IMG/VR virus record: IMGVR_UViG_3300029258_005404
Reading direction: 5' to 3' (one strand)
Length of the DNA: 64,000 bases
Source of the DNA: a virus
Shown here: in pieces, positions 1 through 64,000 of the stretch
Position numbering within the stretch: position 1 is the stretch's first letter
Layout of the letters: each line of letters opens with the position of its first letter
Made by a program: the position numbers and the translations under genes
Notes under the pieces: generated by a model
Seen by the model: only the letters and a program-made list of their open reading frames with translations
What the model was told of the DNA's origin: nothing
Database searches by the model: none

Positions 1-516
1 TCCAAAACTTTTTCGTTTGATAATAAGACATGGTTCGCCATGATACATTCGATATAAAGTATCTTCGGCATGTTTAATAGTTTCGTGTACACCATTTTTG
101 TACATACCAATCCATACTTTATCAGAAAATACACCATCACCCTCATCACCCGCATTAATATATCCAAAAGTTGCTACAAGTAAAGGATCTAATTCTGAAG
201 TTTGTCCATATAAAGCTATTGCCTCAGTTGTTGGGGCGGGGAATTTATCAATCACCATTACTTTGTAATAGCGATCTTTATTGAAGTTATATTGATTGTG
301 CCTATGAGTATAAGAGAGTGGGCCAACAGCCCCATCTATAACGATTGTATCACCATTTTCATCCTGTATTGGTATATATCCGGATTCTGGATCGAAACTC
401 CACCATATCTGAAACTTATAATCGTCAATAGCTTCACCAGGCCCGGGAGTCATGTCCCATTCTATGTAAAACCAATTTTCTTTGGTTTTTACAACCTCGA
501 CAAATGCAAATTCCAT
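1..516 (-). CDS. Partial virion protein, probably head-tail joining/neck; runs off the window start
   Basis: Not in the ORF track. Open frame from ATG at 516 to position 1 (MEFAFVEVVKTKKNWFYIEW...GEPCLIIKRKSFG), preceded by AAGGG. Context downstream of the capsid and adaptor genes. Confidence 0.6.
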   Translation of the reverse strand, partial: MEFAFVEVVKTKENWFYIEWDMTPGPGEAIDDYKFQIWWSFDPESGYIPIQDENGDTIVIDGAVGPLSYTHRHNQYNFNKDRYYKVMVIDKFPAPTTEAIALYGQTSELDPLLVATFGYINAGDEGDGVFSDKVWIGMYKNGVHETIKHAEDTLYRMYHGEPCLIIKRKSFG

Positions 517-606
517 ATATACCCTTTAAGGGATTTGGTAAATCTTTATACAATTTAATGCTATATTTATAATATAGTTAAAAAAACATTATTAACCAAT
601 TATCAA

Positions 607-636
607 AAAGGGGTAGAAAAAGATTCCTACCCCTTT
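607..636 (-). terminator. Intrinsic terminator
   Basis: AAAGGGGTAG/CTACCCCTTT inverted repeat with an A-run (T-run on minus) just downstream of the 669..1451 gene. Confidence 0.7.
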
Positions 637-668
637 ATTATAACTCAATGAGAAAAGTTAGCCAACAA

Positions 669-1451
669 TTAAATTTTTCCCGCCTTTGCCAACTGTATCA
701 TTTTCGCAACAGTCTGAGCATCATACATCTGATTTTCACCAGCACCATTTGCAGGAACTGGTTGCCCAGCCGGTTGTGGGGCTACTTTTGTATTTACAGC
801 TTTACTTCCACCTTCGGGTGGCAAACCTTCTGCTGGTGGTTGTGGTGGAGTTGCGTTTTGTTCAGGAATAATTTGGTCTGCAACAACACCTTCTGGAGTT
901 GATGGGCCAGGAGGAGCGGCAGCGGGCGGAGCACCTTCAGGCCCTGCAGGAACAGCAACAATTCCAGACGGGGCGCCTTCAGCTGAAATAGGAGCCTCTC
1001 CAGGTATACCTTCTGGAGAAATTTCTTCGGCAGAAGCTCCTCCATTCATTGATATGGATGCTTTTTCCGTGACAGAAGCCGCTATTGCCCCTGCAGTTCT
1101 GGCAATAATATCAGCAGCAACCGGATCTCCGCTGACAGCTGCCTGTATAATCTCCGGACCAATAAAAGATTGAGCTGCACGCGCACCAATTGCTTCAGGC
1201 GTATCCATCGGTGCTGCTTCAGCAGGAGCAGGAGGTTGTGCAGCTGCTTCTGCAGGAGCTTGTGCCGACTCGGGTGGGCCAGCCTCTTTTTTCTTTGGCT
1301 TTTCACCATTTTTCTCTTCCTCATCATCATTCACAGGAGGGGCCTCATTAAATTCAGTTGATTCATTTTGTGCCACCTTAAGCAGAAGGTTCCTGAATTT
1401 TTGACTTACTCCTGCAAATTTGGTAATTTCCTCTTCAGTCAAAGGTTTCAT
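669..1451 (-). CDS. Pro/Ala/Glu-rich low-complexity protein in the head module
   Basis: 260 aa ORF with AAGGAG SD; composition; position. Confidence 0.6.
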   Translation of the reverse strand: MKPLTEEEITKFAGVSQKFRNLLLKVAQNESTEFNEAPPVNDDEEEKNGEKPKKKEAGPPESAQAPAEAAAQPPAPAEAAPMDTPEAIGARAAQSFIGPEIIQAAVSGDPVAADIIARTAGAIAASVTEKASISMNGGASAEEISPEGIPGEAPISAEGAPSGIVAVPAGPEGAPPAAAPPGPSTPEGVVADQIIPEQNATPPQPPAEGLPPEGGSKAVNTKVAPQPAGQPVPANGAGENQMYDAQTVAKMIQLAKAGKI

Positions 1452-1465
1452 TTCGACTCCTTTGT

Positions 1466-1945
1466 TTAAAAAATGCTATTCGGATTTAAACTTTTTTCAG
1501 TACCATGAAGTCTGGCATATGGTGAGTAAACTCCTCCCCATCCGCCTTCTATATTTAAAGATATTTTAAGATTTGTATACACTTTAATTTCCATATCAGC
1601 CATTCTATATAATTGTTGCAATAATCTCAGGTATCTATCGCCATCAGACACTTTAACAGTTACACCGCCATTATTATAAGTTAAATCATTTCTTGCCTGA
1701 ACAATACTATTTGATATCAGGCATTCTATTGTTGCCTGATGAACAAGCAATGCCGGTAATGGAAATTGTTCAATTGTAATATTACCTATAAATGGAGGTA
1801 TATAATTAAGAAATCCAAGCGCCATATTTAAATACAAATCAAGTTCATCATCTGTATTTTCATGAATAAATTGAAGAAGCCTATTAAGAGCCTCGTGGTC
1901 CTTAATATAATTTCTTAAAGCTGTTCTATATTCTATTAAAGTCAT
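1466..1945 (-). CDS. Putative head-tail adaptor/connector
   Basis: 159 aa helical protein a few genes downstream of the capsid gene; the DLTYNNGGVTVKVSD segment resembles adaptor proteins. Inference. Confidence 0.5.
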   Translation of the reverse strand: MTLIEYRTALRNYIKDHEALNRLLQFIHENTDDELDLYLNMALGFLNYIPPFIGNITIEQFPLPALLVHQATIECLISNSIVQARNDLTYNNGGVTVKVSDGDRYLRLLQQLYRMADMEIKVYTNLKISLNIEGGWGGVYSPYARLHGTEKSLNPNSIF

Positions 1946-1956
1946 TGTTTACCAGG

Positions 1957-2295
1957 TTACTTTTCTGATTTTTCCTCGATTTTCTCCTCAACTACCTCTT
2001 CTTGTTTTTCTTCAGGCTTTGATTCTTCCAGAATCGGTTTAGTTTTCTTTTTCTTTGGAGGTTTTAATGGCGACTTTTCTTTTTTAGCAGTTTCTATCTT
2101 CTCTTTTGTAGCAACTATATTTTTACTTTTTAAAAATTGATCTTTTGTAACAAAAGATAAGTCAGAATTTGCACTAACCAATAATTCAAGATTTGCATTA
2201 TCTGGTAAAGAGCACATACCATCAGGTATAGTCATCATATTTCCACTTGTATATTTAACAATTTTTACATTCCCTTTATTTAATACAAATTTCAT
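1957..2295 (-). CDS. Hypothetical protein with Lys/Glu-rich tail
   Basis: 112 aa ORF with GAGG SD, in operon. Confidence 0.6.
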   Translation of the reverse strand: MKFVLNKGNVKIVKYTSGNMMTIPDGMCSLPDNANLELLVSANSDLSFVTKDQFLKSKNIVATKEKIETAKKEKSPLKPPKKKKTKPILEESKPEEKQEEVVEEKIEEKSEK

Positions 2296-2304
2296 AATGA
2301 CCTC

Positions 2305-2739
2305 TTAAGAATTTTCTAATACATAACGATATTTGTTTTGACTCTTAGCGGCAGCAAGCACATCTTTGATAAGTTTATCTTTTTTATCAGCCCATTTTAA
2401 ATCGATATCAAGAAGCTCTTCACCAATCTCCATAATACGTTTTTTAGTCATACCTTCAAGAGATTCTTTAAGCTCTTTTCGATCCACGGCCAACTGTTTT
2501 TTATCTGGCTGCACAGGTTTTGTTTCTTTTTTAACCGGACTCTTCTTGCTTTTTGAATCTATTTTTTTTGGCTTAATATTTGTATTATCATCAACCAAAC
2601 GCATGAATGCAGCATTTCCACCAAGATGTCTTACATCAGTTGAATCAAGATCAACCCTTTCACCAGGGGCGATCCAGCGTTTTACACGACGCACAGCGAC
2701 GAGTTTGCGAACCTTCGCAATATTCTCATATAACGCCAT
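2305..2739 (-). CDS. Capsid-module protein with C-terminal HeH/Rho-N-like domain
   Basis: C-terminal LEGMTKKRIMEIGEELLDIDLKWADKKDKLIKDVL fits the helix-extension-helix pattern; N-terminus is paralogous to the next gene. Confidence 0.55.
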   Translation of the reverse strand: MALYENIAKVRKLVAVRRVKRWIAPGERVDLDSTDVRHLGGNAAFMRLVDDNTNIKPKKIDSKSKKSPVKKETKPVQPDKKQLAVDRKELKESLEGMTKKRIMEIGEELLDIDLKWADKKDKLIKDVLAAAKSQNKYRYVLENS

Positions 2740-2790
2740 GAGTAACTCCTTTATTAATAGTATACAATTTTTCTATTCAGTTTTTTATAT

Positions 2791-3330
2791 TTAATCGTTA
2801 TTTTCTGATTCTTTTGTTTCCTCAACAAGCTTAGGGTCGCTTAACCCCGCTAATCCTTCTATTTCTTCCCGTTCCCCGGCGGTGTCGGCGGTATCGGCGG
2901 GTTCCGGTCCACTGGGTTCGTCGGTTAGTCCTTCGGCCTCTTCGGTTTGTTGTGCTTCTTCATTTTCTTCATCGACCTTTTCATCACCCTCAGTGTTATT
3001 ATATTCTTCAGGCCTTTTCGAATCTTGAACCCGCTCAGTTTCAGTATTCTCACTTTGTTCATCAGGGACCCCTTCTGCTGATTCCGTTTCAGTTATACCA
3101 GATTCTGTTTCAGGTGTTTTAAAATCTGGCACTTGAGTATTATTATCATTTGCCCCTTTTACTGTTTTATTTTCAGGCCTGTTATCAAGGCTTTCAAAAA
3201 ATCTTAATGCCGAACTTGAGTGCAGAACGTCAGCTTGGTCAAGATTAACAATTTCACCAGGTTGTACTGGTCTTTTTACCCTTCTTTTCACAACATATTT
3301 AATGCTATCTGATTTATTTACGAAACGCAT
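2791..3330 (-). CDS. Acidic capsid-module protein; start probably MRFVNK at 3330
   Basis: VKRRVKRPVQPGEIVNLD resembles VRRVKRWIAPGERVDLD of 2305..2739. The longer track start at 3381 lies inside a terminator hairpin. Confidence 0.6.
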   Translation of the reverse strand: MRFVNKSDSIKYVVKRRVKRPVQPGEIVNLDQADVLHSSSALRFFESLDNRPENKTVKGANDNNTQVPDFKTPETESGITETESAEGVPDEQSENTETERVQDSKRPEEYNNTEGDEKVDEENEEAQQTEEAEGLTDEPSGPEPADTADTAGEREEIEGLAGLSDPKLVEETKESENND

Positions 3331-3365
3331 TTCCCTAACCCTCCGCGATAGATGTTTATTTAGAG

Positions 3366-3397
3366 AAAAGGCCCAGCCCAACTCCTGGGCAGGGCCT
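3366..3397 (-). terminator. Intrinsic terminator after the major capsid gene
   Basis: On minus, AGGCCCTGCCCAGGAGTTGGGCTGGGCCTTTT forms a GC hairpin followed by a T-run. Confidence 0.75.
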
Positions 3398-3430
3398 CAA
3401 TGACTATAATGAAAAAACCTCTTCTCAGAC

Positions 3431-4456
3431 TTATATTGTCAGTCCGGCATAGTAATTGGTAATATTAGCTGTAACCGTACCATCTGACGAAATGGTAAGA
3501 TCAGTTGAACCACCCGGGTTAACTGCGCTTGTCAGTGTCAGAAGTGCGGTTGAAAGAGCATTACCAATACCAGTAGCAATTGATTCTTTGGTTTGCCATT
3601 CGATGAGGCCGAAATTTGATTTAATTTCAAAACTCGGATCACCAAGGGCAAAATTATGACCAAGAAAATCAGGTGTGGTAAAGGCCCAGATATGGCCGAC
3701 AGGAAGAAGATCGCTTTTGATTGTTTTCACAACCTTTGTTCCGTATAAAGTGTCGGAAGTAATACCGTGAAGAACACGATCTTTACCAAAATCGTCACCA
3801 GCACCCGGCAGAAATACTGCAGTTTCAAATGCTTCCTGGCACATCAAAAGACATGCAACTTCTTTTCTCTTTGCGTCGGAACCATTAATTCCTGAAGCAA
3901 GAGTATTTTTCAGTTTTACAAAATCACCCGTTGCAAGCGTTAAAGCTGTAGTTCCAGCAGAATCAACAGCTTTTTGTGAACCGGCAGCAGCAACTGAAAG
4001 TGATGCGCCACACAGGCGAAGAAAATAAGTGTCCTCAAGTTTTTCGAGAACAGGAACTGATTTATCCTCGATACGCTTTGTGATTTTGTATTGATAGGCC
4101 CGAAGGTCTTCAACAGTAATCTGAAAACGTTTGGTCACAAAATTAATAACCGGTATAATATACCGTTCGCCTTTGACGTACTGGCCGTCAGGCTCACCCA
4201 GATTATCAACTGCAACAGCAGCTGCATCGGGCTCTATGTCACGAATCAGATACAGAGAATTGTCATTAACATTCCTCTGACAGTCCGCAACAGTAATTGG
4301 TTCCTGCGGGATTATGGCACGAGTAAACGCGGCTTCCTGCAGCTCAGTTTTCACATACTGGCGACCGGCTTCCGAAAGCTGTGCCTGGCCCTCAAGAGTA
4401 CTGACCTTTTCAAGAAAGGCCTCATTACTTTGCATGGCCGTTACATGGTCTAACAT
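3431..4456 (-). CDS. Major capsid protein (HK97-like fold)
   Basis: 341 aa, downstream of protease, scaffold-like and decoration genes, followed by a terminator; size and sequence pattern fit a capsid protein. Confidence 0.8.
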   Translation of the reverse strand: MLDHVTAMQSNEAFLEKVSTLEGQAQLSEAGRQYVKTELQEAAFTRAIIPQEPITVADCQRNVNDNSLYLIRDIEPDAAAVAVDNLGEPDGQYVKGERYIIPVINFVTKRFQITVEDLRAYQYKITKRIEDKSVPVLEKLEDTYFLRLCGASLSVAAAGSQKAVDSAGTTALTLATGDFVKLKNTLASGINGSDAKRKEVACLLMCQEAFETAVFLPGAGDDFGKDRVLHGITSDTLYGTKVVKTIKSDLLPVGHIWAFTTPDFLGHNFALGDPSFEIKSNFGLIEWQTKESIATGIGNALSTALLTLTSAVNPGGSTDLTISSDGTVTANITNYYAGLTI

Positions 4457-4541
4457 AGTTTACTCCTACTTTGAGTAGTTTTGAATAGTTTTTTTTAAAG
4501 AGCTGGTATTATCCAGCCCAGATATTTCAACAAATTAGCTA

Positions 4542-5015
4542 TTAAGTAGCTGTATATACTGCTACAGACCCAGGTGATAACGTTCTGAAGATAATATAAC
4601 CATCAGTAGTATTCACCTCTTCTGCACGAGCGACAACTTCATAGTCACCAGCGGCTTCAGTCTCATTGGTAACACCAACCAGCTTTCCTTCCTGACCGGT
4701 TTTGGTGGAAACAATCAAATCCTCACCAACAACCACTGTTCCAGCATACCCTTCAGAGTCAACTTTACAACGGACGCCAAAAGATTCTACAGTGGTGATG
4801 CGGCCAACACTTACATCATGAGATTCATAAATGTTGTCTGAAGCGTTTCCGATAACGAGTTTATTCATTGCCCCGGGCGTATCTGTGGTTATATTCTTAA
4901 TACTACCATCAGTATCAAGCTCCGCCCAAATACCAGGGACAGCAACGAAATTGTCAGGATCGATTTTGCGTGATACACGCTCGATCTTGTTCATGAGAGT
5001 TAAAATCTCAAGCAT
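4542..5015 (-). CDS. Putative capsid decoration/cement protein
   Basis: 157 aa, beta-rich and Gly/Val/Thr-rich, immediately upstream of the capsid gene. Confidence 0.55.
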   Translation of the reverse strand: MLEILTLMNKIERVSRKIDPDNFVAVPGIWAELDTDGSIKNITTDTPGAMNKLVIGNASDNIYESHDVSVGRITTVESFGVRCKVDSEGYAGTVVVGEDLIVSTKTGQEGKLVGVTNETEAAGDYEVVARAEEVNTTDGYIIFRTLSPGSVAVYTAT

Positions 5016-5039
5016 TTCAATGCTCCTTGTTAATGGTGA

Positions 5040-5543
5040 TTAGAGAACGCCGTCAAACATCCCCCTCTTCCCGGAAGAAGATGGAAGTTCGTTTGCGACT
5101 TTATCAAAGATCATACTTTCTCCTTCACCGCTTTGAGCAATTTTAATTGCCTCTTTAATTACTTCAAGACCTTTTTCATCTTTTTTCATTAATTCAGCAA
5201 TTTTTTCTTCGGCATCACACTCGTCTGAAACCAAACCTGAATGAATCAGGTCATCCAGAATTAACCGAACTTGGGCCGCCTTTTCCAACCCAGAATTTCG
5301 CTCGTTCACGGAATTAAGAGATTCCGTTACATATGCTAAACAATCAGAGGCTATTTTCATAATTTCCTGAACTGAAGTGTACACTTTCTCATTACAAGGA
5401 AATGATGCCACTTTAGCCAAGCCATCAGAAATTTTTTTAGCCTCTTCTGCAGTATAGCTTTCAGAAGCTGTTTTTTCAGTGGTAGGTTGATTCGAAGCAA
5501 GATGCTTCAAAATCAACTCACCAAAATTTTTATTAAAGACCAT
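5040..5543 (-). CDS. Head assembly protein with repeated KxA motifs
   Basis: 167 aa; EKTAS, AKVAS, MKIAS, EKAAQ motifs; AAGGAGG SD. Confidence 0.6.
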   Translation of the reverse strand: MVFNKNFGELILKHLASNQPTTEKTASESYTAEEAKKISDGLAKVASFPCNEKVYTSVQEIMKIASDCLAYVTESLNSVNERNSGLEKAAQVRLILDDLIHSGLVSDECDAEEKIAELMKKDEKGLEVIKEAIKIAQSGEGESMIFDKVANELPSSSGKRGMFDGVL

Positions 5544-5555
5544 TAAGGCCTCCTT

Positions 5556-6566
5556 TTAAAGAAGACCTTTTTCCTTCAGCGTCCTTACCGACTCAGTTAC
5601 CTTTTCATCCTTCATCAGCTCGGCAATTTTTGTTTGCTCATCAGTCTTTGATTCAGTTTCTGGAGTTTCATTACCTGCTTTTTTCTCCATCAATTCGGTA
5701 ATAGCAGCAACAAAATTCTGAGCATCTTCACGACCTTGAGCCTCAGCGTCTTCTGCTTCTTTTTCCATTTCGAGAGCTTGATAAGCAGCGCCAATAATAT
5801 CTTCGCGGGTAAGCTGCTCTTTGTTGGCAATCTTTGCAAGATAATCAACAGATTCACCTGCTTCTTTTGTCATACCCTCATCCTTGATATTATAGCCTTC
5901 AAGGAGACCAGCTGTCTTCAATAGAGTAAGCGCTTCAGTGTACTCCTGATCCTGTGCGGATTTTTCAAGATGCTTTTGAAAGCTTTCAGCTATCTTAATA
6001 CCAATAGCATTTGCTTCAGCAGCAGTCTTTTCACTCATAGATCCCCCTGTATCTGAGGCAGCCGCTGCAACAGCCGCTGGAGTTCTATGAAGATTGTTGG
6101 CATCAGTAACCACACCGTCACCGGCTGATATTGCAGTACCTTCATTTGGTTTGGTTGCCGCAGGCTGTTCGCCAGCCGTTGCTTCGGCATTGTTTCCACC
6201 AGCGATTTCTGTCTGAGGAGTGGCAACACCTTCAGTTGCAGCCACTACAGCCGGGGCCGCACCGGCAACACTTGAATCTGCAGGTTGAACCTCACCTTCT
6301 GCTGCCGGGGCAGAAGTATCAGATACAGAAGCTCCAGCACCAGCACCACCCGGAGCCTTTTTCTCACCACCGGTTTCAGGCGGAGTTGCTTCAGCAGTTT
6401 TCTCTTCGCCAATGCCGAGTTCCTGTGCTAACTTGTCAAGTAAAGAGCCTTCTCCTGCTTTTGGGGCAGAAGCGGTCTTTTCCTGACCAGACTCGACAAT
6501 GCTGAGATGATCCTCAAAACTTGTCTTGTTTCTGGGACTCATGTATAACCTCCATTGGTTAAACAA
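5556..6566 (-). CDS. Scaffold-like acidic Ala-rich protein; start may be MSPRNK near 6542
   Basis: Lies between protease and capsid genes; acidic, helical, with many EKTA/KxA motifs. Confidence 0.6.
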   Translation of the reverse strand: MFNQWRLYMSPRNKTSFEDHLSIVESGQEKTASAPKAGEGSLLDKLAQELGIGEEKTAEATPPETGGEKKAPGGAGAGASVSDTSAPAAEGEVQPADSSVAGAAPAVVAATEGVATPQTEIAGGNNAEATAGEQPAATKPNEGTAISAGDGVVTDANNLHRTPAAVAAAASDTGGSMSEKTAAEANAIGIKIAESFQKHLEKSAQDQEYTEALTLLKTAGLLEGYNIKDEGMTKEAGESVDYLAKIANKEQLTREDIIGAAYQALEMEKEAEDAEAQGREDAQNFVAAITELMEKKAGNETPETESKTDEQTKIAELMKDEKVTESVRTLKEKGLL

Positions 6567-6666
6567 ATAGGATTATTGTCAATTGCATGTTTAATAACAA
6601 TATAAGTTCATGATATATCGAATGCAATATTTTTCCCTATACTAAATATAATTAAATTATATAGTT

Positions 6667-8460
6667 TTAATTAATTTCAAACAACTTTTTTTTCAATATT
6701 TCAGAGTTAATTTCATCTAACCAGAATTTATTATTAAACTGTTGATTAGAAAAAATTATACTTCCAGTTTTACAAAATGCGCTTTGATTATATGAATTAA
6801 TTATATATGAGTTTGGAAGCGCTATTGCTTCAGCTAATGTATTAAACGCTGACTGTTTAACCATCTTTCCTGAAAAATTAGTATTTTGAAGAATATTTTC
6901 ATAATTAACAGCCGGACCAAGCATAGGATTTGTATTTCCTGATTTATTTATTTCTTCAAATATTTTGTACATTACTCCGCCGCCAATGATAGATCGCAAC
7001 CATGGCTTTTTAGTAAATATTTCAGCAAGTTGTTTTGGTCCATATCCTTTTGCTTTTAATTTTAATCCGGCATAAAGTGCCGCAAGCCCGGAAAGAACTG
7101 CCGCAGGAGTTCCTATTTTCAATTCTTTTTTAGGCTCTTCCCATGGAAGGTCTTGTGAAGCAGCTTCTTTGAGCATTGCTATAGAAAGTCTTGGTCGCAG
7201 CAATGACGGAAAGCAACTTCTTTTTTCCAGACAAAATGCAAACGATTTTGCAAGAGCATCATCGTAATATTTATTCGATATGTCTATATATTGTGGTTCG
7301 ACTTCACTGCGATAATCAAATATGGTACCCTGTTTCTCCAATTCGTCAGCAAGTGATTTTTTGCCAATACGTATTAGAACTATTCTTTGAAACTCATCTG
7401 GTTTTGGATGTATACCAAGTCCTAATATAGTAGATAATATTTTACTTAATGGATGAGTAGCCGCAACAGAGTCTAATAAATTATTTGGAATTTTTGGCTC
7501 TGCAGCAATGACTTTATTCATTTTTTCATCAAGGGCTTTTCTTATGACAGTTGAGTTATCTATAGGTTTCATTGTCCCATCGATATCATCTTTTCCAAGT
7601 GCGCCAACCTCTTTATCTATATCACTTTCTTTATTCACAGAAGAAATTTTATCAAACATATCATCTGTTACACCATATGCGTCAGCAAGATATGCTGACG
7701 GTATAATAATACTTGCAGATGCGGCTTTTCCAAGAATAAAAGAGGTTCTATCTGCCCCTATATACACTCTTGATAAATCAAAAAATCTTGGAAAATCGTT
7801 CCATGCAAAAACCATTGTTCCTGGAAGTATAGTTTTACCAAGCTCTTTAGACCATAGTGCAGCAAGCTCAGGAGTTACTATTTGCCCCATATAATTTTTA
7901 AGATGTTTACAATATGCGTCTTTTGTTTTTGATTTATTATCACATATATTACAACGATCATACTTTACTCTACAACCCATCGACACTGCGACAGGTTCAC
8001 CATTCTCAAGGGCAGTAACAATATCAGCAGCTTTGACCACATCAATTGCCACTATAAGTTCGACACGATGAAGAACAGGGTTCCAGTGAGCAAATATAAT
8101 TTCACCAAACGATCGGCTCGGATCCTTATTTACATGATGTTTATAGAATTTTGCATAGTATTCAAAGGTTTTATACCCATAATCATTTGCAGTATTCATG
8201 TCAGTACGCAATGATTTATGGGAAAGCCCGGTCTCCGGAAACGCATCGCCGTTACGATTTGCACCCCAAACCTCATAAGATCCAAGTGCATTAATTACAA
8301 CATAATAACGCTCCGGCTTACGTTTAAGGTTAAGAATAACCTTCATTAATTCCGGAGCGTAATTACTCGCTGCAGTTTTATTGAGATGCATAATTGAATT
8401 AACCGGGACGATATGGTTCCCGGTCTCATCAATAGAATCATATTGGATATATTTAATCAT
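6667..8460 (-). CDS. Prohead maturation protease with Zn-ribbon and long C-terminal extension
   Basis: His motif FYKHHVNKD and Ser motif VAVSMGC fit the HK97/herpes-type prohead protease pattern, followed by CNIC...CKH; located upstream of scaffold and capsid genes. Confidence 0.7.
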   Translation of the reverse strand: MIKYIQYDSIDETGNHIVPVNSIMHLNKTAASNYAPELMKVILNLKRKPERYYVVINALGSYEVWGANRNGDAFPETGLSHKSLRTDMNTANDYGYKTFEYYAKFYKHHVNKDPSRSFGEIIFAHWNPVLHRVELIVAIDVVKAADIVTALENGEPVAVSMGCRVKYDRCNICDNKSKTKDAYCKHLKNYMGQIVTPELAALWSKELGKTILPGTMVFAWNDFPRFFDLSRVYIGADRTSFILGKAASASIIIPSAYLADAYGVTDDMFDKISSVNKESDIDKEVGALGKDDIDGTMKPIDNSTVIRKALDEKMNKVIAAEPKIPNNLLDSVAATHPLSKILSTILGLGIHPKPDEFQRIVLIRIGKKSLADELEKQGTIFDYRSEVEPQYIDISNKYYDDALAKSFAFCLEKRSCFPSLLRPRLSIAMLKEAASQDLPWEEPKKELKIGTPAAVLSGLAALYAGLKLKAKGYGPKQLAEIFTKKPWLRSIIGGGVMYKIFEEINKSGNTNPMLGPAVNYENILQNTNFSGKMVKQSAFNTLAEAIALPNSYIINSYNQSAFCKTGSIIFSNQQFNNKFWLDEINSEILKKKLFEIN

Positions 8461-8476
8461 ACTGTGCTACCAACAT

Positions 8477-9061
8477 TTAGTCTTTATATTTTTCAATCAG
8501 CTTTTTAGCGCCAGAGCCATAGCCTCTGATTGCTCCACCGTAATACCCAGCAAGACCTGCGCCAATAGCTCCTGCAGCCGCACCAGCTTTACCACTTTTT
8601 CTTAGAGCTTTTGCCGCTAACGCCCCTATACCAGCACCAGCACCTGCCCCAGCGGCTCCGCCAACAATCCCTCCAGCAAGAACTCTACCACTAACAGTGC
8701 CCATTGTATGGCCAAGTGCTTTTGGTTGAGATATTGTTTTACCAGTATGTTTCTTGACAAATTTCTGAGTGCCCACAGCTGACCCTTTTAATGATCCAGC
8801 CAATGATCCTGCATACCCAGCACCAATAGCGCCAGCAAGAGCCCCAGCCCGACCACTGCGCTTTAAAGCTTTTGCCGCTAACGATCCAATTGCAGCACCA
8901 GCTCCAGCCCCTGCAGCTCCACCTGCTAGGCTGTATCCAAAAGATCTGGGCATAACATGTCCAGCAAAGCTAAGTCCAGCCTTTGTCTTTGTCATTCCAT
9001 CTTTGGCTATTTTTTGAAGCTCATCTTCAAACGCAGCATTGTAAATGTCTTGCGGTGTCAT
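8477..9061 (-). CDS. Gly/Ala-rich basic virion protein, AFxDELxKIA family
   Basis: N-terminal YNAAFEDELQKIA; internally duplicated GAAGAGAGAxIGxLAAKAL...G repeat. Confidence 0.65.
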   Translation of the reverse strand: MTPQDIYNAAFEDELQKIAKDGMTKTKAGLSFAGHVMPRSFGYSLAGGAAGAGAGAAIGSLAAKALKRSGRAGALAGAIGAGYAGSLAGSLKGSAVGTQKFVKKHTGKTISQPKALGHTMGTVSGRVLAGGIVGGAAGAGAGAGIGALAAKALRKSGKAGAAAGAIGAGLAGYYGGAIRGYGSGAKKLIEKYKD

Positions 9062-9151
9062 TTTTTTTTACTCCTATGTTAAAAGTTCAATTTTTAATTT
9101 CTGTTTTAGTCATTTTTTTTAAGGTTTTACTCCAGACAATATTAAAAAATA

Positions 9152-9514
9152 CTATTCTTTATTATAAACATTAACACTTGAAGATGATGCAGCAGCCTGT
9201 TCAAGTGCTGCTTTTCTTTCTTGCTGTTTTTCATAAGCCGATTTTAAATCTGGATATTGTCTTGCAAGATTTTTTACAGCCTCATCATGTGTAACAGATG
9301 TCATAACAGCCGCTGGAATAACACCAGTTAAAAATGGATGCCTGAGAACAAAACTTTTTTCTTTAGCGGCATCAAGAATACCTTGAGCAACTTCTATCTG
9401 TTCCGGAGAAAATATAGTTCCCAACCTATCTTCAACAGCATTAACATTTAAAAATGCTATCTTTTCAAGCTCATCTTCAAAAGCTGCCTGGTAAACCTCA
9501 TCATAGATATTCAT
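9152..9514 (-). CDS. AFxDELxKIA family protein
   Basis: N-terminal YQAAFEDELEKIA. Confidence 0.65.
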   Translation of the reverse strand: MNIYDEVYQAAFEDELEKIAFLNVNAVEDRLGTIFSPEQIEVAQGILDAAKEKSFVLRHPFLTGVIPAAVMTSVTHDEAVKNLARQYPDLKSAYEKQQERKAALEQAAASSSSVNVYNKE

Positions 9515-9527
9515 ACTATATTCCTTA

Positions 9528-9833
9528 TTATGTTAAAGGGTGTATAACAGGTTTCTGTTTAATGACAGATGCAATATCTTTTTCATTTTTTGTATTATCA
9601 GCAATTTGTTGTAATAAATCAGTTTGACCTTTCATAATTTTACGCTTACGCATTTCACTGGTTATATTATACAAATCATGAACCTTATTTGCAATACCAA
9701 GCGTCGCAGCACCGGCCCCGAGCAGACCTAGGGTATAAATAGGATACCTTATCTCTTTTGGTCCAGTCGCGAGAAGGTATTTAATAACCTTTCCACCAAC
9801 ACCAATTTTTTCAAATCCACTTAATGGTATCAT
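9528..9833 (-). CDS. Small protein with one hydrophobic segment
   Basis: 101 aa; YTLGLLGAGAATLGIA; coupled to the upstream gene. Confidence 0.6.
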   Translation of the reverse strand: MIPLSGFEKIGVGGKVIKYLLATGPKEIRYPIYTLGLLGAGAATLGIANKVHDLYNITSEMRKRKIMKGQTDLLQQIADNTKNEKDIASVIKQKPVIHPLT

Positions 9834-10438
9834 TATTTTTCCTTACTTAATTGAAAACCGGTAATCTGCTTGTTCTCGTCAAATTCTACAGTTGTTTTCT
9901 CAGATGGGATTATTGGAGTTGCCACAGCTTTACTAACAGATTCGACAACCGTTGGAGCAACTTTTGGTTGTGGCATACCGGCCTGAATTGCAGATAGATC
10001 CTGTACCAATTTATGATCAACACCGCCAAATTGCATCATTTTATTAACCAGAGCGCCGGCGACTAAAGGATTGGAGGCTGCTTTTGGAGAAAATGTTTTA
10101 ACTACATTGAAATAATCCTTCATTTGTTCTTGATCGGCTTCAGCAAGCTGTGGAATTTTTTTCTGCATTATTTTAAATGATGTGTTTATTTTATTTTTTT
10201 CAACCAGTGGATCGACAATTAATTCTTTTCCACCGATACCTATTGCTCCAAGATAAGCAATCGGTTTTAAAATATTAATTATTTCAGCATGGTCTGGAAG
10301 TTTTTTTCCGACCGTCTTAAGACTATCCATGAGTGTTTTAAATTTGAATGCAACTTTACACAGCTCGCCATGTTCTTCTCTGGTTATATTGCCTTTTTTA
10401 AGCAAGCTGTCTGCTGCTATTTTTATTCTATTTTCCAT
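9833..10438 (-). CDS. Hypothetical virion-associated protein
   Basis: 201 aa with AAGGAG SD; KIAA/KVAF motifs. Confidence 0.6.
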   Translation of the reverse strand: MENRIKIAADSLLKKGNITREEHGELCKVAFKFKTLMDSLKTVGKKLPDHAEIINILKPIAYLGAIGIGGKELIVDPLVEKNKINTSFKIMQKKIPQLAEADQEQMKDYFNVVKTFSPKAASNPLVAGALVNKMMQFGGVDHKLVQDLSAIQAGMPQPKVAPTVVESVSKAVATPIIPSEKTTVEFDENKQITGFQLSKEK

Positions 10439-10449
10439 CGAAAGCTCCT

Positions 10450-10701
10450 TTAAAATGTATGAGGAGTCGTAGTTTCTGTTAATCCGGTTTTTTTACCACC
10501 TTCAAACTGATATTGGTAAGGTGACTGTAATTTTAAATTAGACGCAGCCTGTCTATTTAATGGAGTAAGCTGTGTTGCTATATTTGATTGATTTATTTTA
10601 TCTTTAAGATTCATTAGATTCATTCCATACATAGCAATACTCATTGGATTTATTGCTGTCTTTTCCATTTCTCTGAAAAAAGAATTCCATATATGATTCA
10701 T
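10450..10701 (-). CDS. Small protein with divergent AFxDELxKIA-type leader
   Basis: N-terminal WNSFFREMEKTA. Confidence 0.55.
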   Translation of the reverse strand: MNHIWNSFFREMEKTAINPMSIAMYGMNLMNLKDKINQSNIATQLTPLNRQAASNLKLQSPYQYQFEGGKKTGLTETTTPHTF

Positions 10702-11495
10702 TATCTCATTCCCAACTTTCTTACAGCAACAAGATCTTCTTGAGAAAGCTGTTCTGGTTTTATATTTCCGGCAAGTATATTATTTCTTAAAAATGTGGTA
10801 TAATTTTGACCAGACAGTTTTTTTCTCGCCTGATATAATCTGGATGCCCCCATTAAACCAGCCGCACCAAGAGCACCTACTCCTCCACGCACACCCCACG
10901 TGTGTATACCACCAAGAACAGATCTTCTATACCCACCTTTTACAGCTATGCTCGGAATTGTTTTTGGAGTTCCAGCTAAACCTTTACCAATAAATTTAGT
11001 TGCCCCTTTTGTAGTTGCTGCAACCCCAGTACCAATAGCTTTTCCTGTGCCAATTACAAATCTTTTTGCAAAAGTGCTTAATAGCGCCCTTTTCTCAATA
11101 TATGATGATTTTTTAAAAAAAAGTGGAGCCTCTTCTTGAACACGTTTTGTTGTTCCAACAAGTTCAGAATATGCCTCCTGAGCATTTTCTTTTGGAACTT
11201 TTTTTTGTATATATTCAAGATATTTATTATGAACACTAGGCGCATTCCATCCAAAAGCAGCACCAGCCATACCGGAGACAGCAACAGGAACTTTTTTTAA
11301 TTTATATGCCTCTTTAAAAGAAACCTTTTTTCTTAATAAGGCTGGTAATATAGGCGAAGCCGCGATTGCTGCCGATGCAATAGTTCCAAGAGCACTCCAT
11401 CTAAGCTTATCGGCAAACTCATCTCCTAACGGTTTATCTGTTGGTTTGACAGTTTTGCCGATTATATCAAGCTCAATATTTTCTCTTGTTCCCAT
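10701..11495 (-). CDS. Basic membrane-like virion protein
   Basis: 264 aa with several Gly/Ala-rich hydrophobic segments. Confidence 0.6.
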   Translation of the reverse strand: MGTRENIELDIIGKTVKPTDKPLGDEFADKLRWSALGTIASAAIAASPILPALLRKKVSFKEAYKLKKVPVAVSGMAGAAFGWNAPSVHNKYLEYIQKKVPKENAQEAYSELVGTTKRVQEEAPLFFKKSSYIEKRALLSTFAKRFVIGTGKAIGTGVAATTKGATKFIGKGLAGTPKTIPSIAVKGGYRRSVLGGIHTWGVRGGVGALGAAGLMGASRLYQARKKLSGQNYTTFLRNNILAGNIKPEQLSQEDLVAVRKLGMR

Positions 11496-11500
11496 ATTAA

Positions 11501-12349
11501 TTATTTCTGGCCAATAAGCTCTTCACTTATAACTTTATTAAAAGCTGCGACTGTTTTATTTACATTTTGCAGCATTTCAGTAGTTGCTGCTATTTTTTCT
11601 AAAGACATTATCAGCTGATCAACAGGTTTAAGCATCTCTGCATTTTTGTTAATACGAAGAGATGACACTTTTGTAAAACCTGTTTTAACAGTGAAACCAT
11701 CGCCAATCAAGTCTTTATGAATTACATCATATGCAGCAGCAATCTTCATGGGATCGAGACCCATATCTTTAACATATCGTGATGCAATTTTCGCTATATC
11801 TCCGATTGATTCACCATTTGAAATCATAAGTTTTGCATCGTGGGCCATTTTTAAAAATGCTTTTTCAGCACTCTGAACCTCATTGTATCTTAATGATTCA
11901 ATATCACTAATAAATGCTTCAAAAGCATTTCTATAATTACCCAGCTTCTGAAACTCAGCAAGTTTTTCACCGGCATCTGGGGCCTGTTCTATATTACCAA
12001 CATCATTACCAACAATTAATGTCAACAGCGAACGGAAATCGCTAGGTGGTGTTGCGTAATTTTCCATAGCTTTCTCACTTTTTAGAATTTCATCTTTTAA
12101 TTTATTGAAATTAGCAAGATCGAATGATATATTCGATTTGTCTGTTTCTTCATTTTGATATAGTGAAAGGTATACATTTTGATTAGCGAGTTCACAAATT
12201 CTTTTTAATACTTCAAGATTGTCAACATCACCTTCATAGTAGGATGATAATATAGTATCATTCATATCATCACCGGTTAATAAATAATTTTCTGATGCTT
12301 TATGAGCAATATTTTTTATACTATCAACTAAATTCATTATAAATGCCAA
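11501..12349 (-). CDS. Helical head-associated protein with KxA motifs
   Basis: 282 aa ORF; AKIAS, EKIAA, EKLAE motifs. Confidence 0.6.
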   Translation of the reverse strand: MAFIMNLVDSIKNIAHKASENYLLTGDDMNDTILSSYYEGDVDNLEVLKRICELANQNVYLSLYQNEETDKSNISFDLANFNKLKDEILKSEKAMENYATPPSDFRSLLTLIVGNDVGNIEQAPDAGEKLAEFQKLGNYRNAFEAFISDIESLRYNEVQSAEKAFLKMAHDAKLMISNGESIGDIAKIASRYVKDMGLDPMKIAAAYDVIHKDLIGDGFTVKTGFTKVSSLRINKNAEMLKPVDQLIMSLEKIAATTEMLQNVNKTVAAFNKVISEELIGQK

Positions 12350-12472
12350 ATTGAAGGTTCTATCAAAAATATAACATATAAGTCATTAGCTTGCAACTAT
12401 TATTGATTAATCGTTTACCCTGTGTTATCTTATATATAATATCATGAAACTCATAAAAAGGGTGGCTATTTT

Positions 12473-12868
12473 ATGCAGAAAGAAAATTTTGATTTTCAAA
12501 AAGAACTAAAAGCCTCTATTTTCGGTGCTGATGAGAAGCAGGATCGTCACGAGTTGGTGGCTATGATATTCAAATCATACGTTGCAAAGTGTATTGAATA
12601 TACTTTAATAAAGAAGACAAACCGTATAGAATTGATGGCAATGTATCAAATTAGACGTAATCTTATTAATGAGTTCAGAAACGCTGAGCTTGGTGAATAT
12701 CAAAAGTCAGTTAAACAATATGAAGAATTATTTAATACGGCTATTGAAGAAATATTCAATGAGGCCAGCCATGCGCATGAAGGAATAAATATAGCAACAG
12801 TTGATCAGACTTTAGAGATTAACAAAAGAGCATATGCAGAAAATAGAGGGATAATCATTCCAAATTAA
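12473..12868 (+). CDS. Hypothetical protein
   Basis: 131 aa with AAGGGTGG SD-like site, divergent from the head operon. Confidence 0.6.
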   Translation: MQKENFDFQKELKASIFGADEKQDRHELVAMIFKSYVAKCIEYTLIKKTNRIELMAMYQIRRNLINEFRNAELGEYQKSVKQYEELFNTAIEEIFNEASHAHEGINIATVDQTLEINKRAYAENRGIIIPN

Positions 12869-13230
12869 AATTGTACATGAGATGTTTTGCGATTTCTTCT
12901 TAGTATACCAGTATTTCGTGCTGTTACTTCATTCCGGTATTCTACAGGAGTCATGCCTTTCATTTTTTCTTCTTTTGTTGTTGAAATCATATCTTGCTGA
13001 ATAACTCTTGCTTTCAATGGAGGCGATTTCTGCGGATTAAATAATTTTTTTGCTATTTTAATAAACAAGTCTGATAATTCAGCATTCTTAACGTGTTCAG
13101 GAAGAGATTTTATATCTGGAGTTTCTTTTGCCCATTTTTTTGAAGTCCCTTTTGGAATTTCACCTTTTTTTTCTTTTGCAAAAAACAATCTCATTTGCGC
13201 AATTGATTTAAATGGTGAAACCTTTATCAT
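12865..13230 (-). CDS. Small basic protein
   Basis: 121 aa with GGAGG SD; PFKSIAQMR...GEIPK...KWAKET...LPEHVK domain. Confidence 0.6.
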   Translation of the reverse strand: MIKVSPFKSIAQMRLFFAKEKKGEIPKGTSKKWAKETPDIKSLPEHVKNAELSDLFIKIAKKLFNPQKSPPLKARVIQQDMISTTKEEKMKGMTPVEYRNEVTARNTGILRRNRKTSHVQF

Positions 13231-13239
13231 AATTGCCTC

Positions 13240-14913
13240 CTATCCTAATGAAATTGCCGATGGCTCTTCTTCTCCAAACGGATCTGCGCCACCACTAAGA
13301 TATTTAGAATATTCACCTCTTGCTATTTTACAAGCTATTCTACTGAACATATATGCATGAAATGCATCATCAGGAACATTATGATCATATTTTGTCATTC
13401 TTAGTTGTTCACTATATTCTGAAAATATACCTGTAAAATCTGGTTGAAATTCTTTAAATTGCTCATACCTAAAAAAATCGATTTCGGCACGTTTAATCTC
13501 CATTATCATATCTGTCATCATTTGGGTCCGATTAATAATATAATATCCTTTATCTTTATCCCATCTTATTTTCTTTTTTAAAGACCCGTGCTCATAAAGC
13601 TCACCAAATCTTCCAGGACCAAGAGCTTCTACCATTAATGCGTTCGATGTACGACCATCGCCGGTATCGGCTATTGTAAGGACACATCTGAAACGATTAA
13701 TTATTCTGAGCATGTCTTTAACTTGTGGTATTGGGGCGGATAATCTTCCAGTATATTTTTTAGAAAATAATACTTTAAATTTTGCCTGATGCCATGTGCT
13801 TATTGTCAAAACCGAATATGATGTTCCTGATGCTGTATCACCTTTACCCCAATCAATTCCCGCAAAATTAATACTATTTTTGACAACAGGGTCACTCGGG
13901 GCCCATTCATCATCAACCATTTCATATTCTTGACAACACCTTTTAATTTCTGCTACACTTAATGGATGTTTTGCGGCCGCATAAGGTAATGCAAGAATTT
14001 CATTGAAGTATTTTTCAGTAGAATATATTTTTCGTGTTTGTATAACGTTTATTTGCCATGCTTCAGGGTGCTTTTCATTATTAACCCAATTTAGAACAAT
14101 CTGTGGAAGCCTAAATCCATCGATGTATGGGTCAGTGTTATTCATTTGCACCCACTGTCCATCACGATAATATATTGGTTTGCCGCATTTATTACAAATT
14201 AAACAGGTATCACCTATATTATATTCATTTATGAAATTATATTTCTTACACCCAGTATTCTGACATTTAATAATCCATTCATTCTGAGTTGATTCCTCCC
14301 AATAACGCTCCATTGTATTTTCAACTGTTTTAGGTGTGCCTGCATATAATTTACAGTTAAATAAATGCATTGGTAGGTCTGGAAATTGTTTTACAAGATG
14401 TTCCCATTTAGCAAGACTATGGCTCATCGCCTGTTCTATAACAGGGACATGATCGCTAATTATATCTTGAATTTCATCTATAGCAGAAAAATCAGTAGAT
14501 ATACCACGTATAGAGTCAGCAGTATGGAAAGCAGAACGAAGGTATATTTTGCTTCCATTTTTCATTTCTTTATATGATACCTGGTCTTTTGTTTTAGTAT
14601 CAAAATAATGATCTTTTACCAAATCAGATTCATGTAATGCGCTATTCAATTTATCAGTTGAAAATACAGATACTTGATTTCCGGTTGGGGCAACGTAAAG
14701 CGCATGATATGATGGATATTTAACTGCTGGTAACGATAATTTAAATCCAACCGTCGTAGACTTATGAGTCTGACGACCAAATTTGAACATCATTGCATTG
14801 GACCGTTTATTATATATTGGATAAAGGTGCCTCATTGAATCATAAGGCATTTGAAGGGGCATTCTATTTAAACAAAATATCCCTGTTGCAAATTGTGATG
14901 GGCTTATACTCAT
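13240..14913 (-). CDS. terL: Terminase large subunit
   Basis: Walker A-like GRQTHKST, Walker B AIDEIQD, Zn-ribbon CQNTGC...CNKC, nuclease motifs GIDWG and PDDAFH. Confidence 0.9.
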   Translation of the reverse strand: MSISPSQFATGIFCLNRMPLQMPYDSMRHLYPIYNKRSNAMMFKFGRQTHKSTTVGFKLSLPAVKYPSYHALYVAPTGNQVSVFSTDKLNSALHESDLVKDHYFDTKTKDQVSYKEMKNGSKIYLRSAFHTADSIRGISTDFSAIDEIQDIISDHVPVIEQAMSHSLAKWEHLVKQFPDLPMHLFNCKLYAGTPKTVENTMERYWEESTQNEWIIKCQNTGCKKYNFINEYNIGDTCLICNKCGKPIYYRDGQWVQMNNTDPYIDGFRLPQIVLNWVNNEKHPEAWQINVIQTRKIYSTEKYFNEILALPYAAAKHPLSVAEIKRCCQEYEMVDDEWAPSDPVVKNSINFAGIDWGKGDTASGTSYSVLTISTWHQAKFKVLFSKKYTGRLSAPIPQVKDMLRIINRFRCVLTIADTGDGRTSNALMVEALGPGRFGELYEHGSLKKKIRWDKDKGYYIINRTQMMTDMIMEIKRAEIDFFRYEQFKEFQPDFTGIFSEYSEQLRMTKYDHNVPDDAFHAYMFSRIACKIARGEYSKYLSGGADPFGEEEPSAISLG

Positions 14914-15968
14914 AAATCAGCTTTATCACCTGCTATATCGCCTAATACGTCTGGTAAATCGTCAATATTAGCAATAACTTCTGTACAATCAGTAAATTCA
15001 AGTTCAAGTTGATTCATTTTCTTAAAAAAGTCATCCGAATCGCTACGATCGTCTGGCATATGCTCTTTAGCTTTAATATATATATCAAGCCATTTTTTAG
15101 CCGCATTAGCCTTCATTTCTTCAACATTACGACGCTTCGTTTTTGTTGAACTAAATCCCCCCATTTCATTTTCACCGATTTCTTCTTCTGTTTCAACACT
15201 TTGTGTCATGGACATGGTTTCATAGAATTTATACATACTATCGGTTTGCACTTTTTCAAGGAAATCTTTTGGTTTTGGAGGTTGAACAACGTACCCTATT
15301 TTCCACTTTATATAATCCATATTATGAAAATGGACTGGCAAATCACACCCATCAGAAGACGAATTATAAAGAAGCTCGAGTTCAGACCCGCTTCTAAATT
15401 GCCGTATTATAAGAGCATTATTCCTAAAAGGGATACAATATTTCATTGCAGCCTTCGCGCACATTTCAGTTGTATCCCAAAATATTTTTTGATATAAATT
15501 AAGAGCCTCAATTCCAATTTTTTTTCTATATTTGACAAATATAACATCAGAAATTGTATCAACAGGCTCATTATTATAAAAAAATATATTAACTATTGAC
15601 ATAACATCTTTATTTGCGTGTATCCATACACAATCATCACACCATTTAAAATATATTGGAGGATTGTTTATATTTTTTGCAGATCTTACAATATGGTCAT
15701 ATATTTCGAATATTCCAAAATGATTAAGCCATTCTACATGAGATTCATCACTAACACGAAGTATATTACCTGAATTTACAATATCTCTTATTGATTCGGG
15801 AAGGATTGCCCTTATTTCATCAAATATATTTGATACCTCTTGGGCTTCTACGTAATAATTAAAAGTTTTTAATTTATCAACAATTCCATTGATATCTTTT
15901 CCACAAAATAGGAGTGCGATGATAAATTTTTTAAATGGAATTTTGTACATTAAATCTCCATAAGTCAT
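14910..15968 (-). CDS. Hypothetical protein, candidate terminase small subunit
   Basis: 352 aa, overlaps the terL start by 4 nt. Function from position only. Confidence 0.45.
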   Translation of the reverse strand: MTYGDLMYKIPFKKFIIALLFCGKDINGIVDKLKTFNYYVEAQEVSNIFDEIRAILPESIRDIVNSGNILRVSDESHVEWLNHFGIFEIYDHIVRSAKNINNPPIYFKWCDDCVWIHANKDVMSIVNIFFYNNEPVDTISDVIFVKYRKKIGIEALNLYQKIFWDTTEMCAKAAMKYCIPFRNNALIIRQFRSGSELELLYNSSSDGCDLPVHFHNMDYIKWKIGYVVQPPKPKDFLEKVQTDSMYKFYETMSMTQSVETEEEIGENEMGGFSSTKTKRRNVEEMKANAAKKWLDIYIKAKEHMPDDRSDSDDFFKKMNQLELEFTDCTEVIANIDDLPDVLGDIAGDKADL

Positions 15969-16101
15969 TATATTATGAAAAATATAATATTTTTTATAGG
16001 ATTGCTAATTTATTAATTTATTTTGCCCTTGTTAATTATGTGATTTATATTCTATAATATGATTATATAATTATATAGAAACTTTTTCAAAGGAAGTTTT
16101 T

Positions 16102-16776
16102 ATGAATAAAGAAGCAAAAGCCGCTCAGGCGATATTAGGTTTTTTGAGAAAATCAGCCCCATATGCTGCGGCAGGATTGGCAGGTGCTGGTGCCGGTAGC
16201 GTCGCCGGACATCGTTTTGGAGTTCGTGCTGGTGCTGAAAGGATGGGGAATGAAATGGCAACCGCATTCTCTGAAGCAAACACAAAAGAAAACAAAGCTA
16301 TTATCGACTCATTTAAAGCATTTAATAAAAAGGAAAATGCTATCCTTGCAAATCAGTATCTCAGACGCGGCATAAATATGGGGTACAGTATGGCTACGGC
16401 AAAACCAGATAAGGGTGTAAGCAAAACTGCGTCTGATATTGCAGAAAAAGCGTTTTATGATGAGCTTGAAAAGCTTGGTTTTAGCATGGGTGCGCTAAAG
16501 GATGTTGGTGCAAAAGCTATTAAATCTTTAGGAAATTCATTTTCAAGACTTGGTAAAAATATCCATTATTCAGGCTCAAATCTAAAATCTGCATTTAGGT
16601 CAGCTGATGGCCAAGCAAAACGCATGTATTTAAAATCTGCTAAATCACACATGAAAGATGCAGTAACTAAAAGTCCGTTGGCTGCAAGTATTATCGGCGG
16701 TACGACATTAGCTGGTGGCGGCTACTATCTTGGGAAAAATCGACCAAAAAGAACTGTTGTAGATTATAGGTATTAA
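16102..16776 (+). CDS. Gly/Ala-rich basic protein with internal AFYDELEKLG motif
   Basis: Same family as the minus-strand AFxDELxKIA proteins; hydrophobic N- and C-terminal segments. Confidence 0.65.
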   Translation: MNKEAKAAQAILGFLRKSAPYAAAGLAGAGAGSVAGHRFGVRAGAERMGNEMATAFSEANTKENKAIIDSFKAFNKKENAILANQYLRRGINMGYSMATAKPDKGVSKTASDIAEKAFYDELEKLGFSMGALKDVGAKAIKSLGNSFSRLGKNIHYSGSNLKSAFRSADGQAKRMYLKSAKSHMKDAVTKSPLAASIIGGTTLAGGGYYLGKNRPKRTVVDYRY

Positions 16777-16786
16777 AAATGATTCC

Positions 16787-17040
16787 AATATCAGTAAAAA
16801 GCTTCCAGGGCTGTCTCGAGAAGATAGCCCTGTCAGTCACTCGCACTATGCACAGCGAGCGTGAGAACGCAGATCTACAGCCTCTCAGTAAAGATAGGCG
16901 TTCTATTAGCACTCCGCAGGATTTACCTTTCTCAAAAAAAATGACCAGAACAAATATCAGTAGAAGTCATCTTGAAGATAAAAGAATGACTCATCACCAT
17001 TTGAGAAAGAATCGTATTCGTAGTAGTTATTTTCGATATT
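16787..17040 (+). ncRNA. Candidate retron-like msr-msd RNA upstream of the RT operon
   Basis: Closing arms AATATCAGTAAAAA|G (16787-16801) and TAG|TTATTTTCGATATT (17024-17040) pair at 11 of 14 positions. Internal hairpins at 16806-16832, 16840-16859, 16864-16904 and 16927-17009; a G-U pair favours the plus strand. Confidence 0.55.
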
Positions 17041-17044
17041 AACA

Positions 17045-17063
17045 TGTAATAACAATATTGTAG
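17045..17063 (+). promoter_or_regulatory. Putative promoter, TG-N-WATAAC-WATW motif
   Basis: TGTAATAACAATATTGTAG, nearly identical to TGTAATAACTATAGTGTAG at 39660. Confidence 0.45.
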
Positions 17064-17110
17064 AGAGATTCTATTGGCTTTCTGTGCTAACAGAACTCTT
17101 AATATTTTTT

Positions 17111-17142
17111 GGATCGGAATGAAAAACCGGTCCACTTTTTTT
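17111..17142 (+). terminator. Terminator/attenuator-like hairpin just upstream of the DHH gene
   Basis: GGATCGG/CCGGTCC stem followed by ACTTTTTTT. Confidence 0.5.
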
Positions 17143-17165
17143 ACCCATTTTAAAAAGGAGTACTG

Positions 17166-18281
17166 ATGAAGAATAGGACGGTACATCTTTTCTTTCATGA
17201 TGATGTTGACGGAATTGTATCAGCAGCAATGATAATGAAAGGCTTTTTCAATGATCATGTTTATCGGCTTTATCCAGTAAAGTCCTCTATGAGAGGGGAG
17301 AAGTTTGACACCACCATCAAAAATCTACGCAAAGAAGCTCCGGAAGATGCCATTATAATAGTTGATTATCAGCACCATGCAGATGCTGATTTGTGGATTG
17401 ATCACCATTATAATCCTGACCTCGGTGAAAATGAATTGAAAAATGGAAATTTATTTTACAATTCAAAAGTAAAATCTGCTGCAAGGGTTATATATAATTG
17501 GTTTGAAAGCAATTCTGTATTAAAGGGCGCTGTGAATCAACATATCGTTGATATTGTAGATATGATTGATAGTGCTGGTTACAAAGATATCGATTATATA
17601 TTCTCCAGCACCGAGCCACTTATGATTCTTAAGGCTTACCTGGAACGCCTGTCAATTTATGTCGATTCTACTTATTGCAGAATAGTTGAATTAATTTATC
17701 ATTATGATTTCGATATTGATAAAGTGTTATTTACGCTAAATATCGATAATAACATTATTGATGAATTGAGAAAGTCAGCTAATGCTATTGGAAAGGCTAT
17801 GGTTGTTAATGGTGTAATGGGTGTAACTGAGATGAATCGCTTATACGCATACCCAAGATATTCAGAATATTTTGTAAAGCCTGATTTAATGTATTGTATC
17901 AGAGTTGTTCATTTGGGTGGTGACCGCGTCCAAATGGATGTTGGATATAATAAATGGCAAGATAAACCGTGTAAAGTACATATTGGTAAATTACTTGGTA
18001 GCCTTGAATATGCTATAAGTGGAGGTGGTCATTTTACTGTTGGTGGTGCGATAATCATAGAAAATGATATTGAGCGATTTATTGATGATATGTGCGTTCA
18101 GTTTAATGGTTCGGAGGACAGTATGGAAAAATATTCTGTTGATAAAACAGATCCTGTTGAGAAAAAATCTGATGAATTAATTAAAACCGGTGACGCTAAA
18201 ACAAAAGCCGATGCCAGGAGCAAAGTAACATCAAAATTGGAAGGAGGAGATTCAGAACGTGTTCAAAGCGGGGACGTCTAA
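17166..18281 (+). CDS. DHH/DHHA1-family phosphoesterase (nanoRNase-like)
   Basis: HDDVDG, IIVD and WIDHH motifs; C-terminal SGGGH; AAGGAG SD. Confidence 0.85.
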   Translation: MKNRTVHLFFHDDVDGIVSAAMIMKGFFNDHVYRLYPVKSSMRGEKFDTTIKNLRKEAPEDAIIIVDYQHHADADLWIDHHYNPDLGENELKNGNLFYNSKVKSAARVIYNWFESNSVLKGAVNQHIVDIVDMIDSAGYKDIDYIFSSTEPLMILKAYLERLSIYVDSTYCRIVELIYHYDFDIDKVLFTLNIDNNIIDELRKSANAIGKAMVVNGVMGVTEMNRLYAYPRYSEYFVKPDLMYCIRVVHLGGDRVQMDVGYNKWQDKPCKVHIGKLLGSLEYAISGGGHFTVGGAIIIENDIERFIDDMCVQFNGSEDSMEKYSVDKTDPVEKKSDELIKTGDAKTKADARSKVTSKLEGGDSERVQSGDV

Positions 18282-19329
18282 TTTCGACCTCAAACAGGTT
18301 CTAGGTGCAGAGCTAGAAACAGTCGATGAAATAATCGCTAATAAAGAAAATCATATTGAGCGAATATCAATTCCAAAAAAAAGCGGGGGCAAAAGAAATA
18401 TTATAGCCCCCGACCCGCAATTAAAATATATTCAAAAAAGTATATATTGGCGTGTATTCAGAAGGTATAAAGCTGACTCATCAGCTCACGGATTTGTTTC
18501 AAAAAGAGGAATCGTTACAAATGCCGATTGCCATGTTGGAGCCAAATGTCTTGGAAAAATAGATATTAAAGATTTTTTTGATTCAATATCTATTGACCAT
18601 TTAAAAAATTGTCTTTTTGGAAATAAACATATCTGCAGATATTGCAAGCATTATGAAAGAATGCTTGATGGAAGATGCAATCCATCATTGTATCACAATA
18701 AAACCCAAGTTTTTGATTTCAAATGTGAAGAAATTAAAGCAGTACATATACCTGAATATTGCGAAGAAACAGGATACATTTCATTATTTAATAGAATTAT
18801 AGAACTTTGCACTTTTGAAGGATTTACCGCGCAAGGATTCCCGACATCCCCTATGCTTGCCAATATAGTAATGCGCGGATTCGATAAATCAATGAAAGAA
18901 TTCTGTACCACAGAAGGAATTGCATACACAAGATATGCAGACGATCTTGCTTTCAGCAGTCATAATTTGACAAAATTCGAACTGAAAAAGAAAATAAAAC
19001 AAAAAGCCTATCAATTATTATGGGCTTATGGATTTACTCCAAATAAAAAGAAAACTATATGGAAATCAAGCGCCGGCCGACTTAAAATATGCGGTGTGGT
19101 AGTGAATGTTAAAAAATCAGTACAACGTAGAGATGTACATAAATTCAGAGCAGAAGTACATCATGCTACAGTAAAAAATGCTGATAAAACAACAAAAGGG
19201 GATTTGAGAAAATTAAAGGGATGGGCATCATTTTTAATGTCCATAGATCCTGTAAAGGGTAAAAAATACATGAATCAGCTTCTCAAGTTTGAAGCAGATA
19301 AATTTTCCATAAAATCAAAAGGAATATAA
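18259..19329 (+). CDS. Retron-type reverse transcriptase with a Cys-rich insertion
   Basis: IPKKSGGKRNI, AHGF, retron region-X NADCH, DIKDFFDSI, QGFPTSP, YTRYADDL and the VTG-equivalent ICGVVVN. GTG start with AAGGAGG SD, overlapping the DHH stop. Confidence 0.9.
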   Translation: MFKAGTSNFDLKQVLGAELETVDEIIANKENHIERISIPKKSGGKRNIIAPDPQLKYIQKSIYWRVFRRYKADSSAHGFVSKRGIVTNADCHVGAKCLGKIDIKDFFDSISIDHLKNCLFGNKHICRYCKHYERMLDGRCNPSLYHNKTQVFDFKCEEIKAVHIPEYCEETGYISLFNRIIELCTFEGFTAQGFPTSPMLANIVMRGFDKSMKEFCTTEGIAYTRYADDLAFSSHNLTKFELKKKIKQKAYQLLWAYGFTPNKKKTIWKSSAGRLKICGVVVNVKKSVQRRDVHKFRAEVHHATVKNADKTTKGDLRKLKGWASFLMSIDPVKGKKYMNQLLKFEADKFSIKSKGI

Positions 19330-19335
19330 TAAATA

Positions 19336-19839
19336 GTGGAATTTATGATATATACAGACGGGGGTTGTTCAGGAAACCAAAGAGGCGCTAACTGTCCGGG
19401 CGGATATGGTTATATAATCATTGATGCTGGAAATAATATATTGCGTCGTGGTGGTGGTTATCGAATCAATGTTACCAATAACCAGATGGAATTAATGGCT
19501 GTTATTCAAGGAATGAGGGCTTTAAAAAAGCTTCTGGATCAAGAATATGGTGGTGCTAAAAACCACTCATGTTTAATAAGGCCTGATTCTAAATATGTTT
19601 CAGACAATTACGAAGAATACTTACCTACATGGAAGAGAAATGGTTGGAGAAAGTCAAACAGAAAACCAGTTCTTAATGTTGCGTTATGGAAAAAGCTGGA
19701 TGCTTTGACCCCCGAATTTAAAGCATTCAAATTTAGTTGGGTCAAGGGTCATGCCCGAAGCAAGTTTAATAATATGGCTGACGGTATTGCTCAGGACAAA
19801 ATTAAAGAAGCAAAAGAATCCATAATCAATTCTGTGTAG
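19336..19839 (+). CDS. rnhA: Ribonuclease HI
   Basis: IYTDGGCSGN, TNNQMELMA, DSKYV, WKRNGW, WVKGH, NNMADGIA. Confidence 0.95.
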   Translation: MEFMIYTDGGCSGNQRGANCPGGYGYIIIDAGNNILRRGGGYRINVTNNQMELMAVIQGMRALKKLLDQEYGGAKNHSCLIRPDSKYVSDNYEEYLPTWKRNGWRKSNRKPVLNVALWKKLDALTPEFKAFKFSWVKGHARSKFNNMADGIAQDKIKEAKESIINSV

Positions 19840-19847
19840 GAGGAGCA

Positions 19848-20024
19848 ATGAAAAAAGATGAAAATGGTCAAGAGAAACATAATGCTCTGGTGGCAAAATT
19901 TAATCTTGCGGTTGATGCTGTATCATCATTTGCAAAAGGAATTTTTCCTTTTACAGTAAGGCTTGTAGTCGGCTTAAAAGATATATTTCATAAAAATGAA
20001 AAATCGCCTGAATCTAAAAATTAA
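19848..20024 (+). CDS. 58-aa small protein, last gene of the RT operon
   Basis: Below the track cutoff. AGGAGG SD; MKKDENGQEKHNALVAKFNLAVDAVSSFAKGIFPFTVRLVVGLKDIFHKNEKSPESKN. Confidence 0.65.
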   Translation: MKKDENGQEKHNALVAKFNLAVDAVSSFAKGIFPFTVRLVVGLKDIFHKNEKSPESKN

Positions 20025-20260
20025 CTATTGTGAAAGGAGAGAGTAAAATCTCTCACCTGAAACGATTCGTTTTGGGGGGTGAGTAATAAATGGTGCGGGC
20101 TTTTATCTCTCTTCAAGTTGAAGAGAGTATAAAATCCGAGTCAATCTCCGCCTGGTCACAGACCCGACACCACAACGTGTCGGGTCTGTGCGGGCCAGGC
20201 TTGGTGAGAACCAGCCTGGCCCCCGACCCCAGTCAGGTTCTGTTCCACAATAAGTTAATT
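20019..20260 (+). ncRNA. Retron-like msr-msd RNA downstream of the RT operon
   Basis: Closing stem AATTAACT-ATTGTGAAA|G pairs with G|TTCCACAAT-A-AGTTAATT. Hairpin TGAAACG-ATT-CGTTTTG at 20058-20074. Perfect stems at 20107-20127 (10 bp), 20157-20190 (14 bp) and 20192-20222 (10 bp plus a GAGA-looped tip). Confidence 0.7.
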
Positions 20261-20265
20261 GGAAA

Positions 20266-20291
20266 CTCTCTCCCGACCAGAGGGTTTTTTT
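20266..20291 (+). terminator. Intrinsic terminator ending the RT operon/ncRNA
   Basis: CTCTCT/AGAGGG stem followed by a T7 run. Confidence 0.55.
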
Positions 20292-20321
20292 AGCTATTAG
20301 AAGTTATTCTGATATGTAATA

Positions 20322-20336
20322 TGGTATAACTATAAT
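20322..20336 (+). promoter_or_regulatory. Extended -10-like promoter for the tRNA-like RNA
   Basis: TG-G-TATAAC; the hexamer ends 7 nt before the tRNA-like 5' end. Confidence 0.55.
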
Positions 20337-20398
20337 AACCTGTAACTCAGGGGAAGAGTGCTGGAAACAGAAGTCGGAGGTTCGAGTCCTCTCAGGTT
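20337..20398 (+). ncRNA. tRNA-like RNA lacking an anticodon loop
   Basis: Acceptor AACCTG/CAGGTT; D-arm ACTC-AGGGGAA-GAGT; CTG-GAAA-CAG in place of the anticodon arm; T-arm GGAGG-TTCGAGT-CCTCT. Confidence 0.7.
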
Positions 20399-20413
20399 TT
20401 TTTTATCTATAAT

Positions 20414-20443
20414 AAAAAAAAGCCCGGGGCATCACTCCCGGGC
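20414..20443 (-). terminator. Intrinsic terminator for the 20477 gene
   Basis: GCCCGGG/CCCGGGC stem with an A8 run (T-run on minus). Confidence 0.75.
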
Positions 20444-20476
20444 AACACATCACACATCCGCTTTCTATGAATAAGG

Positions 20477-22735
20477 CTATTCAATAGCAAGTTTTATTTC
20501 TTCAAGATTCTCTATTACCGTTTCAAGCCCATCCATTGCTTTTTTTACAGCGCCATCATCAACAGTGCTTAATCCCATTCTTGAAGCAACCAAAAGCTCA
20601 GCAAGATCTCCAGAGACCTTTTTCATTTCACGCACATTTTCAATATATCCATTAAGATTATCTTCGTTAATGAAATTTAATGACAAAACAACGTCTACCG
20701 CTTCAGGGTCATCAAGCACACTTGCTTCTTTAATCAGATTAATCCTCAAATTAGAACATTCATCTCTGATAATTTGTTTTATTTTTGCCATTTTATCAAG
20801 ATGCTTTATAACCCCAGTGTCAATATAATCGTTATTTACACCATATATAATTACTTTTTTATTTTTATTGTCGGTATTAGCATATTTTTCCAAAGCTGTT
20901 TTCATTGCTTTTGCTGAATCATCATGTCCCATTCCCATTATAGCTAACGCTTTATATGTTTGATCTGTTGTTAACGGATTTCCATTAAGATGGGCAACTT
21001 TATTTAATGGTTCGAATGGATCCCCCGCTATACAATACCCACCATCTTTAACATATAAAGCCACTTTATTAATATTGGCATCTTCATATATTTTCTGGAT
21101 TGATTTTGATGGGCGTAAAAAATCTTCTCTATTAAGACATTTCATCATTGATGCATTTATAACAAGAGAACCTTCCGGAATGAGAAATATTTTATTAACT
21201 TTACCCAATATCATTTTATAAACAGGATCAAGAACAGTTTTAACACGTTGTACAGATGCAACGTTGGCAGGTATTATAGCCTCTTCTCTTGATACATATA
21301 CATTTGAATTATTTACCCTGTATTTTCTAAATTTTCGACCAAATGAAAGGCATTCAAATGCATCATCGGCACCATATATTATCAAAAGATTTTGTCCGTA
21401 TCTGCTAGAAGGAACTTCACCATAATACCCATCATCTTTTTTTCCCTGATCCATAATCTGTTGCATTTCTTTATGTACCGCTAAGAAATTTTTATCTGAT
21501 CCATCATTTTTATTTTCAGGATCAATATTTATTAAATCGTCAGTAACCCTTTTCGCAAGATACTGGATTGCTTTTTGAAGCGCCCCTTCTTGAGTTAACA
21601 CATTAGAGCCATAGAAGCCTATTCCAGTACGATTATAATCATCATATTTGCAGTAATATTTTCCGTCAAGCGATATAAAAATTTGATTACGCCTTTGACG
21701 TTCGTTTTTCTTTTCTGTATTTTTATCAACAGGATAGCATGTCTCAGGTTCATCAAATCTTTGGTTTAAATCATAACTATCAGTCATATCAAGAATAATT
21801 CCTGATAACGGTTTTCCAGTTGTACTTGCCAGAAAGCGACTGGCCATATTTTTACCACTTTCAATAAAATCCTCCATTGATGGATATTCATACATTCTTA
21901 ACTCACAAACAGTAGGAGCAATCATAGGTTTCAATTGATTAACATCAATAAATTGTGAATCAAGAATGGTAACTGCGCGCTTTGCTTTGACTACTTTATA
22001 AGTATCAAGTATACCATCTTTATGATCATCACCAATTATCCTATTATGCCTGTTTAATTCTATAATATTACCAACCAAGTCGCCAGTATTGTCAATAAAA
22101 TTTTTACCAACATTTTCATCTGTTTCCATTTGCACAGCAAGTTTTTCAATAGCCTCTTTATCTGCTTTTATTGGCCATCCAGACATTTTTGCAAAATGAG
22201 GGTATGCTGCGAGGTCCGGTACGTCTTGAATACTTACCGGCGTTTTAGGATAAATGCCACCAACTGGTTTTATTGCTTCAAAGGCCCCTCTTGGATATTT
22301 ATTTTTTGGAGTTCCCAGTTGCTCTGACATAAGAACTTTTTTAATATTTTTCAAATTTGCAGCTACATATTTAGTCTTGTCCCCATCCCTATAGACAAAA
22401 ATATCAAACGGGCTTAATTGAAAATTTTTTACAATAACTGGAAAATTAATTTGCTTATTCTGATACCATACAGCAACACTCCCCTTTGCATACCCTTCGT
22501 TTTCATCTACATTTTTAACTATCACATCGGTACCAAACTCTTTTGGAAGATAGTTAATCTGTTCGAAAAACTGATCCAGTATTTCCTGATCCCATTCAGA
22601 AATATTTTTAGGCAACTCGTAAGTGCCAATTTTTTCAAATACCAATTGGTTTATTACTGATTCTTTTACTGTAACCATTTTTATTTCCTTGTTTATGTTT
22701 CGATTACATTCGGTTTCAGGACTGAGTACATCCAC
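20477..22735 (-). CDS. Large virion structural protein; start may be MVTVKES near 22678
   Basis: About 730-750 aa in the late-strand operon, with many KxA motifs. Confidence 0.6.
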   Translation of the reverse strand: MDVLSPETECNRNINKEIKMVTVKESVINQLVFEKIGTYELPKNISEWDQEILDQFFEQINYLPKEFGTDVIVKNVDENEGYAKGSVAVWYQNKQINFPVIVKNFQLSPFDIFVYRDGDKTKYVAANLKNIKKVLMSEQLGTPKNKYPRGAFEAIKPVGGIYPKTPVSIQDVPDLAAYPHFAKMSGWPIKADKEAIEKLAVQMETDENVGKNFIDNTGDLVGNIIELNRHNRIIGDDHKDGILDTYKVVKAKRAVTILDSQFIDVNQLKPMIAPTVCELRMYEYPSMEDFIESGKNMASRFLASTTGKPLSGIILDMTDSYDLNQRFDEPETCYPVDKNTEKKNERQRRNQIFISLDGKYYCKYDDYNRTGIGFYGSNVLTQEGALQKAIQYLAKRVTDDLINIDPENKNDGSDKNFLAVHKEMQQIMDQGKKDDGYYGEVPSSRYGQNLLIIYGADDAFECLSFGRKFRKYRVNNSNVYVSREEAIIPANVASVQRVKTVLDPVYKMILGKVNKIFLIPEGSLVINASMMKCLNREDFLRPSKSIQKIYEDANINKVALYVKDGGYCIAGDPFEPLNKVAHLNGNPLTTDQTYKALAIMGMGHDDSAKAMKTALEKYANTDNKNKKVIIYGVNNDYIDTGVIKHLDKMAKIKQIIRDECSNLRINLIKEASVLDDPEAVDVVLSLNFINEDNLNGYIENVREMKKVSGDLAELLVASRMGLSTVDDGAVKKAMDGLETVIENLEEIKLAIE

Positions 22736-23013
22736 TGCCCAACAGGACCTCCAGCAGTAACAGATGACGGAGGTACCGGCGGCGGAGCTATTCCTGCAGC
22801 AAAAGCTGATTGCATTATCGGACTAGATAAAGCAAGAGCTATACCATATGAAATTGCATTAGCAACCATCTCATTCCCATCTTCATAGGTTGCGCTATTC
22901 TGCTTTTTCATATACTCAATATTATCTTTAAGGAATTTTTCAATTTTTGGTTCTAAGTATTTCCCTAATGCTGAGACAGAAAATCTTATCTGTGACATTA
23001 TTACTCCCGGCAA
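22693..23013 (-). CDS. Small structural protein, paralog of 23001..23279
   Basis: ANAISYGIALALSSPIMQSAFAAGIAPP...AGGPVG. Confidence 0.6.
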   Translation of the reverse strand: MPGVIMSQIRFSVSALGKYLEPKIEKFLKDNIEYMKKQNSATYEDGNEMVANAISYGIALALSSPIMQSAFAAGIAPPPVPPSSVTAGGPVGQWMYSVLKPNVIET

Positions 23014-23279
23014 GAATTACTCAAAGGTGAGTATATAAGATTTCCAACCGGGCCGCCAGCCGGTGGGCATATACCTGCTGCAAAAGCACTTTGGACAATA
23101 GGGTCTGAAAGAGCTTTTGCTATACCATAAGCAATAGCATGCGCCGTTGCTTTTGCACCGTCTTCTGGTGTAATATTGGTATCATTTTCCATAGCCCTCG
23201 CATTGTCATTAAGAAATCTTTCGATATCTCCAACTATGGAATTACCAAGAGTTGATCGTGTTCTTCTTACTATTGGCAT
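23001..23279 (-). CDS. Small structural protein, paralog of 22693..23013
   Basis: AHAIAYGIAKALSDPIVQSAFAAGICPPAGGPVG. Confidence 0.6.
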   Translation of the reverse strand: MPIVRRTRSTLGNSIVGDIERFLNDNARAMENDTNITPEDGAKATAHAIAYGIAKALSDPIVQSAFAAGICPPAGGPVGNLIYSPLSNSCRE

Positions 23280-23445
23280 AATAACCCTTATATAGTATAC
23301 AATATAATTCAGCGAATTTCAAATTGCCAATTAGCTGAAATTCAAAAATATCTGGGATAATATCAATATAGAGCTTATATTTTAAAAATAAGCAATTGGT
23401 ACAATATTTCCCATCATTTTTTTAACTATTACAAAAGGGGTTTAT

Positions 23446-23907
23446 ATGCCGATAAGTCATGAAGAGCAAACCAGGCAGGAGACCAAGGAGCATATTAACA
23501 ATGTTCGTATGTTCTTAGACATAATTATGCAGCAGATAATAGCTCGTGCAAAAGACCATGACCGCTCAAAGCTTGAAGAGCCGGAGTTCTCTATCTTCGT
23601 GGAATATACGCCTAAATTAAAAGGTAGTACTTATGGGAGTGATGAATATAAACAATTTCTTAAAGAAATGAAAGTAGCTCTTGATCATCACTATTCAGCA
23701 AACAGACATCATCCTGAATGGCATGAAGATGGGATTGATGGAATGAATCTTGTTGACCTTATTGAAATGCTTTGTGATTGGAAAGCTGCATCAATGAGAC
23801 ATGATGATGGTGATATAAACAAAAGTATAGAATTAAATATCGAGAGATTTAATTTATCTCCACAGCTTGTAAAAATATTTAAAAATACAGTTAAAATTCT
23901 GAAATAA
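23446..23907 (+). CDS. HD-superfamily protein (DUF5662-like)
   Basis: HDRSKL, ALDHHY..NRHHPE and EMLCDWKAA motifs. Confidence 0.7.
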   Translation: MPISHEEQTRQETKEHINNVRMFLDIIMQQIIARAKDHDRSKLEEPEFSIFVEYTPKLKGSTYGSDEYKQFLKEMKVALDHHYSANRHHPEWHEDGIDGMNLVDLIEMLCDWKAASMRHDDGDINKSIELNIERFNLSPQLVKIFKNTVKILK

Positions 23908-25284
23908 TTATACTGATTCAAAATTATCAGTATCTTTTATAATACCAGTAGACGGGGCGTCTTTACCTGTTGATGTAAAGCCGCCTTGTTTTCCAAATTT
24001 CTGTATACCGGCTTGAAAATCAGGAATTATTGCTGGATGTATTGGTGCTGGGCCACCTATTGATGTCACCTGGCACCATTGGGCTTGATATTTATTGAAG
24101 AAGTCCATCCATGCTTTTAAAAGAACTTCCTGCCCATTAACACGGAGACCGTTAAGCGCTGTAATATCAATTCCATTTTTTGGATCCATTACTATTGAAT
24201 TGTTTGACTCATCATTGTCGCCATGAGATAATGTTATCTTTCCCTTTGAATGGACTGTAAGGTTGCCATCACTATTTATACTCAAATGGAATGCGTTGAA
24301 ATTTGAAGTAGGAATTCCTTTGCCGGCGACTCTTAAATCGAACTCACCTTTATCACTGATTTGAAGTTTAAATCTGTTTCCCATTATTGCCGGAGTTGCG
24401 CCTGGTGATACAGGTACATTTTTCTCATTTACTTTAACATCGTCCACGCGAACATTTATAAATGATTCACCAGGTTCTCCAATTTCAATAGTCGTTCTTG
24501 TATTATTGAAATTAATAGCTTTTGAAAACAGAACATCTTTTCCTTTATTAACTTCTTCATTATCTATATTCGCACCGACCCATGGATTAAAAGCTCCTTC
24601 GCATGTAGAAACCCAGTTGTCGGGAGATCGCGTTTGGGTAACAAATCTACGATATAAAACAAGATGGTCTTCATCACTAATCCTGCCGGCTTTATCATTA
24701 ATATCAGAACCAGAGTACATTCCAAAATGCTCCCTGGCAAAATAAAAAGGGGCGTTATGAGATATGATACGATGATAATTCTGCGCAAGACTATGGTTGA
24801 CGTTTTCATGAATACCATATCCAAAAGGCTTGAGAATTGAATTAATTGCACCAGAAGTGGCTAGAGTTAGTTGCCCATTGTCGGTAGCTATTACCCCGGC
24901 GCCACTTTTTTTATTTATAAATCTTATTGCATCAGTTACTTCTGCTGATATAGGATTTTCAACTTTGATATTGGCAAGTGAGCGCTCGTTGAATGTGCCA
25001 ATGATATAATTATTCATCCCGGTAGCAACATCAAGAAATTTATTTTCAGCCCCACCGAAGGTAAAGCAAACCATAACTTTTACACGGTCACCCTGTTTAT
25101 AATCGCCGTCATGCCCGGGTGAATAAATCAAAGCACAATAGATCGGCCCATTAAGCTCTCCAAGAGGAGATTCATATATATCAACCTCATATGTTTCAGT
25201 GTTGGTTAATTTACTGGTAATGACACCACTGCATATGCATGGTACGGGTGTGTAGGAAACAACATCAGTGGGGTTTCCGATCAT
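23908..25284 (-). CDS. Putative baseplate spike/hub protein (gp5/VgrG-like)
   Basis: N-terminal OB-fold-like segment (YKQGDRVKVMV) and repetitive beta-strand C-terminus. Inference. Confidence 0.5.
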   Translation of the reverse strand: MIGNPTDVVSYTPVPCICSGVITSKLTNTETYEVDIYESPLGELNGPIYCALIYSPGHDGDYKQGDRVKVMVCFTFGGAENKFLDVATGMNNYIIGTFNERSLANIKVENPISAEVTDAIRFINKKSGAGVIATDNGQLTLATSGAINSILKPFGYGIHENVNHSLAQNYHRIISHNAPFYFAREHFGMYSGSDINDKAGRISDEDHLVLYRRFVTQTRSPDNWVSTCEGAFNPWVGANIDNEEVNKGKDVLFSKAINFNNTRTTIEIGEPGESFINVRVDDVKVNEKNVPVSPGATPAIMGNRFKLQISDKGEFDLRVAGKGIPTSNFNAFHLSINSDGNLTVHSKGKITLSHGDNDESNNSIVMDPKNGIDITALNGLRVNGQEVLLKAWMDFFNKYQAQWCQVTSIGGPAPIHPAIIPDFQAGIQKFGKQGGFTSTGKDAPSTGIIKDTDNFESV

Positions 25285-25712
25285 TATTCAACACCTTTTT
25301 CTTCTTTTTTATTTTTAAATGCCTTTGCTCCAAGAGCCCCAATCGCAGCAGCAACAGTTCCACCGGCCGCCGCAATTACCTTTAGTGCCTTAGTACTTAT
25401 AATGGGATTAACATCATAATCGATGCTAAATTTACGCCTCGGATCAGGGCCTCTTGGAGCTTTAGTCTGCATTACACCTTCACCCTTCCAAACTTTGCCC
25501 TTATCGATAAAATATCTTTTATAACGGGCGGTTGTCCCAATTTTATTTCTATGAAGGGCGTTTAACGCCTTTTGCTTTGGCAGTCCTTTTAAAAGTTGCG
25601 AATCCACATGGGTATATCCAATTGGGATACCAAAAGCCTTAAGATATTGCCCCTCTTTAGGGTCAACTCTTAAGGCGTACCTCAACCTTCTAAGGGAAAG
25701 CTTTTCAATCAT
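25284..25712 (-). CDS. Basic protein with C-terminal hydrophobic anchor, paralog of 25826..26275
   Basis: Shares RY..YF..KG...K..GV.Q and AIGALGAK..KNKK with its paralog. Confidence 0.65.
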   Translation of the reverse strand: MIEKLSLRRLRYALRVDPKEGQYLKAFGIPIGYTHVDSQLLKGLPKQKALNALHRNKIGTTARYKRYFIDKGKVWKGEGVMQTKAPRGPDPRRKFSIDYDVNPIISTKALKVIAAAGGTVAAAIGALGAKAFKNKKEEKGVE

Positions 25713-25819
25713 GCTGTCTCCTTGATGAATTTGTGATACCTGCTTATAGCCCCGGCAAGTGTCGGCCTTTTATTATAAGCCCTGTGTGTGTTTGTTACAT
25801 ACGTAGTCTTGTGGGCTTC
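25709..25819 (-). pseudogene. Start-less duplicated 3' fragment of the 26275..26580 gene
   Basis: 32 codons encode TTYVTNTHRAYNKRPTLAGAISRYHKFIKETA, 31 of 32 identical to the C-terminus of the 101-aa protein; preceded in frame by TAA TGA TAG. Confidence 0.75.
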
Positions 25820-25825
25820 CTATCA

Positions 25826-26275
25826 TTATGAAGCTTCCTTTTCTTTCTTTTTATTTTTTAAAAGCTTTGCACCTAAAGCGCCAATTGCAATAGCGGTGCC
25901 AGATCCGGCTAAGGCTCTAACAAGTGTTTTAGTTTTCATTATTGGTTTAATATTCATCTGACCCTTCATTGTATACCTTGTGCTCTCAGGAACATACCGA
26001 GATTCTTTTAATTTTTGCCAAACGCCATCTGCTTTATATATGATTCCTTTATGATTAAAATATTTACTATAACGCTTTGTTTTTCCAAGAGGCTGTTTAT
26101 AAATATCTCTTTGCCTTGGGATACCCGCATAAAACAAAGCGTGCTGATTTTTACCTATTCGTTTGTTTTTAAAAAATGACACAAACTCGCTAGTGCTTTC
26201 ACCTGGCAACATTTTATCATATGACCTTAATGGACGCAATGAATAGTCAAATCTTTTGAGAGCAAACTTATTCAT
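25826..26275 (-). CDS. Basic protein with C-terminal hydrophobic anchor, paralog of 25284..25712
   Basis: 149 aa; shared motifs as above. Confidence 0.65.
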   Translation of the reverse strand: MNKFALKRFDYSLRPLRSYDKMLPGESTSEFVSFFKNKRIGKNQHALFYAGIPRQRDIYKQPLGKTKRYSKYFNHKGIIYKADGVWQKLKESRYVPESTRYTMKGQMNIKPIMKTKTLVRALAGSGTAIAIGALGAKLLKNKKKEKEAS

Positions 26276-26580
26276 TATGCAGTACCCTTGATAAATTTAT
26301 GATACCGGCTTATCGCCCCGGCAAGTGTCGGCCTTTTATTATAAGCACGGTGGGTATTTGTTACATATGTCGTCTGTTTGGTTTTTGGGTTAAACGACTT
26401 CCACACAGCAGGGGTTTCCTTTCCGTTTGGACCATGATGCCACACGGCCTTCCTCCTCATTACTTCAGCATGTTCTTCTGGAGTAAGTGGAACTTTATAT
26501 TTCTGAAGAATTGCAAACGAACTTTTTTTTGCCAATTTTATCATGTGATGAGAGAGCGCCCGCATTATTTCTGGGTTCAT
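26275..26580 (-). CDS. Small basic protein
   Basis: 101 aa, translationally coupled; conservation in the duplicated fragment supports coding. Confidence 0.7.
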   Translation of the reverse strand: MNPEIMRALSHHMIKLAKKSSFAILQKYKVPLTPEEHAEVMRRKAVWHHGPNGKETPAVWKSFNPKTKQTTYVTNTHRAYNKRPTLAGAISRYHKFIKGTA

Positions 26581-26916
26581 TTATTTAATCCTTTTTGATT
26601 TTTTCGGAGCAACCTTCCCATGTGATTTACATGCTGCAATTTTATTAATTTCATCAATAAAAGCAGCATTGTAAATTTCTTCAATAGAAGATTTTTTTTC
26701 CATTGAACGCTCTTTTAAAGCAGGGTATTTTTTATACACTTTTGCCCTTACTGTTGATTGTTCTCCAGGAGTTCCATGAGCTGAAACTCTTGCAAGAGCG
26801 TTTCGAGCATGAGCAAGATCATGAATAGGATATCTTTTTTCTTTCGGATACACAAAATTCTTTTTAGCCACATGCTTTCTACCTGTAACAGACAACTCTT
26901 TTGATAATTTTTCCAT
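26581..26916 (-). CDS. Small basic protein with YPIxDxxHARNA domain and AFIDEINKIA motif
   Basis: 111 aa with AAGGAG SD; its YPI..H..A motif is shared with 62220..63050. Confidence 0.65.
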   Translation of the reverse strand: MEKLSKELSVTGRKHVAKKNFVYPKEKRYPIHDLAHARNALARVSAHGTPGEQSTVRAKVYKKYPALKERSMEKKSSIEEIYNAAFIDEINKIAACKSHGKVAPKKSKRIK

Positions 26917-26934
26917 ACTAATACTCCTTATATT

Positions 26935-29900
26935 TTACCATGTGTACTCTCCAGTTACATATTGTGGAATCGGATGACCCTTCTCAGGATCTATAGTAGT
27001 TTTCCATCCCTGGGTTGTTCCCTCTTCAAGAACCTTTTTTATCCGGTTGTGAGCAAGGCGCGCAATCCAATCCTCAGAAGCCTGGGCTTTTGCACTTATT
27101 CCTGCTGGAGTTAAAAACGGTTCATGCTTTATTCTATTCTTAAAAACTTTAATTCTCTTATTTCCCTGTTTTGCTAAATCATTCATTATCATACGGCTTA
27201 TCTTCTGATGTTTTTTATGGCGACCATAATCCTGGGCGAGATGGTCTCCCTCTGAATTTTCAACGTCTTCTTCCTTTTCGTTATTTTTATTATAATATTC
27301 AACAGATGATAACTGTGCAACATCGTGAGGAGTATAAGTACTTGAGCCAGGATCTATTATACGTGTTGTATTTGTAATTCCACGAACGATAGTTTCTATA
27401 TCGCGTTTATCAAGTTTCCCTTCATTTACATCACTTATCTGTTCTACAAGGAACCTTTGTGTATCTTTCATACCTTTGTATTTAAGTATATCATGGGCGC
27501 TTGGTGTTCCAGTTGATAATTTATCGCCACTTCGAACTTTATCTCCTTTTCTTACAAGAAGATTGTTGTTTGGATCAATATATCTGGTTTCCTCTTTTAT
27601 TCCATTTGAAAGAACAATATCCCACCCACCAATTGGTGATTTGGTAGCAGATTTTATTTTACCATCCATGCTGGCAAGTGTTGCTTTATCTGGAATATTT
27701 TTTGTAAAACGTAGAGTTCTATCGAGAACATCAAATTTTGTTCCAGTTGTTATTTTACCCGCCTCAAGAGCGCCGCCTGTATGAAACGCTTTCATAGCAA
27801 GATCTAGGGAAGGTTCTGTGAGTGTATGGGCTGATATTACTCCGATATTATCTCCTACATTATGACGTTTTCCTTCATAATCAGTCCCATATGACCAGCT
27901 GGAAAACCCATCACCAGGGCTCGGATCGGTAAGTGGTGATTGAATAAATATCTTTTTTATTTTATGCTGATTAAGTTTATTAATAGTATCACTGGTAATA
28001 AGCTCATTGCGTTTTGCAATAATTTTTCCACCAGTATCTTTTGCGTCTTGAGCAAGATAGCGATTCATTACTGCTTTTTTATCATCAATATTATATTCAA
28101 GACCTTCATTATCAACGGGATCATCACTATATATCCTTGTATCGTAAATAGAATTCATTAAATCTTTAGTCAACCATCCTGGTTTAAACGATGAAACTGA
28201 TTTTTTAATATTTCCACCACGAGCACCATGAGCAGCAGCCCAATAATCAAATGTTCCAAGACCTTCTGAGTAAGACCTTTCAATTGGAATTGGAATAGGT
28301 TTATCATTTGCATCAGTAACTATCCCAGGCATAAAAGTAATAGCAGCAGTATTTCCTATGTCTCTTCCAGCCCCAGACGCTATACTAATCCCAAGCATTG
28401 TTTTGTCACCAAGTTTCTTTTCAATTATTTTTTGCCCTTTTTCTTTTGCTTGAGCATACGCTTTAATTACACTATTTTCTCTACCAGGAATAATTTTTGA
28501 TTTCGCTTCGTTAAGAAGTGGTTTCCTAATCGAATCATCAACGAGTGTGTCAGACACGCCGAGTGTAAATCCATATTGTGTCACATAATCGTTACCAACC
28601 TCCTTAATTTTATCAGCAAGACCAAGAGCAACTTTACCATTATGTTTTTTGGTAATATTATTTATCCAACCCTCTACATTTTTAGAATTGAGCTCTATGT
28701 TCCAATCCTGCATGTCATCAGGTACAACAGAATTTATTTCATGCATTCCAAATGGGGCCTTCTTACCGCCAATATCAACAAAGTCAGCATAGGTAAATTT
28801 ATTATTTTTAAATGCGAATCTTGCCTCATCAAGGTCTTGAAATTTCATACCGGTATCTTTTCCACCCTTGCCTTTTGACACTAACCAGCTACCTGCAACC
28901 ATATCCATCTGAGGAACATTTAATACCGAATCATAACCGGTTTTCAGCATACTTGCAGATGGCTTCATACCCTCAGCTTCTCTGAGCGCTTTTGGTCCAA
29001 CAGGGGTATGTATTTGAAAAGTGTCGCCATCAAAATCACCTCCGAAATTTTTACTGACAACAACAGCTGGAACCTCTATTGACCGACCGTCAGTGAGCTT
29101 TGGTTTAAAAGCAGTCATATTCCATCTATGAAGAGTTGGAGCTCTATTCGCTATAATCAGTCTTTCATCTGAAACAACTTGTCTTGCTCGTTTAAATATT
29201 GGTGACTCATCTTTAATATGTTTTTGAGCCTCGAGTGGTTTGTAACCCCAGCTTACCAATTTTTGCATAATGAATGGTTGAAATATCTTACTGGCCATAT
29301 CTTTTGGAATGCCAAGTTCATCTCCACCAAGTTGAGGATTAAGTATAATGGTTGATCGACCAACGAGATCTTGTCTACGTTCAAGAACTTTATCCTGAAA
29401 AAATCCTTCTTTTGTCTGTTTTGTTTTTCCACCATCAATTTGAGTAATGAAGCCTTTTTTATTTTTTACACGATGGAGATAAGATGTAGGCTCTGACAAT
29501 CCAGCAACTGCCTTTACATCATTATATAAAGCCCCTCTGATTTCAGCAAGATTAAGATTTTCAATATCAGCATTGCCTATTTCTTTAGTTTGTTTTTTAA
29601 GATCGTTTAGTGCGTTGTTGGTTCGTGATGTTTGCTGGTATAAATCATTTATATCTGAAAGAATAACAGTATTGTCTGTACCCATAGTTACAACAGGTCG
29701 ATACTTTGACGGTGTAACAAGAACATTTGAAATCATGTAATCAGTCGGTTTCATATTATTTTCTTTAAGTGATTTCAAATACCTTATTTTACGATGAGTC
29801 TTATTAAGTTCAGATGGATTTGTTATACGTTTTGCTATTTCCTGAGTGTTTGATAATTCTTTATCAACATTAATCCTTCCAAGCAAAAGCTCTACAGCCG

Positions 29901-32900
29901 GGCCTCCTGATATTGAACCCTGTGAACCAGGCTTTACAATTTCTCCTGTTGTTTTATTTACAAATTTTTTACCCACAATTATATCGTTCATCTGGCTAAC
30001 AGGAATTCCTATTAGGGCTGCGGCAGCAGGAGCTGTTACAGGATTAAGAACCTTCTCTGAAAGTTTGAAATGAGTATAATGGTCACCAAATAATCCACCA
30101 GCTTTAACAGGATCGAATAACCCTTCTTTCATTGGAGCAAGGTCTTTTTTACGATAAGTAAGATCGGGCCGCTTTATTTCTCCACGAGAACGATCAACTA
30201 TCTCTGTATCAGTCATAGGTTTTAAAGTAAATGTTTTACCTTTTTGCTCAACATCAATACCAGCCCCAGCCATCATTGCGAGCATTTTATCCCATACAAA
30301 TGCTTTTTTAGGTGGAGGTAGACTCTGACCGGTTTCCATCGCTTTCCAATACTCATCATTTCTCTGGCCTTTAATTTCAAACATCTCCCTTAGATTCTCA
30401 TTGGCACCACGGGCAAGCATTGCCGCCATCTCCATCCTGCCGAGATTCTTTCCTCCGGTTTTGCCGCCAGACACAGGCTGCTCATTCGCATCATAGCCGT
30501 CTTTATAACGAGCTGAAAATTTATGATCAACAACGTGCTCGAGTTTTAATATATTGGAAACGCCATTAGCAACAGGGTTGATAAACGGCTTTCCTGTCTC
30601 GGGATCGATAAGTATATCTTTATCAGATAGTCCTGCTTTTTTAAGATCTGCCATTATTTTTTTGGAATTATCTTTACCAGAGAAGTTCTGTATTACATAT
30701 TGCTCACCGGTTTTTGCTGCTATTTTTCCAGCTGCATTTTCAAGAAGCTGAGATGTATTTATTCTATTGGAAACGCCAATCGGATTCATGGTAAGTTCAA
30801 TGTGCTCACCAGTCTCAGGATTATATGGCATTTCACTATCAGGAACTATCTTCGAAATAATATGTTTATTGCCATGAAGCCCTGATATCTTGTCAGCAAC
30901 CTTGAGTTGTTCATCAGTCTTTACACTTACAACAACGCTATTTCCTGACTTCTCAACATTCGTAACAGTGCCAACAATATCTTTATTCCATTTAAGAGCA
31001 TTATTCGACATGTCTCTTTTTAATTGTTTATCAAGGCGCCCGAGAGCTATGTCATCAGCTGTTGGAGGTTTATGCTCCATATGTGCAATAAGGACATCAT
31101 CACGTTCTACCTTTTGCCCGACTTTTATAACACCATCCTTATCAAGCTTTTTCGATTGGTTTGCATTAAGTTCTTCTGGGTAATACGCTTTAAATTTATC
31201 CCTTGAGAAAACTCCTTTCGCAGAGCGTTTTGTTTTAAAATCATACATATGCTCAGAAGTTAATTTTTTAGCGCCACTTTCCGACATTATTGCCGAATCT
31301 TCGTAATTGTACCCTTTATATGGGAGGTATGCAGTTCTGAGATTAGCCCCTATCGCAACTTGACCATCTTTAGTAAAATTATTATCAGCAAGGAGATTTC
31401 CGCGTTTGACACTATCTCCTTCTTTTACAACCGGCTCATTGTGAAGAAAACTTTCTGAATTCATTGAAAAATTGTTATAAAGTTGTATGCGATGCTTCTC
31501 ACCGTTTTTATCAGTTACTGTGATATTATCAGATGTAACTTTTGTAACGGTGCCGTCGACTGGAGATTTTGGTAATGCCATAGACCCGGCAAGTATTTCA
31601 CTGATACTATTACCTTTTTCATCAACTACTTTAAATAATGGTTTATCACGATTTTTTAGAGGCAGCGCCTGCTCCTGCATTTTTGACGCTGTGAGCCCTC
31701 TATTTCCCTGAATAGAATTAAGAAACGGTATTGAATTTGCAGACGTATCAAACATTCCTACAGGACTTGATATAATAGTATCAACTTTTGATGCTGCAAT
31801 TTCAGCCAATTTACCTCTATTGATAACCTTGACTTTTCTCTTTTTTGGTTTCGGCCTATCTTTTGTCAAATCATATTCATCGGGGAATGCCACATTTTTA
31901 TCCCACGTATCAGTTGGTTTCAACAATAACTTTTCACCATTTGGAGTAATATGCTTTGCGTATATATCCGTTCCGGCTTTAATGGCATCCATAGTACTAT
32001 GAACAGCAACTCCGATACCTGGCCCCTCCGGAGTATGAAGAGGATCAAAGTAACCTGCTTCACTATTGGATATTTGCCTTGTTTCATTGGTAATAGCATT
32101 TGATGTTCCTATACCACCTTCACCCATAATGGTATATTTATTACTTTCACCAATAATTGACATAATATTTGTTTGATTTGGAGGGTTTGAGAGCTGACTG
32201 TTTGTGAGTACTCCGACAACGAATGGGTCAAATACCTGTGAACTTATTGATTTATTTATGGTATGATTTTTCTTTAGCTTGTGTTTGATATTATTAGTAA
32301 TCTTGCCACTATTTTTAACAAGCTTCTCTCTAATATGATCTTCAACATCAAAAAATGATTTAAAAACAAGAGATTCGCGGTCATCACCATCAAGTTTACC
32401 TGAGTGGATATCAATTATTTTTTTTGAAGCATCGAGAAGAACGTCTTTATTGACATTTTTATACGCTTTGCCGAGAGTTATCTTTGTTGTTTCGGGGTCA
32501 AGTCCAGTTTCAAAAAGTCTGTCATTTATTTCTTTTTTGATAGTTTCTGGTCTCGAGCCTACTGCAGGAGCCCTGCCGAATATTGCCTCATATAATTTAT
32601 TCTGATCTCTGGTCTCATGCTTATCATATGCTTTTGCATTGGCTTCATAAACTTGCTCGCCCCATCTTTCAACCAGTTCATTTCTGGTAACACCAACAGC
32701 TTTAAGCGCATTAATTAGAGGAACATTCTTGCTACCATACCCCATAGTGAAAGTCTTTTTTTCAGGGGAAAAATTTATTTTGAAATTATTATTAAAACCC
32801 CTATCGAAGTCAATTGTTTTATCAACATTGAAAAATGAACTGATTTCTCCATTTGCTTGTTTTTTGGTATATACGCCAGGCTTTAATCTCGACTGTTTAG

Positions 32901-33282
32901 TAAACTGGTATTCATTACCTTTTATCAAATACGTTCCACGATCAGTTATTTTAGGAATGGTAGTAACTTTAATACTTGGAACATGATCTATTATTTTTCC
33001 GGTTTCTTTATCAATTACAGACAAATCAGCGCGTAAATCGTTAGCCCATATCTTTCCTTTGTTTCTTACTGATTTCTGAGAAGATATGTCTTTATTATTA
33101 TATTTTTCATCAACCCATACCTTATTAACCTGTAATTTAAAATCGTTATCTTCTACGGATTGTAGTATTTTTTTTACTGTATCAGACACGGTCACGTTCA
33201 TGAGCGTGTTGTTTCTCGCATCAGCTTCCATCTCTGATAATTTACGAAGAACGTTCTGTTCTTTTGTCGGCATCGACAGCAA
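26935..33282 (-). CDS. rpoBC: Single-chain fused beta/beta-prime DNA-directed RNA polymerase
   Basis: Beta motifs GNRGLTASKMQEQALPL, DKISGLHGNKHII, MNPIGVSNRIN, GGKNLGRME. Beta-prime motifs GRSTI, NRAPTLHR, catalytic GGDFDGD, GARGG...GWLTKDL, EPSLDLAMKAFHTGG. Confidence 0.95.
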   Translation of the reverse strand: MLSMPTKEQNVLRKLSEMEADARNNTLMNVTVSDTVKKILQSVEDNDFKLQVNKVWVDEKYNNKDISSQKSVRNKGKIWANDLRADLSVIDKETGKIIDHVPSIKVTTIPKITDRGTYLIKGNEYQFTKQSRLKPGVYTKKQANGEISSFFNVDKTIDFDRGFNNNFKINFSPEKKTFTMGYGSKNVPLINALKAVGVTRNELVERWGEQVYEANAKAYDKHETRDQNKLYEAIFGRAPAVGSRPETIKKEINDRLFETGLDPETTKITLGKAYKNVNKDVLLDASKKIIDIHSGKLDGDDRESLVFKSFFDVEDHIREKLVKNSGKITNNIKHKLKKNHTINKSISSQVFDPFVVGVLTNSQLSNPPNQTNIMSIIGESNKYTIMGEGGIGTSNAITNETRQISNSEAGYFDPLHTPEGPGIGVAVHSTMDAIKAGTDIYAKHITPNGEKLLLKPTDTWDKNVAFPDEYDLTKDRPKPKKRKVKVINRGKLAEIAASKVDTIISSPVGMFDTSANSIPFLNSIQGNRGLTASKMQEQALPLKNRDKPLFKVVDEKGNSISEILAGSMALPKSPVDGTVTKVTSDNITVTDKNGEKHRIQLYNNFSMNSESFLHNEPVVKEGDSVKRGNLLADNNFTKDGQVAIGANLRTAYLPYKGYNYEDSAIMSESGAKKLTSEHMYDFKTKRSAKGVFSRDKFKAYYPEELNANQSKKLDKDGVIKVGQKVERDDVLIAHMEHKPPTADDIALGRLDKQLKRDMSNNALKWNKDIVGTVTNVEKSGNSVVVSVKTDEQLKVADKISGLHGNKHIISKIVPDSEMPYNPETGEHIELTMNPIGVSNRINTSQLLENAAGKIAAKTGEQYVIQNFSGKDNSKKIMADLKKAGLSDKDILIDPETGKPFINPVANGVSNILKLEHVVDHKFSARYKDGYDANEQPVSGGKTGGKNLGRMEMAAMLARGANENLREMFEIKGQRNDEYWKAMETGQSLPPPKKAFVWDKMLAMMAGAGIDVEQKGKTFTLKPMTDTEIVDRSRGEIKRPDLTYRKKDLAPMKEGLFDPVKAGGLFGDHYTHFKLSEKVLNPVTAPAAAALIGIPVSQMNDIIVGKKFVNKTTGEIVKPGSQGSISGGPAVELLLGRINVDKELSNTQEIAKRITNPSELNKTHRKIRYLKSLKENNMKPTDYMISNVLVTPSKYRPVVTMGTDNTVILSDINDLYQQTSRTNNALNDLKKQTKEIGNADIENLNLAEIRGALYNDVKAVAGLSEPTSYLHRVKNKKGFITQIDGGKTKQTKEGFFQDKVLERRQDLVGRSTIILNPQLGGDELGIPKDMASKIFQPFIMQKLVSWGYKPLEAQKHIKDESPIFKRARQVVSDERLIIANRAPTLHRWNMTAFKPKLTDGRSIEVPAVVVSKNFGGDFDGDTFQIHTPVGPKALREAEGMKPSASMLKTGYDSVLNVPQMDMVAGSWLVSKGKGGKDTGMKFQDLDEARFAFKNNKFTYADFVDIGGKKAPFGMHEINSVVPDDMQDWNIELNSKNVEGWINNITKKHNGKVALGLADKIKEVGNDYVTQYGFTLGVSDTLVDDSIRKPLLNEAKSKIIPGRENSVIKAYAQAKEKGQKIIEKKLGDKTMLGISIASGAGRDIGNTAAITFMPGIVTDANDKPIPIPIERSYSEGLGTFDYWAAAHGARGGNIKKSVSSFKPGWLTKDLMNSIYDTRIYSDDPVDNEGLEYNIDDKKAVMNRYLAQDAKDTGGKIIAKRNELITSDTINKLNQHKIKKIFIQSPLTDPSPGDGFSSWSYGTDYEGKRHNVGDNIGVISAHTLTEPSLDLAMKAFHTGGALEAGKITTGTKFDVLDRTLRFTKNIPDKATLASMDGKIKSATKSPIGGWDIVLSNGIKEETRYIDPNNNLLVRKGDKVRSGDKLSTGTPSAHDILKYKGMKDTQRFLVEQISDVNEGKLDKRDIETIVRGITNTTRIIDPGSSTYTPHDVAQLSSVEYYNKNNEKEEDVENSEGDHLAQDYGRHKKHQKISRMIMNDLAKQGNKRIKVFKNRIKHEPFLTPAGISAKAQASEDWIARLAHNRIKKVLEEGTTQGWKTTIDPEKGHPIPQYVTGEYTW

Positions 33283-33374
33283 CCTTGGTTATAAAAACGA
33301 AAACGAGGTTATATAGATAATATAACATTAATGTATGATTACGGCAAATGCCTATGTGATTATCAAAAAAAATC

Positions 33375-33390
33375 TGATATAACAATTATA
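33375..33390 (+). promoter_or_regulatory. Putative promoter, TG-N-WATAAC-WATW motif
   Basis: TGATATAACAATTATA upstream of the plus-strand block starting at 33450. Confidence 0.45.
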
Positions 33391-33449
33391 GAAGATATTA
33401 TTTCCCAAAAAGTATCCACTAACCTTTTCGTGTAAGGAGATAAGAGTAT

Positions 33450-34043
33450 ATGAAATGTTTCACCTTCGTCCATGGCGCAATTCATGAGGGTATTCAAATT
33501 AATACCCAAGGCGGCTTGCATGTATTTCTTGGAGAGTTGGGAAGCGGCTCCGGAGATAGATGTAAAGCTTGCAGATTAGAAGTAAGCAAGGACGATCCTC
33601 CCCAAATTGAAGACAATGTCTTATTAAATGCGTTTGCGGGTATTTCACACCGCAGCGAAAGATATGCACTCATGCATACCGATCAACTAAGCAGCTCTGT
33701 TTTGCTAAGGATAAACACGTCCTGCCCCGAACCCGCTAGACACGTTAAAGGTAAGTGGTTTCAGGTATTTGGGAAATTGAATATAGTGGAATTCGGCAAA
33801 GGACCGGCATATATCGATTCAGTAATTGTACTGAAAAGTGGATGCTCAGTCATAATTACTGAAGAAGGTGGGAATAAGTTTCTTGTAACTAATTACAAGG
33901 GTTCGATGGTCTGTTCTGAAGTTAAACAACAAGTGTGGTTTGAAGACAGACGTAAAAAAAAGAGAAAAGTTCAAGACGACCGCACCCCCGAAGCGGTTGG
34001 TAGTGAGAATATAGATGAGGCGGTTTTAGCCGACCAGGAATAG
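33450..34043 (+). CDS. Hypothetical protein
   Basis: 197 aa with AAGGAG SD. Confidence 0.6.
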   Translation: MKCFTFVHGAIHEGIQINTQGGLHVFLGELGSGSGDRCKACRLEVSKDDPPQIEDNVLLNAFAGISHRSERYALMHTDQLSSSVLLRINTSCPEPARHVKGKWFQVFGKLNIVEFGKGPAYIDSVIVLKSGCSVIITEEGGNKFLVTNYKGSMVCSEVKQQVWFEDRRKKKRKVQDDRTPEAVGSENIDEAVLADQE

Positions 34044-34106
34044 AAAGGGGGAACATATGTTATCACTATACTTTCTTCGTATAAGATGGTAACTTAATAT
34101 TTTTTT

Positions 34107-34135
34107 AGGGGAGGACGATTCCTCCCCTTTTTTTT
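34107..34135 (+). terminator. Intrinsic terminator
   Basis: AGGGGAGGA/TCCTCCCCT stem followed by a T-run. Confidence 0.7.
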
Positions 34136-34140
34136 ATCTA

Positions 34141-34503
34141 ATGGAGGATATAATGAGTAATGATTTATTAAAATATGCTGAAAAAATGGCAAATCCTGCT
34201 ATTGTCGTTCAATCAGTTTTCAATCTTACTAAAGAAGAGTGGGCCTCTATTTATAAAACAATCGGCATTGTTACAAAAAAAATATCAGAAAAGATAATGC
34301 CTGTAAGCACAACTTTTATCGATTTGCTTGATAATAAAGGAAAGTGTCCTGGAAATTATGGTAAAGAGCATGAATTGGCTCCATCTTCTAAACTTGATAC
34401 AAGTATTAAACCTGAATGCTATATGTGTGTTCATTGTCTTGAAAAATTTAAAATGGCAACCAGTACAGATAAAACATTTTTCCCGGAGGAGAAAAAAAAT
34501 TGA
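34141..34503 (+). CDS. Hypothetical protein with Cys cluster
   Basis: CPG...CYMCVHC; true start is probably the second Met. Confidence 0.55.
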   Translation: MEDIMSNDLLKYAEKMANPAIVVQSVFNLTKEEWASIYKTIGIVTKKISEKIMPVSTTFIDLLDNKGKCPGNYGKEHELAPSSKLDTSIKPECYMCVHCLEKFKMATSTDKTFFPEEKKN

Positions 34504-35036
34504 GCTCATACATTATTGATATTGAAGCAGACGGCCCAATACCTGGTGATTATAGTATGATTGAATTAGGGGCTATTAAGCTAACAGAAGAACTTAATGA
34601 GACCTTTTATATTGATATTAAACCTATGTCAGAAAAATTTTCTATTGAACATCTTGATTCTATTGGGCGCACAAGAGATGAGACTTTTAATTTCAATTAT
34701 CAGCCCCACCAAGCTATGTTGATGTTCAGAAAATGGATTGAGGAAACTAATACGAGGAACACCAGGCCAATATTCTTTTCTGATAATAATGGATTCGATT
34801 ACATGTTCGTACACTGGTATTTTATTCATTTCATTGGAGAGGATCCATTTGGTCATAGCTCAAGGAATCTTCAGGATATATTTAAGGGGATGAATTTCGA
34901 TATGAAAAATCGAGGATTTAAAAAAATGAGAGAAACAAAACATACTCACAATCCAGTTGATGATGCTAAAGGAAATGCTGAAGCGTTGCTTAAAATGATA
35001 AAAATATGGAATTTAAAAGGTATAAAAACAATATAA
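34500..35036 (+). CDS. DEDDh 3'-5' exonuclease (DnaQ-like)
   Basis: IDIEADG, DNNGFD, HNPVDDA. Confidence 0.85.
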   Translation: MSSYIIDIEADGPIPGDYSMIELGAIKLTEELNETFYIDIKPMSEKFSIEHLDSIGRTRDETFNFNYQPHQAMLMFRKWIEETNTRNTRPIFFSDNNGFDYMFVHWYFIHFIGEDPFGHSSRNLQDIFKGMNFDMKNRGFKKMRETKHTHNPVDDAKGNAEALLKMIKIWNLKGIKTI

Positions 35037-35242
35037 TACAATATATTGTGCCCCAATATTTTGTATATAACATGCATAATATATACAATTTATAGTAATA
35101 AAAGCGCTTAAATTTATTATAAAATTAAAATTTATATTATCCATTTGTAAATTATGCCACAATATTTATTTGTTGACTTTCATTTACCCACGCTTTAATT
35201 TGTTTAATACATCTAATTCCAATTCTAAAAAAGGGTGGCTTT

Positions 35243-35533
35243 ATGAGTAATTTACCAGGTAATGAAGTCTATTCTCATACAATGTCAAACGGTGTTGTGT
35301 TTGATATTAGAGAGATACCCGGTTTTGGCGATAGAGCAGAAATCGGGTTTTTTATTAAAGATAAGTGTATCGGCACATTTGTGGTCGATAGAAAAAGAAG
35401 TGGCAATATTGATGTTAAGCCAACTATGATGCATCAACAAAAAATTGGTAATAATAATGATAAAGAGGATATCATTGATGGAAGTATTCAAGCTCCAAGC
35501 TTGAGTGACATTGCAGATTCAGAAGATGAATAA
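35243..35533 (+). CDS. Hypothetical protein
   Basis: 96 aa with AAGGGTGG SD-like site; followed by a terminator. Confidence 0.55.
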   Translation: MSNLPGNEVYSHTMSNGVVFDIREIPGFGDRAEIGFFIKDKCIGTFVVDRKRSGNIDVKPTMMHQQKIGNNNDKEDIIDGSIQAPSLSDIADSEDE

Positions 35534-35535
35534 AT

Positions 35536-35580
35536 AAAAAAAAAGAAGCTCTTATCTTATCCGATAAGGGCTTCTTTTTT
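35536..35580 (+). terminator. Bidirectional-looking intrinsic terminator
   Basis: AAAGAAGCTCTTATC/GATAAGGGCTTCTTT flanked by A- and T-runs. Confidence 0.7.
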
Positions 35581-35624
35581 ATTTAGAAACTTTTCCCCCT
35601 GCGCGAAGGAGGTTCCCTTGTATT

Positions 35625-38600
35625 ATGTCTTCTAAATATAAATTAAGCAAAGGACAATTGAAAACTTTATTTGCATCAGCAGACATGCTGATGGAGGGTC
35701 AGTACCGCGAACTCTACAAGCGTCTCGGATGGCGCGAAGGCGGTAACAAAAATTTCCACTGCTGGAATACTTCAGGACACTCAGAAGGTGTCGATTCCCA
35801 CGCCTCCCTGTCAATAAATGAACAAACCGGTCAATGGCACTGTCACACTTGTGATATTAAGGGTAACTTTCAGTCGTACTGGCGTGATTACATTAAAGGT
35901 ACTGCTCCATACGGTGACCACTACCATGATTTCATTATAGACTTCCTCGGCATGACTGAGGGCCAATATACCGTCCCGTTCGCTGAGAGTTTTGATGATC
36001 CTAAGTGCGCTGAATATTATGAAGATTTATTAAAGCTTCATGCTAAGCTCGATGAAATCAGAAAAAAGAAGGGTGAGGGCAATTATGTCCTGAAAGATGA
36101 GTTGGTAGCCCTGGCAAACGAGGAATCATCTCTCCCGATGAAGCTATTGGACGTATGTGTAGAAAGATTACTCAATAACCCGCAGAAAATGAAATACCTA
36201 CTCGAAGAGCGTAAAATTAATGAAGATATGATACGGGCATTACGCCTCGGCCTTGATGATAGAGGAAGAGTAGTTTTTCCACAGATCAACGCCGAGGGTG
36301 AGCTGCTCAACATGAAACTGTATGACCCATGGTGCAGTGATAAGCGCTTTAAATGGCAATACAGCCACAAGGGCCGTGAAACATGTCCGACTCCCATGGT
36401 GAATTTCACCAACAACTCATTGCTCATGATGGCCGGGGAACCTGATATGCTTTGCGCTATCGGTTTTGGTTTTGAGAACGCTGTCACAATGGGTGCAGAA
36501 CGCAATACCGATGTGGTTAAGGTATTTGGCCGGGAAAGGGCGAAGCAGCTGTTCTCCGGGAAGGAAATAACGATCTGCCTGGATGCTGATGATACCGGGA
36601 AAGCGGCTGCTCAGAAACTGGCGCATTCTCTGTATCCGTTTGCGAAGCAGATAAAGATAATCAATCTTGATCAGTCGAATATAAATCCGTTCGGACTCGA
36701 TCCTGATAAAATGATTGAAGTTACCACTAAGAATGGGAAGAAGAAAATGAAGCGGGTTGAAACCGACTTCACTGATTTTATGAAGAAGAATGGGTTCGAA
36801 AACGATGCCAAAGAAAGATTTATTGAATTAATAAAAAATACCGAAGCGTATACAGAAAATATTGACCGTATTGAAAAGAAATTATACAAAGTAACTCTTC
36901 AAGAAAGTCGTATGTCAAAATATTATTCTTCTGATGAATCAAAAGAGCTTGAAGTTATTGCTGCTGTTGGGGAATTTAATGATAGCGCTTATCAGTATTC
37001 TGATCATTTTTGTTTAAGTTGCCCCCAAACAGGAGATCCAAGTAAAAAGCTGTATGCATCATGTAAAAAATGTTCAGTACCATCAATACCTGAATTTCGT
37101 GATAAGGAATATGTTGATTTCTTTTTAATAAGAGGAGAAATACCAAAAGAATATTCAGGATACCCTTCATGTATAAGTGTAAACGCTCACGAAATATTAG
37201 ACCTTATTGAATGTGCAGAAAGTAAAAAAAATAAAAATCTTAAATTGATATGCGGTATAAGCCCAACATGTCAGCAATTTAAAGTAAGACCGGTGACTAC
37301 TAAAAAAATACTCAGAGCAAGGCTCGCTAGAGACGTTTCTGAATATGGCGATAGTAGTGTTGATGGTTCTGCAGAAAGCACTTCAATAGAAATGGATGCA
37401 TATATTCTTGGTGATATGGATATATATCCTAATAAATCATATAAATTTACCGGCGTTCAAACAGTATCGCCTCAAACACAGCATCGAGTATTATACATAC
37501 ATAAAGCTGAGCCAATAACTACATCAATTGATAATTTTGTCATGGATCAAGAAATTCATGATATGCTTAAAATATTTAGACCAAAAGGTGGTGAATCTGT
37601 AGATAGTGCGCTTGACAGACGTTATGAGGTATTTGCTCATGCAGCAGGTGTTACCGGTAGAAGAGAAATGTTTCTTTTAAACGACCTTGCATTCTTTTCA
37701 TCAGCAGAAATAGATAATAAAAGATTATTTCCTAATTTAAAAAGAGGATGGGTTGAAGTCCTCATAGGTGGTGACACCAGATGTTGTAAAACATTGATTA
37801 GTAAATTTCTAATGAATTATTATAAATATGGTGAAATGGTTTCTGGATCAAGTGCAATAACAAGAGCAGGTCTTATGGGAGGGACAATTTACGTTGGTAA
37901 AAATCCTAAAGTATCTTGGGGAAAAATACCAATGAATGATGGTCGCTGTTTAATATTTGATGAACTCAGTATGATTAAACAAGAAATATTGAGTGATTTA
38001 ACCGATTGTAGATCGTCAGGTATTATTGATGTCACGACAATAAGCGGTTCTAAAAAAGCTCCCGCAAGAGTAGCAAAAATAATGTTATCAAATGCGCGAT
38101 CTTGGACTGGCGATAAGGCGCCTTCGTTTGGTAGTGGCATGAGTTTTCTTAAAAATCTCTGTTTTAAAGATGAAATATTATCTCGATTTGATATAGCGTG
38201 GATAGTAAAGGCAGGTGACATTAATTATGAAAAGCTTGATGATAATTATAGGCAGCCAACTACTGAATTTACTTCTTTTCAATGCAGATATTTATTGATG
38301 TGGGGAAAATCAAGAAAACCAGATCAATATATATATGAAGAAGGAATAGAAACATTTATAAATGAAAGTCAGAAAAAATTACTTGCAATGTTTCATACAA
38401 GTACGCAGCTTATAAATCAAGAGATAAGATTAAAAATAGCCCGAATGGCAAAATCAATTGCAGTAATGTGTTATTCAACTGTTAAAAATGATTGGGAAAA
38501 AGTATATGTTAAAAAAGAACATGTCGATTTTATTGTAAGACTGTTAATACGATTATATTGCCATAGAAATATGGGTTTTGATATATACTCACAACAACAA

Positions 38601-39050
38601 AGAAGTCAGGAAAAACTTGGCGATATGCGTTTTATGGAGAATATTATAAAATATATAGAACCAAGCTCTTTACTTCTTGAAGATGAATTTACAGACAAAA
38701 CACTTCAACAAATTTTTTCTGACTACCTTCAGCGCGTATGGGATGGGCAGCTTTCAATGGTAGATGCAAAAAATGATAAAATAAGAACTACCGGTATGAC
38801 TACTTCTCAAGGTCTGCCGAAATTGATTAATACATTAGTCTCGCGTAAATGTTTAATAAGGGTGCGTGGCTCGTACAGAAAAACACCTATATTTAATGAA
38901 TGGTTAAAAGATATGATAAAAAAGGAGAAAAGTGAAGAGTTGTCAAATATACTCGAAAATCCAGGGAATGAATCAAGTGCTGAAGACCTTAAGATCGTCC
39001 AGAACTTTATCAAAAATAGTAAACCAGATCAACAGGAATTACAAGGTTGA
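35625..39050 (+). CDS. Primase-helicase fusion: Zn finger, TOPRIM primase, MCM-like AAA+ helicase
   Basis: FHCWN...WHCHTC; AGEPDMLC and CLDADDTG (TOPRIM); Walker A-like GGDTRCCKT, Walker B LIFDELS, Arg finger LSRFD. Confidence 0.8.
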   Translation: MSSKYKLSKGQLKTLFASADMLMEGQYRELYKRLGWREGGNKNFHCWNTSGHSEGVDSHASLSINEQTGQWHCHTCDIKGNFQSYWRDYIKGTAPYGDHYHDFIIDFLGMTEGQYTVPFAESFDDPKCAEYYEDLLKLHAKLDEIRKKKGEGNYVLKDELVALANEESSLPMKLLDVCVERLLNNPQKMKYLLEERKINEDMIRALRLGLDDRGRVVFPQINAEGELLNMKLYDPWCSDKRFKWQYSHKGRETCPTPMVNFTNNSLLMMAGEPDMLCAIGFGFENAVTMGAERNTDVVKVFGRERAKQLFSGKEITICLDADDTGKAAAQKLAHSLYPFAKQIKIINLDQSNINPFGLDPDKMIEVTTKNGKKKMKRVETDFTDFMKKNGFENDAKERFIELIKNTEAYTENIDRIEKKLYKVTLQESRMSKYYSSDESKELEVIAAVGEFNDSAYQYSDHFCLSCPQTGDPSKKLYASCKKCSVPSIPEFRDKEYVDFFLIRGEIPKEYSGYPSCISVNAHEILDLIECAESKKNKNLKLICGISPTCQQFKVRPVTTKKILRARLARDVSEYGDSSVDGSAESTSIEMDAYILGDMDIYPNKSYKFTGVQTVSPQTQHRVLYIHKAEPITTSIDNFVMDQEIHDMLKIFRPKGGESVDSALDRRYEVFAHAAGVTGRREMFLLNDLAFFSSAEIDNKRLFPNLKRGWVEVLIGGDTRCCKTLISKFLMNYYKYGEMVSGSSAITRAGLMGGTIYVGKNPKVSWGKIPMNDGRCLIFDELSMIKQEILSDLTDCRSSGIIDVTTISGSKKAPARVAKIMLSNARSWTGDKAPSFGSGMSFLKNLCFKDEILSRFDIAWIVKAGDINYEKLDDNYRQPTTEFTSFQCRYLLMWGKSRKPDQYIYEEGIETFINESQKKLLAMFHTSTQLINQEIRLKIARMAKSIAVMCYSTVKNDWEKVYVKKEHVDFIVRLLIRLYCHRNMGFDIYSQQQRSQEKLGDMRFMENIIKYIEPSSLLLEDEFTDKTLQQIFSDYLQRVWDGQLSMVDAKNDKIRTTGMTTSQGLPKLINTLVSRKCLIRVRGSYRKTPIFNEWLKDMIKKEKSEELSNILENPGNESSAEDLKIVQNFIKNSKPDQQELQG

Positions 39051-39639
39051 TTGGAATTCGTGGGATGTTAAAAATGCAGAAGAAGTTCTTGATTTATTTC
39101 TCCAAAGAAAGCTATGCAAAAAAGTAAATGATAGAAAAGAGCAATATAATTTATTGCTTGTAGCATTTTGTAAAGTCGAAAATAATATAGGTGCTATGTT
39201 AAAATCAAATATAAAAAAAACGCCAGAATTAAAAAAATTTATGGTTACACATTCTATATTTGATGTTAGCACAAAAAAAAGAAGAGATTGGCTTCAGCGT
39301 ATTATGATAAATATTTTAAAACCAACACAAAAAGAATTGTATGAATGGTTTCATCCAAAATCAATTCCTGAAGAATTGCTTTATAAATTTAAAATATTTG
39401 AACCTGAACAAATAATTCTTGAAATTGATCCTATAAAAATTCAATATGGTATGTGGCGAAAAGGTAGTAATGGAAGATTAGTAGATCCAATACATATTAT
39501 ATATGAAGATTTTGAAGGCATAAAGTTTTTAAAACAGGAAGAGGTTGCAAAAGAACTTGCGAAATATCAAGAAATTGAAAGTGACCCTGTTATAATTAAT
39601 CATGATGATTGGTTAATAGAAGATGATTTACCGTTTTAG
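38932..39639 (+). CDS. Hypothetical protein; start uncertain
   Basis: Open frame overlapping the helicase end; acidic C-terminus ending DDLPF. Confidence 0.55.
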   Translation: MKSCQIYSKIQGMNQVLKTLRSSRTLSKIVNQINRNYKVDWNSWDVKNAEEVLDLFLQRKLCKKVNDRKEQYNLLLVAFCKVENNIGAMLKSNIKKTPELKKFMVTHSIFDVSTKKRRDWLQRIMINILKPTQKELYEWFHPKSIPEELLYKFKIFEPEQIILEIDPIKIQYGMWRKGSNGRLVDPIHIIYEDFEGIKFLKQEEVAKELAKYQEIESDPVIINHDDWLIEDDLPF

Positions 39640-39705
39640 TGTGATTACCAATGTGTTTTTGTAATAACTATAGTGTAGTGGTTAAATCTATTTCTTTCGG
39701 AGGAA

Positions 39706-40503
39706 TTGATGGAAAACAGCGAAAACAATGTGCTTGATTTTTTTAACAAGCATGGTGCTGAAGGTGCAGAAGCTGTCGAAAAAAGTTTTGATAGCGCTGA
39801 TTCTCAACAGAGAGTAAATTTAAATTATTCAGGCCGATACCGTATGAAAGTTGGAACGTTTGGCTATGTAAAAGACAATGTTTTCAAATCATTCCCAAAT
39901 ATGTACGAGAGTGCTAAGAAAAAAGCTCTTATGCTTACCGTATCATTAAGGGTTATTGATGGAACAGAACTTGTTCCAAAAGGCGCATCTATATTTCATA
40001 ACATTACACTGGCGCCGGCACCCGGGGCAAAACAGGAAACAATTCAGGCTATAGCCAGAATTTCAAAACCGCAACTTGTCGCCCTGTATGGAAAAGACGA
40101 TATAAAAGCCACTCCAAAATGGCTTATTGACAATTGCCTTCCTAAATTTGAACAGGATGGTGATAATTGGAAATTAGTAAAAGACCACAATCTTCAAAGT
40201 GAGGTTATGGTAGAGGTAGTTGATGATTATTATAACAATCAGGAAACTCTTAGAGTTAATTCTATAGTTCCTGCGAGCCCAATCGACAAATCGATTACAA
40301 ATAAACCAAAAGGTATTAAAGACATTGTCTCTTCTGCGCAAGCTGTGTCAGATGGTGAAGTTATTACTGATGACGATGCTGAAAAACTTGCAGAATCAGC
40401 GTTTGGTGATGATACCATTACACCTGATGATATACCTGATATACCTGCTGGAGAAGATGCTGATGAAGGGGTTGCTCCGGAAAGTACTACTGAAGATTTT
40501 TAA
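39706..40503 (+). CDS. Putative single-stranded DNA-binding protein
   Basis: Beta-rich core and a long acidic tail ending in Phe (STTEDF); replication context. Confidence 0.5.
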   Translation: MMENSENNVLDFFNKHGAEGAEAVEKSFDSADSQQRVNLNYSGRYRMKVGTFGYVKDNVFKSFPNMYESAKKKALMLTVSLRVIDGTELVPKGASIFHNITLAPAPGAKQETIQAIARISKPQLVALYGKDDIKATPKWLIDNCLPKFEQDGDNWKLVKDHNLQSEVMVEVVDDYYNNQETLRVNSIVPASPIDKSITNKPKGIKDIVSSAQAVSDGEVITDDDAEKLAESAFGDDTITPDDIPDIPAGEDADEGVAPESTTEDF

Positions 40504-40531
40504 TTAACCACCTTTTTTAATTAAGGAGGGA

Positions 40532-41602
40532 ATGTTGATTAAAGGTTTGACCCACGATGATAGTGGGGCGCTCAACATGATTGAAAAATATAGGGGTAAG
40601 ATTTCTACTGGTTATGCTCCTGGAGAGGGTCCTAACAAAAAAAATCACCCTGTTGCTGCAGGTTTCTTTCGAATATTAAAAGAAATCACAGAAACAAAAA
40701 GAGTTGGGAATTCCGATGCTCAAGTTGTAATTAAAAGCTGGAAATTAAATGATTCAATACAGAAAAAGCTTGAAACAACTCTTAAAAGTAAAATGCCACG
40801 AAGAATTGAGCTGGTAAGTTTTTATCAAACAATTGATGAAATGTGGGAAAGCTGTCTTGCAATGTTTTCATCATCTGAAGGTTTAATGTGTAAAAGCCAT
40901 GGAGAAGGAACGAACGCAAGACAATTAACATTCACACCTGATGGTGATCGTGAATGGGTTGATAGAATATTTAATGGAAAAAAGGGATGCCCATACAAAC
41001 AGTGTCCTGATTATATTTCTAAAAAATGCAAACCCCTTGGAATGCTAAAATGTTTTCCAATTATTGATTTGACACCAAATCCATATAGATTCGAAACAAG
41101 ATCGTTGAATACTATAATGGGTATTGAATCATCTCTTACTAAATTATGGAATTTATTGAATGTAGCACATGCTATTAAACAAAAAGAAGCCAATAGCCTA
41201 TTAAAATTTGATGGGTTTTTTGGAGCAAAAATGTATTTAATTCATAAAAAAATAAAGTCTGGCGGTAGGGATGTTTTCATATCCGAATTATTGCCAACAC
41301 AATCTTTTATTGATGAGGTTATGGAGCCAATCAAAAGAGGGTTGGACATGAAATCAAAACAGGCAAAAATTGCAGCATCAAATGAAAGTATGTCATTACT
41401 TGAAATGGCAGAAACAGCATTACTTGAATCTGGAATCAATGATGGTACAGATGAAGAGTCTGTTCCATTAAGCATTGAAGACCAGCAACATATAGCTAAA
41501 GAATTTGGTGCTGATGCAGATATACATGGGCCTCAAGAAGAGGCTTCTCTTGATGATGTTAAGAAGGAAGTTGCTGAAACGCTACTTAATGAAGAGGAAT
41601 AG
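40532..41602 (+). CDS. Recombination directionality factor-like (phage Gp3-like) protein
   Basis: GKISTG, NHP...FF, C..HGEG..A, C.Y..C...CK..G.L and YRFETRS pattern. Confidence 0.5.
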   Translation: MLIKGLTHDDSGALNMIEKYRGKISTGYAPGEGPNKKNHPVAAGFFRILKEITETKRVGNSDAQVVIKSWKLNDSIQKKLETTLKSKMPRRIELVSFYQTIDEMWESCLAMFSSSEGLMCKSHGEGTNARQLTFTPDGDREWVDRIFNGKKGCPYKQCPDYISKKCKPLGMLKCFPIIDLTPNPYRFETRSLNTIMGIESSLTKLWNLLNVAHAIKQKEANSLLKFDGFFGAKMYLIHKKIKSGGRDVFISELLPTQSFIDEVMEPIKRGLDMKSKQAKIAASNESMSLLEMAETALLESGINDGTDEESVPLSIEDQQHIAKEFGADADIHGPQEEASLDDVKKEVAETLLNEEE

Positions 41603-41612
41603 AAAAAAATTA

Positions 41613-41911
41613 AAGTACAAGAGTGATACTGGTGATTCGCCAGTGCGAAAATATTTATGTGGACGCGATGTTACATAGCGCAGGGACCTGCAGCGGGAGT
41701 CATTAACACTCCCGATTCCAGGTTCGGGCCTGAGTCCTACACCTGGAATCGGGTAGCATAATGACTCCCGCTGCAGGTGGTCGGCGCTAGTAACATCTGC
41801 TAAACCTGAATACACGATTTTAATCGGCTGAAATCCCGGAAAATGCGGTAGCTTTTCCGGGATAGCAGCACGATCTAAAATCGCTCATTAAGGTCTATCT
41901 TAGTTGTACTT
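41613..41911 (+). ncRNA. Retron-like msr-msd unit 1 of the array
   Basis: AAGTACAA|G ... TTAG|TTGTACTT; hairpin ACTGGTG-ATT-CGCCAGT; 131-nt rod 41667-41797 with perfect 20-bp and 13-bp stems; second rod 41815-41883. Confidence 0.8.
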
Positions 41912-41924
41912 CAAAAAGAATATT

Positions 41925-42133
41925 AAGCATGAGAGCTTTACACCTGATGTTTCGTCAGGGTAGCTTACCGCTAAAGCTGACATCCCTCACGAGTTGGTCG
42001 GAAAATAAATTCCTGTACCAATATCCGTCGGGATGACCGTCAGCTTTCGCTACTTTTCATCCCGACGAATGTTGGACCAGGAATTAATTTTCCTCTTGCC
42101 AACTCGCAGTGATGATCTATATTAGTCATGCTT
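41925..42133 (+). ncRNA. Retron-like msr-msd unit 2
   Basis: AAGCATGA|G ... TTAG|TCATGCTT; hairpin CCTGATG-TTT-CGTCAGG; rod 41987-42112. Confidence 0.8.
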
Positions 42134-42172
42134 TTGAGCGGGAAAGGTGATGAGTATCACCTTCCCGCCATT

Positions 42173-42360
42173 ATTGTAAGGGCGAATCTGATGGTTCATC
42201 AGAAATGAAGTTAAATAAGTACACAGTATTGTGTTACCTGGAGGAACACGGGCCCATCCGCCCTGCCTGTTTCAGTCTTCTTACAGAAGACTTACACGGC
42301 GTGCGGTAGGGCCCGCCGTTCCCCAGCAAACCCAATCTGTATCAAAATTATAGTTACAAT
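42173..42360 (+). ncRNA. Retron-like msr-msd unit 3
   Basis: ATTGTAA|G ... ATAG|TTACAAT; hairpin TCTGATG-GTT-CATCAGA; rod 42238-42326. Confidence 0.78.
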
Positions 42361-42366
42361 TTAATA

Positions 42367-42568
42367 ACGCAAGTTGCTCAATCGAGACGTTTCGTCTCGG
42401 CCCGATTTTGGGTGCGCAGGCACCATCTGAAAAATTATTCCAGGTCCGTTCCCGGATACTCGGGTTCGCTGGAATAAGCGATACCCGGGTATCCGTTCAG
42501 GACCGTTTCACAATTTTTCAATAGGTGCTCTGCTTTCTTGACCAGCAAAATATTCTATATAGTTGCGT
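42367..42568 (+). ncRNA. Retron-like msr-msd unit 4
   Basis: ACGCAA|G ... ATAG|TTGCGT; hairpin CGAGACG-TTT-CGTCTCG; rod 42416-42533. Confidence 0.78.
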
Positions 42569-42604
42569 CAATGGCGTGAAAGGCGCTAATTTTTTTTAAA
42601 TAAG

Positions 42605-42803
42605 ATTTGATATATAAGAATTAAAAAAAAAGGATGGTGTTTCGCCATCATGTTAATTAATTAAGACCTCAAAAATTGATGGTGCAGCTCGGCAACAGTC
42701 CTCAGTTTTAATCCTTGATAAGAATTAAAACTCACGGACTTTTTGCCCGGCTGCTCCACAATTTTTTTCACCTTGTAATATCAATATTAGTTATATATCA
42801 AAT
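42605..42803 (+). ncRNA. Retron-like msr-msd unit 5
   Basis: ATTTGATATATAA|G ... TTAG|TTATATATCAAAT (13 bp perfect); hairpin GATGGTG-TTT-CGCCATC; rod 42671-42766. Confidence 0.8.
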
Positions 42804-42826
42804 TACATTAATATTGGAGGGTTTTA

Positions 42827-43303
42827 TTGGTACTAATTGGAGGAATTATATATACTATAATTTTATTATTATGTATTATGTATTGCATCATACAACATCT
42901 TCAAAATAGAGAAACAAAGAAGCAATACATTCATATAATTAATGAATTAACTGAGTCAAGTGAACAAAAAATAGTTAATATAAACACATTGTATGAAAAG
43001 ATAGAGATGTTGACTGATGAAAAACTCTATTATAAAGATAGAGTTGATGATTTGGAAAAAGCTATAGAAACTGGATTTGGAATATCAGTACGAAAAAATG
43101 TTACAATTGTCAATACAGATTTACTTAAGTTTGACTATGTTATAATGCTTGCTGGTATTAATAAACTTATAAAAGACAATCCAGAAAAAATTGATGATAT
43201 AAAATATTATATTGAATTAATGGAAAAAATACAGGCAATTCTTGATAAAATGCCAGAAATACAAGAAGAAAAAGGAGCTAGTGAGATAATAAATGCAATA
43301 TGA
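42827..43303 (+). CDS. Membrane-anchored coiled-coil protein
   Basis: N-terminal hydrophobic helix; GGAGG SD with TTG start. Confidence 0.6.
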   Translation: MVLIGGIIYTIILLLCIMYCIIQHLQNRETKKQYIHIINELTESSEQKIVNINTLYEKIEMLTDEKLYYKDRVDDLEKAIETGFGISVRKNVTIVNTDLLKFDYVIMLAGINKLIKDNPEKIDDIKYYIELMEKIQAILDKMPEIQEEKGASEIINAI

Positions 43304-45368
43304 TTATGTTGGTGTAGATACAGAGACTACCGGCCTCAACCATCAGAATGATGAAATTGTTGAAGTTACAGCAATAGAGTTTAATCTATCTGGACAAATT
43401 GGTAAAAAATTATCGTATTTATGCAAACCAATGGCAGAATTTATACCAGTGGAAGCATCTAAAGTAAATGGTATTACTTACGAAATGGTAAAAGATAAAA
43501 GAACATATCTTAAAGATGGTGTGAGAGAAGAAATTGCTAAATTTATTGGTTCAAGAACTGCTGTCGGTCACAATATTGAAAGATTCGATCTTAAATTTCT
43601 TAAAATAAGACCGAAACGATATGAGGATACACTTCTCATGTGCAGAAGTAGGTTCTCAGGAGGCAATAAATTAAAAACAGCATGCATGAGACTTGGTATA
43701 AAATGGGATGACAAAGAGGCCCATAGGTCTGAATACGATACACTGCAATGTATTAAACTGTTTATTAAATTGAAAAATATTGAGGAACAGGAGAATACTA
43801 AAAAGCAAGAAATGCCATTATTTACTGTCGATACCGGTGATAAAAAAATACAAGAAGCAATGGTATCACTTGGTGTCACTCCAACACCTTCAGATAAAGA
43901 ATTAATGGCCACTCAAACATATTCATTTTCAAGAATAAATCTTTTTCATCAGTGTCCTTTTAAATGGTATATGCAGTACATAAAAAAGATAAAACAACCG
44001 GATGTAGATTATCTTGTTGCTGGTAAAATATGCCACAAAGCCGCTGAATGGTGCGGAGAGTGGGTCTATCGTGAGACATTTGCAATTAAACTTGCTGAGT
44101 ATGCAAGAGTAGAATCTCTTCCATTATCAGATAGAGCAAAAGGTGTTCTGGAAAAAGAATTTGATATAAAAACAGAAAATGCTACTTTTTATGATTTAGG
44201 ATATTATCTGTATAAACATCAAAATGAAATATCAGAGTACTTTCCTGATATGAAAGGTCTTGCGAGTCTGATATATAAAATTGATAATACCATTGATAGT
44301 AGCAATTACGAAAAACCTTCAATGCCAGATAGAGAGTCGTATGATAAAATAGTAAATCGCGCTGTGGCTTTTTATAAATGTACAAGTCCTGAAATAATAA
44401 TAGATGTTGGATTTATAATGGCAAGGTTTTACGAAAAACAAGATTTTTCATTATTACCTGGTGATATAATGCTGACAGAAAAAAGGCTTGCATTTGATCG
44501 TGATTGGAAATTATTGAAAGACTTTTATTCAAATAAAGCATTTATGCGCGGCATTATCGATGTACTGTCATATTTAGAAAATATTGTAGTAATAACAGAT
44601 TACAAAAGTTCAAGAAAAATGATGACAGTAGATCAATTAAAAGAAGATATGCAAATGAAAATATATATTCTTCTTGTATATCATCTTTTACCACCTGAAA
44701 GTTATAATAAATTCATTATCCGTATTGAATATATCAGATTTGGAGTTAGTGTTGAATATGAAATAACTGATGTAAAATCGGTTGCCGAATCTGCGCAGCA
44801 ATGGATAGATGATTCAATTCAAATGATAGAGGCTGAAATGTTAAAAACAGATAATGCATTTGAGCCTAAAAGAAATGAATATTGCCATACATGCTTTATT
44901 GCTGAAGATGGAAAATGTCCATTATTTAGTAAAAAATTTATAAATAATATTGACAATGTAGATCAATTTCTGATAAAAGATATTGAAGATTGTCAAATAG
45001 CATGGAAAAGGGTTGAAGCAAATAAAGCTGAAAATATACATTTAACAAAATTATGTAAAGCATTCGCTAATGGGTGCACAAATGAAATTAAGATTGATGA
45101 ACATGCATCTCTCGATTATTATGTAAAAGAAAACAGAGATTTTTTCTCACTTGCAACAATGAAACTTCTATTAGAAAAAGGTATTAAAATAGAGGATATT
45201 ATCAAAAAGTTCAGTATTACTGAATCCAAATTTAATGAGCTTATTGAAACAAAAAATATTGAACTTACTAATGATGAGCTCGAATCCATTTCTAAAGTAA
45301 AAAGAAAATCAACTTTTGAAGCTTGCACAAGAAAAGAAGCAAAATCAAAAGGATATATTAACGCATGA
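43293..45368 (+). CDS. Fusion of a DEDDh exonuclease (epsilon-like) and a Cas4/RecB-like PD-(D/E)XK nuclease
   Basis: VDTETTGL, GHNIERFD, HRSEYD; then SFSRINLFHQCP, RGIIDVL, TDYKS, QMKIY and C..C.....C. Confidence 0.8.
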   Translation: MQYDYVGVDTETTGLNHQNDEIVEVTAIEFNLSGQIGKKLSYLCKPMAEFIPVEASKVNGITYEMVKDKRTYLKDGVREEIAKFIGSRTAVGHNIERFDLKFLKIRPKRYEDTLLMCRSRFSGGNKLKTACMRLGIKWDDKEAHRSEYDTLQCIKLFIKLKNIEEQENTKKQEMPLFTVDTGDKKIQEAMVSLGVTPTPSDKELMATQTYSFSRINLFHQCPFKWYMQYIKKIKQPDVDYLVAGKICHKAAEWCGEWVYRETFAIKLAEYARVESLPLSDRAKGVLEKEFDIKTENATFYDLGYYLYKHQNEISEYFPDMKGLASLIYKIDNTIDSSNYEKPSMPDRESYDKIVNRAVAFYKCTSPEIIIDVGFIMARFYEKQDFSLLPGDIMLTEKRLAFDRDWKLLKDFYSNKAFMRGIIDVLSYLENIVVITDYKSSRKMMTVDQLKEDMQMKIYILLVYHLLPPESYNKFIIRIEYIRFGVSVEYEITDVKSVAESAQQWIDDSIQMIEAEMLKTDNAFEPKRNEYCHTCFIAEDGKCPLFSKKFINNIDNVDQFLIKDIEDCQIAWKRVEANKAENIHLTKLCKAFANGCTNEIKIDEHASLDYYVKENRDFFSLATMKLLLEKGIKIEDIIKKFSITESKFNELIETKNIELTNDELESISKVKRKSTFEACTRKEAKSKGYINA

Positions 45369-45575
45369 CCCGTTGAAACTACTGCTCTCCCCCGAGACAG
45401 TATGTTTCAAAGGAGGGTCTATGCGTTTTATCTTTCTCGCAATGTTAGTCAGATTTATTAGTATACAGATTGAAATATTACTATGGAATCTGTTTTTCAA
45501 ATTTTTACGCAAACTTTTTAATCGTATTGGCTGGGGCGTATAATAACGCCCCGGTATCTTTTTCAAAGGTGGTAT

Positions 45576-46301
45576 ATGGAAAAAGTGGTAATTAAAGCAA
45601 AAAATATTACCATAAGGGATGAAGAAATACTTAACAGATTAAAAAAATTAAAAATAGAATTTATTCATCTCGTAGCCCATAAAGAGGAAAATGGTTCCGT
45701 TTGTATAATTGCAAAACAACCAGAAAACGATGAATTAACTATACCGACATGGTATTATAAAATATCAATTAGTAATAATTCAGCTTCAATAAGAACTCCA
45801 AATTTCTTAAAAAAATATTTGAGAAAAACTGTATATTGTTATATAGAAAGACTATTTAAAGAAAAAAACGAATTATTCAGGATGCAAGCTGTAAATTTTA
45901 TGCTTGATATTAATAGTAAAAAAGATAGAAGAACTGCAATTGATAAATTTCCTTATTTTACAAAAAATGGCGAATTTGTAATTCCTCAATATTATTTAAA
46001 TAAAAATCTTAAGCATCAATTTTGTAAAATGAAGGTATCTATGAGTAGAACAAACAAAAATATATTAAATCAAAATTTTATATTTGTATTTTTAATAAAA
46101 TTAAAAGATTCGCATTTAATCAAAGACAATAATCTTTTTGGTTTTAGAAAATTTTCTAATGGGATAAGAACTAAAAAACTTACTTTTTTTATTGAATATC
46201 TAAAAAAGAATAATAAGACTTTGAACAATTATCGATATATAACAACTGTTCCTTATAATAATTATCCATACGGGTTAATAGTTTTCGAGGAGAAAAGATG
46301 A
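45576..46301 (+). CDS. Basic hypothetical protein
   Basis: 241 aa ORF with AAAGGTGG SD-like site. Confidence 0.55.
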   Translation: MEKVVIKAKNITIRDEEILNRLKKLKIEFIHLVAHKEENGSVCIIAKQPENDELTIPTWYYKISISNNSASIRTPNFLKKYLRKTVYCYIERLFKEKNELFRMQAVNFMLDINSKKDRRTAIDKFPYFTKNGEFVIPQYYLNKNLKHQFCKMKVSMSRTNKNILNQNFIFVFLIKLKDSHLIKDNNLFGFRKFSNGIRTKKLTFFIEYLKKNNKTLNNYRYITTVPYNNYPYGLIVFEEKR

Positions 46302-46765
46302 ATGAAGAAAAATACCTTGATTACGCAAAAGCCCTTGATGCATTAAATTCTGCAGAAAGAGAATTATGTAATAGAAAAAGAGCCTTACAAATAATAAAGG
46401 ATGAATTAACATCAGAAGGCAACGACGGAAGTTGTGGTGTAGATATATCAGATCATGCTTTTAAACAAGTGTCTGAAAGGCTTGAGGACTTGGTAATGGA
46501 ATACCCTTTTATTTATAGGGATGTAATAAAAGCTGAAGAGCCAAATGAATCATTACTTCTTGCATCAAATATGAAATCATTTATAATAACAATGCTTGCA
46601 AATGCAAAATTAAAAGGAAAAGAAATTGAGAATGATTCAAAAAGTGGCGGAAAAGAATACAGATTTATTATTGATATAGGAAAATGGAGTAGAGATAAAA
46701 CTCTTCAATTTGTTGCTATTGTAGAAAATAATAATATAAAAACTGCTTTCTTTAATTGGGTGTAA
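46298..46765 (+). CDS. Hypothetical protein
   Basis: 155 aa with GAGGAG SD; coupled. Confidence 0.6.
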   Translation: MNEEKYLDYAKALDALNSAERELCNRKRALQIIKDELTSEGNDGSCGVDISDHAFKQVSERLEDLVMEYPFIYRDVIKAEEPNESLLLASNMKSFIITMLANAKLKGKEIENDSKSGGKEYRFIIDIGKWSRDKTLQFVAIVENNNIKTAFFNWV

Positions 46766-48549
46766 TTATGAAAATAAGCATTCTCAATAAGTATCAGTTT
46801 CTTATAGGGTGTAATGATAAGCTCCTTCTTGGAAAAATGAAGGAAATGATGAATGGTAAAAAAGTAAGAGGGTATAATAGAATAATTATACCTTTAAAAT
46901 CTGGGCCAAAAATATATCGGTTCAAAAAATATGGAATAGAATGGGGAGACGGAGCGCAGAGGCTTATTAATAATATTTTAGCAAATACAAAGAAGCGTAC
47001 TCAGGTTATTGCTAAAATAAAAAATCAGTATGGCAGTAATATTAAATTCGATTATGATTATCAGGGTTCATATGAACCTATGGAGCATCAAAAAATATTA
47101 TTTAACATGATGGTATATCCTGAAGTGTCATGTATCATAGCAGATACTGGTACATGTAAAACTGGTCCATATTTATGGGCAATTGACAAAAGAATACAAA
47201 GAGGACAAGTTAGAAAAGCGCTTGTTATCACAATGACGGATTTGAAAAAAAATGTTCTGGAAGAAATGAAGGTTCAGGTTCCTCATTTAAGAGGTGTAAT
47301 ATTAAAAAATAAAACTCAATCTAACAATGTAATTAATAAAACTTATAAAATTAAAAAAAAGAATATGGACTACGATATTTATATAGGAAATTACGAATCC
47401 ATGTTCTCAGTGTTAAGTATAACACCAGATGATTATTTTGATATGGTTATTCTTGATGAGGCCCATAGAATTGGCAGCCCACATTCGAGACAAACTAAAA
47501 AAATAGTTAAAAAATTTGAAAACTGTAAATTTAAATATATAGTTACAGCCACATTGATATCAAACAATCTTATGTCATTTTTTATGCCTTTTAGATTTCT
47601 TGGTACAGACACAATACCTTATGCAAAACATGACGAATTCAGAGGGCAATTTATGCATCCTGTTGATCAGGATAGGCATGTGTGGATTCCTAATGATGGC
47701 TCAGAAGAAAAGGTTTCTGTAATAATAGGAAAAATATCAGCATCATTTAAAAAAGAAGATTGTCTTAATCTTCCGCCATTAATACGGGAAAAAGTAACAT
47801 GTGACATGGGATCAGAGCAATTAAGATTATATAATTCAATGAAAAAAGATTGTATAGCAATTATTGAAGATATGTGCAAACTGTGTAGCAGTAAAGGAAA
47901 ATGTGACATGTCTTGTGAGCAAACACTTATTGCCCAAAATGCGTTGACACTTACAACAAAACTTCAACAAATAGCATCTGGATTTTATATTAATTCAAGA
48001 ACAAAAATATCACCAGATGGAAAAGAAATCAAAGAAAAAAGTATTATCACTCTTGAAGAAAATCCGAAATTAAGATTACTTATTCAAGTTTTAAATAATA
48101 TTCCTTCAAATAAAAAAGTAATTATATGGGCGCATTATGTTCCAGCAATAGAACTTATCAAGAAGGCTATTGGTAATGCTTTTGGTGAAAATAGATATCT
48201 TACCTGTTATTTAAAACAGGATGCTTTTGAACAAGTACAGAAATTTAGAGACCCACAATATCGATTTTTAATTGGAAATCAAAAAAAAATGGGTCACGGG
48301 CATAATATACAATTTTCTAATTATCAGGTATTTTTTTGTAATCCATATTCATATATTCAGCGCGACCAGGCGGAAGGGAGGCAATACAGAAAAGGTCAAG
48401 AGCTATCAGTGACAGTTATAGATTTAGTAACAAAGCTTACTATTGACGAGGTAGTATTAAAGGCTTTGGGTGCCAAAGTTGATTTATCCATGAGTCTCGA
48501 ACAATGGGCAAGAGTCCTAAAAAAAGGACCTGATGCATTAGAGCTATAA
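46756..48549 (+). CDS. SNF2-family (SF2) helicase
   Basis: IADTGTCKT, ILDEAH, VTATLISN, KLQQIASGF, QAEGRQYRKGQ. Confidence 0.85.
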   Translation: MGVIMKISILNKYQFLIGCNDKLLLGKMKEMMNGKKVRGYNRIIIPLKSGPKIYRFKKYGIEWGDGAQRLINNILANTKKRTQVIAKIKNQYGSNIKFDYDYQGSYEPMEHQKILFNMMVYPEVSCIIADTGTCKTGPYLWAIDKRIQRGQVRKALVITMTDLKKNVLEEMKVQVPHLRGVILKNKTQSNNVINKTYKIKKKNMDYDIYIGNYESMFSVLSITPDDYFDMVILDEAHRIGSPHSRQTKKIVKKFENCKFKYIVTATLISNNLMSFFMPFRFLGTDTIPYAKHDEFRGQFMHPVDQDRHVWIPNDGSEEKVSVIIGKISASFKKEDCLNLPPLIREKVTCDMGSEQLRLYNSMKKDCIAIIEDMCKLCSSKGKCDMSCEQTLIAQNALTLTTKLQQIASGFYINSRTKISPDGKEIKEKSIITLEENPKLRLLIQVLNNIPSNKKVIIWAHYVPAIELIKKAIGNAFGENRYLTCYLKQDAFEQVQKFRDPQYRFLIGNQKKMGHGHNIQFSNYQVFFCNPYSYIQRDQAEGRQYRKGQELSVTVIDLVTKLTIDEVVLKALGAKVDLSMSLEQWARVLKKGPDALEL

Positions 48550-48572
48550 TTGTTAAAAATAAAATAAATTGT

Positions 48573-48605
48573 AAAGGGGCTGCTATTTCTTTTAGCGGCC
48601 CTTTT
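48573..48605 (+). terminator. Intrinsic terminator
   Basis: AAAGGGGCTGCTA/TAGCGGCCCCTTT stem followed by Ts. Confidence 0.7.
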
Positions 48606-48625
48606 CATTTAACAAAGGAGCCCTT

Positions 48626-49186
48626 ATGGGATTTAAAAAAATGACAGCTGCGACATTGCTAAAGCGGCTAAAAAAAATAAAAACCTGCATTGATAAAGGC
48701 GGGAAGACTTCGCTTAACGAAGTATGTAATGAGTTTTTGAAGACTTCTGTTTATTCAAGAGCTTTTATGAAACACAATCCTGTTCATAGATTAAAAAATG
48801 GGACTCTTCGGTGGAATGGATTGGCAGTTAATTTAAAATTAGCTGAGACAATCTTAAAAGAGGGAAGGGAAACAGCTAGGCTAATGGCTAAAGCAAAAAG
48901 AAAAATTGAAACGGCAGGTAGCATACAGCCTCGTTCTGTTGATATCAACGAAATGCTTGATAAAACAACTCTCAATAAAATTGCCAAATCACTTGGTGTG
49001 TCAGATAATGTTGATACATCAAAAACGCTTGAAGCTATACTCAATTCCATTAAAGAAATAAAAGGTAACATTGCCGAACTTCGTTATGATATTGATAGGA
49101 TAAAGTCTGGCATGTGGGATTTACACGCCGACCATAAAGAACGATTGGCTGAAACTATAACCCAACAGATTGGAGCACAAATTTAA
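48626..49186 (+). CDS. Hypothetical protein with C-terminal coiled coil
   Basis: 186 aa with AAGGAG SD. Confidence 0.6.
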   Translation: MGFKKMTAATLLKRLKKIKTCIDKGGKTSLNEVCNEFLKTSVYSRAFMKHNPVHRLKNGTLRWNGLAVNLKLAETILKEGRETARLMAKAKRKIETAGSIQPRSVDINEMLDKTTLNKIAKSLGVSDNVDTSKTLEAILNSIKEIKGNIAELRYDIDRIKSGMWDLHADHKERLAETITQQIGAQI

Positions 49187-49189
49187 TAT

Positions 49190-49798
49190 ATGACAAACAC
49201 TCCTATAATAAGACCTAAAATAACAAAGGAGTTGCGGCTAAGAATTTATAAAGAAATAATAGATTTTCCTGAAATCGGTGGAACTGAAATAATGGATAAT
49301 TTAATTCAGGAAGATCCAAGAAATGCAGCATTTTTTTTCAGCAGTAGAGTTGATAAAACTTTCACTTTAGAAGAGCTGATGATGATATATCGATGCAAAA
49401 CTATTGCTGAAGCAAAAAAAATGTATCGAAAACTTGGCCGCAATAGATCAGACGAATTCTCTATGAATAATGCTGTTATCACTCGGGCAAAAACCTGGCT
49501 CAATAAAAATCATGCCCCAAAAACACCAAACGGCGCTGTGTATGGTGCATCAGGCCTTGGTTATGTTACTGAAAACGCACTTAATATGAATAGAGCCGCA
49601 CGATGGATGTATCCACGTTTAAGGCAAATGCAACATGAATGCATGGCCTGGAACAAAACAGCTGAAAGACTTGATAGATCCGACTCCCCCGAGCGGAAAA
49701 AGGTTTCTGAAGCTGTTCGTAGATGGGTGTCAAAGGCTATGGTTTATAGAGAGATTAAAGATAATACTGATGGAATTCGTGATCAATTTTTACATTAA
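49190..49798 (+). CDS. Hypothetical basic protein
   Basis: 202 aa ORF followed by a hairpin at 49797-49825. Confidence 0.6.
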   Translation: MTNTPIIRPKITKELRLRIYKEIIDFPEIGGTEIMDNLIQEDPRNAAFFFSSRVDKTFTLEELMMIYRCKTIAEAKKMYRKLGRNRSDEFSMNNAVITRAKTWLNKNHAPKTPNGAVYGASGLGYVTENALNMNRAARWMYPRLRQMQHECMAWNKTAERLDRSDSPERKKVSEAVRRWVSKAMVYREIKDNTDGIRDQFLH

Positions 49799-49848
49799 AA
49801 GGCGGGGCTTCTTAGCCCCTCCTTTATTAATTTGTTATAGGAGGGTAC

Positions 49849-50136
49849 GTGAGTAGTAAAAGGTTTAGCAAAGAACAAATGCAATTAATGGTTAATAGGC
49901 ATGGATCTGATCAAAAAATAGCTGATGCATTAGGGACAACTCGCCAGAATATACAACAGCAAAGAAATAACCTTGATATCGATCCATATAAAAAAACAGT
50001 ATTAAGAAAAAGAAATGCAGATATATTAAGAATGAGAAATAATGGATGGATTATTAGTGATATAGCTCATAAATTTAAATTATCAGAACGACAGATAATT
50101 AGAATAATAAAAAGGGGAAATAATGAAAATAATTAA
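49849..50136 (+). CDS. Helix-turn-helix DNA-binding protein (two HTH-like units)
   Basis: SDQKIADALGTTRQNIQQ and IISDIAHKFKLSERQIIRII. Confidence 0.75.
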   Translation: MSSKRFSKEQMQLMVNRHGSDQKIADALGTTRQNIQQQRNNLDIDPYKKTVLRKRNADILRMRNNGWIISDIAHKFKLSERQIIRIIKRGNNENN

Positions 50137-50539
50137 TTCCGCTATATTAGAACTTGCTCTTGAATTCGCAGCAGGTGAAGCATATCAATGTGAAGTAATT
50201 GATACAGAAATGGAAGATTCATTAATAGGCTGCAATGCAGAATATGAATCAGCTGAAGAATGGATCAGAAACAAAGTTAAATGGTGGATTGATTCAGTCT
50301 CGGAAAAATTTAAAACATTTCACCAATCAAAGACAATCGAATATAATGAGTATACCGTTAAAGCTGCTCATATTTTTTATAAACTAAAGCTTGGTGAAAC
50401 TATTAATATAAATGACCAAACAATGATAACAAGAGTCCCTGGTGGATGGATGTGGGTTTCAGTATCACATCCAAGAAATGGGACATTTATTCCATATAAT
50501 AATGAATTTATATCAATTATTGAAGGAGAAAGTGATTAA
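50123..50539 (+). CDS. Hypothetical protein
   Basis: 138 aa; coupled to its neighbours. Confidence 0.55.
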   Translation: MKIINSAILELALEFAAGEAYQCEVIDTEMEDSLIGCNAEYESAEEWIRNKVKWWIDSVSEKFKTFHQSKTIEYNEYTVKAAHIFYKLKLGETININDQTMITRVPGGWMWVSVSHPRNGTFIPYNNEFISIIEGESD

Positions 50540-51123
50540 TGAATTACTTTATCGATACAGAATTTATTGAAGATGGTATTATCCTTGATCTTCTCAGTAT
50601 TGGTATTATTTCAGAAGATGGAAAGGAAATGTATCTTCTTAACTCTGGTGCACGCATCATGAGAGCAGATAGTTGGGTAAAAAATAATGTATTAAAATAC
50701 CTTCCAGGTATTACTATAACTGACAAAGGTGATATCCAATGTGATGAAAAATATCCAAACCCAATGTTCGGATGGGTTTCTATACATGGTATAATGCTCC
50801 AAATAATTGAATTAGTCAATGGTGATAATAAACCGGTATTCTGGGCTGATTATGGAGCGTATGATTGGGTTGCTTTTGCAAGGTGTTTTGGTAGACTAAT
50901 AGATCTTCCTAAAGAATTTCCAATGTACGTAAAGGATTTTCAGATGCTTCTTGATATATGTGGAAATCCAAATTTACCACAATTGCGAAATAAAAATAAT
51001 ATAGAGCATAAAGCTATTGATGACGCGCGCCATCTTAAAATGCAATTTGAATATATTAATAAACGATTTGAAATAACTGTTGATGATCATGAAAACAAAT
51101 CGGTATTTACAGCAGAATTATGA
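50539..51123 (+). CDS. DEDD 3'-5' exoribonuclease (Rv2179c-like)
   Basis: YFIDTEF, LLSIGI, WADYGAYDW, HKAIDDARH. Confidence 0.8.
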   Translation: MNYFIDTEFIEDGIILDLLSIGIISEDGKEMYLLNSGARIMRADSWVKNNVLKYLPGITITDKGDIQCDEKYPNPMFGWVSIHGIMLQIIELVNGDNKPVFWADYGAYDWVAFARCFGRLIDLPKEFPMYVKDFQMLLDICGNPNLPQLRNKNNIEHKAIDDARHLKMQFEYINKRFEITVDDHENKSVFTAEL

Positions 51124-51205
51124 AAATAAAACAGCCTCGTGATAAGATCGGTCGGTATCGAACTTATTATCTGGCCGCAAAAGTTCTCAAATTTGGAATA
51201 TCAAT

Positions 51206-51532
51206 ATGGCACGGAATGAGAAAAAAATTCAAACGAAAATCTTAAAAGACCTAGAGTCTTTTGGAAAGTATTGCGAATGCTTTAAAATAGAAAAGGCAAA
51301 TAAGAATGGTGAGCCTGATATATTCTTTACCACATTACTTACTGGCGCTGTTTTTATTGAATGTAAGCGCCTTACCGGATATGCTAAAAGATTACAGCTA
51401 TTTAAAATAGAAAAATTGAAAAATTGTGGATGTAAAGCATTTGTATGCCACTCATGGGAAGAGTGGTGCGAAATAAAAAATGAACTTGGTTTAACAAAAA
51501 TAGCTGTTATCCGCTTATACAATATGGAATAA
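51206..51532 (+). CDS. VRR-NUC / PD-(D/E)XK nuclease
   Basis: EKKIQ, GEPDI, FIECKR, QLFKIEKL. Confidence 0.8.
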   Translation: MARNEKKIQTKILKDLESFGKYCECFKIEKANKNGEPDIFFTTLLTGAVFIECKRLTGYAKRLQLFKIEKLKNCGCKAFVCHSWEEWCEIKNELGLTKIAVIRLYNME

Positions 51533-51576
51533 CTATAATGTAAAGAATAATATTCATATTAAGGAGGATATATATA

Positions 51577-53508
51577 ATGGACCAAACATTTGGTTTTATA
51601 GAAGTATGGCTCGCTGATATTTTACATATTGAATATCTTGAGTATGCGCTTGAAAATGGTTCAATTGCTGCTGCTGTCGGGCAAGATGGTTTTAATGAAT
51701 CATTTACTGCTATATCATATTTATGGGAAAAATTTGACCAAGATGATGCATTTAGACCAAGAGTGGTTGATTCAATAATTTCTGGTATGAAAATTGCAAT
51801 CCATAAATATTGGGCTAATGATGACTTGTTAAATGATTTAACAGGTGAGCGTGCAAAATTATCAGAAGTTTATCTTAACGTTATCGGAATTGGTCCTGGT
51901 AGATTTTCGCTTGATGCAATTAAGGATGAAATAAATAATAGAAATATAAATATACATCAGGATAATAATGCTGATATAAACAACAATGAGGCCATTCCTG
52001 AAGAACAAAATGTTGATATTAAACAGAATAAGGAATTGCAGTTTGATACTATTCCAATATGGAAAACGCGAATTGAAGAAATTGTTCATATTATAAAATC
52101 GATTACATACCTTGATCCAACTCGTGATGAAATATTTGGTGAAGATAAAGTGAGAGTTGTGTCATTTAAGGGTGAAGAAGTTAGTGATGATCAATTTGAT
52201 AGAATTATTAAAACAGCAAAAGGAATTAAAAAAAGTGTCATATGCATTTATAGCGCATCTGATGCAAATTTGATAATCGATGCGTTAAAACGTAATTATA
52301 ATATGGATGATATATCAAAATATGTATTATTTTTTATTCATTCATTACCAACAAGTAAATTTACATTAACTGAAAATGCAAAATCTCTTTGTTTTGGATA
52401 TGAAATAGATGAGATATATAAAATACCAGGCACATCAAATGAAAATGACGAGATAAATAAAATAAGAAACGACAATTCGTTAAATGATGCTGAAAAGCAA
52501 GATTCTATCAATTTAATTCTTGCAGAAAGAAAAAATTCTCCTATATATAAATTCGATGGAATATACAAAGATACTGTTACTAATGTAATATGGGCTGTTA
52601 AAGACAGATGTATTATATACTTTTTGATTCCATATTCTACTGGAAAAAATACGGCAGTATATAAATGTATATATAACGAATTAATAAGAAGGTATTTAAA
52701 ATCTTTACCATATAGAGAACTTGTCAAAATAGATCTTGAATATATGGAAAAGATGCATAGCAATAATAAAGAAGATTATATTAACTTTGCTGTAGAAAGT
52801 TCAAAAGTTATTACTGAGCAAATTAAAAAAAAAATGGAACAGCATCGCAGCCAATATAAAGAACATCTTGATCAAGCTATGGAGCATGCAAAACTATTTC
52901 AAAAATATTTTGATCAGATTTCATATTTCGATGAAAAAAAATTTATAAAAGATCAACGTAATAAAGCAAATGAAAATTATGAACAAACTATGGCAATTGA
53001 TAAAATAAGTGCTATTACGGTAAAAGATAATACTGTACATGTGTATACACATAATTTATATGCGCAGGATGAAAGGACTAAACGTTGGCATGACATAGGA
53101 ACTTTTCATATTGCAATAGGGATGCATAGTAATGCATATGATGCAAATAGAACAGTAATAATTAAAAATACTAAACATATGATACAAGTTGGAGCTTCAA
53201 AAATGAATGCCCCGCATGTGTGGGAAAATGGAACCTTTTGTCATGGAAATCTTGCTTCAGGAATGATTGATGCATATAAAAGGAAAAATTTATTTGAATT
53301 AGTTTACCAATTAATATTATTTCTTGAATCAGCGAATACATCGGATTCTGCTGGTGAAAAGGTAAATAGATGGCCAGAAGTTTCAGAAGAAGTTGCATTG
53401 AATACAGATTATAATCAAAACTCTGTTTATGAAATAATGGAACAAATGGCACAAGCTGAAAAGAAATTTGATGATGCATTAGCAGATGCAATACCTATTC
53501 ATATTTAA
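51577..53508 (+). CDS. Large protein with C-terminal prokaryotic E2-like (UBC-fold) domain
   Basis: C-terminal NAPHVWENGTFCHG matches the E2 HP(N/H)x...G..C(L) pattern; follows a coiled-coil region; adjacent to JAB, E1 and Ubl genes. Confidence 0.6.
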   Translation: MDQTFGFIEVWLADILHIEYLEYALENGSIAAAVGQDGFNESFTAISYLWEKFDQDDAFRPRVVDSIISGMKIAIHKYWANDDLLNDLTGERAKLSEVYLNVIGIGPGRFSLDAIKDEINNRNINIHQDNNADINNNEAIPEEQNVDIKQNKELQFDTIPIWKTRIEEIVHIIKSITYLDPTRDEIFGEDKVRVVSFKGEEVSDDQFDRIIKTAKGIKKSVICIYSASDANLIIDALKRNYNMDDISKYVLFFIHSLPTSKFTLTENAKSLCFGYEIDEIYKIPGTSNENDEINKIRNDNSLNDAEKQDSINLILAERKNSPIYKFDGIYKDTVTNVIWAVKDRCIIYFLIPYSTGKNTAVYKCIYNELIRRYLKSLPYRELVKIDLEYMEKMHSNNKEDYINFAVESSKVITEQIKKKMEQHRSQYKEHLDQAMEHAKLFQKYFDQISYFDEKKFIKDQRNKANENYEQTMAIDKISAITVKDNTVHVYTHNLYAQDERTKRWHDIGTFHIAIGMHSNAYDANRTVIIKNTKHMIQVGASKMNAPHVWENGTFCHGNLASGMIDAYKRKNLFELVYQLILFLESANTSDSAGEKVNRWPEVSEEVALNTDYNQNSVYEIMEQMAQAEKKFDDALADAIPIHI

Positions 53509-53524
53509 TTAAGAGGAGGACTTA

Positions 53525-54607
53525 TTGTTAACGTTGTTTATTAATCCGAATCTAGGCTTTACTATGAACACGCTTCCAGAAGGCATGTTCAATATTATGC
53601 AAAGTATAGATGTAGGTTCAGACAACACAATACAAGTCGTTATCGAAGATAATAGACTTGAAGAAGCTCGTGAAATACTGTCCGATGCTTATACTGGTTT
53701 TGTTAATTTCAACCAAACTGGAAGTATTGTTAAAGTTGATATTGGTGCAGAACCGGCAGAGCCTGAAGATCATGGTATTGAAATCGAAGAAGAGGGTAAT
53801 GAAGAAGAGGAATTGGACGAAAGAGACGATGCTCCTGAAATTGAAATTCCACCTGCTGGACAGGCAGTACCACGAGAAAATGAACCTGGCCAAGACGCGC
53901 CGATTCAACGTAATACAATGATCGAACCTTCTGTGGTACGAGAAAATATCATAGAAGATAACAATCAGCCATATACTGTACAGGTATATGCTTTAATTGC
54001 ACAAGCAGTTGGCGGTGAGAGTGTAAATCTTGCCAAACAACTTGATGAAGCAATACGTCAATTTAATATTCATTTCAATAAAGCACTTGCTTTAAAGCGT
54101 CAAGTTGACTCTGCAACTCAAAGATTTACAGAATCAAGCCCTGAAATAATTAACCTTGTTGAACAGGCAAACACTCTTGCCGAGCAGTATGAGCTTGTTG
54201 AAAGGGTGTATTTTACAAATGAAGAGCTTGTATTTATTACAATACCACTCATCACTGATGACAGGTGGGATGGTCACAGGCGACTTATCGGGTCTATGAG
54301 AATAGGAATAGCACTTGAGGCTTTATTCTCACCAAATCCAACAAGTGATAATAATGCGATATCAATCAAAAACCTTACTCACAGATATGTAAGCGGTTCA
54401 GGTCGCATATGGGAGTGTGGTCATTTTGATTCTCAAGGGCGTTCTTGTTTTGGAACTGCTTTTAATGCAATATTTGATGCTATTGTATCAAGAGATTTAA
54501 CTTATATTATTGAATCTTTGATTCGATTTATTAAATCTCCTAATCCGAATGATTCATGGGGTAGTCATATGAAATATTGGCCAATAGCACCAATAGAAGA
54601 GGAATAG
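53525..54607 (+). CDS. Second E2-like protein
   Basis: ECGHFDSQGRSCFG and a C-terminal segment homologous to that of 51577..53508 (D..G.....WP). Confidence 0.55.
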   Translation: MLTLFINPNLGFTMNTLPEGMFNIMQSIDVGSDNTIQVVIEDNRLEEAREILSDAYTGFVNFNQTGSIVKVDIGAEPAEPEDHGIEIEEEGNEEEELDERDDAPEIEIPPAGQAVPRENEPGQDAPIQRNTMIEPSVVRENIIEDNNQPYTVQVYALIAQAVGGESVNLAKQLDEAIRQFNIHFNKALALKRQVDSATQRFTESSPEIINLVEQANTLAEQYELVERVYFTNEELVFITIPLITDDRWDGHRRLIGSMRIGIALEALFSPNPTSDNNAISIKNLTHRYVSGSGRIWECGHFDSQGRSCFGTAFNAIFDAIVSRDLTYIIESLIRFIKSPNPNDSWGSHMKYWPIAPIEEE

Positions 54608-54617
54608 CAACAATAAT

Positions 54618-55538
54618 ATGGATTATTTCAAACCTGATAATCGTAAAACAACGTATAGAATCCTAGCAGATGATAAAAAAAAAGCGCCGCGTATAATATT
54701 TAGTATCACGGCGCTTAAATGGATTAAGGTTCTTATGGATGAACATGACACTGAAATTGGATTTTATGCGATTGTGGATGAAAGAGAAGCTGGTGAATAC
54801 TATGTTCATAATGTATTCTACCCGAAACATGAACTTGTTACAGGAGGAACGTGTGAAATATCCCCGGAGGGTGAGACTGAGATCATGCAATACCTTATTG
54901 ATAAAGGCAGAGAAGATGATATTGCCAAAATAAGGTTCTGGGGACATAAACATCCTGGGCATTGTGCAACAGGCCCATCAGGGCAAGATGAAAAACAGGC
55001 TATAGATAGAATGAATTCTACTGGAGCCTATTTAGTAAGAGCCATATGTAGTGGCACTGAAATAAGTGTATCATTCTTCGATTATGATAATAAAATAAGG
55101 TTCGATAATATCAAATGGGAAGTTGAAGAAGATAATAGAACCGCTATTATGATTGACAGATTGAACAAGCTTCAAGGTGTGTTTGATGGTGAAACCACCG
55201 AAGAAAATGTAGATGCTCGCTATACTGAAATAGCAAAAATATTTTCAGTAGATAGTGAGATAGAGGCTATAAAGGCCAAAGTAAAAGAATTGAAAAAAGT
55301 CAATATTCCAAATGAAAATGAATCAAAATATTATGGAAATAGACGAAATTATTCAATTAAAGATATTAGGAGTCAGCCGTGGAAAAATGGTGATAATGTT
55401 CAACAAACAACATTATTACCAAACAGACCAACGTCTCAAAGTAATATTGGTCTCGATGAAAATGAAACTGTTTTATTGCTTGATGAAATCGATCAGGAAA
55501 TCGATGATTTCTATGGGGCGTATAGAGGGGGCTACTAA
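54618..55538 (+). CDS. JAB/MPN metalloprotease (deubiquitinase-like)
   Basis: TEIGFY (catalytic Glu) and WGHKHP.....PSGQD (HxH-x-S-x-x-D). Confidence 0.85.
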   Translation: MDYFKPDNRKTTYRILADDKKKAPRIIFSITALKWIKVLMDEHDTEIGFYAIVDEREAGEYYVHNVFYPKHELVTGGTCEISPEGETEIMQYLIDKGREDDIAKIRFWGHKHPGHCATGPSGQDEKQAIDRMNSTGAYLVRAICSGTEISVSFFDYDNKIRFDNIKWEVEEDNRTAIMIDRLNKLQGVFDGETTEENVDARYTEIAKIFSVDSEIEAIKAKVKELKKVNIPNENESKYYGNRRNYSIKDIRSQPWKNGDNVQQTTLLPNRPTSQSNIGLDENETVLLLDEIDQEIDDFYGAYRGGY

Positions 55539-56308
55539 TGGATTATATACGGCAATTAGGGTTACTTGACCCAAAAGATATAAAGAAAAAAAGTGTTTCG
55601 ATAATTGGGGTCGGAGCTACTGGAAGTCATGTCGCACTGTACCTCGCCCAACTTGGGTGGGGAAATTTAGCGCATGAACAGGGAATAATAAGAGTTTTTG
55701 ATGACGATATTATTGAAGAGCACAATATTTGTAATCAAATTTATGAACCATCCCAGGTTGGTAAATCAAAAGTAGAAGCTCTTAATGAAATTATAAAACG
55801 TAAATGTAATTTTGAGATTGAAACACATAAAGAGATGGTAACAAATCAAAAAAGTGTTCAATCTACTTATGTTTTTATTCTCACAGATACAATGGCATCA
55901 AGAAAAGAAATATTCGAAAATTGTTTAAGATTTAGTTTCAATACAGACTTGGTAATCGAAACACGGATGGGTTTGCGTGAAGGTCGGGTTTATGCATTCA
56001 ATCCACACGATGGAGATCAAGTTTTGGCATGGAAAGATACGCTGTATAGCGATGAAGAGGCAAACGTATCTGCATGCGGAGCAAGCGCATCAATAATTAC
56101 AACCACTACATTTCTTGCGAGCCTCGCATGTGGAAGGGTCGTGCAGCATTTCAATGGAAAGTATGGGACTGATGATAAAATATCAAAACCAGATCGGTCT
56201 CAGAAATTATGGAATGAGGTTCACTTTTCCCTTTACCCTGAATCATTTTATTATAGAATGTTCAATGGAGGGGAGCCTCAGTTCATTCAGCAGAACTTAA
56301 ATCAATAA
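55538..56308 (+). CDS. E1-like ThiF/MoeB-family adenylating enzyme
   Basis: IIGVGATGS, FDDDIIEEHNICNQ, VGKSKVEAL, TDT...RK and a candidate catalytic Cys in SACGAS. Confidence 0.9.
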   Translation: MDYIRQLGLLDPKDIKKKSVSIIGVGATGSHVALYLAQLGWGNLAHEQGIIRVFDDDIIEEHNICNQIYEPSQVGKSKVEALNEIIKRKCNFEIETHKEMVTNQKSVQSTYVFILTDTMASRKEIFENCLRFSFNTDLVIETRMGLREGRVYAFNPHDGDQVLAWKDTLYSDEEANVSACGASASIITTTTFLASLACGRVVQHFNGKYGTDDKISKPDRSQKLWNEVHFSLYPESFYYRMFNGGEPQFIQQNLNQ

Positions 56309-56341
56309 CTATTTTCCAACGAAAGGGTTTTTGCTAATATA

Positions 56342-56821
56342 ATGATTTGTGCAAAACTCATCCAGATGGGTAAACCAATTCAGGATGCTGAAATTTCTGG
56401 TAACCCAACTGTGCAGGGACTGTTAAACGCTCTTAGCGTTACGGTTCCGGCAAATAGCACCATTACTCGAAATGGTGTAGAGGTAAATTTATACACCCAA
56501 CTGTACAACGGAGACAAAGTCTTCATCGGAACAAAAACAAAAGGAAATGTTGATGAACCATTCGAAGTTCAGTTAATTCGTATGGGGGCTGGCGGCGGAA
56601 TTGAAAAACTTCCCGCCACGGACGGGATGACTATTCAGGAAGTTATCGATCAGCTCAGTGAAGAAAAGAAAGCATCTTTTAAACACGCTGATGGTAGCCC
56701 TGCTTACGAATACCGTATCGGCACACGGAAGGTTGAGTTAACTGAAAAACTTTATAGCCCAACCGGAAGTGATATATTAAGAATTATATTATCTCAAAAG
56801 GTAAAAGGCAATAAGTCTTAA
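56342..56821 (+). CDS. Tandem di-ubiquitin-like (beta-grasp) protein
   Basis: Two repeats of about 70-90 aa (KLIQMG..TVQGLL..NG..V...L.NGD.VFI / QLIRMG..TIQEVI..Y.IG....LRIIL), ending TKTKGN and QKVKGNKS. Confidence 0.75.
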   Translation: MICAKLIQMGKPIQDAEISGNPTVQGLLNALSVTVPANSTITRNGVEVNLYTQLYNGDKVFIGTKTKGNVDEPFEVQLIRMGAGGGIEKLPATDGMTIQEVIDQLSEEKKASFKHADGSPAYEYRIGTRKVELTEKLYSPTGSDILRIILSQKVKGNKS

Positions 56822-56853
56822 AGCCGCGTATTAACCTCTTAATAACGACAATT

Positions 56854-56881
56854 ACGGGGAATAATTTAATTCCCCGTTTTT
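56854..56881 (+). terminator. Intrinsic terminator closing the Ubl cassette
   Basis: ACGGGGAAT/ATTCCCCGT stem followed by a T-run. Confidence 0.75.
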
Positions 56882-56905
56882 GTTTAGAAAGGAACTCGTG
56901 ACTTA

Positions 56906-57304
56906 ATGGGAGCAATGTTAAAAATAGTAGCATTGATTAATGGTAAGACAAGCGAATGCAGTGTTGAATTAGATTGTGTTGACATTGTTCAGTGTAATTA
57001 TCACAAAGATTCAGATGATATTATTGAAGTCGGCCGAAGAGGTAAATTAATTATCGATACCACTTCATCAAATAGGATATCGATTGACACAGGAGTTCAG
57101 GGAAAAATTCTGTGTATACTGGCTGATACAAAACTCGAGGCACCAATATATTATAAAGGTATTGATGGTGTTCTCAAAATGTATACTGGCTGGAAGCTAT
57201 ATTCCAGAAGCAAAGAAAATTTCCTGCAGTATATACTTGGAAAAGGGGGATTTGTGCCATCAAAACAAAATGATGACACTGATAATAAATCGGAAAAATC
57301 ATAA
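56906..57304 (+). CDS. Hypothetical protein
   Basis: 132 aa, bounded by terminators. Confidence 0.55.
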   Translation: MGAMLKIVALINGKTSECSVELDCVDIVQCNYHKDSDDIIEVGRRGKLIIDTTSSNRISIDTGVQGKILCILADTKLEAPIYYKGIDGVLKMYTGWKLYSRSKENFLQYILGKGGFVPSKQNDDTDNKSEKS

Positions 57305-57329
57305 TGGGGCCGATTGGCCCCATTGTTTT
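57303..57329 (+). terminator. Intrinsic terminator
   Basis: AATGGGGCC-GATT-GGCCCCATT followed by GTTTT. Confidence 0.7.
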
Positions 57330-57429
57330 AGCTATGAGCAATTTTTTTAGCTATAACGCACATGCCCGATCAAGAGACCGGACAAGGCGGGTCTCCGAGC
57401 GAGGGTTAGGGTGGCTCTTACCCGGCGAC

Positions 57430-59529
57430 CTAAACTGGAGAATTTGGAGAAACTGGCGGTCTTGATTCCGGCAATTGTTTGTTATACTGTTTTTTATTAA
57501 ATGATTGATTTGCAGTAACCGGATCTGCCCCCATTTCTGTAGGGGTCGGTGGTGTTTCTGCACCAATATCACCTTGGCTATATACTGGAAATTCACCAGG
57601 GGTCATTTTTTGAGCAAGTTGTTTATCTGGATTAATATCAGCTTCAATAATATTTAATTCTTTAAGATTATTATATACCTCTTGATAAAGAGATGGCGTT
57701 GAATTTTTCATTATAAGCATGCGCATTTTAAATTCATCAGGATTTGTTTTTGCTGCAATTGCAAACCTCTGAGTAAGCATAAGGATAAGGTTTGGCACAG
57801 GTATAGTTAACGGATCGAGGCCACTTCTTGCTGCTGCAATTGCAACCTCTTCAGCAATTGTATCTGCATTTTCCTCATGCATTTGAGTATCAAGCTCTTC
57901 TTTTTTACCCTGAGATTCTCTATCATGAACCTCAAGGCGATCAGCATTTGCAGCTTGCGCGTCAGCTTGATACATTGCATTAACAACAGATGCAGAACCT
58001 TGAGCAGTTGCTTCGCCCTCCATCTCTTCTATCATCAATTCAATATTTTTCTTCAATTCTTTCAATTTAAGTTCGTATTCTTGTTCAGGATCAAAACCAA
58101 GCTCTTTTGTAACTGTTGTTTTTGACATAAGAGTTTTTGATGCCGACCCGAGGGCTGCATTAACAATAAGTTGTTTTTTCTGCATATCATCAGCCATTTT
58201 GAAATCAGCCATTCTAATATCTATTTCAGGCATATCAAGGTATCTGGAAACATTTTCAACTACAAATTCGAGATATTCATGCATATCATTGCGATGATTA
58301 ATAAATGTATTTTCAACAACTCGGAGAGAAACATTGCTACCTGACCACGACGCTCCACCACGAATAATTTCAGGAATAATACCTATCCCTGTTATTATTG
58401 TATCCTCTGTCGCTTTTAATTCTGGAGTAATAGAAAGAACTTTTGCGTCACCACTAAAATTAATTTGCCCTATTGGTAAAGGAACAACAGAAATATAATT
58501 AGGGTCAGCTTTCCATTTTCTTATCTCATCTTCAATTTTTGTTCTCCATCCTGAAAGATTAACTGTGGCATGTGGACTGATATCACCTGTCCCTTGTGGA
58601 AAAAGAAGTCTTAAAGGAACAATATGATCAAAGGCAATCATTTCATTTCCTTTTTTCAAAATCTTCGTATGAAAGATATCTTTCATAACAGGCATAATTG
58701 CAGGAATTCCCCATCCACGTTCTGACGATATAACATATTGTGGGCCAGATCTTTTTAAATGGAATACGTTATCAGCCATTAATTTTAATGGCTTTTTTTT
58801 CTTAACGGCCTCTATAACTTCAAGCCTGGTAGTACTGATAATATCAATATCGCCACGTTTAATTGCGACTTCCATCTGCGGAGGGATTTTATAAAAATAA
58901 AAATGATCACCACTAATAGTATTGTATTTAATATCAATGTATATCAAATCCCAATGGATAAGATTGAATTTATCTATTTCTTTTGTATTTCTATCACGAG
59001 CTTCGAGTCGTCCATCAGATTTACATTTGGGGCATTTTCCATAAAATTTATAATCTTTGAATTTATATTTTATTGAATCAGCTGCAAATCTATGATTACA
59101 TTGTTTACAAGTAAAAAATCTTTTAAATGGGTAATTTATGGATATAATTGCATTTCCGTAAGCATAATAATCCATTCCGGCTTGTTTCATAGATCTAATA
59201 ATTTTGAGCTTTTTTTCAAGTATTTTTTTCCATTTTTCAATAGTTTTATCATCCTTTATTTCAGAGTCTTTGTCTTCATTATAGATTAAATCTGTAATAG
59301 GATATTCTGATAATTTAGTTATACATTGTGAAACAAACCCATCACTGAGAACACATGCTGCTATATATCGAATAAGGGATTTAATACTTTTTGGTATAAA
59401 AGTGCTTGTCATGTCCATAAATGGACTATCATATTTTAACGAGCCCCTGGTAAATGCTATTTTAAGATTACTTCCACTATCAGCTCCGCCACCAGAAATA
59501 CCAGGACCAACTAATCCCTCATTTGCCAT
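57430..59529 (-). CDS. Portal protein
   Basis: 699 aa; portal-like pattern (VFHLKR, RGWGIP...KD, IITGIGI...I.GG); Zn-ribbon insertion CKQC...CPKC; acidic/Pro-rich tail. Confidence 0.75.
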   Translation of the reverse strand: MANEGLVGPGISGGGADSGSNLKIAFTRGSLKYDSPFMDMTSTFIPKSIKSLIRYIAACVLSDGFVSQCITKLSEYPITDLIYNEDKDSEIKDDKTIEKWKKILEKKLKIIRSMKQAGMDYYAYGNAIISINYPFKRFFTCKQCNHRFAADSIKYKFKDYKFYGKCPKCKSDGRLEARDRNTKEIDKFNLIHWDLIYIDIKYNTISGDHFYFYKIPPQMEVAIKRGDIDIISTTRLEVIEAVKKKKPLKLMADNVFHLKRSGPQYVISSERGWGIPAIMPVMKDIFHTKILKKGNEMIAFDHIVPLRLLFPQGTGDISPHATVNLSGWRTKIEDEIRKWKADPNYISVVPLPIGQINFSGDAKVLSITPELKATEDTIITGIGIIPEIIRGGASWSGSNVSLRVVENTFINHRNDMHEYLEFVVENVSRYLDMPEIDIRMADFKMADDMQKKQLIVNAALGSASKTLMSKTTVTKELGFDPEQEYELKLKELKKNIELMIEEMEGEATAQGSASVVNAMYQADAQAANADRLEVHDRESQGKKEELDTQMHEENADTIAEEVAIAAARSGLDPLTIPVPNLILMLTQRFAIAAKTNPDEFKMRMLIMKNSTPSLYQEVYNNLKELNIIEADINPDKQLAQKMTPGEFPVYSQGDIGAETPPTPTEMGADPVTANQSFNKKQYNKQLPESRPPVSPNSPV

Positions 59530-59637
59530 TTATAATTTTCCTTTAATATTGATTTATATTAGAAAGTGCGGCAGCTTTCTCTACCACTTTTAAACAAAAC
59601 TTATTAATAATATAGCACTCCATCATATAATTACAAT

Positions 59638-60303
59638 CTATCTTCTAAGAGCTCTCCATCCAGATCTTCTTTCGTCACCTATTTTTTTACCCTGCAAATA
59701 TTGTAAAATAGATGATCCTGCACCAAGCCCTGCAGAAGCACCTATTGCAGCTCCAGTATTTATTGTCTGTTTTTTTACCAGATCACGAAGTTCTGATATA
59801 CCTGCATTACCCTTGAGTCTTGGCAGCATGTTAAAAAAAGCCTTATTTTTAATTACTTGCCCGCCCCTTTTTAATCCAATAGCCTTATGTATATGCGTTG
59901 CTCCTTGTTGTGTTATTTTACCTGTTTTAAGCGATTTTGTAAGAGCTTGCGTCCCTTTTGCACCATGATAAAGTTGTTTGTAAGGAGAAATTGCCCCTGC
60001 GCCAAAACCTCTTATAGCACCAACAACTTTTCTTCTAAAACCGCCTGGTGTTTGTGCAAATCTTCGTATTCCGCCGACCGTCCCACTTACAGCTGATGGA
60101 ATTATTGTAGCACCACCTATAATGCCACCAACACTCCCTGATATTAAATGAGTTTTATGACGTTTAGCCCTTTGTGATAGGCCAAATGTGCTTGTGCCAG
60201 TTGGGTCAAAACCAGCTAAAAAAGATTTTGATATGGAAACAGGATCTTTAGCTATTTTTTGAAGTTCGTCTACAAAAGCTGCTTTATAAATATCGTTATT
60301 CAT
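59638..60303 (-). CDS. Gly-rich basic virion protein, AFxDELxKIA family
   Basis: N-terminal YKAAFVDELQKIAKD, nearly identical to the leader of 8477..9061. Confidence 0.65.
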   Translation of the reverse strand: MNNDIYKAAFVDELQKIAKDPVSISKSFLAGFDPTGTSTFGLSQRAKRHKTHLISGSVGGIIGGATIIPSAVSGTVGGIRRFAQTPGGFRRKVVGAIRGFGAGAISPYKQLYHGAKGTQALTKSLKTGKITQQGATHIHKAIGLKRGGQVIKNKAFFNMLPRLKGNAGISELRDLVKKQTINTGAAIGASAGLGAGSSILQYLQGKKIGDERRSGWRALRR

Positions 60304-60312
60304 ATTTATACC

Positions 60313-61044
60313 TTATTGGCTATAAACGAGTGCCGCTTTTTCAGTTTTAAGAATACGTTTTGTCTGAATATCAACAAAGCTTTCTGTTACAGACTGGTAT
60401 TTGCCATTATTAAATTTATTGTATCTTCTATAAATTTCAATCCAGTTTTCTGAATTAGATACCATCTCTTTCATTTTATCTTTTATAATTTTAATTAAAG
60501 AAGGTGGAGGTGTATAAATGCCTTCGTTAATTAAAATAATACATATATATTTAATTACATCATTACTAAAAAACGATTCCCTATCTGGTCTAATATAATT
60601 AAGCGCCTTTACAGCATTAATTATCATTCCCGGCGACGGGCTTCTTAAATATTCAAAATCGGCGATACTTCCTGAAAACGATAAAGCAATTTGATTAAAT
60701 TCATACCAGTCAGAAAAGGCTCCATCGCTTCGGCAAACATGCCTTATAGCCAGGATCTTATCACGATTGATATCTTCTAACGCTGTACCATATTTAATCC
60801 ACAGAAGCCTCTCAATGGTCTCTATTTCATATTCCCACCAATCTTGACCAAAAGCCCTATTTAGAAAATCATATATTTTAATAACAGATGATTTTTCATC
60901 ATTAAGTAATGTATTTATCTTTGTCGGTGTAACAGGCTCATTACGAGCAATTTTAGTTTGCTCGATTTCATTTTTAATACGCTCTACCTCATTTGGTTTA
61001 TTAAATAGGTAGGCTTCATAGAGCTGTTGTGATAACTTTTCCAC
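60313..61044 (-). CDS. Hypothetical structural-module protein
   Basis: 243 aa ORF near the portal gene. Confidence 0.6.
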   Translation of the reverse strand: MEKLSQQLYEAYLFNKPNEVERIKNEIEQTKIARNEPVTPTKINTLLNDEKSSVIKIYDFLNRAFGQDWWEYEIETIERLLWIKYGTALEDINRDKILAIRHVCRSDGAFSDWYEFNQIALSFSGSIADFEYLRSPSPGMIINAVKALNYIRPDRESFFSNDVIKYICIILINEGIYTPPPSLIKIIKDKMKEMVSNSENWIEIYRRYNKFNNGKYQSVTESFVDIQTKRILKTEKAALVYSQ

Positions 61045-61174
61045 TATTTGATTTTCTCTGTTTCATTTTTTTATCTATAAAACTTTTTAAACAAAATAAA
61101 TTACAATTTGGCAATTTTTCTTTTTTAAATAATGCTTTAATAGATTTAATAATCCACGAAAAAGTCATTTTTTT

Positions 61175-61801
61175 TTATTCATCTTTTATTATAGTATTAT
61201 ATGATTTATTTATTATTTCTGGTAGAGATTCCCACCAATTATTCCATTTTTTATTACCTTTCCATATTTTACCAGCAACACATATACGAGGCCTCCCATT
61301 AAATCCAATATCTGATTTTGCATATATATTAGGTTCTTTTTGAAGTTCATTTACTATTTTTTTATGCAATTTATCATATTGTGGTGGCATTCTAAAAACA
61401 ATAGCCGCTGGTCTTTCGGGCCCCTTACCCTCTTCAGAAGATCTTATTTCTACTGGGAGTTTATTTAACCTGTCTAACCATTTATTTTTTAAACCTTTAT
61501 CGACAAAAATTCCTTTCCATTTTTTCTTAGGCTCATTTGTTCTACCCATTAAAAATTTATCAGGATTTTTTCCATAAACAGTTTGATAAGCAAGGGTTGG
61601 AGAATTAACTTTTCCAGTAACACCAGCCACAATCATTTGATCACTTCTGCTTAAAGGGGCATTATTTTTGATTTTATTAAAATTTCTTAAATGACTTGCT
61701 CCCATTAATCCGGATCCAAGCAAAAAACTCGAAAGAACAGAAGTTAATGGCTTTTTTGAAACTGTCTCCCGAAAACTTTGTAATATTTTTCTATTTAGCA
61801 T
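61175..61801 (-). CDS. Hypothetical basic protein with N-terminal hydrophobic segment
   Basis: 208 aa ORF. Confidence 0.55.
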   Translation of the reverse strand: MLNRKILQSFRETVSKKPLTSVLSSFLLGSGLMGASHLRNFNKIKNNAPLSRSDQMIVAGVTGKVNSPTLAYQTVYGKNPDKFLMGRTNEPKKKWKGIFVDKGLKNKWLDRLNKLPVEIRSSEEGKGPERPAAIVFRMPPQYDKLHKKIVNELQKEPNIYAKSDIGFNGRPRICVAGKIWKGNKKWNNWWESLPEIINKSYNTIIKDE

Positions 61802-61812
61802 TTTTTTTTATT

Positions 61813-62193
61813 TTATACCAATTGCTTTTTAATTTCATTATTAAATGCATTTTGGTAAATTTGCCTTAAATATTCAGATTTTTTTATCAATTCCGATTTT
61901 AAGGCTAATCCAGCACCTGTACGCTTGCCTCCACCAGGGCCAAGGCCAATTCCGTGCGGGCCAGTTCCATCCATTCTTCGTCCGATACCAGCGCCTAAAC
62001 CAATTCCACGACCAAGACCAATTCCTAATCCTCTTACAGGTCCAAATCCAAATTGGCTATGCTTTTTCATACTTTTACCTGTTTGGTAAACCTGCTTTGT
62101 TGAATCCTGGCAAATAGCAATTGCGCTGCCTTTTTCTTTACCTTGATCCATAACATGCTCAACGCATCGAGCTACACGAGTTCCTTTTGGCAT
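61813..62193 (-). CDS. Small protein with Gly-rich DGTGP (DUF5320-like) segment
   Basis: GRRMDGTGPHGIGLGPGGG; C-terminal YQNAFNNEIKK motif. Confidence 0.6.
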   Translation of the reverse strand: MPKGTRVARCVEHVMDQGKEKGSAIAICQDSTKQVYQTGKSMKKHSQFGFGPVRGLGIGLGRGIGLGAGIGRRMDGTGPHGIGLGPGGGKRTGAGLALKSELIKKSEYLRQIYQNAFNNEIKKQLV

Positions 62194-62219
62194 ATTTAAA
62201 ACCTTTCGGAAAAAAAAGA

Positions 62220-63050
62220 TTATTTTTTACCTTGCATCTTAGTACCACACTTGGGGCAATCTTTTTCGGCGCATGGGGTTCCACGATTATGTTCTTCCTC
62301 GTGCCCGCATGATGGACATACACATTTTCCGGCCCCTCCAACCATTTGCCTCGGACCGCCAACACCCTTTCCTTCACCAAGTTTTGCAATTTTTTCAATA
62401 AAAAGGCGTTTTTCTGGGGCTGACATATTCTTCACCGTATCAACAGGATGTCTTTTAAAATTATCAGAAACATCCTGAGTGAATGTTGCAGCGATTTTTT
62501 CAAGCACATCTTTCTTTCTCGACATTTTAATCAAGTCATAATTCGTCTTATCACCTGCAACTTTTTCGGCATCGTATTCCGGGCGTATTAAACTCCCAAA
62601 TACAGTTAAAACCGGGTCAACAATATCATTATCGTATCGATATTCAAAATTAGCCAACTTGTCAAAAGCCTCGAGGGCTTTAACAATTGCTATACCTGGC
62701 GTTTCTTCCGAAAGATTAGCCACCTTCTCAAGTAATGGTAGTGCGTCCATTTCTTGACCACCAATGGTAACTTTGATATTTTCTTTTAAACAGGCATCTT
62801 TTCTCAGCTGCATATTACGAACAAAATCTGGCGAAATTGCAGCATCCTTTTTAAGCATGCGCGCATAGTTCGTAATCCAATTACGATCTACATCTACACC
62901 AAGAGCATCAGCTCGTTTTTCTATATTGGTCGCTATTGCCGCTCGGTCCATTGGATTAAACCGAGTGAGATATTTATCAAAATAGGCAACAGCTGTCTTT
63001 ATATGCTCTTCAGTTTCAATTGGATATTTACCCTTTAATGCGAAATGCAT
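62220..63050 (-). CDS. Protein with YPI..H..A N-terminal domain, KxA motifs and C-terminal double Zn-ribbon
   Basis: KYPIETEEHIKTA; C-terminal CVCPSCG...H.RGTPC....CPKCG. Confidence 0.65.
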   Translation of the reverse strand: MHFALKGKYPIETEEHIKTAVAYFDKYLTRFNPMDRAAIATNIEKRADALGVDVDRNWITNYARMLKKDAAISPDFVRNMQLRKDACLKENIKVTIGGQEMDALPLLEKVANLSEETPGIAIVKALEAFDKLANFEYRYDNDIVDPVLTVFGSLIRPEYDAEKVAGDKTNYDLIKMSRKKDVLEKIAATFTQDVSDNFKRHPVDTVKNMSAPEKRLFIEKIAKLGEGKGVGGPRQMVGGAGKCVCPSCGHEEEHNRGTPCAEKDCPKCGTKMQGKK

Positions 63051-63069
63051 AATACACTCCTATTTTAAA

Positions 63070-63936
63070 TTATGCGGTACCAATAAAAATACCGTTTTTA
63101 AATTTCAAATCTATTGTCCCAGTCCCGGCGGCGTCACGCACTGTAAGAGCCAAATTTGTAGCTCCTTCACCCTCGGTCGTAAATATTTTTCCACCAGATT
63201 CAATTTTTAAATCACCATAGACTTTATAATCATATCCTGTGCTAAAATTTATATCTCCACCAGAAAAATCTACAGTTCCAAAAAATGTAGAGTTGCCATT
63301 TACATCTAAACCAGAAACTCTATATTTTCCATTTGGAGTATTTGGACCAAGTCCTCGTGATGTAGAGTTATTTACAGCTACTATATCAGCCCCCAGAACA
63401 TCAACACTTCCTATATATATAAGATCAGAATTTCCTGAAATTATAGTTGGACTTATTGTTAAAATATCTCCAACAAAACTTTGAACAGAATCTTTTTTTG
63501 AAGCGGCAAAATCATCATATACTATATCTTGCGTACCGGCCTTTCCAATAAATCCTGTTTTTTTTCCGTCTTCGTAAACATCTCCATCAATTGCAGCCAT
63601 TTTATGACGAATATATACATATTTTGTGCCATCAGCACTATCTACATTTGAAGTAATATTTGTTGATATAAGAACTATATCACCATTTGGAGTAAATCCA
63701 TGGCCGGCAGATATGGAAATGGATAAAGATGCAGTCTTTGATATCCACATTCCTCTCATTGGCCGGCCCGGTTCGTTACCAACAATAGCTGCCGCTATAC
63801 GTCTCAAATTATCAAGCATTGCGGCTTGAACAGACCATGGAGTAAGCCCAGGAACACCATCCTCTGTACCAGAATCACTCCCAATAATTTCATTCATCCT
63901 CTGTTTAAGTCCGAACCGTATATTTACTCTTTTCAT
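63070..63936 (-). CDS. Putative tail/baseplate-associated structural protein
   Basis: 288 aa, Gly/Asp/Thr-rich beta pattern; C-terminal LKFKNGIFIG resembles tail-fibre-type ends. Confidence 0.45.
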   Translation of the reverse strand: MKRVNIRFGLKQRMNEIIGSDSGTEDGVPGLTPWSVQAAMLDNLRRIAAAIVGNEPGRPMRGMWISKTASLSISISAGHGFTPNGDIVLISTNITSNVDSADGTKYVYIRHKMAAIDGDVYEDGKKTGFIGKAGTQDIVYDDFAASKKDSVQSFVGDILTISPTIISGNSDLIYIGSVDVLGADIVAVNNSTSRGLGPNTPNGKYRVSGLDVNGNSTFFGTVDFSGGDINFSTGYDYKVYGDLKIESGGKIFTTEGEGATNLALTVRDAAGTGTIDLKFKNGIFIGTA

Positions 63937-64000
63937 ATTATACTCCGGCTAATCTTTATTAGCGGTTGATCCTGCAATATCTACATTAGCAGGTACATTT

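Follow-up and report, generated by a model that had tools for sequence, protein, structure and literature searches.

A selected, anticodon-less tRNA mimic encoded as a putative small-RNA gene in a phage genome

The 64,000-nt stretch of DNA analyzed here (the window) corresponds to bases 72298-136297 of a complete 186,450-bp virus record, a phage genome that encodes a terminase and a fused beta/beta-prime RNA polymerase. On the plus strand, an operon at 17166..20260 comprises DHH, retron-type RT and RNase H genes, a 58-aa ORF and a structured RNA; it is core to the phage clade and mimic-independent, and its RT scores as retron type. The operon and its retron-like RNA end in an intrinsic terminator (20268..20297, plus strand), after which a promoter motif leads into a 62-nt RNA (20337..20398, plus strand) that, by direct reading, Rfam, folding and a check of core positions, represents positions 2-71 of a tRNA body without an anticodon. 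Strong folding of 19990-20480 (z -10.6) reflects the structured RNA 5' of this tRNA mimic, and the terminator of a convergent, conserved 733-aa gene (20422..20443, minus strand) lies outside it. With the RNase H, the peptide and the 733-aa gene as its neighbors, the mimic is solitary in a slot 3' of the retron-type operon, far from any tRNA cluster or Pth2-like gene. The retron-like RNA itself (window 20030-20260) has a 3' part that is almost invariant among seven phages and two hairpins in which the sequence is free to vary and pairing is preserved; a literature search returned no paper combining retron, DHH, RNase H and phage. A near-identical RT is found on a 2.8-kb contig labeled Candidatus Shapirobacteria (GCA_003647605.1, QMND01000158.1; L148), which is probably a mis-binned phage piece and not evidence of the host.

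The acceptor stem of the mimic has 6 bp (20337-42 paired with 20393-98); a seventh pair, 1:72, would be U.U in both lineages that carry the RNA. The D arm (20345..20359, plus strand) consists of a 4-bp stem (20345-48/20356-59) and a 7-nt loop with G18 and G19, the variable region has 5 nt, and the T arm (20376..20392, plus strand) has a 5-bp stem including one G.U pair and a canonical T loop at 20381-87. The 5-bp stem and 7-nt loop of a canonical anticodon arm are absent, and a sealed stump of 3 bp and a GAAA tetraloop (CUG-GAAA-CAG; 20361..20370, plus strand) stands in their place. Eight T residues (20397-20404) occupy the 3' side, and CCA is not encoded. All 13 core positions checked (U8, A14, G15, G18, G19, A21, C48, G53, U54, U55, C56, A58 and C61) are present, as are A9, G26, A44 and G46 as read from the sequence. 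The MFE fold of 20337-20404 reproduces this cloverleaf exactly; its stability is no greater than that of shuffles (z 0.43), which is common for tRNAs. Rfam RF00005 matches 20336-20400 with 39.7 bits (gathering 29; E 5.5e-6) and skips the anticodon arm alone, and ARAGORN reported nothing at the locus. The first-pass annotation, which had suggested both searches, had described a 62-nt tRNA mimic with GG in the D-arm, a T-loop, a 6-bp acceptor stem, CTG-GAAA-CAG and no CCA, an anatomy that direct reading and Rfam bear out. By this anatomy, decoding by the mimic is ruled out.

The surroundings of the mimic suggest that it is an accessory small-RNA gene of the phage, transcribed on its own. A phage-wide promoter motif (GTKAT, 14-nt spacer, TGG-nATAA-n, nATWWT) lies directly upstream (20303..20336, plus strand). 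The motif has 21 plus-strand copies and one minus-strand copy in the genome, precedes many ORFs and the RT operon, is found clade-wide, and is possibly read by the phage's own RNA polymerase. Copies in the window include 17026-17059, 33356-33389, 39641-39674 and 51506-51539, and one stands immediately 5' of the DHH-RT operon (window 17045). The base directly 3' of the motif, a position unconstrained by the search pattern, is a purine in 51 of 51 distinct clade copies; read as the +1, this purine would here be 20337, the first paired base of the mimic. The extended -10 pointed out in the earlier annotation is real and a member of this motif, but the motif holds two overlapping -10-like hexamers, the second of which would shift the start to ~20343, so that the start site remains a prediction. 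The T-run recognized earlier is likewise present, as eight T residues followed by the tail ATCTAT (20397..20410, plus strand), which together mark the predicted 3' end. Because the same tail motif follows the T-runs of the phage's hairpin terminators, the T arm and acceptor helix would double as a terminator. This tail also forms the right boundary repeat of a cassette whose left boundary repeat is the T-run and AGCTAT tail of the upstream terminator. The mimic unit thus occupies a variable cassette slot between two terminators.

Using RT homologs, we located the loci of eight close lineages, the window phage included, with RTs that are 81-88% identical. Two independent assemblies of the window phage are identical in sequence here, which excludes an assembly error. 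An ortholog with the same promoter and RNA is present in one other close lineage (L138-L141, four assemblies; Rfam 45.3 bits), in the same slot and with an identical cap, giving the conservation in relatives for which a check had been suggested. The mimic is thus found in two of the eight close lineages and in none of the more distant ones. In the other six close lineages the slot is empty and the upstream terminator tail continues straight toward the next gene. A full tRNA in the slot of relatives, which would have made this copy a one-off deletion, was not found in any close relative. The two carriers are not sisters, since L138 groups with the empty lineage L135 (tree support 0.99); the cassette has therefore been lost several times over or has moved, and its flanking repeats would make both easy. 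More distant members have the same promoter in front of other cargo, namely a structured RNA in L002 and ORFs in L166 and L211, and L166 and L198 carry unrelated tRNAs inside longer inserts. The L002 RNA (3018-3180) is small, with two long AU-rich hairpins (z -2.8), its own terminator and no Rfam match; the expanded slots at L211 2657-2816, L166 8087-8372 and L198 6690-6800 contain tRNAs along with weak tRNA-like matches whose D arms are odd. Beyond these loci, blastn searches of phages and plasmids matched nothing but the T arms of ordinary tRNAs, and sequence-specific patterns detected no mimic homolog in IMG/VR and GTDB, such that sequence homologs are confined to two lineages of one phage clade.

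Several lines of evidence, all drawn from two independent mimic sequences, bear on selection. First, 7 of 64 positions (11%) distinguish the two alleles, as opposed to 238 of 430 fourfold sites (55%) in four flanking genes (binomial P 1e-13). In the same cassette of L138, the promoter motif is kept and its spacer differs at 8 of 14 positions. Second, all 18 pairs are preserved in both alleles, one of them via a double change. From the window allele to the L138 allele, C4 changes to U, turning C-G into U.G; A10-U25 in the D arm becomes G10-C25; A45 becomes G; G49 becomes A, turning G49.U65 in the T arm into A49-U65; and the remaining changes fall on the free positions 16 and 59. A45 changes together with the 10-25 pair, as expected from the 10-25-45 base triple known in tRNA. 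Third, seven random changes spare all pairs and the core in just 0.3-1.8% of trials. Fourth, the GAAA-capped stump is identical in both alleles. This pattern of substitutions shows that the mimic is under purifying selection. The proposal of the first-pass annotation that the clean tetraloop reflects design rather than decay is thus strengthened by an ortholog in which purifying selection has maintained the fold and an unaltered cap, and by close relatives in which the slot holds no full tRNA.

Similar short-arm tRNA look-alikes recur in viruses. A loose pattern that required only D and T arms, set too close together to leave room for an anticodon arm, matched more than 115 viral stretches. 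Of 91 distinct look-alikes, 87 form the complete T stem, 75 have six or more acceptor pairs, and six encode CCA. At the exact spacing of the mimic, half of the 22 distinct viral matches, for which the D arm, the T arm and the spacing were the sole selection criteria, carry a complete 3-bp stump (11/22; P 4e-9), and in every one of these 11 the loop begins with G, four being GNRA. Across 596 billion bases of cellular genomes, a slightly stricter pattern matched just 19 stretches. Judged from these matches, the viral look-alikes are alike in design, not in sequence. Strong covariation among class members was set aside as evidence, as members were chosen for pairing and may not be homologous. When 48 clade loci and three additional genomes (G001-G003) were searched with a model built on ten members of the class (R1), only ordinary or odd full-length tRNAs came up and the class gained no member. 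One related phage has another odd tRNA-like RNA, in which the D arm is reduced and GCGA caps a long anticodon-arm helix (L128 1501-1574; G003 132004-132077, minus strand). A literature search, with most subscription papers beyond reach, found nothing relevant on anticodon-less phage tRNA-like RNAs. ARAGORN misses such genes, and they would be discarded as pseudo-tRNAs.

Altogether, these observations make it very probable that the mimic is a functional non-decoding RNA. As for what it does, we tentatively favor a scenario in which it is an uncleavable early decoy for host enzymes that attack tRNA; a decoy for tRNA-targeting defence nucleases, offered as an example by the first-pass annotation, is thus plausible. 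Transcription would start at the first paired base, 20337, and stop in the U run, yielding a ready-folded RNA of ~65-68 nt that needs no RNase P cut; because its promoter is of the class common to the phage's plus-strand genes, it would be made early. The mimic, neither cleavable nor consumable, would then occupy a host enzyme that grips the tRNA body or elbow, and with this enzyme occupied during infection the real tRNA pool would be spared. Candidate targets are PrrC/RloC, AriB, OLD and Schlafen-type anticodon-arm nucleases, or acceptor-end toxins. The elbow and core are the surface gripped by tRNA-binding enzymes, and selection on the mimic acts on them. Patchy presence in two of eight close lineages is typical of host-specific counter-defence genes, as is an accessory, early-class character, the mimic has a promoter and a terminator tail of its own, and the design of a 3-bp stump with a G-led tetraloop recurs in unrelated viruses. 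Several defences, including AriB, P2-OLD and Schlafen, cut the anticodon arm (PMC11464382, PMC12445682, PMC13056530). It is the combination of selection on elbow and core, an accessory, early and patchy gene, and defences that cut the anticodon arm that leads us to favor a decoy.

Some observations weigh against a decoy. Nuclease-resistant phage tRNAs are documented (PMC10264068, PMC11464382, PMC12445682), but the published rescues replace the cut tRNA for decoding and are not decoys. Moreover, the loop absent from the mimic is what many anticodon nucleases recognize, and a start near 20343, if the second hexamer were the true -10, would abolish the acceptor stem. The stump is a paired CUG/CAG, the motif cut by P2-OLD; however, OLD substrates additionally share A37 and a full stem, and CNG/CNG is absent from other viral class members, so that the match may be chance (~1 in 16) and this link is only a lead. 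Searches of the window phage genome (G000) for Ro60, RtcB, SmpB and a CCA enzyme gave no match, which makes it probable that the partner of the mimic is a protein of the host or an unnamed one of the phage. An RtcB RNA ligase is encoded in one relative (G002 143774-144850; L251), a hint at tRNA damage as a pressure on the clade.

In the current view, phage tRNAs work against host tRNA nucleases by substituting for tRNAs that have been cut. A conserved non-decoding tRNA body must act otherwise, and it probes whether shape alone, i.e., elbow and acceptor helix, serves infection. A wider generalization, which we consider possible yet somewhat unlikely, is that phages make a minimal, processing-free tRNA-body RNA that inhibits host tRNA-destroying defences as a decoy and not as a replacement, with the 62-nt gene among the smallest self-contained members of a virus-enriched class overlooked by tRNA finders. 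The mimic lends itself to experiments: with promoter and terminator it spans ~110 bases, nature supplies two alleles, and the site is cleanly empty in relatives.

Among the alternatives, we consider it unlikely, although less so than those that follow, that the mimic is a partner of the phage's translation-rescue kit, in which it would help to clear stalled ribosomes or peptidyl-tRNA through binding a protein of the phage or host, either one placed as SmpB is, on the missing arm, or the Pth2-like hydrolase. Besides a tmRNA, the genome carries a hydrolase-family ORF, a second tRNA-like RNA and a CUA tRNA around genome position 13.4-14.7 kb, and the tRNA-like domain of tmRNA likewise has no anticodon. 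However, the mimic lies 78 kb from the tRNA/hydrolase cluster, the hydrolase-family ORF fails Pfam PTH2, the same SmpB, CCA-adding enzyme and RtcB searches of G000, and one for TROVE, were without a match, and the mimic has no encoded CCA, no G3.U70 and a stem of just 6 bp. The second tRNA-like RNA (G000 genome 14316-14398, outside the window; L133 1501-1583) has a CCA, an expanded anticodon loop and an Rfam score of 31 bits; it follows the hydrolase-family (Pth2-like) ORF and lies 240 bases before the CUA tRNA, which has an altered D/T-loop pair. The phage tmRNA (G000 genome 180683-181090) has an unusual tag ending in ETAVL, in a genome with no SmpB match.

Two further explanations are improbable. 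In one, the host enzyme would add CCA to the trimmed mimic, which, once charged, would donate or soak up amino acids in a role other than decoding. CCA-adding enzymes measure the T arm and the acceptor helix, both of which are intact and conserved in the mimic, M. smegmatis YrlA receives CCA in vivo (PMC4201824), and the viral look-alikes mostly keep a 6-7 bp acceptor stem with CCA unencoded (75 and 6 of 91, respectively, for the stem and for an encoded CCA). Position 1, however, is absent or mispaired, a run of U forms the 3' end, and the AU-rich stem presents no clear identity set. In the other, to which we give equally little credence, the mimic is a decayed tRNA pseudogene, or a remnant that seems conserved through a recent swap between two phages. 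Most relatives are without it, its non-sister carriers require transfer or repeated loss, and the boundary repeats ease loss; against a swap or decay, the cassette's own spacer has diverged to the level of neutral sites (8/14), changes are compensatory, and the slot of no close relative holds a full-length parent. Neutral decay with loss of pairs is contradicted by the 11% versus 55% divergence and the compensatory changes, and is largely refuted.

It is highly improbable that the mimic, as a decoy for the uncharged-tRNA sensors named in the first-pass annotation, dampens uncharged-tRNA sensing, in the stringent response or at T-boxes, by competing for sensors: it resembles an uncharged tRNA body and is predicted to be early, but the anticodon and CCA that sensors need are both absent. 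RelA needs an A-site, codon-paired tRNA with CCA, and T-boxes read the anticodon and NCCA; any role of the mimic at these sensors could therefore only be inhibitory. Least probable of all is the partnership with the RT operon raised by the first-pass annotation, in which the mimic would be a primer or cofactor of the adjoining retron-type RT and its RNase H, much as retroviral RTs use tRNAs: the two are adjacent on the same strand and the operon has its own RNase H and the same promoter class, but the operon is present in every relative as opposed to a mimic in two of eight close and no distant lineages, the mimic has a separate promoter after the operon terminator, the slot carries other cargo elsewhere (the L002 RNA; the L211 and L166 ORFs), the RT is of retron type by score and retrons rely on their own RNA for priming, and a primer-binding site was not found, the phage genome containing no 10-nt complement of the mimic 3' end and duplexes of this end with the retron-like RNAs being no better than shuffles. 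The whole mimic against an array at 41613-42803 beat 96 of 100 shuffles; this was one of six tests and is taken as chance.

With canonical bacterial and phage tRNAs (Rfam RF00005), the mimic shares the linear cloverleaf order, the D and T arms, the tertiary-core bases and a score above gathering; it differs from them in having no anticodon loop, a 3-bp stump, a 6-bp acceptor stem and no encoded CCA. The mascRNA and menRNA of animals are likewise ~60-nt tRNA-like RNAs with a reduced anticodon arm and unencoded CCA; however, they are of unrelated origin and are cut from a long RNA by RNase P and RNase Z, whereas the phage mimic is a stand-alone gene. The tRNA-like domain of tmRNA resembles it in its acceptor/T half, canonical T loop and missing anticodon. 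By contrast, the mimic lacks an mRNA domain and tag, possesses a true D stem, has A3-U70 rather than G3.U70 and no CCA, and the phage tmRNA is separate. Unlike nuclease-resistant phage tRNAs (PMC10264068, PMC11464382, PMC12445682), it is predicted to start at the first paired base and cannot rescue decoding. The YrlA Y RNAs of bacteria and phages are also non-decoding mimics of the D and T arms and elbow; they are permuted, with a closed acceptor stem between the T and D arms and a Ro-binding stem at the ends, and lie beside a Ro60 gene (Chen et al. 2014, PMC4201824). The phage mimic differs from these in its ordinary tRNA order, in having no Ro module and in its lack of an Rfam Y-RNA match, and a search of G000 for a TROVE gene (PF05731) gave no match. 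Thus, on the evidence of its sequence, the RNA is a real, selected, non-decoding tRNA mimic, with predicted expression and a putative function, that is neither a tRNA, a tmRNA nor a YrlA RNA and that by its shape would act like those tRNA mimics.

Follow-up and report, generated by a model that had tools for sequence, protein, structure and literature searches.

Zinc sites in the largest subunit are regarded as common to all multisubunit RNA polymerases. Why, then, does a viral genome encode such a polymerase, with both large subunits in one chain, that contains no cysteine? The gene lies in a window of 64,000 nucleotides taken from IMG/VR record IMGVR_UViG_3300029258_005404. The record is a complete genome (186,450 bp, direct terminal repeats, GC about 0.35) with one RNA polymerase gene. 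The best explanation overall, to which we assign a probability of roughly two in three, is that this single-chain polymerase, free of cysteine and of zinc sites, is packed into the particle with a sigma factor and a helicase and is delivered to the host.

A two-barrel polymerase in one chain

An earlier note, made from the sequence of the window, placed the open reading frame at 26935-33282. The coordinates and the fusion stand, and the gene is on the minus strand (Table 1). The length of 2115 aa, obtained by translating up to a TTG at 33282, should probably be shortened; ATG 33273 is the likely start, because AAGG lies 10 nt upstream of it and a length of 2112 aa is given by gene callers and in the database.

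Pfam matches Rpb2_3 and Rpb2_6 (aa 369-939; E 1.3e-57 for Rpb2_6) and then Rpb1_1, Rpb1_2, Rpb1_3 and Rpb1_5 (aa 1138-1984) in one chain, and PDB beta chains match at E 1e-74. The two modules are joined with almost no linker. Every Pfam and PDB match is to beta or beta-prime, and none is of the T7/N4 type. Judged by these matches, the protein is a bacterial-type two-barrel enzyme, with a whole beta and a whole beta-prime in one chain of ~240 kDa. Structure prediction, proposed in the earlier note, agrees: an AF2 model of aa 1529-2115, the C-terminal third (mean pLDDT 82.4), has the beta-prime fold, and Foldseek aligns it with solved beta-prime chains at E 1e-33 and TM 0.67-0.71.

The catalytic motif is where it had been placed (aa 1414), and reads GGDFDGD instead of NADFDGD, with Gly at both positions matching E. 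coli N458 and A459. Its three Asp residues align to Salmonella RpoC D460, D462 and D464. All three are invariant in an alignment of 32 sequences, as is the D-K pair of DKISGLHGNK. The active site is normal.

Natural RpoB-RpoC fusions in the same beta/beta-prime order occur in Helicobacter and Wolbachia. These enzymes are cellular, come with alpha and omega, have both zinc sites and are about 2900 aa long, compared with 2112 aa here.

Table 1. Features of the polymerase gene and its surroundings (positions in the window; residues in the 2115-aa numbering)
Feature	Position	Strand	Details
Single-chain beta/beta-prime RNA polymerase gene	26935..33273	-	2112 aa from ATG 33273; no Cys codon
Beta module	30178..33273	-	aa 4-1035; Pfam Rpb2_3 and Rpb2_6; PDB beta chains align aa 47-1032
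Beta two-lysine active-site motif DKISGLHGNK	30865..30894	-	aa 797-806
Beta-prime module	26938..30177	-	aa 1036-2115; Pfam Rpb1_1/2/3/5; PDB beta-prime chains E 1.8e-82
Missing N-terminal beta-prime zinc ribbon (GLFDPVKAGG^LFGDHYT)	30073..30123	-	seen on aligning Salmonella RpoC and a pair of distant relatives
Catalytic loop GGDFDGD	29023..29043	-	aa 1414-1420; Mg-binding Asp triad intact
Empty intein site D1420/T1421	29020..29025	-	25 close relatives carry a 513-536-aa intein here
P1722, replacing first Cys ligand of second beta-prime zinc site (Salmonella C814)	28117..28119	-	alignment
Second zinc site remnant DGFSSWSYG	27886..27927	-	D1786, S1794, S1797 replace Salmonella C888, C895, C898
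Divergent intergenic region, polymerase gene / plus-strand replication block	33274..33449	.	presumed to hold promoter(s)
Major capsid protein homologue	3431..4456	-	Arash gp226 E 2e-28
Homologue of Arash structural protein gp222	6667..8460	-	weak prohead-protease profile match
Large terminase subunit, downstream of polymerase gene	13240..14913	-	phrog_675 E 3e-55; Arash gp1 E 4e-53
Portal protein homologue	57430..59529	-	24-kb plus-strand block between portal and polymerase genes

Loss of cysteine and of zinc ligands

A count finds no Cys in the 2115-aa translation, as the earlier note had claimed. The polymerase frame holds no TGT or TGC codon, against 28 and 118 in the two remaining frames of that strand. 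With Cys at 1.22% in the rest of the window and 1.19% across the whole genome, ~25 would be expected in the polymerase; the probability of finding none is ~1e-11 at the genome rate. Cys is, of course, not evenly spread in this phage. Structural blocks contain 0.6-0.7%, versus 1.5-2.2% in blocks of replication and metabolic proteins. Even against the Cys-poor structural blocks, the probability of zero is ~1e-6. Giant proteins in those same blocks retain cysteine (13 in 3081 aa, 44 in 2597 aa), so its absence is not general to the large proteins of the phage.

Both beta-prime zinc sites are gone, as had been noticed. At GLFDPVKAGG (aa 1054), a deletion of ~32 residues removes all four ligands of the N-terminal site; in the alignment, the gap covers Salmonella RpoC C70, C72, C85 and C88, in the polymerase and in distant relatives alike. 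The second site survives as a remnant, DGFSSWSYG at aa 1791, where cellular enzymes have Cys. All four ligands (C814, C888, C895 and C898 in Salmonella RpoC) have been replaced, by P, D, S and S, and the AF2 model predicts the remnant with pLDDT 90-95.

A trait of the family

More than 130 fused relatives come from viral contigs, the longest of them 186 kb. In the homologues, cysteine is nearly absent outside the second zinc site: 73 residues in 275,228 (0.027%), counted over 133 full-length fused relatives. At the second site itself, the quartet is CCCC in 76 of the 133 and wholly absent in 57; it is partial in none. A tree of the relatives, in which the window polymerase falls in a clade of 49 members (support 1.0), gives six independent losses of the quartet; the second zinc site was lost about six times.

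Relatives that carry an intein are instructive. Each of the 25 has 3-13 Cys, every one inside the intein, while the exteins have none; the splice nucleophile at +1 of the intein is Thr. This rules out base composition as the cause. On these counts, the absence of cysteine is a family trait, a recurrent purge limited to the mature protein.

The clade itself appears to be known already. Weinheimer and Aylward (2020; PMC7481178) described mReC, the multisubunit-RNAP-encoding Caudovirales, tailed phages from IMG/VR and metagenomes that, like this one, are uncultured. Beta and beta-prime of mReC are near enough to the cellular ones to be found by COG0085 and COG0086, as here. That paper does not use the words fusion (for that clade), cysteine, zinc, virion, sigma or intein in this sense (PMC7481178), and a search of the open-access literature found no paper on cysteine or zinc loss in this polymerase family.

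Partners and gene neighbourhood

The earlier note saw neither an alpha nor a sigma gene in the window. For alpha this extends to the complete genome, where the profiles for alpha and omega (PF01000, PF01193, PF01192) match nothing, while all control genomes match. The phage polymerase may, of course, still use host alpha. For sigma, the window indeed holds none, but the genome does elsewhere. The Pfam profiles for sigma regions 2 and 4 (PF04542, PF04545) revealed no sigma factor in the genome; the gene first surfaced through TIGR02937, below its cut-off, and then through BLAST to gp10 of the Salmonella phage Arash (E 7e-20) and a profile search against solved sigma factors (E 3e-8, full length). 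It encodes a group-3-like protein of 232 aa with no Cys, and all 120 of 120 relatives are likewise without it. No homologue of gp196, the second Arash sigma, was found in this genome. Also outside the window is a gene for a Cys-free SNF2 helicase of 607 aa (38% identity to Arash gp217, E 1.5e-88). Cysteine is absent from 106 of 120 of its relatives, and its gene lies 6 kb from the polymerase gene in a relative with 59% identity.

The "virion operon" in which the polymerase had been placed exists only loosely. The polymerase gene is the first of a minus-strand block, and genes for the large terminase, a structural protein and the major capsid protein belong to that block too. The portal gene stands just upstream of the polymerase gene in Arash, in the Vibrio phage D69 and on the contig of one distant relative; here it does not. 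PHROGs and Pfam gave nothing usable for the flanking genes, and the 111-aa gene just downstream matched only phrog_16160 and, below threshold, DUF6582. When intergenic regions were searched for 9-mers that might form a common promoter motif, only A/T runs and one unrelated word came up. For a Cys-free protein of 1109 aa, a look-up in the ESM Atlas gave weak tape-measure leads.

Evidence for packaging

The case for packaging comes from Arash, a cultured phage. The closest known polymerases are those of Arash and of the Vibrio phages D69, D148 and D181, whose genomes are of similar size (181-187 kb). The Arash and D69 polymerases have 29-31% identity to this one over 95% of its length. They too have beta fused to beta-prime, lack the N-terminal zinc ribbon and are almost without cysteine. 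They differ in having a break in beta-prime beyond the catalytic barrel (chains of 1525 + 606 aa), whereas the chain here is unbroken, and in that they keep the second zinc site that is gone here; their cysteines are exactly the zinc quartet plus 1-2 strays.

The Arash polymerase consists of Gp206 and Gp216. In purified particles, Gp206 yields 3516 spectra at 100% coverage, the most of any protein and more than the capsid protein (PMC10585845). Gp216, Gp217 and Gp10 follow with 1210, 1148 and 467, and the second sigma, Gp196, which has 3 Cys, is absent from the list of particle proteins (PMC10585845). The sigma Gp10 and the helicase Gp217 are Cys-free, as are their homologues here. Since the Arash homologues of polymerase, sigma and helicase are among the best-detected particle proteins, homology supports packaging of this polymerase. 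The earlier note had proposed a packaged and injected enzyme purged of cysteine; the packaging part is supported by homology, through a ~31%-identical protein. That the enzyme is injected, and that cysteine was lost on account of passage in an unfolded state, we infer. Given that this genome has genes for a Cys-free sigma and SNF2 helicase whose Arash homologues are in particles, transcription without added factors seems unlikely.

Several observations count against packaging and delivery. The particle data come from a relative of ~31% identity, and the proteome has probable contaminants: ribonucleotide reductases and RNA ligases are among its 116 proteins (PMC10585845), which makes some carry-over from the lysate likely. 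Ejection of a 240-kDa enzyme through a contractile tail would be without known precedent. Finally, the portal gene is not adjacent here, and the genes directly downstream of the polymerase are without known function.

Why would cysteine be lost?

Under the favored explanation, copies of the polymerase, with sigma and helicase, would be packed into the head late in infection and delivered with the DNA, so that phage transcription would start with no need of the host enzyme and be continued later by newly made copies. A protein that is kept outside the cell and then threaded down a narrow tail and across an oxidising envelope would have to refold alone from a non-native state, and thiols and metal sites would be a liability during that refolding. 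The one-chain fusion would guarantee 1:1 assembly without an alpha scaffold. Most likely, then, the absence of cysteine and zinc sites is owed to travel in the particle and delivery into the host.

There is an instructive parallel. The virion polymerases of N4-like phages (N4 gp50, DEV gp71) are Cys-free, the suppression extends to co-ejected proteins, and the same idea, as an explanation based on the periplasm, has been published for them (PMC3715699, PMC11445570). Those enzymes too are giant, particle-borne and ejected. They have, however, a T7-like single-subunit fold, belong to podoviruses and need no sigma. The likeness is convergent, not homologous, as the earlier note had held.

The polymerases of the jumbo phages phiKZ and AR9 are two-barrel enzymes without alpha or omega, as here, with one set that is carried in the particle and ejected. 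The N-terminal zinc domain is missing from the non-virion enzyme of AR9 too. These polymerases differ in having 4-5 chains, two paralogous sets, no sigma factor, and cysteine. The phiKZ virion enzyme is only mildly depleted (16 Cys, 0.61%, versus 1.16% in the non-virion enzyme), so that ejection alone does not force total loss. Likewise, the Arash enzyme is particle-borne and still has its zinc quartet; thus, neither packaging nor ejection demands total loss of cysteine or zinc. The possibility, raised earlier, that non-virion homologues are equally Cys-free finds no support in the comparators, which carry cysteine (22 in Salmonella RpoB plus RpoC; 1.16% in the phiKZ non-virion enzyme). Thermus phage P23-45 has a particle-borne two-barrel polymerase, gp96, with 0 Cys in 5002 aa (PMC10770324), although this is a very diverged minimal enzyme fused to the tape measure protein. 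P23-45 was dropped as a virion versus non-virion comparator; its non-virion gp64 also has 0 Cys, and the thermophile proteome is Cys-poor.

The polymerase might instead be carried in the particle and have lost cysteine and zinc for shelf life, in an oxidising and metal-poor setting, with unfolded passage irrelevant. On this view, a catalytic protein in long storage outside the cell would stay active only when free of oxidisable thiols and labile metal sites. The same family-wide purge and the same Arash data fit this view, and the low Cys of the structural blocks (0.6-0.7%, against 1.5-2.2% in replication blocks) suits a general extracellular effect. Yet large proteins of those blocks retain many Cys (44 in 2597 aa, 13 in 3081 aa), as does the phiKZ virion polymerase, with 16, and the near-absolute purge is confined, in N4-like phages too, to proteins destined for the cytoplasm (here polymerase, sigma and helicase). 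We therefore consider it unlikely.

Rather less likely still is an ordinary polymerase, made after infection and not packaged, which appears in the Arash particles through carry-over of a very abundant protein. Cysteine would then have been lost to pressure inside the cell, for example from oxidative or thiol-reactive conditions while infection lasts, or from a host defence aimed at thiols or zinc sites. Clearly metabolic enzymes are indeed in the Arash proteome, the sole polymerase gene of the genome means that the enzyme must also work late in infection, and here 24 kb lie between the gene and the portal gene. But Gp206, covered at 100%, exceeds the capsid protein in spectra, high counts are likewise seen for its partners (Gp216, Gp217, Gp10) and Gp196, which contains Cys, is unlisted. 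In addition, the polymerase gene adjoins the portal gene in Arash, D69 and one distant relative, and the replication and metabolic proteins that share the cell with this polymerase have 1.5-2.2% Cys.

Chance, base composition and assembly error, which have an AT-rich genome in their favor and nothing else, are rejected, given P(0) of ~1e-11, plentiful out-of-frame TGT and TGC, an identical protein in independent assemblies, normal Cys levels in the inteins of the same gene in relatives, and a pattern that holds in 133 relatives.

What the loss would mean

A large natural family thus dispenses with one beta-prime zinc site throughout, and has shed the other several times. In its fullest form, the explanation by delivery would have a contractile-tailed phage pack into its head, and inject, a whole sigma-dependent kit purged of cysteine (zinc-free single-chain core, sigma, SNF2 helicase), with selection for refolding after transit having expelled a universally conserved structural zinc site about six times. 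We hold this to be an even bet. If true, this would be the first natural RNA polymerase of cellular type to work without zinc, an alpha scaffold or a second large subunit.

A 240-kDa single-chain, sigma-directed polymerase free of thiols and metal sites would be handy for structural work and for transcription in vitro. If the enzyme is packaged and delivered, the rule of "no cysteine in ejected proteins" would hold for a cellular-type holoenzyme as well as for the N4 enzyme, to which it is unrelated, and would offer a simple sequence signature by which to predict phage proteins that enter the host. Phages below jumbo size would have a second route to independence from host transcription.

A fused polymerase without cysteine

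The longest minus-strand frame at this locus (see table) encodes a fused beta/beta-prime RNA polymerase. The earlier note had called this single chain cysteine-free, and so it is: its 2115 residues include no cysteine, and the frame holds no TGT or TGC codon. Such triplets number 28 and 118 in the strand's two other frames, so the DNA here is not poor in them. Cysteine makes up 1.22% of residues in the remainder of the window and 1.19% across the whole phage; approximately 25 would therefore be expected in the polymerase, and the probability of finding none is ~1e-11. If the Cys-poor structural blocks of the phage (0.6-0.7%) are used as background, this probability is ~1e-6. The corresponding Salmonella proteins, RpoB and RpoC, have 7 and 15 cysteines.

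Translation likely starts from an ATG codon (33273), which AAGG precedes by 10 nt, and yields a protein of 2112 amino acids. This is the length reported by gene callers in two independent assemblies and by the protein database. Positions below follow the 2115-residue numbering.

In Pfam, residues 369-939 match beta domains (Rpb2_3, Rpb2_6) and residues 1138-1984 match beta-prime domains (Rpb1_1, 2, 3 and 5). Solved bacterial beta chains match residues 47-1032, and beta-prime chains residues 1125-2000 (E down to 1.8e-82), with a nearly direct junction between the two. The active-site lysine motif of beta (DKISGLHGNK, residues 797-806) is present, and the Asp triad of beta-prime is kept. The three motifs that the earlier note had read from the translation were located at residues 1054 (GLFDPVKAGG), 1414 (GGDFDGD) and 1791 (DGFSSWSYG).

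Both zinc sites of the cellular enzyme are gone. Alignment sets the N-terminal zinc ribbon of Salmonella RpoC (C70, C72, C85, C88) opposite a gap of ~32 residues, which two relatives with only 34% identity also have. At the second site, P1722, D1786, S1794 and S1797 stand opposite RpoC C814, C888, C895 and C898. An AlphaFold2 model of residues 1529-2115 has a mean pLDDT of 82 (90-95 in the former zinc-site region) and matches solved beta-prime chains with TM scores of 0.67-0.71. The alignment feeding this model takes in relatives that bear the zinc site; thus, the model says that the beta-prime fold is expected to persist without that site, not how.

A separate feature concerns the active site. 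Gly-Gly at residues 1414-1415 (window 29038-29043) replaces the Asn-Ala of the cellular NADFDGD motif, as it does in 37 of 133 relatives. The Asn before the Asp triad helps bacterial polymerases distinguish ribonucleotides from deoxyribonucleotides. Judging from this replacement, sugar selectivity may therefore differ from that of cellular enzymes.

Cysteine loss across the family

Well over a hundred fused relatives of ~2000-2140 amino acids were found, encoded by viral contigs that reach 186 kb in length; in addition, there are intein-bearing versions of ~2600 amino acids. Cysteine was counted in 133 members that are full-length and lack an intein (275,228 residues in all), which extends to homologs the tally that the earlier note had called for. 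Of these, 76 have CCCC at the second zinc site and 57 have no cysteine there at all; intermediate states do not occur. Outside the quartet, the 133 members hold just 73 cysteines (0.027%). A midpoint-rooted maximum-likelihood tree gives six losses of the quartet, one of them at the base of the clade of the window's polymerase (49 sequences, mostly PDSS, support 1.0).

The inteins provide a built-in control for this purge. In 25 close relatives (P0004, P0006, P0009 and 22 others), an intein of 513-536 amino acids lies exactly between D1420 and T1421, directly after the catalytic DFDGD; the window's gene has the empty site (29020-29025). These inteins carry homing-endonuclease domains, start with Cys or Ser, and apparently end in Asp. 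Each has 3-13 cysteines, while the exteins have none, and the +1 splice nucleophile is Thr, not Cys. As intein and exteins share gene, genome and expression, cysteine has been purged only from what remains in the protein after splicing. Selection against cysteine therefore acts on mature proteins.

A similar purge is seen in a small set of other proteins from the same phage. The phage's sigma factor of group-3 type is Cys-free, as are all 120 of the relatives found (27,772 residues); a profile built from its family matches solved sigma factors from end to end (E 3e-8). The phage's SNF2 helicase is also Cys-free, as are 106 of 120 helicase relatives (set mean 0.026%); the gene for the Arash homologue, gp217, adjoins the beta-prime gene, and the helicase may partner the polymerase in the manner of RapA. 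A third Cys-free protein, of 1109 residues, resembles tape-measure proteins weakly and in language-model features only; it corresponds in position to Arash gp4, which has 1097 aa, 0 Cys and the second-highest spectral count in particles. Beyond these and a few others the purge does not extend: large proteins of the low-Cys structural blocks keep cysteine (13 in 3081 aa, 44 in 2597 aa).

Genome context

The viral record from which the window comes is 186,450 bp long, carries direct terminal repeats and is rated complete. This genome has one polymerase gene, and profiles that matched all control genomes found neither alpha nor omega in it.

Features of the window and of the same phage genome outside it
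Feature	Position	Strand	Remarks
Major capsid protein	3431-4456	-	downstream of polymerase gene
Homologue of Arash structural protein gp222	6667-8460	-	downstream of polymerase gene
Large terminase	13240-14913	-	same strand, downstream of polymerase gene
Polymerase, longest frame	26935-33282	-	2115 aa, no stop, 0 Cys (translation)
Primase-helicase	35625-39050	+	inside 24-kb block, with other non-structural genes
Portal	57430-59529	-	
SNF2 helicase	genome 166560-168383 (L004:2561-4384), outside window	-	607 aa, 0 Cys; 38% identical to Arash gp217
Sigma factor, group-3 type	genome 168828-169526 (L004:4829-5527), outside window	-	232 aa, 0 Cys; Arash gp10 match, E 7e-20
1109-aa protein	genome 174817-178146 (L004:10818-14147), outside window	-	0 Cys; no Pfam match

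The earlier placement of the gene in a "virion operon" is loosely right. Terminase, structural and capsid genes do lie downstream on the same strand, but the portal gene is 24 kb away. The portal gene is the immediate upstream neighbour of the polymerase gene in the cultured Salmonella phage Arash, in the related Vibrio phage D69, and on a contig from a 34%-identical relative. Here, a plus-strand block of 24 kb (33450-57304) parts the two, as if it had been inserted or inverted into the morphogenesis module.

The next gene downstream of the polymerase (26581-26916, minus strand) encodes 111 residues; its hits are phrog_16160 (E 4e-14) and, at a sub-threshold score, DUF6582. The 9-mer TAATAACTA occurs in 8 copies in the whole genome, all in intergenic gaps; it may serve as a regulatory word or belong to repeated small-RNA genes. 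No definable promoter was found.

Probable packaging, and possible reasons for the loss of cysteine

Arash, a 181-kb myovirus, is the closest cultured relative with particle data. Its polymerase is split into two chains. Gp206, of 1525 aa with 1 Cys, comprises beta and the first portion of beta-prime; Gp216, of 606 aa, supplies the remainder of beta-prime, and its four cysteines are exactly the zinc quartet. In gradient-purified particles, Gp206 tops all proteins, with 3516 spectra and 100% coverage, followed through the transcription set by Gp216 (1210), the helicase Gp217 (1148) and the sigma factor Gp10 (467); the capsid protein gave 1333 (PMC10585845). A second sigma factor, Gp196, which has 3 cysteines, is absent from the particle list (PMC10585845). 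Homologues of polymerase, sigma factor and helicase are thus present in Arash particles. Ribonucleotide reductases and RNA ligases are among the 116 listed proteins; the list therefore likely contains some carry-over, and the authors leave both packaging and carry-over open (PMC10585845). By analogy with Arash, it is rather likely that the polymerase is packaged in the phage of the window.

A non-packaged enzyme under some intracellular pressure is one of two main rivals to the view that cysteine was lost for transit. In phiKZ, the non-virion subunits have 33 cysteines in 2850 aa (1.16%) and the virion subunits 16 in 2614 aa (0.61%), so an ejected multisubunit enzyme is able to keep cysteine. 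The Thermus phage P23-45 does not discriminate virion from non-virion: its tape-measure-fused virion polymerase gp96 (L013:18288-33296) has no cysteine in 5002 aa, but neither has its non-virion enzyme, and the P23-45 proteome is Cys-poor, with an average of ~0.23% in the seven other proteins counted at the locus. The virion polymerases and co-ejected proteins of N4-like phages are Cys-free (0.00075% against 0.865% proteome-wide), which has been ascribed to the route these proteins take, through the tail and across a periplasm that forms disulfides (PMC3715699, PMC11445570).

The other main rival holds that cysteine and zinc were lost for shelf life in the particle. In the mechanism judged most likely, loss of thiols, loss of both metal sites and the alpha-free single-chain fusion fit a protein that has to endure outside the cell and then to refold unaided, at very low copy number, on leaving the particle. 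We infer packaging in this phage, cytoplasmic delivery and transit as the selective cause, and give the transit explanation a probability of about one half.

The clade was described in 2020 from metagenomes, as mReC, on phylogeny alone (PMC7481178), and the Arash paper presents the particle proteome but does not discuss features of the sequences (PMC10585845). Among open-access papers, none was found on fusion, zinc loss or cysteine purge in this family. The principle of Cys-free ejected proteins is already known from N4. In the proposed mechanism, the single-chain core, sigma factor and helicase would be packed into the head late in infection, and in the next infection would enter with the DNA to transcribe early genes without the host enzyme. 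Because this is the only phage polymerase, freshly made copies would probably carry on afterwards.
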